Virus genome (UHGV): UHGV-1360036
Reading direction: 5' to 3' (one strand)
Length of the DNA stretch: 51,529 nt
From: a virus
The notes beneath the pieces were generated by a model that was not told where the DNA came from, ran no database searches, and saw only the letters and a list, made by a program, of their open reading frames with translations. Below, piece by piece: positions 1-51,529 of the stretch. The first letter of the stretch is position 1; the number at the start of each line of letters is the position of its first letter. The position numbers and the translations under genes were made by a program.

Positions 1-107
1 AAGCACCGTATAAAATCTCTTATACAAAAACACTTCCGCAGTTTACAGATGTGTCTGCATTGTCAGATGATTTTGAAACAGAAGAAACAGGTTTAGCAGT
101 AAACTAA
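1..107 (+). CDS. major tail protein, 3' part (continues in frame from 51001..51529 across the window junction)
   Basis: Frame-3 ORF ...TDVSALSDDFETEETGLAVN* with stop at 105-107. Nt 51529 plus nt 1-2 form codon GAA, joining the two halves in frame. Confidence 0.7.
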   Translation, partial: APYKISYTKTLPQFTDVSALSDDFETEETGLAVN

Positions 108-134
108 AACAAAAAAAGATAGGAGAATGAGAAC

Positions 135-542
135 ATGGCAAGAACAACAAAAACAGAACAGGTAACAAGTTTGGAGCAGTTGAAACAATATGCAAATGGT
201 AACATTGTAAGACTTCCAGATTTTGCAGAGGGTCAACCTTTTATCGCAAAACTTAAAAGACCATCTATTTTGGGAATGGCAAAACAGGGAAAGATTCCAA
301 ACTCATTACTTGTTAAAACAAATGAGTTATTCGTACAGAGTGGAAGTCTTGACACAGAAGAAAATAGTATGATGCAAGAAATCTATGATGTAATTGATTT
401 AATTGCAAGTGAAACTTTTGTAGAGCCGACGTATGACGAAGTAAAAAGTACAGGGATTGAGCTTACAGATGAACAGATGATGTTTATTTTCAACTACTCA
501 CAGCAGGGGGTAAAAGCATTAGAATCCTTTCGTACAGAGTAA
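135..542 (+). CDS. tail assembly chaperone (gpG-like)
   Basis: 135-aa ORF immediately upstream of the tape measure gene, the usual G/GT position. An open -1 frame overlaps its 3' end. Confidence 0.55.
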   Translation: MARTTKTEQVTSLEQLKQYANGNIVRLPDFAEGQPFIAKLKRPSILGMAKQGKIPNSLLVKTNELFVQSGSLDTEENSMMQEIYDVIDLIASETFVEPTYDEVKSTGIELTDEQMMFIFNYSQQGVKALESFRTE

Positions 543-766
543 AAAGATAGAAAGCGTATTAGCAATATCAAGGCAGTATAAATGTTTACCTAGTGAAGTG
601 CTGGGGATAGAGGACAGTTATACTGCCTTTTGTTTTAACGAAGCCTGTTGTGAATTAACATTGAGACTAACAGAGGGAGAAAAGCCTCATTACATAGAAC
701 AGAACAAAAAAGCGGGAACAAAACACTACAACAATTTTAAAGATTTTTATAAACAATATGAATAAA
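473..766 (+). CDS. possible -1 frameshift extension of tail assembly chaperone (GT-like product)
   Basis: Frame -1 is open for 98 codons (473..766) across the chaperone stop, inside an otherwise non-coding 250-nt gap before the tape measure gene. No canonical XXXYYYZ slippery heptamer was identified. Confidence 0.3.
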
Positions 767-790
767 AGTATTGTTTGAAAGGAGAAAAAA

Positions 791-3700
791 ATGGCGGTTA
801 ATATGGGAACTGCTGTGGCATACTTGGAACTTGATTCTAGTAAGTTTCAAAAAGGGTTTAAATCCGCTTATAACGACCTAAAAGTTTTTGGGGATAAATC
901 AGCCACAGCAGAACAAAAGTTTAAAGGACTTTCCAGTGCCTTTGCTACAGTTGGAAGTACAATGTCAAGGAATGTAACATTGCCACTTGCAGGAGTAGGA
1001 GCGGCGGCACTTAAAGCAGGAACAGATTTTGAGAGTGCTATGTCACAAGTTGCCGCAACAATGGGAACAACAACAGATAAGATTCAAAACCTTTCAAAGT
1101 TCGCACAGCATATGGGTGCTACAACAGCGTTTAGCGCAACGCAAGCGGCAGAGGGGTTGAACGTATTAGCGCAGAGTGGATTAACAGCAGAAGAGCAAAT
1201 GCAAGCACTTCCAGAGGTATTAAACCTTGCGGCGGCTGGTAACTTAAGTTTGGCAGATTCTTCTACTTATGTTGTAGGAACATTAAAAGGCTTTGGAAAA
1301 GGAATGGATGAAGCAAAGCGTGTTACCGATTTAGTTGCTAAAGGAGCAACAATGGCGAACACAGATGTTAGAGGATTAGGAACAGCACTTTCTTCTTCAT
1401 CGGCAACAGCTAAGAGTTATGGACAGAACATGGACAGCGTAACATTAAGTTTGTTACGATTAGCAGAACAAAATGTAACAGGCGAAGAAGCGGCAACAGC
1501 ATTGAATAGAGCAATGATGGACTTGTATACTCCAACAAGTACAGCTAAGAAAGCACTTGACGAGTTAAAAGTATCTGTATACGATACACAAGGAAATGCA
1601 AGAGATTTCAATGATGTTGTAGATGAATTGAATGGTAAGTTGAGCGGAATGTCAGAAGAAGAACGAAACGCATATAAAAACACTATATTCACAACATATG
1701 GTTTGCAAGCGTTCAACAAAATGACAGTTTCATCAACAGAAAAAGTTAATGATTTTAAAGAGGGATTGAAAAATGCAAACGATTCTGCATTAAAACAAGC
1801 ACAAACACAGCTTGATAATTTAAAGGGTGATATAACACTTTTTAAATCAGCATTAGAGGGTGCGGGAATTGTTATATCAAATGTATTAATACCAAACATA
1901 AGAAACTTTATTCAGTGGCTTACGAATCTTGTAACAAAGTTCAATGAATTGTCAGAAGAACAACAGAATTTTATTGTAAAAGTGGGTCTTGTAATTGCCG
2001 CAATCGGTCCAGCTTTACTTATTCTATCAAAAGTGGCAAGCACAATAGGCACTATAATTACAGCTGTTAAAACAGCAAGTGGAGTTATTGGAAGTGTAAC
2101 AAAAACAATACAGCTTCTTAGTATGGGGCAATCTGAATTGATAGCAAGCATGGGTGGAATACCAAGCGTTATAACAAAAATCGCAACGACTTTTAGTTCG
2201 GTAATAGCACCAATTTTAGGAGTTGTTGCAGTTATTGGAACATTGGTTGCAATGTTTGTTACATTGTGGAAAACAAATGAAGGGTTTAGAAATAACATAA
2301 CAAGCACGTTTAATGAACTAAAGAAAACATTTTCAGATTTTGCGAATGAGTTTGTAAGTAAAATAAATGAGCTAGGTTTTAACTTTGAAAGTATAACAGA
2401 TGTAATTAAAACAGCATGGGAGACATTGTGTGATATATTTGCGCCAGTATTTGAGGGTGCTTTTTCTACGGTTGTAGATATTATACAGCTTGTTTTAAAT
2501 AACATTCTAAGCATAATGGATATATTCATTGGAATATTTACAGGAGATTTTGAACAAGTTGCAGATGGAATAAAAGGATTGTTTGACAATGTAGTTGAAA
2601 CATTTACAAGTATTGGAAGTACAATTCTAAGCACCATCGGAGATATTGGAGCGGAGATATTAGAGAAGTTCGGACTTGATGAAGCGGCACAGAAGTTTCA
2701 AGAGTTCTTTGACAAAGTGTCAGATATTTTTGGCAGACTTCCAGAGATTATTCTAGGAGCGTTTGATAGTGTTAAAACATTCTTTACAGAAACAATTCCA
2801 GAGGTATTTAACAATGCAGTTGAAACAATACAAGGTTTTGTTGACAATGTGATTAGTTTTTTTACAGAAACAATACCGAATGCATTTAATACTTTTGTGA
2901 ATGAAACAATACCAAACACAATAAATGCGATTGTAACATGGTTCAGTGAATTGCCTTATAAGATTGGTTATGTAATCGGTGAAATGTTAGGACATATATA
3001 TTTGTTTGGTCAATCTTGTATTGAATGGGCAACAACGGAGTTGCCAGTGATAATTGAAAATATTGTAACATGGTTTGCACAGCTACCAAGTAGGATATGG
3101 GAATGGTTGCTGAACACAATAAACAAAGTTATTGAGTGGGGTTCAAATATGTTACAAATCGGAATAGAAGCCGCTTCAAACTTTTTAACGAATGTAGTAC
3201 AGTGGTTTTCTCAACTACCAAGTAGAGTGTGGACATGGTTATCAAATACATTGAGCAAAATTATTTCATGGGGTTCACAGCTTGTACAAAGTGGAACAAG
3301 AACAGCTTCTAATTTTGTTTCAAGATTTATTTCATTTATGCAACAGTTACCTAGTAAGGTTTGGAGTATAGTATCACAGATACCTAGTAAAATACTTGCA
3401 ATAGGCGGTCAGATGTACAGTGCTGGTAGAAATATTCTGTCACAGCTGTGGAATGGATTAAAGAGTATAGGAAACAGCATCCTCGGATGGGTAAGCGATT
3501 TTGCTGGGAAGATTGGAAGTTTTGTTAGTGGGATTGTTAGTGGATTCAAGAATGTTGTGAGTGGTGCAAATGAAGCAAAGTCAGCCGCAAGAAGTGTAAA
3601 TGGTAAACATGCAAATGGTTTGGATTATGTACCTTTTAATGGATATGTAGCAGAGTTACATAAAGGAGAAAGGGTATTGACAAAACAGGAGAATGAAGAG

Positions 3701-3826
3701 TATAATAACAGTAGAGGTAAAAATAGTAGTGGAGACACATTCAACTTCTACAATACAAAACCAAACGCATATGAGTATGCAAGACAAATGAAAAAAGCAA
3801 AAAGGGAGTTACTGTTAGGATTTTAA
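791..3826 (+). CDS. tail tape measure protein
   Basis: 1011 aa. Alpha-helical N-terminal part, central hydrophobic/transmembrane block, and C-terminal tandem repeats (WFxQLPSRVWxWLxNT...WGSxLxQ, three copies). Confidence 0.9.
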   Translation: MAVNMGTAVAYLELDSSKFQKGFKSAYNDLKVFGDKSATAEQKFKGLSSAFATVGSTMSRNVTLPLAGVGAAALKAGTDFESAMSQVAATMGTTTDKIQNLSKFAQHMGATTAFSATQAAEGLNVLAQSGLTAEEQMQALPEVLNLAAAGNLSLADSSTYVVGTLKGFGKGMDEAKRVTDLVAKGATMANTDVRGLGTALSSSSATAKSYGQNMDSVTLSLLRLAEQNVTGEEAATALNRAMMDLYTPTSTAKKALDELKVSVYDTQGNARDFNDVVDELNGKLSGMSEEERNAYKNTIFTTYGLQAFNKMTVSSTEKVNDFKEGLKNANDSALKQAQTQLDNLKGDITLFKSALEGAGIVISNVLIPNIRNFIQWLTNLVTKFNELSEEQQNFIVKVGLVIAAIGPALLILSKVASTIGTIITAVKTASGVIGSVTKTIQLLSMGQSELIASMGGIPSVITKIATTFSSVIAPILGVVAVIGTLVAMFVTLWKTNEGFRNNITSTFNELKKTFSDFANEFVSKINELGFNFESITDVIKTAWETLCDIFAPVFEGAFSTVVDIIQLVLNNILSIMDIFIGIFTGDFEQVADGIKGLFDNVVETFTSIGSTILSTIGDIGAEILEKFGLDEAAQKFQEFFDKVSDIFGRLPEIILGAFDSVKTFFTETIPEVFNNAVETIQGFVDNVISFFTETIPNAFNTFVNETIPNTINAIVTWFSELPYKIGYVIGEMLGHIYLFGQSCIEWATTELPVIIENIVTWFAQLPSRIWEWLLNTINKVIEWGSNMLQIGIEAASNFLTNVVQWFSQLPSRVWTWLSNTLSKIISWGSQLVQSGTRTASNFVSRFISFMQQLPSKVWSIVSQIPSKILAIGGQMYSAGRNILSQLWNGLKSIGNSILGWVSDFAGKIGSFVSGIVSGFKNVVSGANEAKSAARSVNGKHANGLDYVPFNGYVAELHKGERVLTKQENEEYNNSRGKNSSGDTFNFYNTKPNAYEYARQMKKAKRELLLGF

Positions 3827-3842
3827 AAAGGTGGTGAAAACA

Positions 3843-4775
3843 ATGGTCAAAAAAGTTACACTAACAAATAGCGTAACAAAAGACAGTATTGTTATCGATT
3901 CAAAAGATGGTTATTATATCATTGATGAAATTGATTGGGATACACCTAGCGTAGAAATGTCAGCATATAGAGTGCCTTATCAAATAGGGCAATCTTATGC
4001 TGGTTTAACAGTTGGAACAAGAAAACCAACTATAACAGGATATGTTGTTGCTAAGGATGTAGAACAGGCAAATACATGGGAGCAATACTGGGAGAATTGC
4101 GAAACAGCAGTACAAGACAAAAAGGAAGAACTTGATAGAATGATTTCTATATACCAAGAAATTGTGATTGAAGCAAATGGATTTTATTTAGATGCAAGAC
4201 CAACAGCACCACCAAAATATTCTAATACATATAAAGAAAATAATGAGGTTTTATGTAAGTTTATTTTGGAGTTTGAATGTTTCAATCCAATGTTTTATAA
4301 GGAAACAAAAACAATTAATTTTTCTGTTCTTGAAAATAAGTTCAAATTTCCGTTAACGATTCCTAAAACAAAAGGAATAACAATGGGCGTTGAGCATAGG
4401 CAGAAAATTGTATTGTTTGAAAATAATGGTGATGTTCCAGTCGGTTGTATTATACGAATGAAAGCAATTAGTGATTCGTTAATAACACAGCAAGTAAATA
4501 GTATAACAGAAGATGCAAAAATTATATTTTCTGATTTGAGCATGTCTGCCGGTGATGAAATTGTTATAAATACTAACATTGGAGAAGAAAGTGTTAAACT
4601 GCATACACAAAGTGGTGATGAAGTTTCTATTGTTGGAAACATGGAAGTTGGCTACAAACTATTTAAAGTTCTTATAGGAAAAAACTATTATTCATATGAA
4701 ACACAGCCTAGTGATGGTGTCATGGATGTTAGTTTTGAATATAGGGAGCAATATTTTAACATAAGGGGGATGTAG
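3843..4775 (+). CDS. distal tail protein (Dit-like)
   Basis: Immediately after the tape measure gene. RBS AAAAAGG then ATG at 3843. Called by siphovirus tail synteny. Confidence 0.6.
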   Translation: MVKKVTLTNSVTKDSIVIDSKDGYYIIDEIDWDTPSVEMSAYRVPYQIGQSYAGLTVGTRKPTITGYVVAKDVEQANTWEQYWENCETAVQDKKEELDRMISIYQEIVIEANGFYLDARPTAPPKYSNTYKENNEVLCKFILEFECFNPMFYKETKTINFSVLENKFKFPLTIPKTKGITMGVEHRQKIVLFENNGDVPVGCIIRMKAISDSLITQQVNSITEDAKIIFSDLSMSAGDEIVINTNIGEESVKLHTQSGDEVSIVGNMEVGYKLFKVLIGKNYYSYETQPSDGVMDVSFEYREQYFNIRGM

Positions 4776-4779
4776 AATT

Positions 4780-6360
4780 ATGGTAACAATATTAGATGAT
4801 ACGATGTGCATAGTTGACATTCTCCGCAAATATGAATATTCACAGTATGAGTTTAAGGCAAGAGAAATAGGAACATTTACAATTAATGCAATGCTGGATA
4901 AAGAAAATTTATATTTGATGGATAAAACAAAGAATTATTATGTTTTGTTTGACAATGATGTTTTCGGAGTCATTGAGTCAGTAAAGCGTGAAAGTGATAG
5001 CGAAACAAGTAAGGTATTTACGATAAAAGGTAGCCTTGCATTAAAACTGCTGGAATATAGAGTTATCAAAGGGCAAGTGACATTTAAAGGAAAAAGTTAT
5101 AAATACATTGAAGAGTTGATAAAACAAAACCTTATAATGTCAGATGATGAAAATAGAAACATTGCACTTGCCGTTGAGTTTGAAAATGAAGAAAGATTAA
5201 AACAAATATGTAGCACAGTAGATAAACAAGTAACAGGTGGTTCTTTGTGGGATGAAATTAGTGAAGTCGCAGAAGCCGATAAATTAAGAATCGCATTAAG
5301 ACCAAACGTTGTAGTTATTAATACAGAGCATCCGCAGAACATTGATGGATGGACATTGATAATTGGAGCTGGTGAAGATAGGACAAGACATAGAACAAAT
5401 AAGGCGGTTAGTTCTGTTGTGTTTTCTCAATCATTAAGCAATATAGCAAACACAGATTATACAGTTGATAGAAGTAAGTTAAGAAATACAGTATATATTG
5501 CAGGAGAGGGAGAGGGAACAGACAGAAAGTGGTATAATATAGATGTTAATTCAGACGTTACTTTTGGAGAGCGTAAAGGGTGGAATAGGAAAGAACTATG
5601 GGTTGATGCAAGAGACATTCAAAGTGAACAAGATAACAAAAAACTAACAGATGCAGAGTATGAAGAGCTTATGAAACAAAGGGCAGATGAAAAAGCCAAA
5701 GACAATGATTTAAGTGAAGAGTACACAGCAACAGTTACAGATATAACAAAACAGTACACATATAAAAAAGATTATAACATTGGTGATTTTGTTACAGTAG
5801 CGGATGAAGAACTGGGAATGGAAATTGATGCACAGATTACAAACGTAACAGTAACAAGACAGAATGATAGAGATATTGTTGACATAGAATTTACGTATGG
5901 GTCAAGAATTCAAGACGTAACAGACATTATACAAGATGTTATAAACAAAGTTCAAAACAATTCAACAACAGTTAAATATTTAGAGAACAGAAGCGGGAAA
6001 ACAGCAACACAAGTTTTTGAATATATTGTTGAAGAGGGCGAAAATGAAAATGGACATTATAGGAAGTGGAGTTCTGGCTTGTTGGAACAATGGGTTTCGG
6101 ACAAGCTAACAACAGCGGCAATAAATAATAAATATAACAGTTTATATCAAGGTATATTTTCATGGAAATTTCCTATACAGTTCTTAGAACAGCCAGAAAT
6201 TATAATATGTTCAAAAGCGCAATATGGGAATGGTGCTTCGTGGGGAATTGTATATAATTGGTCAGTAAGCTTGGCAAATATAAGAGCCTTTGATACAGTT
6301 TCAAGGGAATCAGCAAATGAAATGAAGTTCACAGCATATGCAAAAGGTAGATGGAAATAA
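4780..6360 (+). CDS. tail-associated protein (Tal / prophage-tail endopeptidase N-terminal domain family)
   Basis: N-terminus MVTILDD...DIL typical of the Tal N-terminal domain. Third gene after the tape measure. Confidence 0.65.
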   Translation: MVTILDDTMCIVDILRKYEYSQYEFKAREIGTFTINAMLDKENLYLMDKTKNYYVLFDNDVFGVIESVKRESDSETSKVFTIKGSLALKLLEYRVIKGQVTFKGKSYKYIEELIKQNLIMSDDENRNIALAVEFENEERLKQICSTVDKQVTGGSLWDEISEVAEADKLRIALRPNVVVINTEHPQNIDGWTLIIGAGEDRTRHRTNKAVSSVVFSQSLSNIANTDYTVDRSKLRNTVYIAGEGEGTDRKWYNIDVNSDVTFGERKGWNRKELWVDARDIQSEQDNKKLTDAEYEELMKQRADEKAKDNDLSEEYTATVTDITKQYTYKKDYNIGDFVTVADEELGMEIDAQITNVTVTRQNDRDIVDIEFTYGSRIQDVTDIIQDVINKVQNNSTTVKYLENRSGKTATQVFEYIVEEGENENGHYRKWSSGLLEQWVSDKLTTAAINNKYNSLYQGIFSWKFPIQFLEQPEIIICSKAQYGNGASWGIVYNWSVSLANIRAFDTVSRESANEMKFTAYAKGRWK

Positions 6361-6381
6361 AAAAGAAAGGAGTGATTTGTT

Positions 6382-7092
6382 GTGGCAGAAAGATATGGGT
6401 TTTTTAATGCGGTTGAAACAAGTAGCGGTGTGTATGACAGAACATATAATGCAGAAGATTTTGCAAGCTATTTTTCAAAGTTTATCAGCAATGGCGTGTT
6501 CGTTAATCCAACAGATGGTTTAAAGGTATCAGCGCAAAGTGGATTAAAAGTAATTGTTAAAGCTGGAAGCGCATATATAGATGGTTACTATTATGAATTG
6601 ACAGAAGATACAGCGTTAACAATTCAAGTTAATAGTTCTTCGTATGTTCAAACCGATTCAGTTGTAATAAGATTGGATAAAACAAATAGAAAAATGTCGT
6701 TGGAAGTAAAACAGAATGATACAAGCGTTTCAAACACAACAACAATTAAGGAATTGCAATTAGCAACAATTAAAAAGGGTGTAGGCGCATCTAGTGTGAG
6801 TGCCGCCGATATAACAGACAAAAGACCATATAATGAGGTATGTGGATTTGTAACAGGTGTTGTTCAGCAAATAAGCACATCCGATTTGTTTTCACAGTTT
6901 GAAGAAATGTTCAATAATTGGTTTGATACAATAAAGGATAGGTTGGGAAGTGACCCGGCTACAAGTCTGCAAAATCAGATTAATGAAATTAATACAAAGA
7001 TAGATGCAATGCCTACAATTCGACAAGGAACAGCCGCACCAAGCGACTCAACAGGAAAAGACGGAGATATCTATATCCGTATTACTGGTTAG
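6382..7092 (+). CDS. baseplate / tail fiber protein
   Basis: Follows Tal. C-terminal GKDGDIYIRITG fiber-shaft-like motif. GTG start with RBS AAAGGAG. Confidence 0.5.
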   Translation: MAERYGFFNAVETSSGVYDRTYNAEDFASYFSKFISNGVFVNPTDGLKVSAQSGLKVIVKAGSAYIDGYYYELTEDTALTIQVNSSSYVQTDSVVIRLDKTNRKMSLEVKQNDTSVSNTTTIKELQLATIKKGVGASSVSAADITDKRPYNEVCGFVTGVVQQISTSDLFSQFEEMFNNWFDTIKDRLGSDPATSLQNQINEINTKIDAMPTIRQGTAAPSDSTGKDGDIYIRITG

Positions 7093-7104
7093 GAGGTGTA
7101 ATAA

Positions 7105-8094
7105 ATGTCAGCACCAAGTGGTACACAGTGGAGCTCTCCATCAACAGGTACACAATATCAAGGTAGAATTGGACTCTATGTAACATCCAAAAATAGTAAA
7201 ACACAAACAACAGTAACAGTGCAAATATGGTATTGGTCACAGTATTCATGTCAAGATAGTTCTAATATGTTCTATTTTGATTGGGGAGCTTCTGCAAGTT
7301 CAAGTATTGGAAGTAAAGATATTAATACAACATCAAATAATGGATGGAACACAGCGAACCAAGTTCTAATTGGAACGTATAGTAAAACATATAATAGAGG
7401 AACATCTAGTTCACAAGGAACATGTTCTGCAAGATTTACAGGTATAGAATATGGTGGAGGAAATTCGTATACAGCAAGCGTAAACTTCACAATTCCAGCA
7501 AGAGATAGGTATTCAATATCATACAATGCGAATGGCGGAACGGGTGCGCCAAGCACACAATACTATTATTATGGATATGATACAACATTGTCAAAAACAA
7601 TTCCAAAAAGAACAGGGCATACGTTCCTAGGTTGGTCATTGTCAAGCACAGCGACTTCGCCATCATATAGTGCTGGTCAAGCATGGGGAGGAACAAATGC
7701 AGATAATTATATATTGTATGCGGTATGGGAGAAAATAAGCTGTGCAATTAAATTTGATGCGGGTTCAAATGGTGGGATTGTTGGTAGTTCGGATTCAGTT
7801 GTTAGAACGGTATATTATGGTGATAAAATTGGAAAGTTGCCAACAGCAGAAAGATTGAACTATGAGTTTTTAGGATGGAACACAAACCAAAATGGAAGTG
7901 GTTCATATATAAGTGAAACATATGTTGTAAAAGCAAACATAACATTGTATGCTATATTTAAACTACAAGCGAATTGTTATACAAAACAAAGTAGCAAATA
8001 TAAAACTGGTATGATGTATAGAAAAGACGGAAAATACAGTACAGGAATTGTGAAAGTAAAAGTAAATGGAAAATATAAAGATGCAACAATTTAA
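7105..8094 (+). CDS. putative receptor-binding protein with two Listeria-Bacteroides (Flg_new-type) repeat domains
   Basis: Two repeats of the form TGHTFLGWSLS...YAVWE and YEFLGWNTNQNGSG...LYAIFK. Thr/Ser/Gly-rich. Confidence 0.55.
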   Translation: MSAPSGTQWSSPSTGTQYQGRIGLYVTSKNSKTQTTVTVQIWYWSQYSCQDSSNMFYFDWGASASSSIGSKDINTTSNNGWNTANQVLIGTYSKTYNRGTSSSQGTCSARFTGIEYGGGNSYTASVNFTIPARDRYSISYNANGGTGAPSTQYYYYGYDTTLSKTIPKRTGHTFLGWSLSSTATSPSYSAGQAWGGTNADNYILYAVWEKISCAIKFDAGSNGGIVGSSDSVVRTVYYGDKIGKLPTAERLNYEFLGWNTNQNGSGSYISETYVVKANITLYAIFKLQANCYTKQSSKYKTGMMYRKDGKYSTGIVKVKVNGKYKDATI

Positions 8095-8109
8095 GGAAGT
8101 GAAACAAGT

Positions 8110-8394
8110 ATGGAAGAGTTTAGTGAAGTTCTGATAGACGTTCAGAAAGAGTATAAACGTTCTAACAAACTAAAAGATATCATTATCATTATTTTAATTG
8201 TTTTAATGTTTCTACAATCAGCATTTAGTTTCGGTTGTTTTGTTTGGTATGAATCGCAATTTGATTATGTGACAACAAATGGAAAAGATGTTGATGTTGA
8301 AACAAGTGGAGATAATGCAAATGCAGAATACAATGATGTAAGCGGAAATCAATATAATGATAATGCGGTTCACAACCAAGGTGGTGAGAATTAA
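8110..8394 (+). CDS. small membrane protein (one transmembrane helix), unknown function
   Basis: IIIIILIVLMFLQSAFSFGCFVW hydrophobic segment. RBS AAGGAAG. Confidence 0.5.
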   Translation: MEEFSEVLIDVQKEYKRSNKLKDIIIIILIVLMFLQSAFSFGCFVWYESQFDYVTTNGKDVDVETSGDNANAEYNDVSGNQYNDNAVHNQGGEN

Positions 8395-8396
8395 GA

Positions 8397-8531
8397 ATGG
8401 CGAAAGCAAGAATACACGTAACTAAAACAGCTAAAACTGTTAAGATTGCAAAAAATAGAAATAAACAAGGCGGAAATCATAATAGGTGTCCGGTATGTGG
8501 TAAGTTCATGGGAAGTGGTAAGCATGGATAA
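8397..8531 (+). CDS. 44-aa basic zinc-finger-like peptide, translationally coupled to downstream regulator
   Basis: MAKARIHVTKTAKTVKIAKNRNKQGGNHNRCPVCGKFMGSGKHG*. RBS GGTGGTGAG 8 nt upstream. Stop overlaps the next start (ATGGATAA). Confidence 0.4.
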   Translation: MAKARIHVTKTAKTVKIAKNRNKQGGNHNRCPVCGKFMGSGKHG

Positions 8532-8757
8532 AAAGAACGCAGAAACTAGGACGAAACTAAAGGACATAAGTTCTGTAAAAGAGTTTGGTGATTTGATGGA
8601 ACAAACAATGTTAAGTGAAGAAGAAAAGAAGATTCTATGGATGCATTATAAGGAGAAGAAAACCTTGCAATGTATAGCGGATGAAATAGGATTATCAGAA
8701 ATAGCAATCAAAAAGAAACATAGAAAGATGCTTATGAAAATAGGTAGAATGATTTGA
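8525..8757 (+). CDS. sigma-70 region-4-like helix-turn-helix transcriptional regulator
   Basis: LSEEEKKILWMHYKEKKTLQCIADEIGLSEIAIKKKHRKMLMKI matches the ECF sigma region 4 pattern. The N-terminal extension in the ORF track lacks an RBS. Confidence 0.6.
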
Positions 8758-8785
8758 GGGAGTGCGAAAGCACTCCTTTTTTATT
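8758..8785 (+). terminator. rho-independent terminator
   Basis: GGGAGTGC-GAAA-GCACTCC followed by TTTTTT. Confidence 0.8.
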
Positions 8786-8877
8786 GCACATATTCTTTAA
8801 GGTTATTCCTAGTATACTTTGTTTATATTTCAAAACATTAAAAGTGTGATATATTAAAAGCATGAAAGGAGTGGTGA

Positions 8878-9312
8878 TTGATGTACAATTATACAGGGTA
8901 TGGGATGAATCCATATCAGCAACAATTAACACAAAATAGAATTGCACAGATGGAACAGCAATATAATTACCAACAGCCATATATGCAGAATCAGAGTCAA
9001 ACACAGATGTTAAAAGGTAGACCAGTTTCAAGTTATGATGAAGCGAAAGCAAGCATGATTGACTTAGATGGTAGTCTGTTTGTTTTCACTGATATTGCAA
9101 ATGGATGTATTTACACAAAGCAAATACTATTAGATGGTTCAGCAGAACTTAAAACATATATATTGAAACCAACAGAAAATAAAACAAATGTTGAGTATGT
9201 TTCTAAGCAACAGTTTGAAAATGTTATAAATGAATTGAAACAAAGAATAAAAGAACTCAAGGAGGGTGTGGCTTATGTTTCAGAAGTTGAGCAAACAAAT
9301 GATGCAGAATAA
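8878..9312 (+). CDS. Gln/Asn/Tyr-rich N-terminal protein, unknown function
   Basis: N-terminus YNYTGYGMNPYQQQLTQNRIAQMEQQYNYQQPYMQNQSQTQ. RBS GAAAGGAGTGGTG. Confidence 0.5.
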   Translation: MMYNYTGYGMNPYQQQLTQNRIAQMEQQYNYQQPYMQNQSQTQMLKGRPVSSYDEAKASMIDLDGSLFVFTDIANGCIYTKQILLDGSAELKTYILKPTENKTNVEYVSKQQFENVINELKQRIKELKEGVAYVSEVEQTNDAE

Positions 9313-9463
9313 TCCGCTTTTTAAAAGGGCAGAAGAAATGGCACAAGGTAAATCAGAACAAGAACTTGAGCAAGTAGCTAGAAACTTATGTAAGCAAAGA
9401 GGAATAGACATAGAACAGGCTTATAAACAGTTTCAAGCATTTATGGGTGGTATGAGTCGCTAA
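9275..9463 (+). CDS. small hypothetical protein (62 aa)
   Basis: RBS GGAGGG 8 nt upstream of ATG 9275. Overlaps the end of the previous ORF in another frame. Confidence 0.45.
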   Translation: MFQKLSKQMMQNNPLFKRAEEMAQGKSEQELEQVARNLCKQRGIDIEQAYKQFQAFMGGMSR

Positions 9464-9513
9464 AGTGTACATATAGCGGTTTATATAAATATTATTAATT
9501 GGAGGTAACAATT

Positions 9514-10206
9514 ATGGGAATGGATGGAAACGGATTAAGTGTAGCAGATGCATTGGCACTTGGAAAAGAGAATAATGGAATGTTCGGAGATGGCAATGGA
9601 AGTTGGATTTTCTTTTTATTCTTCTTACTCGCATGGGGAGGTAACTTTGGAAACTGGGGTGGAAATGGTATGAATAGTACAGCAAGCGCATATACAGATA
9701 GTGCAATTCAGAGAGGTTTTGACAACCAAGCAGTCATGAATAAGCTGAATGGTTTGGAGAATGGAATTTGTGACGGATTCTATGCAGTTAATACTTCACT
9801 TCTGAATGGTTTTAACGGAACACAGCAAGCAATCAATAATGTAGCAGTAGCGGGAATGCAGAACACGAATGCACTTGCTTCACAGCTTGCAGATTGTTGT
9901 TGCACAACACAGAGAAGTATTGATTCTGTAAGATATGAGAATGCAAGAAATACTTGTGATATTGTGAACGCTATTAAGGCAGACGGAGATGCTACTAGAG
10001 CATTAATGACACAGAATGAAATTCAGAGTTTACGTGACCAGTTGCAGACAGCTAATTTCCAGTTAAGCCAGCAGGCACAGAACGCAACACTGATTTCAAC
10101 ATTAAGACCAACACCAATTCCTGCATATCAGACATGCAGTCCATATGAAAGCGCACAAATGTTTTCACATTATGGAACAGCTTGCAATAATGGATGTGGG
10201 TGCTAA
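9514..10206 (+). CDS. Gly/Asn/Gln-rich membrane-anchored Cys-containing protein, unknown function
   Basis: RBS GGAGGT. GDGNGSWIFFLFFLLAWGGNFGNWGGNG transmembrane block. CCC triplet. C-terminal CNNGCGC. Confidence 0.55.
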   Translation: MGMDGNGLSVADALALGKENNGMFGDGNGSWIFFLFFLLAWGGNFGNWGGNGMNSTASAYTDSAIQRGFDNQAVMNKLNGLENGICDGFYAVNTSLLNGFNGTQQAINNVAVAGMQNTNALASQLADCCCTTQRSIDSVRYENARNTCDIVNAIKADGDATRALMTQNEIQSLRDQLQTANFQLSQQAQNATLISTLRPTPIPAYQTCSPYESAQMFSHYGTACNNGCGC

Positions 10207-10260
10207 AGCGTTTATTTGATGATTTAAGAGACTTTCCGCTTATGCGTGATATATTTGTAG

Positions 10261-10290
10261 GGGCGGCATAAAAACCGCCCTATTCGTTTA
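10261..10290 (+). terminator. rho-independent terminator
   Basis: GGGCGG-cataaaaa-CCGCCC followed by a T-rich tract. Confidence 0.6.
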
Positions 10291-10319
10291 ATTAAAAGTA
10301 TTAGAAAGGGTGATATAGA

Positions 10320-10694
10320 ATGGCATGTAGTTTATACAATAATAATGGATATGGATGTGGTGGTTGCATACACTTTGTTAAAACAGTAAGCGTAACAGTA
10401 CAAGATGGTGTTTTGATTTTGAACATACCACAGGCAAATTATAGTAACAAAGAAAAAGTGTGTATTTGTATTGCACAGGCAATTCCAACAGTAACAAGTG
10501 CAGAAACGGTAGCTATAACAATCGGAACAGGAACAACACAATATGTACTTAGAACAAAGTGTGGAAATAATGTTCATGCAGACCAGTTAAGAAGTAGAAA
10601 AGTGTACCATACAAATGTTGCGACAGATGTTGGCACTTTCATGGTTAGTAGCTGTGAGTTATGCGGGACAAGCTATAATTTTCCAGTAATATAA
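10320..10694 (+). CDS. Cys-rich (10 Cys in 124 aa) protein, unknown function
   Basis: GYGCGGCIHF...VCICIAQAIP...SSCELCGTSY. Confidence 0.5.
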   Translation: MACSLYNNNGYGCGGCIHFVKTVSVTVQDGVLILNIPQANYSNKEKVCICIAQAIPTVTSAETVAITIGTGTTQYVLRTKCGNNVHADQLRSRKVYHTNVATDVGTFMVSSCELCGTSYNFPVI

Positions 10695-10707
10695 GGAGGG
10701 CAAAACA

Positions 10708-11439
10708 ATGTATGAAGTAAATGGTGTGAAATATGACGAAAATGTGAATACAAACAAAGCAAACACAGAACAGGGATGGAATACGCAGGAACAGCAACCA
10801 TATATGGGAACACAAAGAAACAAACGTATGCAAGAAAACATTGCAGAAGAAGTATATATAAAACTTGATGAACACATGCAGAAAGCATTAAGTTTCCACG
10901 AACAGCTTGCGGACTATTTCTGTTTCCTTGGTTTACAAGGATTTAAAAGAAAGTTAGAATGTCAGTACATGGATGAATGTGCAAACAAAAGAAAGCTACA
11001 CCACAAATACATAAATCTTCATCAGAAGTTAATCCCATTAAGACAAGTACAGTTCCCACAGATGATTCCTAGAGATTGGAATAAATATACAACAGATGAT
11101 GTGAATGACAGTGTTCTCCCTAAGTTTGTGAAAAGTGCAATGGAACAGTATAAACAGTGGGAACACGAAACAAAAGAACTGTATGAAGAACAGTGGCAGA
11201 AATGTATGAATAATGGAATGGGAGCAGATGCAGAGTATATTTCAAAGCTTATACAAGATGTAACAAAAGAGCTAAAAGAAATAAACAGAATGTGCGAACA
11301 GCTTAACGGTACTGGATATGATGTAATAGCAATTCATAACATGCAAGACAAATACCACAAGAAGTATAAGGATAAATACAATGATACTTATACAGATAAG
11401 TGGAAGAAAGAAACAAAACATAACAAAACAAATAAATAG
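10708..11439 (+). CDS. hypothetical protein, helical with His/Cys/Glu-rich motifs (possible four-helix-bundle metal-binding protein)
   Basis: RBS AAGGAGGG. 243 aa. Lys-rich C-terminus. Confidence 0.5.
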   Translation: MYEVNGVKYDENVNTNKANTEQGWNTQEQQPYMGTQRNKRMQENIAEEVYIKLDEHMQKALSFHEQLADYFCFLGLQGFKRKLECQYMDECANKRKLHHKYINLHQKLIPLRQVQFPQMIPRDWNKYTTDDVNDSVLPKFVKSAMEQYKQWEHETKELYEEQWQKCMNNGMGADAEYISKLIQDVTKELKEINRMCEQLNGTGYDVIAIHNMQDKYHKKYKDKYNDTYTDKWKKETKHNKTNK

Positions 11440-11535
11440 AACAAAGCATAAGGCTATATATTATATATAATATAATTAATATATTTATATATTTTATATA
11501 GCTTTATTTATTTTAAAATATTTTATAAAAAAGTA

Positions 11536-11563
11536 TTGACTTTTGTTTTAAATATGTTATAAT
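11536..11563 (+). promoter_or_regulatory. sigma-A-type promoter (TTGACT-16-TGtTATAAT) with conserved leader
   Basis: -35 at 11536-11541, extended -10 at 11555-11563. The leader ATCAAGTTAAAGG recurs at 12018 and 34983. Confidence 0.65.
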
Positions 11564-11625
11564 ATAATCAAGTTAAAGGTAAACAGTTAATAAATAAAAC
11601 AAAACAAACTAGGAGGATAAAACAA

Positions 11626-11967
11626 ATGAAGAAAAGAACATTCGAAACAGAGATGAAATTAAATTTAGCAGAGCCTATCTTGAATAAAAACAAAACACTT
11701 GAGGAATATACAGAACAGTTGTTAGATGAAAATGAGTATTATAATGTAAAGGCGATTTGCTCAATGGCATTTATTATGAATGATAAAGAATTTACTTATT
11801 TCAAAAATAATTTGTTAAAAGATTTTAATTTTTTAAAAGATGTTCCTTGTGGATGTGAAGAAGATTATACACAATATGTTATAATGATTGTAAATGAAAA
11901 AACAGAACAAAAGTTTTTTGTAAATACACAAGGTTATAGCTATGCAAGATATTGTTTATTCAATTAA
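11626..11967 (+). CDS. hypothetical early protein
   Basis: RBS AGGAGG. First gene after the promoter. Confidence 0.55.
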   Translation: MKKRTFETEMKLNLAEPILNKNKTLEEYTEQLLDENEYYNVKAICSMAFIMNDKEFTYFKNNLLKDFNFLKDVPCGCEEDYTQYVIMIVNEKTEQKFFVNTQGYSYARYCLFN

Positions 11968-11980
11968 AAAATATAATTAA

Positions 11981-12013
11981 GGGGTTGACAAAATCAACCC
12001 TTTGATATATAAT
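11981..12013 (+). promoter_or_regulatory. bifunctional hairpin terminator/promoter element (GGGGTTGACA-loop-TCAACCC-TTT ... TATAAT)
   Basis: 7-bp stem 11982-11988/11994-12000 embeds -35 TTGACA at 11985-11990. -10 TATAAT at 12008-12013 with a 17-nt spacer. Confidence 0.6.
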
Positions 12014-12061
12014 TAAATCAAGTTAAGAGAAAACAAATAAAACAGAAAAGGAGAACAGGAT

Positions 12062-12304
12062 ATGAAAACATTAGCAATGAACAAAATAGAGGAAAGAGGA
12101 GCGTTCATGCTTGGAAGAATTCATCATAGATATGAGCAGTATAAACAGGGATTAATTTCTTGTGAAAAATTTGCAGAGTATAAAAACGAATATATAGCGC
12201 ATTTTAATGGATATGTAAGAGCCTTTTGGGATATGGAACTTTTAACGGATGCCGAACAAAAGCAAGTATTAACGAGTTTTATGGAATCTGTAGAAATCGC
12301 ATAA
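12062..12304 (+). CDS. hypothetical early protein
   Basis: RBS AAAAGGAG. Confidence 0.5.
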   Translation: MKTLAMNKIEERGAFMLGRIHHRYEQYKQGLISCEKFAEYKNEYIAHFNGYVRAFWDMELLTDAEQKQVLTSFMESVEIA

Positions 12305-12321
12305 AAAGGAGATAAAACAAA

Positions 12322-12513
12322 ATGACACCATACAGTTATAGAAAACTACAGAGGAAAGTGAAAAGAAAGGTGAGAACATTCAAAAGAGTATTTAAAATCT
12401 TTTGGAAAGAATGGGGCATAACAAAACAGGATTTCAATGATATCATAGCTTGTTTGTCATTGCTTGGAATGATTTATATACTATCAATAGTTTGTATAAT
12501 CGTTTTAAAATAA
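12322..12513 (+). CDS. small basic membrane protein
   Basis: Lys/Arg-rich N-terminus with C-terminal transmembrane helix LSLLGMIYILSIVCIIVL. Confidence 0.5.
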   Translation: MTPYSYRKLQRKVKRKVRTFKRVFKIFWKEWGITKQDFNDIIACLSLLGMIYILSIVCIIVLK

Positions 12514-12516
12514 ATA

Positions 12517-12545
12517 TTGACAAAGAAAAAGTAGAGTGATATAAT
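12517..12545 (+). promoter_or_regulatory. sigma-A-type promoter (TTGACA-17-TGaTATAAT)
   Basis: Consensus hexamers at 12517-12522 and 12540-12545. Confidence 0.65.
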
Positions 12546-12577
12546 TAAGACATAAAAAGAAAAGGAGAACAAAACAA

Positions 12578-13252
12578 ATGAGATTTGAAGAAATGAAAGT
12601 TGCAGAGTTAAAACAGCAGTCAAGAAACAGAGGACTCACATTGGAAAGTAAAGGACACAAGTTCACAAAACGGGAGTTGATTGACAGACTTAATACTTAT
12701 GAGAATGAAACTGATGAAGCGTGGATTGAAACAAAAAGTAAAACAAAAGTAGAAAAACAGCCAGCACCAAGCAATGAAGATAATGAAGCATGGGTTGAGA
12801 CAAAAGGATTTGAAGCAGAGACACTCGAAACAGAAGAGGTTAAAACAAACACAGAGGAAACAGAAGAAAGAAAATTTGCAACACTTGAAGAAATCGAAAT
12901 GAAATATGGTTCAAGAAAAGAACAGCGCATTTATGATAATGTATTACAGGTAGGATGCATGATTTGTTATGTTAGATTCATTGAAACAAAACATGGACAA
13001 CTTTTGAAGAAGTTAGGGTCAGCAAAAGTTGTCGGAGTAAATAGAAAAAAGGAACTTGTAAGAGTACAGACACCAGTAGGAGAAGAAAAAGAATTATCTT
13101 TTGATGAACTTATTTTCATTCGTGATGTAAATGTCAGAACGTATCCAAAGGATATTAATTCAGTATTATATGCACAGAGACAGGCAGTAAAAGAATATAA
13201 AGAAAGGGCAGGCAAGAAGAATGAATACAGCACAGATAGAACAGAGCGTTAG
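12578..13252 (+). CDS. SAP/Rho_N-like (helix-extension-helix) DNA-binding domain protein
   Basis: N-terminus MKVAELKQQSRNRGLTLESKGHKFTKRELIDRL. Confidence 0.55.
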   Translation: MRFEEMKVAELKQQSRNRGLTLESKGHKFTKRELIDRLNTYENETDEAWIETKSKTKVEKQPAPSNEDNEAWVETKGFEAETLETEEVKTNTEETEERKFATLEEIEMKYGSRKEQRIYDNVLQVGCMICYVRFIETKHGQLLKKLGSAKVVGVNRKKELVRVQTPVGEEKELSFDELIFIRDVNVRTYPKDINSVLYAQRQAVKEYKERAGKKNEYSTDRTER

Positions 13253-13757
13253 GAGATTGTATGAAGCACAGCAAGAAAAAAAGAAGTTTGATGAATACTA
13301 CAATGAAGTTAGGAAGAAAGAACAGCTTGCAGTTACGAATTTTATGTTTACTAATCTACCAAAAGGAGAAGAAACATTTGACATTGAATTAAAAGATGGG
13401 ATGAACTATTATACAAACCATGTGAAACTTAAGGTAACAAAAGTTAGAAGAAAGAAGTTGACATGGAAGTTTGAAAAGTTAAAACAAAACATTTCAAAAC
13501 AGTTATACAAAACAGTTGTAAACAAAACATACAAAGTAAATGATATGGATGGACTCATTAAATATTTGAAAGAGTGTGGAGTAGATGCAAAGAAGTTCAA
13601 AAAGTTCATTGATGTTGAAGAAAGCATGGATGAAGCAGAATTAGATAGAATGTATGAAACAGGAAAGATAAGCAAAGAGGACAAAGCGCAGTTAGGAAAA
13701 TGCTGTGATGTTGAAATATCAGAGCCATATATTAAGATAACAGAACAGAAAGGCTAG
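13221..13757 (+). CDS. hypothetical protein
   Basis: 178-aa Lys-rich ORF. Overlaps the previous stop. Confidence 0.5.
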   Translation: MNTAQIEQSVRRLYEAQQEKKKFDEYYNEVRKKEQLAVTNFMFTNLPKGEETFDIELKDGMNYYTNHVKLKVTKVRRKKLTWKFEKLKQNISKQLYKTVVNKTYKVNDMDGLIKYLKECGVDAKKFKKFIDVEESMDEAELDRMYETGKISKEDKAQLGKCCDVEISEPYIKITEQKG

Positions 13758-13767
13758 AACAATATGT

Positions 13768-14730
13768 ATGATAAGAACATATGGAGGAAAGGAACTTGCG
13801 AAAGTATTAATCTATTATGGAATTGTTGAAGAAATAACAACAACAGAGTTTAATATAATATGTCCTTTCCATGATGATATAAACCCATCAATGCGAATCT
13901 GTTTAGATGATGGAACATTTTTTTGTTTTGGATGTGAAGCAAAAGGAAATGCATTAGATTTTGTTATGAAAGCGCATCCAGAATTAAATGATTTACAGGC
14001 ATGTTGTTTATTGGAACAAATACTGCATAGTGATAAAATAGAAAAGCTACAGATAAAGGTTAGAAGAAAACGTAAGAAACAAAGCAAGCAAGCATTGATT
14101 GAAGCAAAGGATTATTACTATGGATTAAAAACAACAGATTGGAATGAAGCAAACAGTAAGGATGAAAAACAAATAATTGAATACATGAAAAAACGTGGAT
14201 TCAGTAAACGTGCATTGAATGTTTCAAAGTGTAAATACAATTACAATGTTGCATATCCATTTATATTTCCAATATTGGACAATGGAAAGTTTATGGGATG
14301 GGTAGGAAGAACAATGAATCCACATGTTGAAAAGAAAAGAAAGTATCTATACAATGAGGGATTCAGAAAGCGTGACACATTATGCGGAACATATGAAGAG
14401 AACTGCATTCCATATATATGTGAGGGATACATGGATTATTTAAGTCTTAAAACAAGAGGGCATATAAAAAATGTTGTTGCAATACTTGGATGGCATATAT
14501 CAGATGAACAAGTGAACAAACTAAAACAAAAAGGAATTACAACAGTAATATCTGCATTAGACAATGATGAATGTGGAATAAAAGGAACAGAGTATTTAAA
14601 GCGGTTTTTTAATGTTATACGCTTTGATTATCCAGCTGATAAAAAGGATGTGGGGGAAATGTCAGAGGAAGAAATAAAAGCCGCTAAACAGTGTTCTAGG
14701 AGGATCAGAAAGCATGGTGCTGAAATATAA
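13768..14730 (+). CDS. DNA primase (CHC2 zinc finger + Toprim)
   Basis: CPFHDDINPSMRI...FFCFGCEAKGNALDF zinc finger. C-terminal EGYMDYLSL...ALDNDECG Toprim-like. Confidence 0.75.
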   Translation: MIRTYGGKELAKVLIYYGIVEEITTTEFNIICPFHDDINPSMRICLDDGTFFCFGCEAKGNALDFVMKAHPELNDLQACCLLEQILHSDKIEKLQIKVRRKRKKQSKQALIEAKDYYYGLKTTDWNEANSKDEKQIIEYMKKRGFSKRALNVSKCKYNYNVAYPFIFPILDNGKFMGWVGRTMNPHVEKKRKYLYNEGFRKRDTLCGTYEENCIPYICEGYMDYLSLKTRGHIKNVVAILGWHISDEQVNKLKQKGITTVISALDNDECGIKGTEYLKRFFNVIRFDYPADKKDVGEMSEEEIKAAKQCSRRIRKHGAEI

Positions 14731-15097
14731 AGTAACTTGTAAAATGAATTTATATCACAAAGATACATTGGAAAAATTAACGATTGACAGAGTTGTGCAT
14801 GGAGAGTATAATGAAGAGAGTGAAGAGTACAAACTGATTTGTAGTGAATACGAAACAAAATTCGGATTTATGCGTAATGAGGATAAAGCAAGTTTTGATG
14901 AAATGCTTTTAACAGAACTTGTAAAACAAGCAAAACAAGTTGTAAAAGATTCAGTTAGTAATATAGCAAATGTTATAAAACAATGTTACCTTGAAGATGC
15001 AAATGCATATATAGAGTTTGGCGGTTATATCATAAATCCAAAACAGTTTTGTGCGGTAGAAATCGGTGAGTATAAAACAAACATATCAAAAGAATAA
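14714..15097 (+). CDS. hypothetical protein
   Basis: 127-aa ORF, start overlapping the primase stop. Confidence 0.5.
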   Translation: MVLKYKVTCKMNLYHKDTLEKLTIDRVVHGEYNEESEEYKLICSEYETKFGFMRNEDKASFDEMLLTELVKQAKQVVKDSVSNIANVIKQCYLEDANAYIEFGGYIINPKQFCAVEIGEYKTNISKE

Positions 15098-15110
15098 AAG
15101 GAGAAACAAC

Positions 15111-15914
15111 ATGGGAAAAATTAAGTTATCAGACATTAAAAGTGAGATTAGCAAGAGTGGAACAAGTAAAGGAAAGTTTATGTTTTTCAAAGAGGACTCA
15201 AAAGCAAGAGTTCATTTCTTAACAGATATGGAAGATGGTTTAGAAATCAAGTTTCATGATAGTTTTGCTTTAGGTGTAAACGTTCCATGTCAAGAGGAAT
15301 TTGGCAGAACTTGTGAGTATTGCGAAGATGAAAATTTAAGAACAAGAAAGATGTATGTGTGGAGTGTCTATGACTATGAAAGCAAAGAAGTGAAATTGTT
15401 AATGGCGGCAGTTAATAACTGTTCACCAGTTCCAGCACTTGCTTCATTGTATGAAAACTATGGGACACTTCTTGATAGAGACTATGAGATTAAAAGAATT
15501 GGAAAAGGTCAGAACACAACATATTCTGTTATTCCGTTAGACAAAGCAAAATTCAGAAATAACAAAGTAAAGCCGCTGTCTGATTCAGCGATTTTAAAAT
15601 ATATTGACAAGGCATATCCATCTGATAACAATGAAGATTTTGATGAAGAGGACGAACCTAAGAAGAAACCAAACAAAACAAAAACAAAAGCTAAAACAAA
15701 AGTCGAAGAAACAGACGATTGGGATGAAGAAGAGGATGAAACAAACGATTATGAAAGTATGAAGCCACAGGAGCTTTACAAGCTGTGTAAAGAGCGAGAT
15801 ATTGATTGTAAACCAAAGAAATCAAAAGAATATTACATTGACCTTTTGGAAGAAGCGGACGAAGAAAACGATTCTGATGATTGGGATGAAGAAGAGGATG
15901 ACTGGGAAGAATAA
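15111..15914 (+). CDS. putative T4 gp32-like zinc-binding ssDNA-binding protein with acidic DDWD repeats and Rho_N-like motif
   Basis: RBS AAAAGGAG then ATG 15111. H-x12-C-x8-C-x2-C (FHDSFALGVNVPCQEEFGRTCEYCED) resembles the gp32 zinc site. C-terminus DDWDEEEDDWEE. Confidence 0.45.
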   Translation: MGKIKLSDIKSEISKSGTSKGKFMFFKEDSKARVHFLTDMEDGLEIKFHDSFALGVNVPCQEEFGRTCEYCEDENLRTRKMYVWSVYDYESKEVKLLMAAVNNCSPVPALASLYENYGTLLDRDYEIKRIGKGQNTTYSVIPLDKAKFRNNKVKPLSDSAILKYIDKAYPSDNNEDFDEEDEPKKKPNKTKTKAKTKVEETDDWDEEEDETNDYESMKPQELYKLCKERDIDCKPKKSKEYYIDLLEEADEENDSDDWDEEEDDWEE

Positions 15915-15936
15915 AACAAAATAAGTTATGTGTTAG

Positions 15937-15968
15937 GGGTTGACATAGTTCAACCCTTTTGTTATAAT
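15937..15968 (+). promoter_or_regulatory. second copy of hairpin terminator/promoter element
   Basis: GGGTTGA-catagt-TCAACCC-TTTT. -35 TTGACA at 15940-15945, 17-nt spacer, -10 TATAAT at 15963-15968. Confidence 0.6.
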
Positions 15969-16002
15969 TAAGTAGAACATAGGAACAGAAAGGAAGATAT
16001 AA

Positions 16003-17196
16003 ATGGGAAATTTTTTCGATTTACATAGGCACACAGAATATTCATTATTTGATGGGTTTGGAAAGTCTATAAATTTAGCAAAACATGCAAAGGAGTTAGG
16101 ATACAGAGCATTAGGGATAAGTGACCATGGAACAATTAGTGGACTTATAAAACATTATCAAGCATGTAATGAAGTTGGAATAAAACCGGTTATGGGATGC
16201 GAAATATATTTTCAACCAAAATTCAATAAAGAAAATCCAAAAAGAAAGAGTTACCACTTGAATTTGTTTGTGAAGAACTTGCAAGGATACAAAAATTTAT
16301 GTCACATTATGACAGAAGCAAACACAAAACAATTCTATTATAAACCAATAGTTGATTTTAAGTTACTTGAAAAATATTCAGATGGTCTTATATGTACAAC
16401 AGCTTGTATAGCAAGCGCAACGTCACAAGCTATTTTAAATGGTCATAGAAGTACAGCAGAGCGTTTGTTAGATAAGTTCAAGGAAATATTCAAAGATGAT
16501 TTATACGTTGAAATACAGCCATATAAGATAGATGCACAGGGTACACAGCAAAGAACAGATTATGAGCTTATGGGAATGGCTAGAAGAAAGAAAATAAAAT
16601 GTATTCTAACAAGTGATTCACATTTTGGAAGTAAAGAAGATTTTGACACATATTGTAAAATGCACGAAATTGGAAAAACAACATTGGATGTAAAAAGAAC
16701 ATATAGTGAAAGGTACATGCCTACAGAATATGAGATAACAGAACGGTTTGCGAACATCTATAAAAAGAAGTTTAAAAGACCAATGGAACTTGCAGAACGA
16801 TTTGCAGATAACATGAAAGAAATATATAATAAAGTAGAAGATAACATATTGGATGGCTTGGAGTTGGAACTTCCTAAAATATCAGATGATGGAGCAAAAC
16901 AACTTGAAACATTAACAAAACAGGGATTGAAGAAAAGAAACAAATGGAATAAGGAATATTGGAAAAGATGTAAAGAAGAATTGGAAGTAATTAATTACCA
17001 TGGGTTTGCAGACTATTTCCTTATTGTTAGAGATTACATAACATGGGCGAAAGAAAATGGAATTGAAACAGGAAAGGGAAGAGGTTCTGTATGTAATTGC
17101 CTTGTAGCTTATGCAGTAGGAATTACAGAAGTAGACAGTATAAAATATAATCTAGATTTTAGTAGATTTATGAGAAAGGAAAAGAAGTCATTGCCT
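16003..17196 (+). CDS. DNA polymerase III alpha (DnaE-type) exon 1: PHP domain and start of palm
   Basis: FDLHRHTEYSLFDG PHP motif. GRGSVCNCLVAYAVGITEVD and FSRFMRKEKKSLP align to DnaE GRGSAAGSLVAYALGIT...FERFLNPERVSMP. The ORF-track ORF runs on to a stop at 17232 inside the intron. Confidence 0.75.
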
Positions 17197-18020
17197 AAAC
17201 TTAATTGGGAATCATTCGTGAACATTGCTTAATGGTGTGTATTATTATAATATGCTAACGGTATCAGAAAAATAAGACTCCTTATTGAAATGTTACAACA
17301 AGATAATAGGGCATAAGACCATAGACGAATAATCTGACTAAGAAACCCTAAACCAGTGACGGTGAGATAGAGGGAATACCGTGCCAAGTCTATATAGAAA
17401 GGAAGTGAATTAGATGTTTAAAAGTATGGAAGAGTTTGACCATCATTCAATAGACGAATATGGAAATGTTTTAAATGAGAAAACAGGAAATATATTAAAA
17501 CCTTATGTTGGAAGTGGCGGCTATTTGTATGTGAAGCCATGCGAAAATAATGTAACAAAACATTTGTCGATACATAGAGCAGTAGCAAAATATTTTTGCA
17601 AAGGATATAAACCAGAATTAGTTGTTGACCACATAGATGGAAATGTAGAGAACAACTATTATAAAAATCTTAGATGGTGCGAACAAGCAGACAATTTGAA
17701 GTATGGATATGAGAGAAGAAAAGATACACCATTCAGAAATTATAGACCATGTAAATTGTATGTTGGAAATAAATTGATAGATGAATTTCTAAGTATAACG
17801 GAAGCTGTGGAATATGCAGAAAAACACTACAATGTTAAAAGAACAATGTTACATAAACATCTAGTTTATGGAAATGTTCGTATAGAAAGGTGTAACGACT
17901 AGTTTGTGAAGAGAGTAACAAGTGTAGGAATGGAGATAAGCACCATTCCGAAGTGCGAATGCCACGAGAGTGGAAGATATAGTCTAGCCTTGATAGTTTG
18001 GAAACGAACGACTAAGGTAG
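17197..18020 (+). mobile_element. putative group I self-splicing intron with an HNH homing endonuclease gene
   Basis: Separates two DnaE halves exactly at the catalytic DxD motif. 5' exon ends in U, intron ends in G. Possible P1 pairing of exon CCU with intron GGG at 17207-17209. Confidence 0.6.
17414..17902 (+). CDS. HNH homing endonuclease (intron-encoded)
   Basis: HLSIHRAVAKYF...VVDHIDGNVENNYYKNLRWCEQADN HNH motif. Free-standing ORF inside the intron. Confidence 0.7.
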   Translation: MFKSMEEFDHHSIDEYGNVLNEKTGNILKPYVGSGGYLYVKPCENNVTKHLSIHRAVAKYFCKGYKPELVVDHIDGNVENNYYKNLRWCEQADNLKYGYERRKDTPFRNYRPCKLYVGNKLIDEFLSITEAVEYAEKHYNVKRTMLHKHLVYGNVRIERCND

Positions 18021-19547
18021 GATATTGACTTAGACTTCGAGCGAGATAGGAGACAGGAAGTAATTGACTATGTTATAAACAAATATCCAAACAAAGCAAT
18101 ACAGATTTGTTCTTATGGAATGTATGGAGTTGATAACCTTGTGAATGATTTGGCTAGTGTCTGTAATTTGAAAACAACAAAAGATGTTGATTGGTTTGAA
18201 GCAGATGAAAATAAAAAAGTGATTGCAGAAATTAAGTCATATATTAAGGGATTCATAGTAGATGATGAACTGAACATGAGTAACTTATTGAATGGATACA
18301 GAACAGAAGAGTTTAATGAAAGATATGATAACATTATAAAACATTTCTCAAAACTTTATGGTAAAATAAAGTATCTTGGAAAACATGCGGCTGGGGTTGC
18401 TGTGGTTGGAACAGATATAAGTGATTATACTTGTATTATTATGAGAGATAGAAAGACAGGAGCATTAAGCAGTTGTTTTGACAAAGATGATTTAGAGCAT
18501 ATTAATTGTGTAAAATTTGATATGCTTGGACTTAAAACAATGTCAGAAATGCGTGAGCTTAGAGAGAAAACAGGGCATACAATAACAGAAGAAGATGAAG
18601 AAAGTAAAGAGGTTATAGAGGGATTTAGAGAGGGAAGAACAGACGGAATATTTCAGATGGAGAAGTCAGCACCTAAAAAGATTCTTGATATGATTCAGTG
18701 TGATTGTATAAATGATATTATAGCGGTGAATGCATTAAACAGACCAGCACCATTACAGTTGCACATGCATGAAACATATGCACATAATAAACTTTCTGAT
18801 AAAGTAGATAAGAACACACCATACTACAAATATACACAAGAAACATATGGAACAATGTTATATCAAGAACAAACAGTTGAAGTAGCACAGAAAGTTGGAC
18901 ACTTAACACCACAGCAAAGTTTTGATATGTTAAAGATTATGAAGAAAGCGGAAAACTTAACAAAACCAGAATACGTTCCAATTATTGAACAAATGAAGAA
19001 AGATTTCTATAGAGGATGCAGACAAGAGGGATTGACGAAAGAACAAACAAATAACATATGGGCGAGTATGTTAATCTATGGTTTCAACAAGGGGCACTCA
19101 ACCGGCTATGCGTTAATAAGTATAGATCAGATGTTTTACAAAGTACATTACCCAACACAGTTTTGGTATGTTAAAATGAAGTATGCAGATAATGATGCAG
19201 ATATATTCAAATATTCACAGTTTGCGGTAAAAGATGGTGCTGTGGTTATGTTACCACATGTAAACTATTCAGCTAAAACTTCATTGCGTAAAATGGATGG
19301 AGAAGACGTTATACAGCAAGGGTTGAGTATTATTAAGGGTATCGGAGAAAAAGCCGCAGAAACCATTGAAAACGAGCGCAGAAAGGGTGTATTTAAATCA
19401 TATGACGATTTCTATGACAGATGTAAAGGAAGAAGTGTTACAACAAGAGTGATTGATATTCTGAAAGAACAGGGTGCACTTGAATTTAACAAAAACAAAT
19501 ATATGAGCAGAGTAGTAAAATATAATAGCACATTAATGGCGAGGTAG
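18021..19547 (+). CDS. DNA polymerase III alpha (DnaE-type) exon 2
   Basis: In-frame reading directly after the stop at 18018-18020 gives DIDLDFERDRRQEVIDYVINKY (DnaE PDIDIDF...RDEVIEYV). GKHAAGVAVVG, KFDMLGLKT, GIFQMEK and ALNRPAP are DnaE fingers/palm motifs. Confidence 0.75.
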   Translation, partial: DIDLDFERDRRQEVIDYVINKYPNKAIQICSYGMYGVDNLVNDLASVCNLKTTKDVDWFEADENKKVIAEIKSYIKGFIVDDELNMSNLLNGYRTEEFNERYDNIIKHFSKLYGKIKYLGKHAAGVAVVGTDISDYTCIIMRDRKTGALSSCFDKDDLEHINCVKFDMLGLKTMSEMRELREKTGHTITEEDEESKEVIEGFREGRTDGIFQMEKSAPKKILDMIQCDCINDIIAVNALNRPAPLQLHMHETYAHNKLSDKVDKNTPYYKYTQETYGTMLYQEQTVEVAQKVGHLTPQQSFDMLKIMKKAENLTKPEYVPIIEQMKKDFYRGCRQEGLTKEQTNNIWASMLIYGFNKGHSTGYALISIDQMFYKVHYPTQFWYVKMKYADNDADIFKYSQFAVKDGAVVMLPHVNYSAKTSLRKMDGEDVIQQGLSIIKGIGEKAAETIENERRKGVFKSYDDFYDRCKGRSVTTRVIDILKEQGALEFNKNKYMSRVVKYNSTLMAR

Positions 19548-19554
19548 AAAAGTG

Positions 19555-19905
19555 ATGAAAGAAATTATTGAAACATTGGAGAATGAAGAACAAAAGAAAC
19601 GAGATAACATAAATCCGGCACATTATAAGGATAGAACAAGTATTGAATGTATTGATGCAATGAGAATAGCATTCGGAGATATGGATGTAGCAATTTATTG
19701 TATCGTAAATGCGTATAAATATTTGTGGAGACATAAATATAAAAACAGACTTGAGGATTTGAAGAAAGCAGAATGGTATCTTGAGAGGTACACAGATTTA
19801 ACAAACGACAAGGAATGGATAAAATTGCCGGATGAAAAAGCAGAGACGATAAAAGAACTTGTTAAAAAAGGAAAAGAGGTAATCTTAAATGGCAAAAGGA
19901 ACTAA
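19555..19905 (+). CDS. DUF3310-family phage protein
   Basis: NPAHYKDRTSIECIDAMRIAFGD...YLWRHKYKN...EDLKKAEWYLERY. Confidence 0.6.
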   Translation: MKEIIETLENEEQKKRDNINPAHYKDRTSIECIDAMRIAFGDMDVAIYCIVNAYKYLWRHKYKNRLEDLKKAEWYLERYTDLTNDKEWIKLPDEKAETIKELVKKGKEVILNGKRN

Positions 19906-20809
19906 TAAAGATGGAATATTAAAATTAATTGCAGAAATCGATAAAAAAGAAAATGGTAGTGTTTATAGTTTGGGAAAGAAAACAGCAGACTTGGATATTC
20001 CAAGATGGAGTACTGGGTTGGCTGACCTTGACAATATTATTGGTGGTGGAATTCCAAAAGGAAGAATTATCGAGATATTTGGTGCAGAGAGTGCAGGAAA
20101 AACAACATTAGGCTATCAGTTATGTGCGCAACACGAGTTGTGCCTTGTAGAACCCGTAGAGGGAACATTTTCAACAGAAAGAGCGAAGTTGTTTGGTAAC
20201 AGACCAAAACAAATGATTATATATAGAGCGCCATATGGAGAAAAAGCATTCAATAGAGCAATAAGGTTTGCAGAAGAGGGTATTCCGTTAATTATGATTG
20301 ATAGTGTGCCATCATTACAGCCAAAGGATGATATAGATAAGGTTAGAAAGGCAGTAAACACTGATAGCGAACAGGAAATGCGTATCGGTGGTGTAGCAAG
20401 ACTTATGGATAAGTATTTACCAACATTGGAATACATCATTGAACAAACAGGAACAACGGTTGTATTTATAAATCAAATAAGAGATAAAATGAATGCGCTA
20501 CCTTTTGGCGATAACATTAAAACTCCCGGTGGTCATAAGTTATCACATGCTGATTCACTTAAGTTGCAAGTAGCAAGAAAAGGATATATTGAAATTCCTA
20601 ACCATAACCCATTTAACACAGAAGCAAAAGAGCGTATAGGAATGATTATGAAAGTTAAAGTCGTAAAAAGTAAAGTTTGTAATCCAATGCAAAGCTGTGA
20701 AATCCCATTATTCTATGAGCGTGGTTTTGTAGATTTTGCAGACCTTGATTCTGTTAGAAAAGAAATCATGGATGAACACAAGAAAAAATACAAGGAAATG
20801 CTAGAGTGA
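19889..20809 (+). CDS. RecA-family recombinase/ATPase (Sak4- or RecA-like)
   Basis: LDIPRWSTGLADLDNIIGGGIPKGRIIEIFGAESAGKTTL matches RecA's N-terminal region and Walker A. Confidence 0.7.
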   Translation: MAKGTNKDGILKLIAEIDKKENGSVYSLGKKTADLDIPRWSTGLADLDNIIGGGIPKGRIIEIFGAESAGKTTLGYQLCAQHELCLVEPVEGTFSTERAKLFGNRPKQMIIYRAPYGEKAFNRAIRFAEEGIPLIMIDSVPSLQPKDDIDKVRKAVNTDSEQEMRIGGVARLMDKYLPTLEYIIEQTGTTVVFINQIRDKMNALPFGDNIKTPGGHKLSHADSLKLQVARKGYIEIPNHNPFNTEAKERIGMIMKVKVVKSKVCNPMQSCEIPLFYERGFVDFADLDSVRKEIMDEHKKKYKEMLE

Positions 20810-20974
20810 TATTTTATTGTATAGTATTTAAGCGAACTTATACAAGTGGTGGAAGTGCAGAACATAGATTCTTTTGCTATGCTGAAACAGAAAAGCAAGC
20901 AAGAACAAGGTTCTGTACAACCACTGGTTTGAAACAAACAAACATATTATCTATTTCAGAACAGGGAGCAGAAA

Positions 20975-21832
20975 ATGGGAATCATAGACGATATTAAAAA
21001 GGATGCAGACAAAACATTTACAAAAGTACAAAGTACACAAGAAAAAGAAATAGAACAGATGCTGAATGGTTTATTTTATTTAGACAAGGATATTCCAAAA
21101 GAATTGAAATTCCTTAAAAGTGTAATGACAAGGGGAGCAGAAACAACAGAAAGAAAAGGACTACATGCAAGTGCTGTAATTGTATCAGATGATAAGTTCT
21201 GCATACGACAGCAAGTATTAAGTTTATTCTATAAACAATTACAAGGAGAACAAGTTCCAGTAGGTTTAAGGAGAATATTCAGTGAGGGTGATGCAATACA
21301 TGAGAAGTGGCAAAGGCTATTTATTAGGGGTGGCTTGTGTAAGCCTCTAGATTGCGATTATAGCCGTTTTGCAGAAGAGTTTGACTTATCATACACCCCA
21401 GATATAATATGTGAAATACCGGCAGATTACAGGCTTGAAAGCGTATATGATGATAGTGTGGAAAAGATACCGTATATTGTAGAAATCAAAAGTGTAAATA
21501 CATTTACATTTAAAAAACAAAAGTACCATGCAAGTGGAAGAAAGCAATGCCAGCTTTATATGTATTTAACAGGAATACACCATGGAATAGTTCTGTGTGA
21601 TGATAAAAACACACAGGAATTTAAAGTATACCATTATGAATATAATCCGAGTGAAATTGCACAATACATTGGAAGATTGGAAAGAATACAGGAAAGTAAA
21701 ACAAAGCTACTAGAACAAAACAAACTTGTAAAAAGGCATAAGAAATGCACAGGATATAATTGTAAGATGGCAGAAGAATGCAACATGAAAGATGTATGCT
21801 ATGGAAAAGCAAAAGAAAGGCTATCTAATTAA
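20975..21832 (+). CDS. PD-(D/E)XK exonuclease, Cas4/RecB-like with C-terminal Cys cluster
   Basis: DIICEI...YIVEIKSV D/E-x-K motif. C-terminal CTGYNCKMAEECNMKDVC. Confidence 0.55.
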   Translation: MGIIDDIKKDADKTFTKVQSTQEKEIEQMLNGLFYLDKDIPKELKFLKSVMTRGAETTERKGLHASAVIVSDDKFCIRQQVLSLFYKQLQGEQVPVGLRRIFSEGDAIHEKWQRLFIRGGLCKPLDCDYSRFAEEFDLSYTPDIICEIPADYRLESVYDDSVEKIPYIVEIKSVNTFTFKKQKYHASGRKQCQLYMYLTGIHHGIVLCDDKNTQEFKVYHYEYNPSEIAQYIGRLERIQESKTKLLEQNKLVKRHKKCTGYNCKMAEECNMKDVCYGKAKERLSN

Positions 21833-22233
21833 TGGCAAAATATTGCAAAGCATATGCACTCCGTGTAACATATTTAGATTGCATGGAGTGTGAAACAAAG
21901 GAGTGTAAAGGGATGCAGAACATACATAAAACATATTTACGATTACTTCCAGAACAGGAATGTTTTCTTGTATTTGTAAGTAAAAGGGAAAAGGCAAAAA
22001 AGAATGTTGTTCTAAAATGTATTGTAAAAGAATGTATAGTTCGCAAAGATGAAACACTATATAATTTAAAACCAATTAAATGCGTAACAGATAAAAAGGA
22101 AAACATAGAAAGCTATAAACAAAACTTTTTATGTATTAACAGTACAATAGATACAGGAATAAGAAAAACACAAAGAGACATATACCCAGTATTTACAAGC
22201 AAAGAAAAATGTTTGGAGTGGTTAAAAGCATGA
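21832..22233 (+). CDS. Cys-rich hypothetical protein
   Basis: CKAYALRVTYLDCMECETKECKG. Confidence 0.45.
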   Translation: MAKYCKAYALRVTYLDCMECETKECKGMQNIHKTYLRLLPEQECFLVFVSKREKAKKNVVLKCIVKECIVRKDETLYNLKPIKCVTDKKENIESYKQNFLCINSTIDTGIRKTQRDIYPVFTSKEKCLEWLKA

Positions 22234-22673
22234 GTGGAAGAAGTTGTGCGGAATGTTGTTATCTAGATAAAAGCAAAAAGGAAATGGGGAAGTATGGAAG
22301 CCACATTTATGGATGTAAAAGCGCAAACAGAAATAGCGTAGTAGGATATATTAAAAAAGATAGTGAACTTAAAACAATGGGGTGCAGTTATTGTAATAAA
22401 ATAAAAGTTGGAACAAGGTTCATGCTTAATAAAACAAAGTGTTTCTATTGTGGAAGTATAAAAACAAAACATGGGAGAAAATATTTAGTGTACAATGCAT
22501 CAACATATGTTCAAAATGGTTATTATGTTGATGTAGTAGAAAAGGACTGGTTTTCAGAACATATAAAAGATATTGTTATTGAGCATCAAACAGAGGAACA
22601 AATTGAAGCATTAAAACAAACAGCAAGATGGTATAAAAAGAGAGTGATAAAACGTGAAGAAGAAAACAGATGA
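22209..22673 (+). CDS. zinc-ribbon-rich hypothetical protein
   Basis: CAECC...CSYCNK...CFYCGS. Confidence 0.45.
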   Translation: MFGVVKSMSGRSCAECCYLDKSKKEMGKYGSHIYGCKSANRNSVVGYIKKDSELKTMGCSYCNKIKVGTRFMLNKTKCFYCGSIKTKHGRKYLVYNASTYVQNGYYVDVVEKDWFSEHIKDIVIEHQTEEQIEALKQTARWYKKRVIKREEENR

Positions 22674-23448
22674 TAGAAATTATAAAAAGAGATTTGAAAA
22701 AGGTTTCAAGATGTTGTGTAGTTCAAAGTCAACATATCAAGTATGGTCTGATTGTATGGCGTTGTTTGCGATAACACTAGCAAACCAAAGTATTTTACCA
22801 ATGGCTAAAGACAAACAATTTAAAGAGATATGGGATAAAAGGGAAAAAGAATATTTAAGAATTATTAATAGTTATTCTAAAAAAGAGCAGAAGTTATTTC
22901 CACAAATGTTTGCACTAATCGTAGAAGAATTAGAACAAAATCCAAACCAAGATTTGTTAGGCGAATTATATATGCTTTTAAATATATCAAACAAAAATGC
23001 AGGACAATTTTTTACACCTTATGATATATGTAAAGTAATGTCAAGTGTTACATTTAATAGAAAAGAATTAGGAAAAACAGTACACAAGGAAGGTTATGCA
23101 AGTATATATGATTGTGCATGTGGTGCTGGGGCAACATTAATAAGTGCAAGTGAGCAATGTAAGGAAATGTTTAAAAAATATAATTATCAAAATCATGTGT
23201 ACTTTGTCGGACAGGATGTAGATATAACTTGTGTATATATGTGTTATATACAGCTTGCATTACATGGACTTGCTGGATATGTGATACATGGTAACACGCT
23301 GATGAAACCCGAGCCAGAGTTACCAAAAGATTTAGAAAACATATATTTTACACCGATATGGTTTTCTGATGTATGGGCAATGCGTAGGTTATTTCATAAT
23401 CAAGATATATTAGGGAGAAAATTGAAACATGGTAGTAATAGGAATTGA
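22654..23448 (+). CDS. truncated/degenerate HsdM-like N6-adenine methyltransferase homolog
   Basis: GQFFTPYDICKVM and motif I IYDCACGAGATL, plus LALHGL...IHGNTL as in HsdM. Where NPPF is expected the sequence reads FTPIWF, and the ORF ends ~40 aa later. Confidence 0.5.
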   Translation: MKKKTDDRNYKKRFEKGFKMLCSSKSTYQVWSDCMALFAITLANQSILPMAKDKQFKEIWDKREKEYLRIINSYSKKEQKLFPQMFALIVEELEQNPNQDLLGELYMLLNISNKNAGQFFTPYDICKVMSSVTFNRKELGKTVHKEGYASIYDCACGAGATLISASEQCKEMFKKYNYQNHVYFVGQDVDITCVYMCYIQLALHGLAGYVIHGNTLMKPEPELPKDLENIYFTPIWFSDVWAMRRLFHNQDILGRKLKHGSNRN

Positions 23449-24043
23449 TGAAAGTTATACACGAACAGGAATTACAGTATTAGAAGATAAAAAGCTATTG
23501 AAAATGTATAGTATAGATTTTACGAGATGCAAAAATAACTATGATAAGCGTAAAGACCTTAGAAGCGTCCTAGAATCAATTTTAAATGAGCTATTAAGGA
23601 AATATAAGCCTATAGAAATAAAATGCATTATAGAGCGTATTAGAACGTTTAGTGGTGGACATATGAGTTCACAGTATTTAATTACAACAGGTGGTTTAAT
23701 CGTAACAATATTAGATGTATTTCTAGCACATAATATAAAAGTTTATAGTGTAGATACCAAGGCATGGAAGAATGCAGTTATTGGAACAAGCAAACCAAAA
23801 GAGAATAAATATGGAATAAATCCTAACAAGTATCCTACAATCCTCTATTTGAAGCAGAAAGGGCTTTTAAAGTACATAGCCGAGGAATATAAAGGCAGGG
23901 GCAAGAAAGGCGTTATAAACGTTAAAATAGGAGCTGAGAAAGTACCTTGTAAAATAAATGATGATTTAGCAGATAGTTATTGTATTGCTATGTATGGATT
24001 CATACCTAAAACAAAACAAAAACTAAAAGAAGAAACATTTTAG
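23429..24043 (+). CDS. RuvC-like Holliday junction resolvase
   Basis: VIGIDESYTRTGITVLED at the N-terminus. C-terminal DDLADSYCIAMYG. Confidence 0.65.
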   Translation: MVVIGIDESYTRTGITVLEDKKLLKMYSIDFTRCKNNYDKRKDLRSVLESILNELLRKYKPIEIKCIIERIRTFSGGHMSSQYLITTGGLIVTILDVFLAHNIKVYSVDTKAWKNAVIGTSKPKENKYGINPNKYPTILYLKQKGLLKYIAEEYKGRGKKGVINVKIGAEKVPCKINDDLADSYCIAMYGFIPKTKQKLKEETF

Positions 24044-24072
24044 GGAACGTATAAAAAGCGTTCCTTTTTTTT
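24043..24072 (+). terminator. rho-independent terminator
   Basis: GGGAACG-tataaaaag-CGTTCC followed by TTTTTTTT. Confidence 0.8.
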
Positions 24073-24087
24073 GTTACAAAAAAGTAT

Positions 24088-24116
24088 TTGACAAAACATT
24101 AAAATTATAGTATTAT
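24088..24116 (+). promoter_or_regulatory. sigma-A-type promoter (TTGACA-17-TATTAT)
   Basis: Hexamers at 24088-24093 and 24111-24116. Confidence 0.55.
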
Positions 24117-24163
24117 ATGTACAGAAACGAATAGTAGTCATAAACAAAATAGGAGTGATATGT

Positions 24164-24388
24164 ATGGAATTAAAAACAGAAAAAGAAATAAACAATTATA
24201 TCGAAGCTTACAAAAAATTAATTGCTAAAAATAATAGCAGACCTTGTATTGAGTGGCAATGTGGAGAATCATTAGTCAAAAGGTGCGATAAAGAGCCTTG
24301 TAAATGGTGCTGTTATTATAATTGTTCTTGTTGTATTCATAGGGATGAATGTGTTTCAAAAATGTTATTGACAAAACAAAACAAATAG
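24164..24388 (+). CDS. Cys-rich small protein, paralog A
   Basis: RBS AGGAG then ATG 24164. PCIEWQCGESLVKRCDKEPCKWCCYYNCSCCIHRDEC. Paralog of 26745..26975. Confidence 0.55.
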   Translation: MELKTEKEINNYIEAYKKLIAKNNSRPCIEWQCGESLVKRCDKEPCKWCCYYNCSCCIHRDECVSKMLLTKQNK

Positions 24389-24438
24389 TGTAATATAGTA
24401 ATTGTAAACAAGAGAGAACAAACGAGGAGAAAATAAAA

Positions 24439-24681
24439 ATGAAAGAATTAAAGATTTTTGAAAAACTTAAAACAGCATATGAGTGTTCAACACCGAATAA
24501 CAACCTTTTTGAAAAGGCAATTAATTCTATTAAGTGGGAAAACACTTTTATTGAAGATTGCGAATATTATTATTGCTATGGCGATTTGTGTTTTATAACA
24601 CCATCATTAAATCCTTTTGATTGTGATAAGTTTAGTAAACCATCAGCAATGTTAGCAGGTGGTTCATATATTGAATTCTAG
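24439..24681 (+). CDS. hypothetical Cys/Tyr-rich small protein
   Basis: RBS GAGGAG. Internal sequence DCEYYYCYGDLCF. Confidence 0.45.
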   Translation: MKELKIFEKLKTAYECSTPNNNLFEKAINSIKWENTFIEDCEYYYCYGDLCFITPSLNPFDCDKFSKPSAMLAGGSYIEF

Positions 24682-24706
24682 GTAGCCTAAAAAACTACCT
24701 TTTATT
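24681..24706 (+). terminator. rho-independent terminator
   Basis: GGTAG-cctaaaaaa-CTACC followed by TTTTATTAT. Confidence 0.65.
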
Positions 24707-24815
24707 ATAGCTTCTATAGCTTGTATTTTAAGTTTCTAGCGTGTTTATATAGTTCAGTAATAAAAGTATAAGGTAAAGGCATAAAGTGTCTTAAATCGTT
24801 AAATAGGAGGGTCAT

Positions 24816-25103
24816 ATGATGTATTGTAATATTTTAAGGAAAAAAGATTTGAAACCAGAAAAGAAACAGTGTTTTAAAACAAAATATAAAAACATTGTTA
24901 TTGTCAAACTAAAAGATGAGAGATATTCAATAACACATTACCAAACAGGAGTAGCAATTACATATAATAGATATACGTCAATAAACAAAGCATTGTTAGA
25001 TTTAGATAGAGTCGTTTATAGAACAATGGAAATACTCAAAAGAAATAACATAACATTTAACCAATTCTATAAACAAAAAGGAATGAAACAAATAAACTTT
25101 TAA
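24816..25103 (+). CDS. hypothetical protein
   Basis: RBS AGGAGGG. Confidence 0.5.
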   Translation: MMYCNILRKKDLKPEKKQCFKTKYKNIVIVKLKDERYSITHYQTGVAITYNRYTSINKALLDLDRVVYRTMEILKRNNITFNQFYKQKGMKQINF

Positions 25104-25235
25104 AGCACAAATTTTCTTTTTGTATATATATTTATATATATATTTTTCTTTATAAAGCTATACAGCTTATATTTATAAAACATATAACATAAAAAGTTTT
25201 TAAAATAGTTATTGCTTATTTTTTTTAAATAACTG

Positions 25236-25264
25236 TTGACATATAACAACAAATGTATTATAGT
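25236..25264 (+). promoter_or_regulatory. sigma-A-type promoter (TTGACA-17-TATAGT)
   Basis: Sits in a 250-nt AT-rich intergenic region. Preceded by the hairpin AGTTATT-N14-AATAACT. Confidence 0.5.
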
Positions 25265-25356
25265 ATTAAATGTAAACAAGAGAACAGTAATATAAAACAA
25301 ATAAGAAGATTAAAACAGATTAGAAGAAAATATAATAACAAGGGAGTGAATAACAA

Positions 25357-25578
25357 ATGGAAAGTATTAATTCAGTATTAAAGCCTTGCCCGTTTTGTGG
25401 AGGTAAAGCAGTTTTATTTGTAGAAAATGGCGTACATGTTATGTGTTTATCATGTGGAATTAGAACTTCTTCAAAAGTAGATAAGATTTATCAAAAAGGA
25501 ATATCACAAGAAAGAATAGTTACAGATTCTGTTGATAAAGTAATAGAAGAGTGGAACAGGAGAGTAAGTAATGTGTAA
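25357..25578 (+). CDS. Lar-family restriction alleviation protein (anti-restriction)
   Basis: LKPCPFCGGKAVLF...VMCLSCGIRT...VIEEWNRRV matches the Lar family CPFCG...C..CG...AIEAWNRR signature. Confidence 0.6.
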   Translation: MESINSVLKPCPFCGGKAVLFVENGVHVMCLSCGIRTSSKVDKIYQKGISQERIVTDSVDKVIEEWNRRVSNV

Positions 25579-25783
25579 AGAAATTGAAATAGATACATTA
25601 ACTCAATTTATAGCCGGTTTTATGTATGGAAATTATGACCAAGTATTAGTTCAATTTCCAACAGGTAAAAGAGTAAAAGTTATTGATATGTCGTTAAGTG
25701 TATTGGACGGTATAAAAGTAAAATTTATAAAAGGTATATCGTTTGATTTAGATAAAAAAATGTATGTGATTGAGGTGGAATAA
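25571..25783 (+). CDS. hypothetical protein
   Basis: 70-aa ORF overlapping the previous stop. Confidence 0.4.
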   Translation: MCKEIEIDTLTQFIAGFMYGNYDQVLVQFPTGKRVKVIDMSLSVLDGIKVKFIKGISFDLDKKMYVIEVE

Positions 25784-26098
25784 ATGTATACTTTTCCAAT
25801 ATATTGGACAGATAAATTAAAAATAGATTTTCTACAAAGAGTTATTTTAATACATAGTTATTTGTACTATGAAGAAGATAGTCCAAAATGGAGTGATAAA
25901 AAGTTTGATGAAATATCAAAACAACTTGTAGAACTTCAAAAAGAATACTCACAGAAAACATTAAGAGTATATACACAGTATGGATATGTTTTCTATGATT
26001 TTGATGGAACAACAGGTTTTGACTTATTTGATAGGCTTAATGGAATAGATAAACAATTCATTGGTAAACTAGCAAAACAAATTATAAAAGGTGAATAG
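25784..26098 (+). CDS. small protein resembling the NAD-dependent DNA ligase N-terminal (Ia) domain
   Basis: IHSYLYYEEDSPKWSDKKFDEISKQLVELQKEY resembles LigA YxYYVLDxPxISDxEYDxLxxEL. Confidence 0.4.
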   Translation: MYTFPIYWTDKLKIDFLQRVILIHSYLYYEEDSPKWSDKKFDEISKQLVELQKEYSQKTLRVYTQYGYVFYDFDGTTGFDLFDRLNGIDKQFIGKLAKQIIKGE

Positions 26099-26107
26099 GT
26101 AAACAAA

Positions 26108-26734
26108 ATGAAAGCAGATTTTGAAAAAGGAACAAAGGTATGTTCTAAGTGTAAAAAAGAATTACCGATAGAAATGTTTGGCAAAAATAAACACGCAATT
26201 GATGGGCTGTATTGTTATTGTAAAGTGTGTAGAAAACAACTTTCAAGAATACAGTATGAAAAGACACGAGAGATTCGATTAAAACAAAGTCGGCAAAGAA
26301 AAAACGAAATTTCTAATACGTTTGGAAGAGTAGGTTATAAAAGAGGAGACCATGGTTCAATAAAACGTGATTATGAACTTTCTAACGAAGAACTTGTACG
26401 CAGAAATAATAATAGAGTTAATAATAAAACAAAACAGCCATGTGAGAATATGCAAGGTATTTTAATATGGTATGATGGTAAATTAGAAAAGCTGAATAGA
26501 AAAGATTATGCGAGAATACTTAGAACAGAATATAATAGGCAAAGGGTTTGTGCTATACGTGGCTACATAGCGTGGACACAGCCATCCGAACATTTCTTAT
26601 TTGATTTTGATTTAGAATGGATGCTAAAAGAAAATGCTAGTTGTTCATATGGTAAAAATAAGCTACATATAACAAAATGGTGGGATGGAGAAATACGTCA
26701 TTGGACAGTAAATGATGGCATATGGAAGAAGTAG
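26108..26734 (+). CDS. zinc-ribbon protein (phage HNH-endonuclease-type N-terminal ribbon, no clear HNH core)
   Basis: KVCSKCKKELPIEMFGKNKHAIDGLYCYCKVC. Confidence 0.45.
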   Translation: MKADFEKGTKVCSKCKKELPIEMFGKNKHAIDGLYCYCKVCRKQLSRIQYEKTREIRLKQSRQRKNEISNTFGRVGYKRGDHGSIKRDYELSNEELVRRNNNRVNNKTKQPCENMQGILIWYDGKLEKLNRKDYARILRTEYNRQRVCAIRGYIAWTQPSEHFLFDFDLEWMLKENASCSYGKNKLHITKWWDGEIRHWTVNDGIWKK

Positions 26735-26744
26735 GGTGAAGTAA

Positions 26745-26975
26745 ATGGTAAATAAACAACCATCACAGAAAGACATAGAACAGGAAAGAATAAAAGGCGC
26801 AATAGATATTTTGTTAAAAAGGCATAATAATATTCCTTGTTTGAAATGGGAATGTAGGAATGGTAAGTGTTTAACATGCAAATATAAAGCCTGTGGAAGA
26901 GAATGCCAATTCTTTAGTTGTTTAGGTTGTAAATATGTTAGTGAATGTGTAGGAGAAATAACAAAAGTACAATAG
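26745..26975 (+). CDS. Cys-rich small protein, paralog B
   Basis: PCLKWECRNGKCLTCKYKACGRECQFFSCLGCKYVSEC. Same N-terminal helix plus PC-x-W-x-C pattern as 24164..24388. Confidence 0.55.
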   Translation: MVNKQPSQKDIEQERIKGAIDILLKRHNNIPCLKWECRNGKCLTCKYKACGRECQFFSCLGCKYVSECVGEITKVQ

Positions 26976-26990
26976 GGAGGTAAAACAAAC

Positions 26991-27509
26991 ATGGAACAGA
27001 ACATACTAAAAAGGTACAATGAAATCCATATAAAACTTTGGGAAGAAGTAGTAAAAGTGTTTGATGCTAGAACGGACAAAGGTTTTGAAGAATTTAAAAC
27101 AAACATAGAATTATTAGATGTTCTTTATCTATCAGACTTAAAAAGGCAGGCAGTATCAAATTTGTTTTCTAAAGGGTACATTACAGAAAGTGAACAGAGT
27201 CGTTTGTTAGCAAATGCAAATTGTAGCGCATGTTATATCGCACGGGAAATGTATTATGTAGCAGATTTAACTTGCTTTGGTAGTTTAGAAAAAGGCTCAT
27301 GCATGTGCTGTCCAATACCAGAATGGAGAGAACAAGGAAGATGTGATGATTATAGCGTTTTAAATGAGTGTATACACGAATTAAGGATGTACGTGATAAA
27401 ATGTATTAATGGCAAAAAAGAATTCAATCAACAGGTATATACAAGGCTTAGAATGGATATTAAGAGAAAGATGTATAATATATCAAGCTTAGAATGGGGA
27501 TATGAATAA
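26991..27509 (+). CDS. Cys-rich hypothetical protein
   Basis: CSACY...CFGSLEKGSCMCCPIPEW. Confidence 0.45.
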   Translation: MEQNILKRYNEIHIKLWEEVVKVFDARTDKGFEEFKTNIELLDVLYLSDLKRQAVSNLFSKGYITESEQSRLLANANCSACYIAREMYYVADLTCFGSLEKGSCMCCPIPEWREQGRCDDYSVLNECIHELRMYVIKCINGKKEFNQQVYTRLRMDIKRKMYNISSLEWGYE

Positions 27510-27669
27510 AATGAAGTATGAAGAATACAATATCACAGAAGCAGAAATAAATGATTTGAGAAAATACATGGCAGAATGTATTAAAAAGCTCAATAAAGTG
27601 GCACGTATAAATCTTAGAAATGCTATTTTAAGAAGATTATATTTTTTAGAATGGAGGTATGAAGAATAA

Positions 27670-27879
27670 ATGTTAAATGGAAAAGATAACTACAGTTATG
27701 TAATAGTACAAACAGAAACAAGATTCAAAGACTTGTTCGGAACAGCAGAACTCAATGAAGCAAGAAAGAATTACAGAAGTAAAAGTACACATAGACTTGG
27801 ATTAGGATATATCAAATACCTTGAAGCACTAACAAATCAAAAACTAAAAGAACAGGATGGCGAAACAGATGAAGATTGA
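27670..27879 (+). CDS. hypothetical protein
   Basis: 69-aa ORF. Confidence 0.4.
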   Translation: MLNGKDNYSYVIVQTETRFKDLFGTAELNEARKNYRSKSTHRLGLGYIKYLEALTNQKLKEQDGETDED

Positions 27880-28045
27880 AAAAGAATATAATGTACAGGG
27901 GCTTGCGGACAAAGTAAAAGGTTGTATTAAAACAGTATGTGAAACTAAATCAAGAAATGTGAGCCTTGATATTATAACAGCACAGGAAATTGTAGATGTT
28001 TTGGAAGTAGTAGCAAGTTGGGAAAAGGATAAAACAAATGAATAA
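27857..28045 (+). CDS. hypothetical protein
   Basis: 62-aa ORF. Confidence 0.35.
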   Translation: MAKQMKIEKEYNVQGLADKVKGCIKTVCETKSRNVSLDIITAQEIVDVLEVVASWEKDKTNE

Positions 28046-28697
28046 ACGTAGTACAAAGTGGTATAGAAAGAATGAAGCAGAGGTAATGCACAGGTTAGGT
28101 TTAAAACCTACAAAGAACAGTGGTGCTGGGTGGATAGAAAAATGTGATGGTGAAAATGAACATTTCCTTTGTGAATTAAAAAGTACAGACCATGAAAGTT
28201 TTAGTATTAAACAAAGTGTACTTCATGTATTAGAGCATCATGCTTTAGAAGCTCATAAAATACCTTTATTTGCCTTTCAATTCATTAACAGGGATGAAGT
28301 ATGGGTCGCAATAAAAGAAGAGGATATACAGGCATATAGGGAGCTTATAGAGCGTGATGTATTAAACAAATTAGAAGAAGAGGATGAACAATTCTTAAAA
28401 AAGTATAAAATATGCAAAAAGGATATTGACAACCAAAGTGAAGAAGAGTATTATAAGGGGGAGAAAGAAAGAGGGGGTTCTGAAGCTGATAGCTTCATGC
28501 CCAACACAGATAAGTTAAATAACTTAAATAATTCTAACTCAAACAGAAATAGTAATACAAAACAAAGTATTAATGTTATAGATGTTAATAAAGTAAAACA
28601 TAACATAAATGCAAGAAATAACTATTTCAAACAAAAAGAACAGGAAAGAAGAAAACAAGAACAGAAGTTTAGAACAGAAAGGAGAAAAACAAAATAG
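28038..28697 (+). CDS. PD-(D/E)XK nuclease-like (VRR-NUC-like) protein with Asn-rich low-complexity tail
   Basis: SGAGWIEKCDGENEHFLCELKSTDHESFSIKQ. Tail NNLNNSNSNRNSN. Confidence 0.4.
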   Translation: MNKRSTKWYRKNEAEVMHRLGLKPTKNSGAGWIEKCDGENEHFLCELKSTDHESFSIKQSVLHVLEHHALEAHKIPLFAFQFINRDEVWVAIKEEDIQAYRELIERDVLNKLEEEDEQFLKKYKICKKDIDNQSEEEYYKGEKERGGSEADSFMPNTDKLNNLNNSNSNRNSNTKQSINVIDVNKVKHNINARNNYFKQKEQERRKQEQKFRTERRKTK

Positions 28698-29083
28698 TGG
28701 AAAGAAAGTTACAACAAAAAGGAATAGCTACATTTGAGGGTTTAACTATTGGTAAAAACAAAACAGTACAAGTTAAGTTTAAACTCAGATATGATGAAAT
28801 CCTAACAAGTGTAGAACTATTACAAGGATTAAACAATGATATTACTCTACATGCAAAAGGAGCTACAAGTAGAGCAGTAAATCTAGGTATGTTTACTATT
28901 GGAGCAATTAACTTTGACAAAGATGGAAATGCAACAATTCCATTCAAGTCACTTGTGGAAAATGTAAACTTAGATAACATTTGTTCATTGGTTGATGAAG
29001 AGTATATCATGCTTAAGTTTATGGCAGTGTTAGAATTACCAGACAACGGAGAAGAGGGAGGTGGAGAAGAATGGGAAGACTAA
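28697..29083 (+). CDS. hypothetical protein with acidic Trp C-terminus (GEEGGGEEWED)
   Basis: 128-aa ORF. Confidence 0.45.
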   Translation: MERKLQQKGIATFEGLTIGKNKTVQVKFKLRYDEILTSVELLQGLNNDITLHAKGATSRAVNLGMFTIGAINFDKDGNATIPFKSLVENVNLDNICSLVDEEYIMLKFMAVLELPDNGEEGGGEEWED

Positions 29084-29388
29084 CATTTAGAGAACTTTCC
29101 TCAAAGCGTTTTAAGGACAGAAGAAATGTTGTGATTTCAGAAGCGTACAACAGTGAAACAAACAAAGTAGGCTACAGTGTAGCAGAACAGCTCGTAACAG
29201 AAGAGGATGGAAAAGAAACAAAGGTATTTCTTAAAGGCAGTTTAGGAATCCTTGATGAAGATGGTTTAATTGCATTGCTTGATTGTGTTTTAGAAGCGTG
29301 TGAAGCTGTTGGACTTGTAGAACACGGAGAAGAGTGGGAGTACGAAGCAGAAACGTGTCCATGTGAATGTTGTGAAGAAAATAAATAA
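29071..29388 (+). CDS. hypothetical acidic protein (EEWEYEAETCPCECCEENK C-terminus)
   Basis: 105-aa ORF. Confidence 0.45.
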   Translation: MGRLTFRELSSKRFKDRRNVVISEAYNSETNKVGYSVAEQLVTEEDGKETKVFLKGSLGILDEDGLIALLDCVLEACEAVGLVEHGEEWEYEAETCPCECCEENK

Positions 29389-29404
29389 ATTATTGTTTTT
29401 ATAT

Positions 29405-29433
29405 TGACAAAAACAAAAATATATGTTAATATT
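29405..29433 (+). promoter_or_regulatory. sigma-A-type promoter (TTGACA-17-TGtTAATAT)
   Basis: Hexamers at 29405-29410 and 29428-29433. Confidence 0.6.
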
Positions 29434-29498
29434 TAAGAGTAAACAAAAGAACAAAACAGATTCAGAAAACAAAGTGAAAGAGAAAAGGAGAAAGAAAA

Positions 29499-30191
29499 AT
29501 GGCAAAGAATTGGACAGCTTATGAAGCGGCAAAAGAAATTATTGAGGGAAAGAACAAAGAAAACATCTGTGAGATTGGTTCACGTTATCCAATGCTTACA
29601 AGAGAGGTAGCAGTTGCGGGGGATAAGATTCTTGTAATTCTTAAAGCACTTCCAAAGGTAACAGCAAGAGTTCTTGAAACAGGGCTTAAAGATGGTGTGG
29701 AAGTTGAAACAGAAGTAGAAGAAGAGACGAAAGAAGCTGAAACAGAAGTAGAGGATGATGAACTTGACTACACTGATATGACAGGTGCAAACCTTTACAA
29801 ACTCTGTTGTGCAAGAGGAATCTCTTCTAAGTGTAAATCAAGAAAGAAAGATGCATTGATTGAACTTCTTGAAAAGTTCGATAGAGGTGAACTTGACGAG
29901 GAAGAGCCTAAGAAAGAAACAAAGAAAGCTAAAGCAACATCTAAGAAACAGGCTAAGAAAGAAGAAGAGCCAGTTGATGAAGATGATGATTGGGATACAG
30001 AGGATGATGAAGAGAAAGACCCGTATGATGGTAAAACAGCAATGGAGCTTTTCAAAATGTGTAAAGAACGTGGCATCAAAGCAAAAACAAAGATGAAAGC
30101 AGATGCATATGTTAAACTTTTGAAAGCCGCTGATGCAGAGTCCGAAGCAGAAGAAGCAGAGGATGATGAAGATGACGATTGGGAAATCTAA
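29499..30191 (+). CDS. acidic protein with two Rho_N-like (helix-extension-helix) motifs and SSB-tail-like C-terminus
   Basis: NLYKLCCARGISSKCKSRKKDALIELLEK and ELFKMCKERGIKAKTKMKADAYVKLLKA. DDDWDTEDDE. C-terminus DDEDDDWEI. Confidence 0.55.
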   Translation: MAKNWTAYEAAKEIIEGKNKENICEIGSRYPMLTREVAVAGDKILVILKALPKVTARVLETGLKDGVEVETEVEEETKEAETEVEDDELDYTDMTGANLYKLCCARGISSKCKSRKKDALIELLEKFDRGELDEEEPKKETKKAKATSKKQAKKEEEPVDEDDDWDTEDDEEKDPYDGKTAMELFKMCKERGIKAKTKMKADAYVKLLKAADAESEAEEAEDDEDDDWEI

Positions 30192-30288
30192 AACAAACAA
30201 ATAAAATAAACGTTGCATAGATGTTGATAATAGGCAGGAGGTAGGAAGTATTCTATTTCTTGCCTATTTTAATTAAGGGGAACAAAAC

Positions 30289-30684
30289 ATGAAAACAGAA
30301 GAGATTTTAAACCTAGATTGTACAAAACAGGAGAACATAAAAACATTAAACAATTTTCTTTGGAAAGTAAAACCAGTTGCAAAGATGCTTGAAAAACAAA
30401 ACTATACAAAAACAGAGATTGCGCCACTTGAAATATTAGAAAAAGCAATGCAAGGAATTTGCATCAGATATAACTACAGAACACAGAGCTTTATGCCATA
30501 TTATGAACAGCTTAATGAAGCAAGAAAGTTTGTATTCTATTCATGTTGTTGCATAAAGGTAAGAGAAAAGCATGATTGGATTGGAACAGTATATGGTAAA
30601 ACATTGTGGGAGTTAGTTGCAAAGATTATTGTGAAATTATATGCAGACATTAAAGCAGATGCAAAGAAAGGAACAAATGAATGA
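30289..30684 (+). CDS. hypothetical protein
   Basis: 131-aa ORF with RBS. Confidence 0.5.
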   Translation: MKTEEILNLDCTKQENIKTLNNFLWKVKPVAKMLEKQNYTKTEIAPLEILEKAMQGICIRYNYRTQSFMPYYEQLNEARKFVFYSCCCIKVREKHDWIGTVYGKTLWELVAKIIVKLYADIKADAKKGTNE

Positions 30685-31148
30685 AAGAATTGATATTTTA
30701 TACAGATGGTGCTTGTAGTGGAAACCCCGGTATAGGTGGATGGAGCTATGTTGAACTTGTAAAATGTGACAGCGGATTCAAAACAAGTGTAACAAAAGGG
30801 AACAAACGAAACACAACAAACAATGAAATGGAATTAACAGCTGTATATATGGCATTAGTAAAAGCCTTTAAGAGTAAAGCAAAAAAGGTGACAGTATATT
30901 GTGATAGTGCGTATGTTGTGAATGCTATAATAAAAGGGTGGCTTTTAAACTGGTATAAGAATGGATGGAAAACAAAAGAGGACAAGCCGATTAAAAATAA
31001 GCAGATATGGGAAAAGATGTTCAAGCTTGTGTATGAAAAGAAAATGGTGATAAACATGGTACACATAAAAGGACATAATGGAGACCCACTAAATGAGCTT
31101 GCAGATAGAAGTGCAGTAGAAGCAAAGCAAGAGTTATCGGAGGATTAA
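30681..31148 (+). CDS. rnhA: ribonuclease H (RNase HI)
   Basis: IFYTDGACSGNPGIGGW...NNEMELTAVYMAL...YCDSAYVVN...HIKGHNGDPLNELADRSA. Confidence 0.8.
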   Translation: MKELIFYTDGACSGNPGIGGWSYVELVKCDSGFKTSVTKGNKRNTTNNEMELTAVYMALVKAFKSKAKKVTVYCDSAYVVNAIIKGWLLNWYKNGWKTKEDKPIKNKQIWEKMFKLVYEKKMVINMVHIKGHNGDPLNELADRSAVEAKQELSED

Positions 31149-31152
31149 AGCC

Positions 31153-31533
31153 ATGTTAATAGCAGAAAAGATTATAAGTAAAGAGTTCAAAGCTAAAACA
31201 ATGAAACAGGCATACCTTGAATGTTGTAAATGGATATCAACAAACATTGTAGCAAAGAATAATTCAAAAAACATAAGCTACAATATAAAGAAAAATGAAA
31301 GTAGTGGAATTGGTTGTGTAGAATTAGAAGTATATGTTATGGCAGATGAAAAAGAAGTGTTTGAACATAACTGTGAAATATGCAAAGAGTTTGCCGGTGC
31401 GTTTTTTAACAAAGAAAACAAATACAGATGTGAGGTGTGCAAAACTCCACCATATAGAAAAAGGCTTGAAACAAAACTTGAAACATTAAAAACAGGGATG
31501 GGTGATTTTATGAAAGGATTAAAGAAACTATGA
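31153..31533 (+). CDS. hypothetical zinc-ribbon protein
   Basis: CEICKEF...CEVCK. Confidence 0.45.
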   Translation: MLIAEKIISKEFKAKTMKQAYLECCKWISTNIVAKNNSKNISYNIKKNESSGIGCVELEVYVMADEKEVFEHNCEICKEFAGAFFNKENKYRCEVCKTPPYRKRLETKLETLKTGMGDFMKGLKKL

Positions 31534-31904
31534 ACAAACTATTTGAAGCAGTAGCAAGCTCCACAAAGGAAACTATTATACAAGCTCGTAATTGGCTTGT
31601 AGGACACTTTGAAGAGCTTACATGTATTATTTATATCTTACTCCCATATGTGCTGATAAAGAGCAATATAGGGGCATTAGAAAGTATTGTAGTAACATTG
31701 GTTGTAGTATTCATATTAAACTTTATAACAAAAGTAAAGCGAAAACTAAAGAATGAAACAAAAGACGGATTCCCGGTATCAGAATACAGGTATACAGTAA
31801 AAGATACAGATGGAATTGTCAGCATAAGGGAACAGGATACACAGGAAGCAATATTATATTTATGTGATGTAGAGGATTACTTAAGGAGAAAAGGGTTGAT
31901 ATGA
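31530..31904 (+). CDS. membrane protein, unknown function
   Basis: Two hydrophobic helices (IIYILLPYVLI and IVVTLVVVFILNFI). Confidence 0.45.
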   Translation: MNKLFEAVASSTKETIIQARNWLVGHFEELTCIIYILLPYVLIKSNIGALESIVVTLVVVFILNFITKVKRKLKNETKDGFPVSEYRYTVKDTDGIVSIREQDTQEAILYLCDVEDYLRRKGLI

Positions 31905-32101
31905 TGTTACATAGTCCATGTAAGGATTGCAAAGAAAGAATATTACATTGCCATGAAACGTGTACCAAGTATTTAGAATACTATGAAGCAAATGAAAAGG
32001 TGAAAGCAGAAAGGATAAAAGCCAAGAAAGAAAGAGATTTACTTTTTAGGCAAAACAAACAAAGGAAACACAAATAAAAGCAAAATAAATTAAATTTTAC
32101 A

Positions 32102-32130
32102 TTGACAAATAGATAGTAACATGCTATAAT
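32102..32130 (+). promoter_or_regulatory. sigma-A-type promoter (TTGACA-17-TGcTATAAT)
   Basis: Hexamers at 32102-32107 and 32125-32130. Heads a ~350-nt non-coding leader before TerS. Confidence 0.6.
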
Positions 32131-32426
32131 AAAATGGAACTAAGGAAATGTTTTAGGATAGAAACATATAAGTAACAGCCATAAATGTTAGCCAAAATAT
32201 AAAAGGATAAAAACAGTGGATGTATAAAACAAAAAATAAAAAGCCATGTTTGTACTTATAAAATAATTTCGTTCGTATACATAAACCTCGTATACTTGAT
32301 TAGTTTTATATGTTTACTGTTTTTATATAAAAGAAATATTGGTGAGGGAGAAGCAAAACAAAGCGAACTTCCTTGCCTTATTTGATATTATGGAACAAAA
32401 AGTAAAAGGAGTGTGAACAGAAACAA

Positions 32427-32951
32427 ATGGCAACAAATAAGAAGTCTCCAAAAGTATTGCGTAATGGAGTAGAAAACTTAATTCCAATGAATGAGAGAAC
32501 ACCGGAAGAAAGAAAAAGGATTGGACAGTTAGGTGTTGAAGCAAGAAAAAAGAAACGTGAAGAAAAAATGGCATTACAGCAAGCTATGAAAGCGTTACTA
32601 ACAATGGATATAACAACACAAAAACAAAAACAAGTTTTAATGCATATGGGTTTCAAAAGTGGCGAATTAACAAACCAAAATTTATTAATGGTAGCATTAT
32701 TCAAAAAAGGTTTGACCGGTGATGTAGCGGCAATTAAAGAAATTGTAAACATGATGGATAAGTTAGATATGTTCAAACAAACAGGCAAAGTACAGAATGA
32801 AGTAACAATCAACCTAATAACACAGGGTGATGTATATGAACCAAACAAACAGGATGATGAAGAAATATGGAATGTAGAAAATGGAACAGACTGGCTTGAA
32901 GAAGAAAGCGAAGAGGAAGAATGGGGCAACGATGTATATGACGGTGAATAA
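32427..32951 (+). CDS. terminase small subunit
   Basis: NLIPMNERTPEERKRIGQLGVEARKKKREEKMAL matches the NLKPF...EEAREKGRKGGxASGEARRKKR pattern of Gram-positive phage TerS. Acidic C-terminus. Confidence 0.55.
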   Translation: MATNKKSPKVLRNGVENLIPMNERTPEERKRIGQLGVEARKKKREEKMALQQAMKALLTMDITTQKQKQVLMHMGFKSGELTNQNLLMVALFKKGLTGDVAAIKEIVNMMDKLDMFKQTGKVQNEVTINLITQGDVYEPNKQDDEEIWNVENGTDWLEEESEEEEWGNDVYDGE

Positions 32952-33038
32952 GCCTATACAAGCGTTTTAAATCATTAACCCTATAAAGTATAAGCAAAAT
33001 AAATAAAACAGCTAGAAAAGGCAGATAGGAGGGCTAGA

Positions 33039-33314
33039 ATGGGTATTGCTGAAAAAACATATAGTAAAGCAAAAGAAGAATTAGAACAAATGCAAAACCT
33101 AAGCACAGATATAGAAGATGAAAAACAAAGTAAGTACCTAGTAATATATACAAAGCTAGATGATTTCGGAAAAGAAACAGAACAAATAAATACAACATTA
33201 TGCTATGCACAAAACATACAGGAAGCAAAACACAAAGCAGTATTACTATTATCATTAAAAAACTGTAAAGTTAAAAGCGTAAAATATATGGGTAAGCTAC
33301 TAAGTTATATGTAA
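33039..33314 (+). CDS. hypothetical protein
   Basis: 91-aa ORF. Confidence 0.4.
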   Translation: MGIAEKTYSKAKEELEQMQNLSTDIEDEKQSKYLVIYTKLDDFGKETEQINTTLCYAQNIQEAKHKAVLLLSLKNCKVKSVKYMGKLLSYM

Positions 33315-33453
33315 GTAAAACAAACAGAACACCATGTGAATAATAAAAAGCTATATAGTAAAACATAGAACAAACGCATAACAAAACAAAGGCAAGCATA
33401 ACAAAGAAGTATAGAACATATATATAATAAAACAATAGAAAGGATGGAAGAAC

Positions 33454-34077
33454 ATGGAAGAACTAAACATAGTTTATAAACCAATAAAAGAACTAAAACC
33501 ATATAAGAAGAACGCAAAGAAACATAGTAAAGAACAAGTAGAACAAATAGCAAACAGCATTAAAGAGTTTGGTTTTACACAGCCAGTAATAATAGACAAA
33601 CATAATAGTGTAGTAGCTGGACATGGTAGAATATTAGGAGCAAAGAAAGCAGGATTAAAACAAGTACCTACAGTTTGTTTGGAAGATTTAACAGAAGAAC
33701 AAATAAAAGCATACAGGTTAGTAGATAACAAACTAAATGAGAGTGAATGGGATACAGATTTATTACAGCAGAGCTTAGACGAAATAGCAGAAATGGATAT
33801 GGAAGTGTTTGGTTTTGCAATGGATTCATTAGTAGATGAAGAGTTAGAGATAGAACCAGAAGTACCATTTACAGAAATATTGAATGAAGAAAATAATTAC
33901 ATTGTTTTAAAGTTCGATAATAAAGTAGATTGGATAAATGCACTTGGAGTGTTAGGTATTGAAAAGGTAAAAGCATTCCCTACTAAGAAAAATGGAAACA
34001 AAAAAACATTTGGAGAAAGAGCGGGAGTTGGAAGAGTAATAGATGGTGTTAAGGCATTGGAGAAGATGAAAGAATGA
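33454..34077 (+). CDS. ParB-like nuclease domain protein
   Basis: PIKELKPY...QPVIIDKHNSVVAGHGRILGAKKAGLKQVP matches the ParB N-terminal domain. Confidence 0.7.
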   Translation: MEELNIVYKPIKELKPYKKNAKKHSKEQVEQIANSIKEFGFTQPVIIDKHNSVVAGHGRILGAKKAGLKQVPTVCLEDLTEEQIKAYRLVDNKLNESEWDTDLLQQSLDEIAEMDMEVFGFAMDSLVDEELEIEPEVPFTEILNEENNYIVLKFDNKVDWINALGVLGIEKVKAFPTKKNGNKKTFGERAGVGRVIDGVKALEKMKE

Positions 34078-34883
34078 GATATAAGGATAAAGAAATTGTT
34101 ATAGTATGTCCATCATATAAAAGACCTGTTGTTGAAACATTAAAATATATTCCTTTCTGTAAAGTGTATGTTTCACCAGAAGAATATAAAACATATTTAG
34201 AGTTTAACCCAAAACATAGAGAAAACATTGTTAAGTGTAAGAAAGGTGTACAAGGGAATCTATGTAGAGTGAGAAATTATATCCTTGATGAAGAATTTAA
34301 TAATGGTGCAGATATAGTCCTTATTATAGATGATGATTTATGGTGTATAGAGCATTTTGAAATGTCAGAGGATAAAAGTTATGCGTATGAAAAAGTAAAG
34401 CTGAAATCAGCGGACATATTAGGTTTTGTATATCGTTATTCATTGTTATGTGAAGAGTGGGGTTTTAAGTTTTGGGGAATAAATTGTAACAGTGATACAA
34501 TGAGCTATAGGCAGTATTCACCATTCAGTACTACAAGTTATATAGGTGGTCCATTTCAGTGTTTTATAAAAGGCAATGAGTTAAGATATGATGAAATGCT
34601 ACCTTTGAAAGAAGATTATGATATGACGTTGCAGAACATGAATAAGTATCGTGGAGCATTGAGAGTTAACAAATATCATTATGTTTGTAGGCAATCAGAA
34701 CAAAAAGGTGGATGTGCAATTTATAGAAACATGGAAAAGGAAAAAGAACAATTTGAAATGTTACAAAAGAAATGGGGAAGTAATATAGTGAGGTTGGATA
34801 CATCAAACAAAGGAAGAAGTAAGAAGAACAGGAAATATATTGATTATAACCCAATCATAAAAATACCAATAAAAGGAATTTAA
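34074..34883 (+). CDS. putative nucleotide-sugar glycosyltransferase (GT-A-like, DxD)
   Basis: IVIVCPSYKRP resembles the GT2 N-terminal strand. ADIVLIIDDD is a DxD-like motif. Weak call. Confidence 0.35.
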   Translation: MRYKDKEIVIVCPSYKRPVVETLKYIPFCKVYVSPEEYKTYLEFNPKHRENIVKCKKGVQGNLCRVRNYILDEEFNNGADIVLIIDDDLWCIEHFEMSEDKSYAYEKVKLKSADILGFVYRYSLLCEEWGFKFWGINCNSDTMSYRQYSPFSTTSYIGGPFQCFIKGNELRYDEMLPLKEDYDMTLQNMNKYRGALRVNKYHYVCRQSEQKGGCAIYRNMEKEKEQFEMLQKKWGSNIVRLDTSNKGRSKKNRKYIDYNPIIKIPIKGI

Positions 34884-34910
34884 GCACTCATTTAAGGGTG
34901 CTTATTTTAT
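34883..34910 (+). terminator. rho-independent terminator
   Basis: AGCAC-tcatttaagg-GTGCT followed by TATTTTATT. Confidence 0.55.
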
Positions 34911-34950
34911 TATATAAATATATAAATATAAAATATTATATAAAAACATA

Positions 34951-34979
34951 TTGACATTTACATATTGTTATGTTATTAT
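34951..34979 (+). promoter_or_regulatory. sigma-A-type promoter (TTGACA-17-TGtTATTAT) with conserved CAAGTTAAGAGA leader
   Basis: Hexamers at 34951-34956 and 34974-34979. Confidence 0.6.
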
Positions 34980-35032
34980 ATAAACAAGTTAAGAGAGATA
35001 AAACAAATAAAACAAAACAGGAGAGTAAGCAA

Positions 35033-35236
35033 ATGACAAAAAATAATAAAGTATTTGAATTAACACAGGAAGAATTAGGTGTAATCGCAACATACATGAA
35101 TGATGATATTAGAGAAGATGTTGCTTTTGATTTAGATTCATGTACACCGGAAGAGTTCTTAAAAGAGTATGTTAGCAGAGATGATGATTTCGAAGAGTTG
35201 TTGAGAACGGAATTTAGAATAGAATTAAGTGTTTAA
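35033..35236 (+). CDS. hypothetical small protein
   Basis: RBS GGAGAG then ATG 35033. The longer ORF-track start (34970) lies inside the promoter. Confidence 0.45.
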   Translation: MTKNNKVFELTQEELGVIATYMNDDIREDVAFDLDSCTPEEFLKEYVSRDDDFEELLRTEFRIELSV

Positions 35237-35254
35237 AGTAAGGAGAGAAAACAA

Positions 35255-35599
35255 ATGAAAACATACAGAATCAAAACAGAGACAAACGGAGAAAAAGTAA
35301 AGTATTATTTAAGAGCAGAGAGCAAGTATGACGCATACAGACAAGCGTATGAAAGAGAATTACAGTGTTGTGAGTCTATGGGAGTAGAATATAAGGGGAA
35401 TTTCATAGAAGTCACAAAAGCAACAAAAGAAGAAAAGTATGTACAAGATTTAAAGAACATAAAGAGAAACATATCGGATGGTAGAACAGAAAGAGAAAAG
35501 GATGCGATTGATGGGTTCGCTCATTTAGTAATAAGTTTAATGAAAAAGAATTATGAATTTGAGAAAAAAGTTATTGACAATCATGGTCAATTATGTTAA
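35255..35599 (+). CDS. hypothetical protein
   Basis: RBS AAGGAGAG. Confidence 0.5.
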   Translation: MKTYRIKTETNGEKVKYYLRAESKYDAYRQAYERELQCCESMGVEYKGNFIEVTKATKEEKYVQDLKNIKRNISDGRTEREKDAIDGFAHLVISLMKKNYEFEKKVIDNHGQLC

Positions 35600-35602
35600 T
35601 AT
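35574..35602 (+). promoter_or_regulatory. sigma-A-type promoter (TTGACA-17-TGtTAATAT)
   Basis: Lies within the 3' end of the preceding ORF. Confidence 0.5.
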
Positions 35603-35653
35603 ATAATCAGAAACAAGGAGAACAGTAAAAGATAACAAATAAGGAGAACAGAA

Positions 35654-35869
35654 ATGGAAAAAAGAAAATTTGAAGTAGGAAAAACATATACAGAAAATGA
35701 CGTGTTAGTATTTGAAGTTGTAAAAAGAACGGCAAAGTTTTTAACATATGTTGAAATTCAGAAGTATGGAAAATACAATGAAACAAGAGAAGAACCAAAA
35801 AGAACAAAAATTCATGATTGGGATACAAGAGAAGTGTTCTTCGCAAGTGGTTGTTTATTAGAAGCATAG
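35654..35869 (+). CDS. hypothetical protein
   Basis: RBS AAGGAGAA. Confidence 0.5.
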   Translation: MEKRKFEVGKTYTENDVLVFEVVKRTAKFLTYVEIQKYGKYNETREEPKRTKIHDWDTREVFFASGCLLEA

Positions 35870-35992
35870 GACAATATGACAGGTGTTAAAGTCATTAAAA
35901 CACAGGCATGATACAAAGAGGTGTCTTGATTTATTGTAGTTCGTAGGCTGTGAACTCTCCCATCATATAAAATAAATTCACAGTCTACACAT

Positions 35993-36064
35993 TGCCTAGT
36001 CGCCAAACGGTAAGGCGGAGGACTTTGACTCCTTAATGTGTTGGTTCGAGTCCAACCTAGGCAG
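35993..36064 (+). tRNA. tRNA-Gln (anticodon UUG)
   Basis: Hand-folded cloverleaf. Acceptor TGCCTAG/CTAGGCA, D arm GCC/GGC, anticodon arm GAGGA-CTTTGAC-TCCTT, T arm GTTGG-TTCGAGT-CCAAC. Confidence 0.7.
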
Positions 36065-36152
36065 TTGCACACTATAAAATGTGTGCAAACCAAATTTCTT
36101 TTCTTGCTAAAGTGTTGTGAGTAGTGTTCAAGCGCATGAAAGCAACACATAA

Positions 36153-36224
36153 GGACTATTAGTTCATTGGTAGAACAATCGTCTCATAAGCGAAGAGTAA
36201 TAGGTTCGATTCCTATATAGTCCA
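36153..36224 (+). tRNA. tRNA-Met/Ile2 (anticodon CAU)
   Basis: Acceptor GGACTAT/ATAGTCC, D arm GTTC/GAAC, anticodon loop CTCATAA, T arm ATAGG-TTCGATT-CCTAT. One mismatch in the anticodon stem. Confidence 0.6.
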
Positions 36225-36286
36225 TTAGGCAGTAAAGTCTAAAAGAAAACAAATAAATATCTATTTCAGAAAGGAAGTACAAAACA

Positions 36287-36586
36287 ATGGAAGAAAGAAA
36301 AGTAAATGAGAAAACAGTTGAAGAGAGAATCGAAAAAGTAGAAAACAAATTTGATATTATTCTTGAAAGTCAAGCAACAATTATGAATGCAATCGGTTCA
36401 GTGATATGCATGAGCGAAATTAAAGATGAAGATTTGAAAATGAAGAATGCAACACTTGAGAATCTTATTAATCACAGAGATGAATGCATGAAAGAAGTGT
36501 ATGGAGAATCTTATGAAGAACTGTTTAAAACAATGGATAAAGTAGTTAATAATCTTGGAGATATTTTAGATAAAATATTCAAGTAA
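36287..36586 (+). CDS. hypothetical protein
   Basis: 99-aa helical ORF. Confidence 0.5.
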   Translation: MEERKVNEKTVEERIEKVENKFDIILESQATIMNAIGSVICMSEIKDEDLKMKNATLENLINHRDECMKEVYGESYEELFKTMDKVVNNLGDILDKIFK

Positions 36587-36590
36587 AGCA

Positions 36591-36619
36591 TTGACGTATA
36601 AAATATAATATGGTATAAT
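36591..36619 (+). promoter_or_regulatory. sigma-A-type promoter (TTGACG-17-TGgTATAAT) upstream of TerL
   Basis: Followed by the imperfect hairpin 36628-36670. Confidence 0.6.
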
Positions 36620-36706
36620 TAATTCAAACAGAAAGGCAGATGCACAGTGATGTATCTGTCCTTTTCTGCTATTACAAACAAATTAAAACAAAAGGAGAAG
36701 TGAAGC

Positions 36707-38065
36707 ATGGATATTAATATTGATGTTTCGAAAAGGTTCTCCACTTTTTTAACAGATTGGAATTATGAACAATACCTTTTATTTGGTGGATATGGTAGCG
36801 GTAAGAGTTATCATGTTGCACTTAAAATCATATTAAAACTATTAGAAGAAAGAAGAACATGCCTTGTTGTAAGGCAAGTATATGGAACGATAAAAGAATC
36901 ATGTTTTGCATTATTCAAAGAGATACTAGAAAAGATGAACATGCTAAGTGATGAATCACTACCAAACCAACACTTGCCGAAGAATGGAAAGGCTGTAGCG
37001 GTTATGTCACCAATGGAAGTAAGATTTTCAAATGGTAGTAGAATTATATTTAGAGGAATGGACAATGTAGAGAAAATAAAGTCCATACATGGTGTTTCTA
37101 TCGTTTGGATGGAAGAGTGTAGTGAAATACGTTATGATGCCTATACAGAGCTTCTAGGACGTATCAGAGAGCCTAAAATGTCACTACACTTTATTATGAC
37201 AACAAACCCAGTAGGGAAAGAGAATTGGGTGTATAACACATTCTTTACGCATACAGATGATAAAGGAAAAGAACACGTAATACAGGAAGAACAGGAGATA
37301 TACAGAAGAAGAACATTAGTAAACAAAAAGAATGGAGTATATTATCATCATAGTATTGCAGATGATAACCCTTTTTTGCCAGCATCATATATAAAGCGTC
37401 TTGATGGATTAAAGATTAATGACCCACATTTATGGGCAGTAGCAAGGTGGGGAAGATTCGGAGCAAGTGGAACAAGAGTTTTACCACAATTTACGATTGC
37501 AACAAACGCAAAACAGTTTACAAATACAATAACAAACATACCAAGTAAGTACCATTTCTTTGGTTTGGACTTTGGTTTTGAAACGAGTTATAATGCATTA
37601 ATTAGTTGTGCAGTAGATGATAAAAACAAAATACTTTACATTTATGATGAAGTGTATAGAAATCATATAACAGATAACAAATTCATTTTGTTGGGTGGAG
37701 TACAGAGAACAAAACAAAGAGCTGAGAATTGCAAGAAACCTATATTTGCAGATTCAGCAGAACCAAAAGCAATACAATATTATAGGCAAGAGGGTTTTAA
37801 TATGTATGCTTGTAAGAAGTATGCAGGAAGTAGGTTACAGAACACAAAGAAGATGAAACGTTTTAAAAAGATTGTCTGTTCTCCTAAGTGTAGAAACACA
37901 ATAAAAGAATTGAAAGATTTGACATATGCGAAAGATGCAAAAGGCAATGTGATATATGATGAATTTAATATCGACCCACATACGTTTAGTGCCTTGTGGT
38001 ATGCGTTAGACCAGTATACAGTAGCTGATATTAAGCAAATAAAGACAAACAGCAAGAGTGGCTAG
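36707..38065 (+). CDS. terminase large subunit
   Basis: Walker A GGYGSGKS. 452 aa. Nuclease-domain acidic residues in the C-terminal half. Confidence 0.85.
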   Translation: MDINIDVSKRFSTFLTDWNYEQYLLFGGYGSGKSYHVALKIILKLLEERRTCLVVRQVYGTIKESCFALFKEILEKMNMLSDESLPNQHLPKNGKAVAVMSPMEVRFSNGSRIIFRGMDNVEKIKSIHGVSIVWMEECSEIRYDAYTELLGRIREPKMSLHFIMTTNPVGKENWVYNTFFTHTDDKGKEHVIQEEQEIYRRRTLVNKKNGVYYHHSIADDNPFLPASYIKRLDGLKINDPHLWAVARWGRFGASGTRVLPQFTIATNAKQFTNTITNIPSKYHFFGLDFGFETSYNALISCAVDDKNKILYIYDEVYRNHITDNKFILLGGVQRTKQRAENCKKPIFADSAEPKAIQYYRQEGFNMYACKKYAGSRLQNTKKMKRFKKIVCSPKCRNTIKELKDLTYAKDAKGNVIYDEFNIDPHTFSALWYALDQYTVADIKQIKTNSKSG

Positions 38066-38123
38066 TATTTATAGGCTAAGTAAATAAAATGGAATATAGG
38101 CGGTAAATAGAAGTTTATAGGAG

Positions 38124-38399
38124 GTGTTAAGAATGCTGAGAAGTTGGAAGAAATTAAAAACAATTAAGAACAGTATAAAACAGTTAAGAGGAATGCAAGG
38201 ACAGAACATTGGTGATGATTATAGTTGCGGAGTATATAATGGCATAGAGTTATGTATGGCAATCATAGAGGAAAGAGAGCCAGTATTTGCAACGTATGAT
38301 TCAGAACCATTGAACATAGAACATGATGAAACAGTAGAAAGAACAGTGGCAAGCGGAATAATTAGGCGAGGTGGAAAGAATGAGAGAATTACACTTTGA
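38124..38399 (+). CDS. hypothetical protein
   Basis: 91-aa ORF. Confidence 0.4.
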   Translation: MLRMLRSWKKLKTIKNSIKQLRGMQGQNIGDDYSCGVYNGIELCMAIIEEREPVFATYDSEPLNIEHDETVERTVASGIIRRGGKNERITL

Positions 38400-38688
38400 T
38401 GTTACTGGACAGTTGTTAAGAAGAAACAAACAATGTGATTTTGAAAACATTGTAAGGGGTTCAGATAATTATTTGTGTTTGGTATTTCATTTTAATCAAG
38501 AATGGCAAGGAACAAAAAGAGTTATAAGTTTCTATGATGTAGATGGAAAACAAACAAATGAAATCATACAAGATAGAGTAACAGTGCCAGTAAATGTAAC
38601 ACATGGAAGTATGTTTTATTTTGAATTAACAGGAAAAAGCAACAAAACAAGAATAACAACAAACAGGGCATATATAGAACAAACATAA
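38371..38688 (+). CDS. hypothetical protein (possibly structural)
   Basis: 105-aa ORF. Confidence 0.4.
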   Translation: MERMRELHFDVTGQLLRRNKQCDFENIVRGSDNYLCLVFHFNQEWQGTKRVISFYDVDGKQTNEIIQDRVTVPVNVTHGSMFYFELTGKSNKTRITTNRAYIEQT

Positions 38689-38702
38689 AGGAGGTGTATA
38701 AA

Positions 38703-40691
38703 TTGCCTAGTGTAGATGAATTATTAAATATGGCAGAAGTAGCAGAAGCAACATTAACAGAAACAAATGACGTAATAGAGATAGATGCAGATACAAGAAC
38801 AATGATTATTCCAGACACAGAAAGAATATTCGGTGTTATGAGTGATGAAAAAGGTGAAAGAAAATATTTCAGATGTAAAAGGTTTGTTGGAAATGGAATA
38901 GACTTAAGCAAACTAGATTTAAGAGTTATTTATCAAAATGCAAGTGGGTTAGAAAGTGGAAGAGACAAATATATTGTAACAGACTTAGCAACAGATGGAG
39001 AAGATTATGTAACATTTAGTTGGGAACTAAGCAGAAAAGTAACGGCATATAAGGGTATTATATCTTTTATTGTTTGTGCAATTAAAATTGGAACGGATGG
39101 TATTATAACAAATGAATGGAATACAACACTTGCAAATGGTGTAGTATTAGATGGGTTGGAAGTAAGTGGAACACAGGAGCAAGAAAAAGAAGCGTATGAC
39201 TATTACAAACAACTTGAAGCAGAGTTAGAAAAGAAAGCACAAGAGGTAATAGGAACAATTCCAAGTGACTATACGCAAACATTAAAAGATGTTAGTAATT
39301 TAAAGGGAGAAGTTACAGATGGAAGAACGGATGTAGATGGAGAAGTCCATAAAAACATCGGAGATGCCATGAGAGGTCAGGCGAGAAAACTAAGAGAGAA
39401 TCTTGTTGTCCGTCAGAAAGAGCAGCCAACAGACCCGAACAATAATGTATGGATCTCAGATGAAGATGATGAGGTGGAAGTGCCGGATATGGGGGAATTT
39501 AATTCTCTCAAGGAAGATGTTGATAATATTCAAAGTATCGTTTATGCAAAAAATATTGATGAAATGGTGGTAAATTCAAAAATTACTACTACAGATATAA
39601 ATTTTGTCGGAAACGATTTTACAAATACAGATATGTTCGGTGGTATCGGTGGGTTTCAAACCCATCACAAATATAAGATGGTTCTTATCCCATCAAAAGA
39701 AGTTTATGCTAGTATCAAAGTATTAGATGGTATCAATGGTTCTTATATTGTCAACTTGTTATCAACTACTTATGTAGCAAAAGATAAGAGTATAGTCGTA
39801 GACATTCCAGATACAATTACATGGAATAGCAATATCCGTATATGTTTACTTGCCTCCGATACATATATTACTAATGGTAAAATTTACTTATATGATATTA
39901 CTGAACTACCCAAAGGCGTAATAGAAAATACAGATTTTACAACATGCACAAATCCGCTACACATTGAAGTTCTAGCTATATCAAATGAAAATGCAAAATC
40001 AATAGTAAATTATGATAACTGGTATAAAGGTAAGAAGTTATCGACTTTAGGTGACAGTATAACAGAACAGAATTTATGGCAGAGTTTCGTAAAGGACAAA
40101 GTGCCTTTTTCTAGTATCGTAAATAAAGGTATTGGCGGTACTAGGATAAGTGGGAACAATGAAAATGCTATGTGGCGGGATATTAGAATTAACGCTTTAC
40201 CTTTAGACACAGACGTATTAACAATTATGGGTGGAACGAATGATAGTGCAGCTTCTGTTGAAATAGGGGATTTGTCTATCACTAACCATGATACTAATAC
40301 ATTTGTTGGTGCTTATAACGTATTGATTTCTAAAGTATTGTATAAATTTTACAATTTATCAAGTGGTAAATATACAGATATAGATTATAGTGGGTTAACA
40401 AAATCTGATACATTTAAGGACATAATAATCTATATTATGACGCCGCCATTCAATGCAAATACGCAATACTCAGGCGAAAATTCAGTAAGACTTAAAGCTA
40501 TTGCAGATGCAACAAAAAATATCTCTAAAATGTGGGGTATTCCTTGCATAGATATTTATTATAATTCAGATATCAATACAGAAAATGTAAATGTCTTGTT
40601 ACAAGACGGTATTCACCCTAATAAATTAGGTGCTAAAAAAATAGCAAGTGTTGTAGTAAATGGAATGAAATCATATGAGCCAATCAACTAA
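38703..40691 (+). CDS. tail fiber / receptor-binding protein with C-terminal SGNH (GDSL) esterase domain
   Basis: RBS AAGGAGG then TTG 38703 (GTG 38694 also possible). C-terminal LGDSIT...GGTND...DGIHPN is an SGNH hydrolase motif set. Confidence 0.65.
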   Translation: MPSVDELLNMAEVAEATLTETNDVIEIDADTRTMIIPDTERIFGVMSDEKGERKYFRCKRFVGNGIDLSKLDLRVIYQNASGLESGRDKYIVTDLATDGEDYVTFSWELSRKVTAYKGIISFIVCAIKIGTDGIITNEWNTTLANGVVLDGLEVSGTQEQEKEAYDYYKQLEAELEKKAQEVIGTIPSDYTQTLKDVSNLKGEVTDGRTDVDGEVHKNIGDAMRGQARKLRENLVVRQKEQPTDPNNNVWISDEDDEVEVPDMGEFNSLKEDVDNIQSIVYAKNIDEMVVNSKITTTDINFVGNDFTNTDMFGGIGGFQTHHKYKMVLIPSKEVYASIKVLDGINGSYIVNLLSTTYVAKDKSIVVDIPDTITWNSNIRICLLASDTYITNGKIYLYDITELPKGVIENTDFTTCTNPLHIEVLAISNENAKSIVNYDNWYKGKKLSTLGDSITEQNLWQSFVKDKVPFSSIVNKGIGGTRISGNNENAMWRDIRINALPLDTDVLTIMGGTNDSAASVEIGDLSITNHDTNTFVGAYNVLISKVLYKFYNLSSGKYTDIDYSGLTKSDTFKDIIIYIMTPPFNANTQYSGENSVRLKAIADATKNISKMWGIPCIDIYYNSDINTENVNVLLQDGIHPNKLGAKKIASVVVNGMKSYEPIN

Positions 40692-40745
40692 AGAGGGCAT
40701 AAAGCAAAAATTTAGTAAACCAACCGCAGAAAGGAGAAATCACAC

Positions 40746-42167
40746 ATGAGTGTGTTCATAAAGAAATCTAAACTAAGAGTAAAAAATGAAGACGGAACAA
40801 GTTATACCGGAGTAATGAATGCCATAGCAGAAGAGAGTACAGAAGAATTAGTTAAGCAGATTGAAGCCAAGGGAAAGAAGACACTGGAGAGCATCCCAGA
40901 GGATTATACAGTGCTGGAAGAGAAGGTGGATAAACTAAAGGAAGATATAGATAACTTAAAAATCAAAAAAATCAATGTTGTTGATTATGGAATTAAAGAT
41001 AATGGAGAAGATGTCGCAGACGCTGTTCTAAATTTAATTGAAAGATTTAAATGGAAAAACGTAAATCTTTACTTTCCGAGTGGAACATATAAGTTTTCAA
41101 AACCGATTCGTTTTTACGGAAGAGTCAATGTTATAGGTGAGCCTTTTGCTTTTACTGCTACTGAAAGAAGCAGAACTGTTTTTGATTTTTCTCTTATTGA
41201 TTCGCAGGAAAGAGAAACATATTGCGTAACGTGTGATTATTTCACATTGTTTAAAAACATCACATTATATTCTGACGCTTATACGTTCACAGAAAACAGA
41301 AATGCCTTTCTATCAGATAGGGATGTGATGCCTTTTGTTGGTACTGTAAACAAACAGAATATATCTGGAATCAATCTTGATGATTACGGTCATGCAGAAA
41401 ATCTTTATGTGTTTGGGTTCTCAAAAACAGGTATCAACATGCATGATTATGGTCTCGCGAAAGATATTACATTTAGATTCACAAATGAGCCTATGATTAT
41501 AGGAACTGACAACATTATAGATAATATCAGATTTGATAAATGTGGTACTTGTATATCATCAATGGGTGGTGAAAATATTGTAACAAAGTTGAGAGCAGAC
41601 AGCATTATAGAAAAATGCATAACTGTCATTGGTGGGCAAAATCAGATAAAGGATTGTGTATTTGATTGGGTATATAAGAATGCATTGGATATTCGTGGAA
41701 ATGGCAATGTAATAGATATATCATCAGGTAGATGTGGCATAAAATTATATGATGTAAATCCTGTTACAACAAAATTAAGCTTTAGTGGGGATAACGGAAC
41801 AAATTTTGCCGTTGTAAGGTTGACAAACAGTGGAACATATGCACCAAAAGGAAATAAAGTTAGGATTAGTGGATATAAGAGTGATGTTTCAGACGATAAT
41901 AGAGGGAGGTGGTTATACACTCCATTTATAACTATAGTTACTGATGATGTTAGTCCTATTCAAGAAAATTATTTTGATTTATCAGTTAGTGACGTAGATT
42001 TATCAGTAGAGAATTTAAATGCCGAAGTGTATAGACGATTTATTAATTTCTTTTATACAACAAAACAGTTCAGTGCAATGTGTCTGTTGAATATGATTCC
42101 TGTTAAGATAAAAAATGCAAATTCAGACAATTATGCTACCTCATTTAAACAGGCATCATATGAGTAA
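40746..42167 (+). CDS. tailspike/depolymerase with pectate-lyase-like right-handed beta-helix
   Basis: VVDYGIKDNGEDVADAVLNLI matches the Pectate_lyase_3 N-terminal motif (NVKDFGAKGDG..DDTxAIQxAI). RBS GAAAGGAG. Confidence 0.55.
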   Translation: MSVFIKKSKLRVKNEDGTSYTGVMNAIAEESTEELVKQIEAKGKKTLESIPEDYTVLEEKVDKLKEDIDNLKIKKINVVDYGIKDNGEDVADAVLNLIERFKWKNVNLYFPSGTYKFSKPIRFYGRVNVIGEPFAFTATERSRTVFDFSLIDSQERETYCVTCDYFTLFKNITLYSDAYTFTENRNAFLSDRDVMPFVGTVNKQNISGINLDDYGHAENLYVFGFSKTGINMHDYGLAKDITFRFTNEPMIIGTDNIIDNIRFDKCGTCISSMGGENIVTKLRADSIIEKCITVIGGQNQIKDCVFDWVYKNALDIRGNGNVIDISSGRCGIKLYDVNPVTTKLSFSGDNGTNFAVVRLTNSGTYAPKGNKVRISGYKSDVSDDNRGRWLYTPFITIVTDDVSPIQENYFDLSVSDVDLSVENLNAEVYRRFINFFYTTKQFSAMCLLNMIPVKIKNANSDNYATSFKQASYE

Positions 42168-42223
42168 TTACTACTATAAAGAGGACTGTAGTTAATTAAT
42201 TAAAAAAATGGAGGTATAGCAAT

Positions 42224-42550
42224 GTGACAACAGCGGAAATGATAGGTATTGTGGTATTAGGGTTAAGTTCACTTATTGGAATATTTACAGCAATAAATAA
42301 ACCATTAAGTGAAAACACAAAAGCAATGACAAAATTAACACTAAGAGTAGAACAGTTGGCAAAAGAAATAAAAGAACAAAATGAAAAACTAGAAAAACAA
42401 AACAAAGAAATAGAAGAATATAAAGAACATGTGAGAAAAGGTCAGAAACAACAGTGGGATGCAATAGAAAGAAATGAAAAAGAAATAGGAGAAGCAAAAC
42501 ATGCATTAGAGTTATGTCAATTAGAAAATGGAGGTAAAAAACATGTTTAA
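42224..42550 (+). CDS. XhlA-like membrane protein (lysis-associated)
   Basis: N-terminal transmembrane helix followed by a Lys/Glu coiled coil. Immediately upstream of the holin. Confidence 0.55.
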   Translation: MTTAEMIGIVVLGLSSLIGIFTAINKPLSENTKAMTKLTLRVEQLAKEIKEQNEKLEKQNKEIEEYKEHVRKGQKQQWDAIERNEKEIGEAKHALELCQLENGGKKHV

Positions 42551-42773
42551 GAATTGTGTATTTAAACCAAGTGTTGATACTGTTGAATGGCTTAAGGCGG
42601 CAAGCATAAGAGCAATTAAAACAATGGCACAAGCGGCTATTGGTGTAATTGGTTCTAGTGTGGTTATTAGTTCTATAGATTGGAAGATGGTAGTTTCTGC
42701 AAGTGTAGTAGCTGGTGTTGTAAGCCTTTTAACGAGCATTGCAGGCATTAAAGAAGTAGAAGCCAAGGAATAG
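42528..42773 (+). CDS. holin
   Basis: 81 aa with two transmembrane segments (AAIGVIGSSVVISSI and VVSASVVAGVVSLLTSIAG) and a charged C-terminus. Sits between XhlA and the endolysin. Confidence 0.7.
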   Translation: MEVKNMFKNCVFKPSVDTVEWLKAASIRAIKTMAQAAIGVIGSSVVISSIDWKMVVSASVVAGVVSLLTSIAGIKEVEAKE

Positions 42774-42828
42774 TAGTGTAGCATATTAAAATTGATTCTA
42801 GGGGCATTATAGGAGGTCATAGAGGTAT

Positions 42829-43743
42829 ATGAGTAAAACAGCACAAGGATTAATTGATTTCGCAAAGAGTAAAATAGGAATTCCGTACATTTATGGAGCA
42901 AAAGGAGAAGTTGTAACACTTGATAAAATCAGAGAATTAAGAAGAACATACGGTTCTAACTGTGTTTGGTATAGTGATGATAACAAGGCTGGCAAAGTAT
43001 GTGTAGATTGTAGTGGTTTAATTAGTTGGTACACTGGTAAAATGCGTGGTAGTTATCAGTATAAAGAAACAGCAGTAGAAGTTATTCCAATCTCGCAAAG
43101 AACAAACAATAACATTGGTTGGGCAGTATGGATGAAAGGGCATATTGGAATTTATCTTGGAAATGATACATACATTGCCGCAGATGGTTCAGCATATGGT
43201 GTTAGAATTGCTAACTTATCACAGAACAGGTTCACACACCTTTTAAAACTTTGTGATATTGATTATGGTAATGGAGTAAAAGTAACAGGAGTAACAACAC
43301 TACAGCCAAGTGGAGGACACTATAATGTGCCAGTTAATTTCACATATGCAGTAAGAGTAGAGGGTGGAACAATATATCCGTTTGTTCGAAACCTACAAGA
43401 TTTTGCTGGTGTACAAGGCAGAAAGATAACAGACATTGCAATTAAGTGTGATGTTGGTTCTGTAAGTTATAGAGTCCATGTTCTTGGTGGAAGATGGCTA
43501 CCGTATGTTTCCGGTTGCAATTGGAGTGATAGTAACAATGGATATGCTGGTATTGGTAAAGTTATTGATGCTATTGAAGTTATCTATCATCCACCAGTAG
43601 GAAGTTGGCAGAAAGCGCAATACAGAGTATCACCAGTAAAACGAGGATACTATTCATGGCAGTATAATGATGAAAAAACAGGTGGGCAAGATGGATATGC
43701 TGGTGCATTTGGAATTCCTATTGATAGATTCCAGTTATTCTAA
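42829..43743 (+). CDS. endolysin, NlpC/P60 (C40) peptidase with C-terminal wall-binding domain
   Basis: IPYIYGAKGE...VDCSGLISWY (catalytic Cys), HIGIYLG (His). Confidence 0.75.
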   Translation: MSKTAQGLIDFAKSKIGIPYIYGAKGEVVTLDKIRELRRTYGSNCVWYSDDNKAGKVCVDCSGLISWYTGKMRGSYQYKETAVEVIPISQRTNNNIGWAVWMKGHIGIYLGNDTYIAADGSAYGVRIANLSQNRFTHLLKLCDIDYGNGVKVTGVTTLQPSGGHYNVPVNFTYAVRVEGGTIYPFVRNLQDFAGVQGRKITDIAIKCDVGSVSYRVHVLGGRWLPYVSGCNWSDSNNGYAGIGKVIDAIEVIYHPPVGSWQKAQYRVSPVKRGYYSWQYNDEKTGGQDGYAGAFGIPIDRFQLF

Positions 43744-43762
43744 AACAAAACAAACATTTAAT

Positions 43763-43785
43763 GGGTGGAGAAATCCACCCTTTTG
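43763..43785 (+). terminator. rho-independent terminator
   Basis: GGGTGGA-gaaa-TCCACCC followed by TTTTG. Confidence 0.8.
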
Positions 43786-43833
43786 TTATATATAAAACAT
43801 AAAATAATTATTGTTTATTTAATTAAATAAATA

Positions 43834-43862
43834 TTGACATATATATATTTATATATTATAAT
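43834..43862 (+). promoter_or_regulatory. sigma-A-type promoter (TTGACA-17-TATAAT) for the structural operon
   Basis: Perfect consensus hexamers at 43834-43839 and 43857-43862. Confidence 0.65.
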
Positions 43863-43894
43863 ATATTATATAATAGAAAGGAGTATAATATTAA

Positions 43895-45457
43895 ATGGCT
43901 AGTAATAAACAGCATAGTGTTGAAGTAATACAAGCATTAAGAAATTTTCCTTATTTTGTTTTAAGAAATGAAATAGAAGAGGGATATAATTTATATACAC
44001 AAGAATTGTTACAGATTCAGCAAAACTATATTGATTATAAAAAAGGTGCTGAATTTATAACAGAGGGAACAGCAGGGGATTATGTAGCATCAGATGTTAG
44101 ATTCAAAATTGCAAAAACATTGATTGATAAAGAAGCAAGATTTATGTTTAGTCAAACACCGGATTTTCTGATACAACAAAATTATGTTGATGAAGAAAAC
44201 GCAGAACAAGTACAACAATATCAAAAACTAGTAAACAAGGTTTTAAAGAACAGTAAATTTTCGAGAACATTGTTACAAAGTGCAAAAGATTGTTTTATCG
44301 GAAAGCGTGTAGCGTGTTTGGTTGATTTTTCAGAACAGGATGGAATTCAAACACATTTTTATAACAGCTTGCAGTTCTATTATGAGACAGATTATGGTTC
44401 AGACAGATTAACAAAGTTTATAAGTTTTGAAAGTGTGAACAGAACAAAACGAACAAGCCAAAAGAAGTATCTAGTAAACAGATATGAAGAAATAAATGGA
44501 CAAATATATTTTAGTTCAACATTGTATAATGGAATCGGCAATGTAGAACAGGAAGTTGTAGCAGAACAGATAATCGAGCTTGACTATATCCCAGCAGTTG
44601 TTATTTTGAATGATGGAACATTGATTGACAAACAAGGTGTTTCAGAGATTGAAGACTTAGCAATGTATGAAGCCGGGTACAGTAGACTTGGAAATGCAGA
44701 CATAGATAGTGAAAGAAAGGGAATGAACCCTATTCGCTACACAGTGGATATGAACGCAGAAACAACAGCTAATCTAAGTAGCGGAGCTGGTGCATATTGG
44801 GATTTACGTTCAGAACAAAACCAAAACGAAGTACATCCACAAGTCGGAACACTAGCACCACAGATGAACCATACAGAGAGTGTTAAAACGACATTGGAAA
44901 GAATTAAAACAACAATGTATGGAGAACTTGATATACCAAACATTTCAGAAGAAACAATGGTGGGAACAATAACAAGCGGAAAAGCATTGAAAGCATTATA
45001 TTATCCATTGCAAGTAAGATGTGATGAAAAGATGAAAGCATGGATACCAGCACTAGAGTTTATTGTTGAATGTATTTTGGATATTGCAATGTTAAACAAA
45101 GATGAAGTTGTTTCAAGATATGTTTTAACAGGATTGGATGAAATACAGTATAACATTAATATTTTAGAACATTATGCATTAATGGAAGATGAAGATGATG
45201 AAAAAGCGTCAGACCTTTCAGAGATTGCGGCAAATGCTAGAAGTAGAAAGTCGTACATTAAGAAGTGGAGAAAGAACGAATTCAAAACAGATGCGCAGAT
45301 TGATGATGAACTTATGCAGATAGCAATAGAGAACAATATGTTTGACAGTATGAGCATGAATGCACAGGTACAGGGAGAACTTGGAAACCTTGAAACACAA
45401 CAGCAAGTAGAAAAGAATGTACAACAAATTGAAACACAGACAAAGCTTGAAGAGTAA
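43895..45457 (+). CDS. portal protein (SPP1 gp6-like)
   Basis: YVASDVRFKIAKTLIDKEARFMFSQ. 520 aa with acidic C-terminus. Confidence 0.8.
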   Translation: MASNKQHSVEVIQALRNFPYFVLRNEIEEGYNLYTQELLQIQQNYIDYKKGAEFITEGTAGDYVASDVRFKIAKTLIDKEARFMFSQTPDFLIQQNYVDEENAEQVQQYQKLVNKVLKNSKFSRTLLQSAKDCFIGKRVACLVDFSEQDGIQTHFYNSLQFYYETDYGSDRLTKFISFESVNRTKRTSQKKYLVNRYEEINGQIYFSSTLYNGIGNVEQEVVAEQIIELDYIPAVVILNDGTLIDKQGVSEIEDLAMYEAGYSRLGNADIDSERKGMNPIRYTVDMNAETTANLSSGAGAYWDLRSEQNQNEVHPQVGTLAPQMNHTESVKTTLERIKTTMYGELDIPNISEETMVGTITSGKALKALYYPLQVRCDEKMKAWIPALEFIVECILDIAMLNKDEVVSRYVLTGLDEIQYNINILEHYALMEDEDDEKASDLSEIAANARSRKSYIKKWRKNEFKTDAQIDDELMQIAIENNMFDSMSMNAQVQGELGNLETQQQVEKNVQQIETQTKLEE

Positions 45458-45478
45458 AAAAATAAGGTGATATAAATA

Positions 45479-46474
45479 ATGGCACAGAAGTTTAGTTTGA
45501 AAAATGCAGAACAAGTAAGACAAACAACGACAATGCAGATGCAAAAAGACATAAAACAAATGTATGAGAATCTGTACCATGATGTTACAAAACAAATAGC
45601 AAGCATGGGTAATGGAAACATGCAAAAACAAAATCTTGTGTTATTAAAGCGGAGTATAACAAAAAGAATTGAACAACTAAACAAAGATATTAAAAGTGGA
45701 GTTGTTCGAAGTATGGAAACAGTATCAGAAGCAGTCGTATATGATACAAGAACATTTCTTAAATATTGCGGGTTTAAAGATTCAGACATACATGAAGCAT
45801 TTAAGTTTGTTCCAGACCAGATTGTTAGAAACATCATAACAGGGAATGTATATCAAGATAATTGGTCATTGAGTAAAGCAATATGGGGTTATAATAAACA
45901 AACACAGGAAAGTATAAATAAAATAATCTCAATAGGAACAGCAAAAGGAAAAAGCGCATATGAGATAGCATGTGATATTGAAAGTTATGTAGACCCAAAA
46001 GCAAGAAAGGCAAGTAAGGTAATCTATAGCACTAGAAAAGCAAGAATAACAGATGTAAACAGTGGCAGGGCGAACAAAGTCGGAGAAAAAATAAATGATA
46101 AATTTAGGTTTGGACATGTTGATTATAATGCACAAAGGTTGGCAAGAACATTAGTGTCACACGCATACCAACAGAGTTTTGAAGCAGTAAACAAAAATGA
46201 CCCTTTTGTTATTGGCTATAGATGGATAACAAGTAACTTTCATGGGAGAGTTTGTAGAATATGTGAGAACAGAGCTAAAGAAGATAAATATGGATTAGGA
46301 CAGGGAGTATATCCAAAAGATGCATTACCATTAGACCATCCTAACGGAATGTGTACATTTGAAGCTGTGATTCCCGATAGTATGTCAGATATAGCTAAGA
46401 AAATCGGAATGTGGTATAATTCACCAGTAGGAACGTTCCCGGATATTGATAGATATGCACTAGATTTTATGTAG
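45479..46474 (+). CDS. head morphogenesis / minor capsid protein (SPP1 gp7 / Mu F-like)
   Basis: Position after the portal gene. 331 aa. Confidence 0.6.
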   Translation: MAQKFSLKNAEQVRQTTTMQMQKDIKQMYENLYHDVTKQIASMGNGNMQKQNLVLLKRSITKRIEQLNKDIKSGVVRSMETVSEAVVYDTRTFLKYCGFKDSDIHEAFKFVPDQIVRNIITGNVYQDNWSLSKAIWGYNKQTQESINKIISIGTAKGKSAYEIACDIESYVDPKARKASKVIYSTRKARITDVNSGRANKVGEKINDKFRFGHVDYNAQRLARTLVSHAYQQSFEAVNKNDPFVIGYRWITSNFHGRVCRICENRAKEDKYGLGQGVYPKDALPLDHPNGMCTFEAVIPDSMSDIAKKIGMWYNSPVGTFPDIDRYALDFM

Positions 46475-46489
46475 AACAGGAGTGATAAT

Positions 46490-46903
46490 ATGGAAGTAAA
46501 AAGAGTATGTAACAAATGTGGAGAGGTAAACAGTTTGGATTCAAAGTCACTACTGAAAAAGGATGTATATGACGAAGATAAAAAACATTATGTTATTTTG
46601 TATTTTGAATGTGTAAGATGTAAAGAAATTGAAGTCGTTCAGATAGATGATAATGAGTCCATACAGACGTTCAAAGAGATTAAGGCACTATTTATCAAGG
46701 AAATGAGAAAACGTCTTAAAAAGGAAACTGTGAGTCCTAGAGAGGGAAAGAAAAAGGATAGACTTATAAAAAAACTTAATGAAAAAAGAAAGTTGCTCAA
46801 TGATGTTTCAAAAGGAAAAACTTTTTATGATGAAAATGGAAAAATATTTATAAAAGAGTTGACAATGTATACAAGAGGTGATATAATTGAAAGTGACATG
46901 TGA
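46490..46903 (+). CDS. zinc-ribbon + basic coiled-coil protein
   Basis: CNKCGEV...CVRCKEIE. Confidence 0.45.
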   Translation: MEVKRVCNKCGEVNSLDSKSLLKKDVYDEDKKHYVILYFECVRCKEIEVVQIDDNESIQTFKEIKALFIKEMRKRLKKETVSPREGKKKDRLIKKLNEKRKLLNDVSKGKTFYDENGKIFIKELTMYTRGDIIESDM

Positions 46904-47198
46904 TAAGTGTCAAATATCCTTTTATCCAATGATAAAGGAAGAAAACAAACAAGTTGGAAAACAAAACATAACAAGGACTTTTCTAGTATGTCCGAATTGT
47001 GGAAAACAATATGATTCTTATTATGATAATCAGAAAACATTGATTTTGAAAAAACAAATAAGAAAAGCAACAGCAAGTGCAAGTGTAGAAACAAATGAGA
47101 CAAACAAGGAGAGAATTCTAAAAGGTATTGAGAAAAAGAAAAAACAGTTAAAGAAAGAGGAAAGAATCTTACAAACATTATATAATAAAGGAGAATAG
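46887..47198 (+). CDS. zinc-ribbon + basic coiled-coil protein (tandem paralog-like)
   Basis: CDKCQIS...CPNCGKQ. Confidence 0.45.
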   Translation: MKVTCDKCQISFYPMIKEENKQVGKQNITRTFLVCPNCGKQYDSYYDNQKTLILKKQIRKATASASVETNETNKERILKGIEKKKKQLKKEERILQTLYNKGE

Positions 47199-47203
47199 AA
47201 CAA

Positions 47204-47854
47204 ATGGAAACAAATACAAACACAGATGTACAGAACAATGAGAATAACAATAATGAACAGCAGAACAATAACACAAATCAGCAGACAAGTACACAGCAGA
47301 ACAACAATGTTGATGTTGAAAAAGTAAAAGGTGATGCGATTGCCGAATATCTTAAATCTTTAGGAGTTGAAAATTCAGATTCATTGCAAGCGATTGTTAA
47401 GAAAGCAAAAGAAGATGAAGAAGCAAACAAAACTGATTTACAGAAAAAGGATGATGCATTAACAGCAACAACAAAAGAACTTGTTACAGAGCGTGAAGCA
47501 AGAGTTATTGCAGAAGCTAAATTGTCAGCTATTCAGTTAGGAGCAAAACCGGAGCTTGTGGATGATTTAGTTATTGTTGCAAAAGCAAAGGTAACAAAAG
47601 AAAAAGACATTAATGCTGTAATTGCAGAAATGAAAGACAGTACAAATGGAAAGATTTATTTTGCAACTGATGAAAATGAGAATGAAACAAACAAAAAGGG
47701 AACAGTAACACGTTCAAGAGTGAAGAAAACAACAGAGCAAAATAAACAGGGTACAAATGAAAATTCAAACAATGGAGATTCAAAGTATGCTGGAACAATG
47801 GCTGAAAGATTACTTGCTGGAAGAAAAGCAGTAAAGAGCCATTATTTTAAATAA
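47204..47854 (+). CDS. scaffolding protein
   Basis: Asn/Gln-rich N-terminus and a helical acidic body. Immediately upstream of the capsid gene. Confidence 0.65.
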   Translation: METNTNTDVQNNENNNNEQQNNNTNQQTSTQQNNNVDVEKVKGDAIAEYLKSLGVENSDSLQAIVKKAKEDEEANKTDLQKKDDALTATTKELVTEREARVIAEAKLSAIQLGAKPELVDDLVIVAKAKVTKEKDINAVIAEMKDSTNGKIYFATDENENETNKKGTVTRSRVKKTTEQNKQGTNENSNNGDSKYAGTMAERLLAGRKAVKSHYFK

Positions 47855-47869
47855 AGGAGGGTAAAACAA

Positions 47870-48265
47870 ATGTTAAATCAAACAGGAGTTAGAAAAGAAA
47901 CATATGGTAATACAAACCAAATTCTTTTTGCAGTAGAACATCAAGTTTCTATGGGTGTAGTAGTAAGTAAGGCACTTGGAGTTGCAGAGGGAACAAAGAA
48001 AGTTGTTAAAGCTGGAACACCACTTACAGGAAATCTTGATGCAAGAACAACAGCGTTCACAGCGGCAACAGCTGGTAGCTCTACAGAAGCGTCTGACGCA
48101 GTAGGAGTTCTTCTACATGACGTAGATGTTACAACAGGGGATGCAAACGGAACATTGCTTTTGTTTGGATTCGTAAACACAAACAGAATTGATGCAACAA
48201 CAAAAGCGAAACTTACAGATACAGTAAAGAAAGCAATGCCAATGATTAAATTCGTTGCTTGCTAA
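47870..48265 (+). CDS. head decoration / DUF2190-like small structural protein
   Basis: 131 aa, Ala/Thr/Gly-rich, between scaffold and major capsid protein. Confidence 0.45.
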   Translation: MLNQTGVRKETYGNTNQILFAVEHQVSMGVVVSKALGVAEGTKKVVKAGTPLTGNLDARTTAFTAATAGSSTEASDAVGVLLHDVDVTTGDANGTLLLFGFVNTNRIDATTKAKLTDTVKKAMPMIKFVAC

Positions 48266-48290
48266 TTAAGAAATAGGAGGAAAACAAAAC

Positions 48291-49325
48291 ATGACAATTT
48301 ATGACCTTATTATTAGTTCTGAAATTACATCATATTGGGAACTGTTACAACAGGACAGAGAGCCATATCTAGGAGAAGAGCTGTTCCCGAATGATAAGAA
48401 ACTCGGACTTACACTTAAATGGCTGAAAGGTTCTAATGGACTTCCAGTAGTTCTGAAAGCATCAGCGTTTGATGTACAGGCTATTCCAAGACCGAGAATT
48501 GGATTTGAGAAGTTAAGCGCAGATATGCCATTCTTCAAAGAGTCCAAGTGTATTGATGAAGAGTTAAGACAGGAACTTAACAAAATCATTGAGAGTGGAA
48601 ACCAAGCATACATTGATGCAATCGTAAACAGAATCTTTGCAGACGAGGTTGAACTTCTTGAGGGTGCTTCTGCACAGAGAGAGCGTATGAGAATGATGAT
48701 GCTCACAACAGGAACGATTTCTATGAAAGGAAATGGACAGGTTTATGAGTATGATTATGGTGTAGATGAAAGCCATAAAGTAACAGTAACAAAGAGTTGG
48801 AGTGACCCATCAGCAACAATTCTTGATGATATCAGAACAGGTATTACAAAAATCGTTGATGATACTGGTGTGACAGTTGAAAGAGCAATATGTTCTTCAA
48901 AGGTGTTCGGATATATCAGAGCAAATACAGAAATTAAGAAATCTATCTATGTTATGACGGATGGTGTTGGTTTTGTATCAGATGCAAAAGTTAAACAGTT
49001 CGTTAAAGATGAACTCGGAATTGATATTGTAGTATATGACAAACGATACAAAGATGAAGAGGGAGTAGTTCAGAGATATGTTCCAGAAGATGTTTTTGTT
49101 ATGTTCCCAACAGGAAAACTCGGAAACACATGGCTTGGTACAACACCGGAAGAATCAGACCTTATGTCAAGTAATGTTGCAAATGTTTCAATTACAGACA
49201 CAGGAGTTGCAGTTACAACAATGACAAAGGTTGACCCAGTAACCGTAGAAACAAAAGTTACAATGATTTGTTTACCAGATTTCCCAACAGCAGACCAAGT
49301 ATATATTCTTGATGTAGTAGCGTAA
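48291..49325 (+). CDS. major capsid protein (gpE-like family)
   Basis: 344 aa. LKWLKGSNGLPVVLKASAFD. Synteny after scaffold. Confidence 0.75.
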   Translation: MTIYDLIISSEITSYWELLQQDREPYLGEELFPNDKKLGLTLKWLKGSNGLPVVLKASAFDVQAIPRPRIGFEKLSADMPFFKESKCIDEELRQELNKIIESGNQAYIDAIVNRIFADEVELLEGASAQRERMRMMMLTTGTISMKGNGQVYEYDYGVDESHKVTVTKSWSDPSATILDDIRTGITKIVDDTGVTVERAICSSKVFGYIRANTEIKKSIYVMTDGVGFVSDAKVKQFVKDELGIDIVVYDKRYKDEEGVVQRYVPEDVFVMFPTGKLGNTWLGTTPEESDLMSSNVANVSITDTGVAVTTMTKVDPVTVETKVTMICLPDFPTADQVYILDVVA

Positions 49326-49338
49326 GGGAGGAATAAAC

Positions 49339-49641
49339 ATGGCAATGGTTAATATTATGAAAGGTGAGCATACTGTTAAGGTAAGTCGAAATTCGTATGA
49401 AACAATGTTCAAGAAGAATGGTTATGTTATTGTTGACGAAACAGAACAAAACATTGATGATATTGTAGAAGATGAACAGATTGAAGAAGATGATTCAGTT
49501 GATACAATTCCGATTTCTGAAATGAACAAAGAACAGCTTATGGAGTATGCAGAGAAATATAACATTGATACTTCAAAAGCTAAAAATGTAAGAGAAGCAA
49601 GACAAATTATTCAGAAAGCAATCCAGCAGAGTAAGATGTAA
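49339..49641 (+). CDS. hypothetical protein with C-terminal Rho_N-like motif
   Basis: EQLMEYAEKYNIDTSKAKNVREARQIIQKAI. Confidence 0.45.
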   Translation: MAMVNIMKGEHTVKVSRNSYETMFKKNGYVIVDETEQNIDDIVEDEQIEEDDSVDTIPISEMNKEQLMEYAEKYNIDTSKAKNVREARQIIQKAIQQSKM

Positions 49642-49662
49642 ACAAAAGTGGGAGGTGAGTAT

Positions 49663-49911
49663 ATGGATAATCTAGAACAGTTAAAATTCAACTTGAGAGA
49701 AAAACAAGCACCATATTTCGAAGTGGATGAATTACAATATCTATTAGAAAAAAATAACGGTGATGTTAGAAAAGCAAGCTATGATGGTTTAATAATCAAA
49801 GCAGAAGTAACAGGGTTGGATGTAAGTGGTTTAACCACGAAAGATAGTTCTAGTTATTTCAAGATGCTTGCATCCCACTTTGTTTCTGTAAACAGTGGGG
49901 TGCTAAGATGA
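49663..49911 (+). CDS. head-tail connector (gp6/gp15-like)
   Basis: RBS GGAGGTG then ATG 49663. Synteny. Confidence 0.55.
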   Translation: MDNLEQLKFNLREKQAPYFEVDELQYLLEKNNGDVRKASYDGLIIKAEVTGLDVSGLTTKDSSSYFKMLASHFVSVNSGVLR

Positions 49912-50288
49912 ATGAGAAAATGTTACAGATAGAACTAAACAAAGTAAAACGTGAGATAAAAACACATGGCAGAAGTTATGTTGTTAAAAGAACAGTATTA
50001 AACAACTATGGAGAAGATACCGACAAACAAGAGGAAGTTGTAGAAGTACAAGGATTGTTTCATACACAAAAGGGATATATAACAAAAAGCATTTCAGATG
50101 GTTCTAAAACACATTCAAAAGGACAGCCAAAATTAATGGTTGCATATGATGATTCTGTTTTAATAAAAAATGGAGATATAATACAAATAAATGAAAACAC
50201 TTATAAGATTATTGAGAAGAATAATATACAAGAGTTTAACATTGTTTGTGACATATCAATGGAGTTGGTGTTGAATGGGAACAATTAG
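49908..50288 (+). CDS. head closure / head-tail joining protein
   Basis: 126 aa. Synteny. Confidence 0.55.
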   Translation: MNEKMLQIELNKVKREIKTHGRSYVVKRTVLNNYGEDTDKQEEVVEVQGLFHTQKGYITKSISDGSKTHSKGQPKLMVAYDDSVLIKNGDIIQINENTYKIIEKNNIQEFNIVCDISMELVLNGNN

Positions 50289-50631
50289 AATTGACGCGAA
50301 ACAGTTGTTAGATAATTTAGAGAGAGCCGAAACAAAATCACAAGCTGCAATTAAAATGTTTGCGACAAGTGGTGCAAAAAAGTTTCAGAACTATGCTAAG
50401 AAGAACAGACCATGGACGGACAGAACAGGACATGCAAGACAAAGGCTAACAGGATGGGTTGAGCAAATAGGAAAAATGCGAACGAGAATATATATAGGTC
50501 ATGGAGTTGACTATGGTATATATTTAGAGTTATGTAATGAAAGAAGATTTGCTATTCTACAGCCAACTGTTAATGCATGTTCTAAGGAAGTTTTAGACGG
50601 TTATAAGGACTTATTGAGGTACATCAAATGA
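50275..50631 (+). CDS. HK97 gp10-like tail completion protein
   Basis: KKNRPWTDRTGHARQRL. Confidence 0.6.
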   Translation: MGTIRIDAKQLLDNLERAETKSQAAIKMFATSGAKKFQNYAKKNRPWTDRTGHARQRLTGWVEQIGKMRTRIYIGHGVDYGIYLELCNERRFAILQPTVNACSKEVLDGYKDLLRYIK

Positions 50632-50987
50632 AAAGTATTATAGAGCAAATTAGGGATGCTATAGCTGTAGATGGAACAGAAGTATACTATCCGTCACAGC
50701 ATAAAGGCGAATGTATAAAAGAATATGTTGTGGTAAAATCAGAAGGAACATATGAGCAACAATCAGTTTCAAGTGAAAGACCGCTATATACAATTATGTT
50801 ATATATTCCAGCGAATAGATATGGAAGAATTGAAAGTTTCATGTTTGAAACAAAACAAAAAATGAAAAAAGTATTTCCACTTGTTATGTATGTTGGAAAT
50901 GAAACAGCAAGTTTTTATGATGAAGATAAAAACGCACATATGGTATCATTTCAATACCAAGGCTGTAGAAAAATAGAAAGTTATTAG
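50628..50987 (+). CDS. tail terminator-like protein
   Basis: 119 aa immediately before the major tail protein gene. Confidence 0.5.
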   Translation: MKSIIEQIRDAIAVDGTEVYYPSQHKGECIKEYVVVKSEGTYEQQSVSSERPLYTIMLYIPANRYGRIESFMFETKQKMKKVFPLVMYVGNETASFYDEDKNAHMVSFQYQGCRKIESY

Positions 50988-51000
50988 GAGGAATTGAGCA

Positions 51001-51529
51001 ATGCCGAAAGCACAGAAAAAAGCAGTTGGAATCCCAACCATTGATGTTGCACTTGTAGTTGTAAGAGTTGGAATGGCTGATGGTGATGATTCTAATGCAA
51101 CAGAGATTGCGGTAGATACAGCAAATAAAATCGCAGTTGAACCGCAAACAGAAACAACGGATGCAATTAAACTTGTAAAACTCGGAAGATTGATTGCACA
51201 GAAGCCAGCAACTACTACAATTACCGGACATCAAATTACAATGACAGATAATGTATTCATTCCAGAACTTGTTAAGATTCTGCAAGGTGGAACAGTAAGT
51301 GGTACAGGGGATACATTAACATACACACCGCCAGTTGCAGGAAGTACAGACAAAGGACAAGTATTTGAACTCGATTGTTATTCTGCGCAATATGATGCAA
51401 GTGGTCAGATTGTTAGATATGAGAAAATCACATATCCTAACTGTCAAGGAACACCAGTTGCAATGAGTTCAGAGGATGATGTATTCCGTGTACCGGAGTA
51501 TACAATCAATTCAGCACCAAAAGAGGGAG
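51001..51529 (+). CDS. major tail protein, 5' part (continues at 1..107)
   Basis: RBS AGGAGG. No stop before the window end. In-frame continuation at the window start. Confidence 0.7.
   Translation, partial: MPKAQKKAVGIPTIDVALVVVRVGMADGDDSNATEIAVDTANKIAVEPQTETTDAIKLVKLGRLIAQKPATTTITGHQITMTDNVFIPELVKILQGGTVSGTGDTLTYTPPVAGSTDKGQVFELDCYSAQYDASGQIVRYEKITYPNCQGTPVAMSSEDDVFRVPEYTINSAPKEG

Follow-up and report, generated by a model that had tools for sequence, protein, structure and literature searches.

The window analysed here, the whole 51,529-nucleotide stretch of the virus genome UHGV-1360036, carries a dnaE-type DNA polymerase gene in two parts, separated by an insert that holds an endonuclease gene. 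The locus is organized as follows.

15940..15968, plus strand: candidate sigma-70-type promoter (TTGACA, 17 nt, TG-TATAAT; 12/12 consensus matches) with the dnaE start 35 nt downstream; a consensus match only, the total of such sites in the region not being above the shuffled expectation
16003..17196, plus strand: dnaE exon 1, 398 codons, for the PHP domain and the beginning of the palm; last codon CCU (Pro398)
17197..18020, plus strand: predicted group I intron (IA2-like), 824 nt, with terminal G (omega-G) at 18020
17414..17902, plus strand: intron ORF, 162 aa; I-HmuI-like HNH homing endonuclease, in the P6a loop
18021..19547, plus strand: dnaE exon 2, 508 codons and stop; catalytic DID first, then the rest of the palm, fingers and HhH

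The host gene belongs to the C-family of polymerases (DnaE/Pol III alpha), since the PHP domain, palm aspartates, fingers and HhH were all found. As the initial annotation had proposed, the ORF at 16003..17232 encodes a PHP domain (Pfam PF02811, E 1e-44) and the start of the palm. The Pfam DNA_pol3_alpha profile is split at 102|103, positions 2-102 coming from exon 1 and 103-260 from exon 2; the latter also matches Pfam DNA_pol3_finger and HHH_6, and its translation from 18021 begins DIDLDFERDRRQ... The PHROG 405 profile is likewise split (443|444) at the exon junction. The alignment of the spliced product to DnaE that had been suggested as a check, here to E. coli Pol III alpha (2HNH), is gapless over the junction (SLP|DIDLDF = SMP|DFDVDF) and places the insertion between codons Pro398 and Asp399, corresponding to E. 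coli P400 and D401. D399 and D401 align with the catalytic D401 and D403 of E. coli, and KFDMLGL aligns with KFDFLGL, the FD(F/M)LGL motif being presumably the one that holds E. coli D555. Because the Pfam, PHROG and E. coli alignments all abut without a gap, the ends first assigned to the exons, T17196 and 18021, are exact to the base, and the 824-nt insert between them (17197-18020), ending in G, is confirmed. The joined exons (predicted spliced junction ...TTGCCT|GATATTGAC...) encode one continuous Pol III alpha, as had been claimed; its length is 906 aa rather than 907, the latter being the number of codons with the stop included.

Alleles with and without the insert occur among relatives of the window. 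The gene is uninterrupted across the junction in 28 related loci, three of which (L003, L004 and L040) have 97-98% amino acid identity to the window over the full 906 aa, and the insert is found at the identical position in 17 other loci; together, these alleles exclude chance. The intron-less site of L004 reads ...AAGAAGTCGTTGCCG|GATATCGATCTT... Exon 1 ends in CCT in all 18 insert-bearing alleles, and the same synonymous position reads CCA, CCG or CCC in 25 of the 28 intron-less alleles, which means that U is mostly avoided there. Intron-plus alleles from one metagenome are interspersed with intron-minus ones, at 91-95% nucleotide identity. The flank GAAGTCATTGCCT|GATATTGA is common to eight closely related intron-plus alleles that were compared, the window included, and intron-minus alleles carry CCA/CCG|GATATC in its place. 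The initial annotation had considered such an intron rare. This has to be softened, since dozens of viral or metagenomic contigs and six deposited phage genomes carry the same intron family at the DnaE site, one of the six records already labelling the element a phage intron. The core pattern had no match in 185,579 bacterial and archaeal genomes, which thus gave no prophage or host clue.

The ORF within the insert is preceded by a Shine-Dalgarno-like AAGGAAG (17399-17405). Its assignment to the HNH endonucleases was borne out by Pfam HNH_3 (31.5 bits, cut-off 24.8) and by a phmmer match to I-HmuI (PDB 1U3E, E 4.5e-15), in which ORF residues 9-97 align with I-HmuI 11-99 and the HNH catalytic motif VVDHIDGNVENNYYKNLRW with VVDHKDGNKDNNLSTNLRW. 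In enzymes of this type, the motif is His-Asn-Asn/His within a beta-beta-alpha metal fold. For the C-terminal 65 residues (98-162), where a helix-turn-helix module for DNA binding would be expected, neither a significant match to 1U3E nor one in Pfam was obtained; a NUMOD1-like motif, SITEAVEYAEKHYNVKRTML, is seen there by eye only. Among the homologous inserts, the ORF is present in stages of loss: intact (162 aa), shortened by an in-frame deletion (106 aa), reduced to a 53-aa remnant, or absent.

Free-standing HNH genes between gene fragments, as well as split-intein 'fractured genes', are known in phages and metagenomes (PMC2677866). However, it is hardly credible that the insert is one of these, an intein or a group II intron. 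It is out of frame: past the junction, the exon 1 frame runs for 11 codons only, up to a TAA (17230-17232), and a TAG (18018-18020) stands in frame before exon 2. Moreover, no Hint or intein match and, in the ORF, no reverse transcriptase were found with Pfam, and ORF-less inserts of 262-344 nt are kept at the same site with their RNA helices conserved. What these inserts share is the fold of a group I intron, which consists in the window of the following elements.

17191..17212, plus strand: P1 hairpin, exon UUGCCU (17191-17196) and AA (17197-17198) with guide UUGGGAAU (17205-17212)
17202..17206, plus strand: P10 guide segment UAAUU, which can pair with the start of exon 2 (18021-18025)
17213..17220, plus strand: P3 5' strand, CAUUCGUG; partner 17954-17961; pseudoknot with P7
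17223..17234, plus strand: hairpin X1, CAUU-GCUU-AAUG, between P3 and P4; 97% paired, 3/4 pairs compensatory
17237..17255, plus strand: hairpin X2, between P3 and P4, with J3/4 UAA next; 100% paired, 3/5 compensatory
17258..17263, plus strand: P4 5' strand, ACGGUA; partner UACCGU (17377-17382); aligns with ACGGGG/UCCCGU of td
17264..17376, plus strand: P5 with a long extension, which ranges from 15 to 111 nt in the family
17383..17394, plus strand: P6 and P6a 5' strands, GCC (with GGU 17889-17891), AAG, UCUAUA (with 17881-17886)
17881..17901, plus strand: P6a 3' strand (17881-17886), P6 3' strand (17889-17891), J6/7 GUA and P7 5' strand
17903..17922, plus strand: P7.1 hairpin; 95% paired, 3/3 counted pairs compensatory
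17927..17949, plus strand: P7.2 hairpin, GGAAUGG, loop AGAUAAGCA, CCAUUCC; 97% paired, 6/7 compensatory
17954..17961, plus strand: P3 3' strand, UGCGAAUG
17962..17973, plus strand: P8 hairpin, CCAC-GAGA-GUGG; 72% paired under a fixed anchor rule, 4/4 pairs with compensatory variants
17974..17985, plus strand: J8/7 (AAGAUA) and P7 3' strand (UAGUCU), the classical S element
17987..18020, plus strand: P9, GCCUU/AAGGU around a GAAA-tetraloop hairpin, then A and G18020 (minimum-free-energy fold)

The fold was tested on an alignment of 22 homologous introns, with slid partners as control. Pairing is possible in 94.0% of the cells (control, 35-49%), both sides have changed in 38 of the 57 pairs (control, 11-20), and covariation scores 0.484 (control, 0.08-0.11). 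On all five measures, the observed value lay beyond every one of 500 shuffles. Covariation backs P1, P10, the P3 pseudoknot (95% paired, with changes on both sides in six of its eight pairs), P4, P6, P7, P7.1, P7.2 and P8, although P7 and five of the six P4 pairs, being invariant, are uninformative alone, yet identical to td. The counts, taken from an anchor-trimmed alignment (A4) because whole-length MAFFT misaligned the variable hairpins, lean somewhat toward the structure, since the sequence-anchor rules were set after the helices had been seen and the P7.1 register was chosen by complementarity in five sequences. P6a closes the ORF-holding loop; the P6 helix varies between C-G, U-A and G-C, and the GCC-AAG-stem-AA-GGU arrangement is also formed by ORF-less relatives. 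The P7 5' strand, A-[C bulge]-GACUA (17895-17901), has its bulge next to the G-binding G-C pair and is part of a motif, UAACGACUA (17893-17901), that is identical in td. The stop codon of the ORF (UAG, 17900-17902) lies within this strand. Since the J6/7-P7 core doubles as the end of the reading frame (Cys-Asn-Asp-stop), translation of the ORF and folding of the ribozyme should be mutually exclusive on each RNA molecule. P7.1 and P7.2, the extra hairpins that IA2 introns have between P7 and the P3 3' strand, are present, with nine of ten pairs compensatory.

Two other ways of drawing the core were rejected. In one, CUGACUAAG, near 17335, served as 5' strand of P7, and the ORF lay in the loop of P8; the CUGACUAAG segment belongs to the variable P5 extension in ORF-less relatives, and the conserved UAACGACUA is the true R element. 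The pairing of ACGGUAU/AUACCGU as P3 and GUUGC/GCUAAC as P4 was ruled out by comparison with td (Q element AAUCCCGUGCUAAA versus AAUACCGUGCCAAG) and is also contradicted by the covariation of helix 17213-17220/17954-17961.

A covariance model built from family sequences only (R1) recognizes known self-splicing introns: with rough calibration, it matched the T-even nrdD intron at 55 bits (E 1.3e-9), the T4-type td intron at 33.6 bits (E 5.6e-5) and the Streptococcus thermophilus lysin intron at 23.3 bits (E 0.009). No match was obtained on the intron-less alleles, and one at 21118-21202 of the window (13 bits, E 1.4) is due to chance. The Rfam group I scan that the initial annotation had called for yielded no match in the window, and even at E<=10 there was none in the insert, in either of its halves or in four relatives that lack the ORF. 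This negative result is uninformative, since the Rfam library also misses the T4-type td intron used as control. Covariation in the 22 introns and the R1 matches to nrdD and td provide the core fold whose absence would have spoken against the group I reading first put forward.

The splice sites follow the rules of the family. The suggested pairing of exon CCU (17194-17196) with GGG (17207-17209) proved to be part of a P1 supported by covariation: U17196-G17207, the wobble at the 5' splice site, is U-G in all 22 introns, and compensatory changes between exon and guide occur in five of the six P1 pairs (seen in CS266P4, L084, L085 and L095). Every unique intron of the family ends in G directly 5' of GAT (Asp). 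The window copy deviates in one position. A17210, opposite G17193, is a mismatch found in the window alone (1/22), with A in place of C, and leaves P1 with five contiguous pairs instead of seven and -3.5 kcal/mol compared with -8.0 in the nearest relatives. By shortening P1, A17210 may reduce splicing efficiency. One could thus suppose that the insert, a group I intron in origin, splices poorly or not at all in the window copy, giving little or no active polymerase, or that this base is a sequencing or assembly error. The loss of 4.5 kcal/mol and a P10 with only three of five pairs in the window lineage, while 87% of the P10 cells are paired across the family, point in this direction. However, the five remaining P1 pairs include the U-G wobble, four exon pairs (GGGU/GCCU) suffice for td by our own reading of the T4-type sequence, both exons, the ORF and all other core helices are intact, and the 51.5-kb window otherwise resembles a complete phage genome. 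We consider a defective or misread copy improbable.

It could also be argued that the two halves are made separately and assemble into a split polymerase, the insert staying in the RNA. GenBank has two separate CDS in CS266P1-4 and in Enterococcus phage EF1, and an in-frame ATG, GTG or TTG, preceded by GAGGG, closes the intron of many relatives. However, in the window the TAG stands directly before exon 2, and the first start codon in its frame (18120) lies 33 codons downstream of the catalytic DID, so that neither fragment could carry the catalytic aspartates. Moreover, a split polymerase leaves unexplained the strong RNA covariation and the rules of U at -1 and terminal G. There is very little chance that this alternative is correct.

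Taken together, we conclude that 17197-18020 is very probably a phage IA2-type group I intron in a DnaE gene, related to the T4 td and nrdD and the S. thermophilus lysin introns. By this reading, the gene would be transcribed as a single pre-mRNA, in which the intron folds into a core of P3-P8 and P4-P6. A free guanosine bound at the G-C pair of P7 would attack after U17196, held in a U-G wobble by the guide GGG(A)AU, and the terminal G18020 would then be used for exon ligation, only the ligated mRNA encoding the active 906-aa polymerase. The HNH endonuclease gene in the P6a loop, with its own ribosome-binding site, would provide an enzyme that, by analogy to I-HmuI, nicks the intron-less alleles of co-infecting relatives, whose repair would then copy the intron in (homing). 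The interleaving of intron-plus and intron-minus alleles, the flank shared by the intron-plus alleles and the stages of ORF decay, although indirect, are consistent with such mobility.

Several known systems resemble this element. The DNA polymerase gene of phages SPO1 and SP82 contains a group I intron encoding I-HmuI or I-HmuII (Goodrich-Blair et al. 1990, as cited in PMC2814812 and PMC7409376). Here too, a phage of a low-GC Gram-positive host has an intron with an HNH ORF in a replicative polymerase, at a conserved site of the catalytic region. However, the SPO1/SP82 polymerase is of family A (Pol I-type) and that of the window of family C (DnaE), interrupted at the DxD motif. In structure, the window intron is close to td and nrdD (sunY) of subgroup IA2, with which it shares the order P7, P7.1, P7.2, P3', P8, P7', the near-identical junction motifs UAACGACUA, GUAGG, CGAA and GAGAUAUAGUCU, and an ORF that runs into P7; as in T-even nrdD, P2 is absent. 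It differs from the T-even introns by X1 and X2, between the P3 5' strand and J3/4, where they have no hairpin, and by the long P5 extension; the td endonuclease, I-TevI, is of the GIY-YIG and not of the HNH type. A group I intron in the lysin gene of S. thermophilus phages (L096; Foley, Bruttin and Brussow 2000, J Virol 74:611, as cited in PMC6409932) has the same arrangement of P3, X1, X2, UAA and P4 and the same Q and R motifs, but its host gene encodes an endolysin and its ORF lies downstream of P8, whereas in the window these are DnaE and P6a. Further records are those of Enterococcus phages EF1 and EF5 (MF001358, MF001361), in which an 'HNH homing endonuclease # Phage intron' lies between two CDS for 'DNA polymerase III alpha subunit'. 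The same intron family is inserted there at the homologous DnaE site (..ELP|DVD..), with the HNH ORF in the same loop; however, these are ~142-kb phages with a distant DnaE, and the records annotate CDSs only, with neither RNA structure nor splice sites. In our literature searches, no description of a phage DnaE gene with a group I intron came up; a review (PMC7824862) mentions, without detail, self-splicing introns in the polymerase gene of phage G.

A broader proposal is that these introns form an undescribed structural lineage of IA2-like phage introns, lacking P2 and having two covarying hairpins between P3 and J3/4. This lineage would be specialized on the DxD codon of Pol III alpha in very distant phages (~50-kb relatives of Clostridium-host isolates, a 142-kb Enterococcus phage and 157-165 kb contigs), would have moved to nrdD by a change of the guide only and would have gone undetected by Rfam. 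We regard this proposal as doubtful; since the S. thermophilus lysin intron has both hairpins too, X1 and X2 may already have been drawn in 2000.

The selfish element described here is real and well supported, but of a familiar kind, and holds nothing surprising for specialists of mobile introns. For annotation, it means that the two dnaE halves and the HNH gene, which the deposited CS266P1-4 genomes label as hypothetical proteins, should be one intron-containing gene. Rfam 15 misses the whole class, td included, and the 22-sequence alignment could seed a model of phage IA2-type introns. At a single site, the alleles also provide a clean natural series for one homing element: intron-less, full, ORF-decayed and ORF-less, with many of them from a single metagenome. 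In its ORF decay the series parallels the S. thermophilus lysin intron, for which splicing in vivo and ORF-deletion derivatives have reportedly been described. Finally, homing elements target the most conserved sites, and the target here, the codon of a catalytic aspartate in an essential polymerase, fits this rule.

The initial annotation described a DnaE-type polymerase gene split by a group-I-like intron, and its coordinates for the exons (16003-17196 and 18021-19547), the 824-nt insert (17197-18020) and the ORFs agree with our ORF list and translations. ORF 16003..17232 carries the PHP domain and the Pfam DNA_pol3_alpha profile from its first position to 102, and the translation from 18021, which starts DIDLDFERDRRQ, takes up the profile at position 103 and runs to 260, ahead of the finger and HhH domains; the PHROG 405 profile is likewise split across the insert, between 443 and 444. 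As proposed, the joined exons form one open frame, of 906 and not 907 amino acids, the stop having been counted. The joined protein aligns without gaps across the junction (hyphen) with E. coli Pol III alpha (SLP-DIDLDF versus SMP-DFDVDF in PDB 2HNH), and since the two Asp after the junction thereby fall on E. coli residues 401 and 403, the insert directly abuts the codon of the first catalytic aspartate on its 5' side.

With the joined protein as query, IMG/VR yielded 57 loci, which were then compared by tblastn. The gene is an uninterrupted 2718 nt in many of them, among which L003, L004 and L040 have 97-98% amino acid identity, and 16 loci have an insert at exactly the same codon boundary, of 823/824, 770, 656, 438, 343/344 or 262 nt. 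Clostridium phage CS266P4 (OP172778) has an 842-nt insert in the same place, and the gene of Dulem virus 36 (PP511521) is continuous at this junction. Exon 1 ends in CCT in all 18 insert-bearing alleles, the window included, and the codon is CCA, CCG or CCC in 25 of the 28 intron-less alleles. In the closest group, alleles with and without the intron are intermingled at 91-95% nucleotide identity, the former sharing the flanks GAAGTCATTGCCT-GATATTGA and the latter having CCA/CCG-GATATC. This is the pattern that homing with co-conversion would leave. Between codons 757 and 758 of the same gene (FNKGH-STGY, corresponding to a codon boundary at about 18021+1074 in the window), some relatives have a second insert, unrelated to the first and absent from the window. 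Its ORF-less form measures 345 nt and the form with a 266-aa ORF about 1140 nt, and it shows Q/R-like motifs of the classical group I kind (GGGUAAUCAGCAGUCAAG, GAUUCAGAGAACAUAAUGG):
L002:4461-5612, second insert in Dulem virus 36
L049:4975-5319, second insert
L050:5612-6750, second insert

Scanning for DNA patterns of the conserved core retrieved further viral and metagenomic contigs with the same RNA, nearly all at the homologous ..LP-D(I/V)D.. site of far more distant DnaE genes, including contigs of 157-165 kb and Enterococcus phage EF1. For 22 distinct sequences, helix strands were cut by fixed sequence anchors and aligned without gaps (alignment A4), and pairs were counted in P1, P10, P3 (a pseudoknot), P4, P6, P7, P7.1, P7.2, P8 and two small covarying hairpins located between the P3 5' strand and the UAA preceding P4:
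17223-17234, + strand, hairpin X1
17237-17255, + strand, hairpin X2

Standard pairs fill 94.0% of 1254 cells, and sliding the 3' partners by 1-3 columns lowers this to 35-49%. Both-side changes occur in 38 of 57 pairs and the covariation score is 0.484; with slid partners the values are 11-20 pairs and 0.08-0.11. Not one of the five observed measures was equalled in 500 shuffles. The anchors of this alignment were picked once the helices had been seen, and its P7.1 register was fixed by complementarity in five sequences. P8 pairing is only 72% under the fixed rule. P3 exists in at least four different complementary versions, and the exon and guide strands of P1 covary (UUGCCU/GGGCAA, UUACCU/GGGUAA, UUCCCU/GGGGAU, ACGCCU/GGGCGU); P7 and most of P4 are invariant, but identical to td. 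The P5 extension (17264-17376) measures 111 nt here, versus 15-30 nt in minimal relatives, and distant members keep its motifs AAUAAGAC, GACGAA, CUGACUAAGAGA and CCUAAG...AUAG. They resemble a module of the tetraloop-receptor type, which could dock the GAAA loop of P9.

The 3' half of td has UAACGACUA, GUAGG, CGAAAC and GAGAUAUAGUCU in common with the window intron, in the same order. A covariance model (R1) built solely from the P7-to-P7' segment of the family (alignment A5) matched known self-splicing introns, namely the T-even nrdD intron (55 bits, E 1.3e-9), the T4-type td intron (33.6 bits, E 5.6e-5) and the Streptococcus thermophilus phage lysin intron (23.3 bits, E 0.009), found a single copy in the window and gave no match in intron-less alleles. 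With the 22-sequence covariation, the nrdD and td matches bear out the core fold of a group I intron. The predicted arrangement P7, P7.1, P7.2, P3', P8 identifies it as IA2 type. It lacks the P2 of td, and X1 and X2 lie between helices that are directly consecutive in the T-even nrdD intron (P1, P3, P4). Both hairpins recur in the lysin intron and are therefore a lineage trait, not unique to the dnaE locus.

The Rfam group I search suggested in the initial annotation lent the claim no support, with no match in the window at the gathering threshold, in the insert or its two halves at E<=10, or in four loci with ORF-less inserts at E<=1. The result is yet uninformative: in a 9-kb search of L083, a T4-type td locus with a 100% match to the td 5' sequence, Rfam release 15 left the td intron undetected even at E<=10. 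The T4 version of td is a classic self-splicing intron. The negative result thus says nothing on the T4-type subgroup, and phage IA2-type introns appear to fall outside the Rfam 15 group I model.

The annotated HNH ORF (17414-17902, 162 aa) matches I-HmuI (PDB 1U3E; E 4.5e-15, residues 9-97, including the DH...N...N motif), Pfam HNH_3 above cut-off and PHROG 59. It is housed in the loop of P6a:
17389-17394 (UCUAUA) with 17881-17886 (UAUAGA), + strand, pairing that closes the P6a loop

The end of the ORF (Cys-Asn-Asp-stop) is also the J6/7-P7 core of the RNA, an overlap kept in most HNH-bearing relatives, the distant CS266P4, L066 and L084 among them. Relatives span the full course of ORF decay, the 162-aa frame being intact, cut to 106 aa by an in-frame deletion (L036), reduced to a 53-aa remnant (L047) or replaced by a clean hairpin (L037, L054 and others). 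The family RNA also occurs in two nrdD (anaerobic ribonucleotide reductase) genes (L064, about 13440-14260; L080, about 3530-3810), with the same core including X1/X2, P7.1 and P7.2 and a different guide sequence. Because a GIY-YIG ORF replaces the HNH ORF in L064 and L080 has none, the RNA and its endonuclease gene seem to move independently.

In the window, the exon 1 frame reaches a stop 11 codons into the insert, exon 2 is immediately preceded by a TAG codon, and no in-frame start follows until the ATG at 18120, 33 codons beyond the DID motif; splicing is thus predicted to be required, the catalytic aspartates being in no product otherwise. The window guide is GGGAAU, versus GGGCAU in all near-identical relatives. 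A17210 opposes G17193, and this G-A mismatch, the sole case among 22 introns, breaks P1, leaving five contiguous pairs (computed -3.5 versus -8.0 kcal/mol in relatives). It may lower splicing efficiency or be a sequence error. Unlike the TAG-ending window intron, many relatives have an in-frame ATG, GTG or TTG as the last three intron bases, preceded by a Shine-Dalgarno-like GAGGG, which explains why GenBank CDSs start there:
L001:4071-4073, start codon at the intron 3' end
3' ends of L045, L054, L066, L079, L082, L087, L089-L091 and L095, same feature

A C-terminal polymerase fragment could be translated from unspliced RNA, or the ending may simply be a 3'-end preference, the td intron ending in AUG too. 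The dnaE neighbours encode a primase, an SSB-like protein, a nucleotide-kinase-like protein, a UvsX-like recombinase and a Cas4-domain exonuclease. A predicted sigma-70-type site (15940-15968) matches the consensus at 12/12 positions (extended -10; TTGACA, 17 nt, TG-TATAAT), and a site scan found no terminator-like site within the intron; this context is consistent with a single transcript. Immediately before dnaE (15935-15968), this promoter-like site and a terminator-like hairpin overlap. The window also has two + strand tRNA genes, tRNA-Gln(UUG) (35992-36065) and tRNA-Met(CAU) (36153-36224).

Group I introns with HNH endonucleases have long been known in phage DNA polymerase genes, as in SPO1 (cited in PMC2814812 and PMC7409376), and many genome papers mention them (e.g. 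PMC6409932). The GenBank record of EF1, whose intron RNA belongs to the present family, has 'HNH homing endonuclease # Phage intron' between two Pol III alpha CDSs. In a tblastn comparison over 1195 deposited records of phages with a DnaE-like gene, the sampled rows are continuous across the junction, that of CS266P1 excepted, and blastn located the intron core in six deposited records (four Clostridium and two Enterococcus phages). Our literature search found no paper describing the RNA of this family. The window intron is a sound, though not surprising, addition to the known phage polymerase introns, of use in annotation and providing a data set for comparison.
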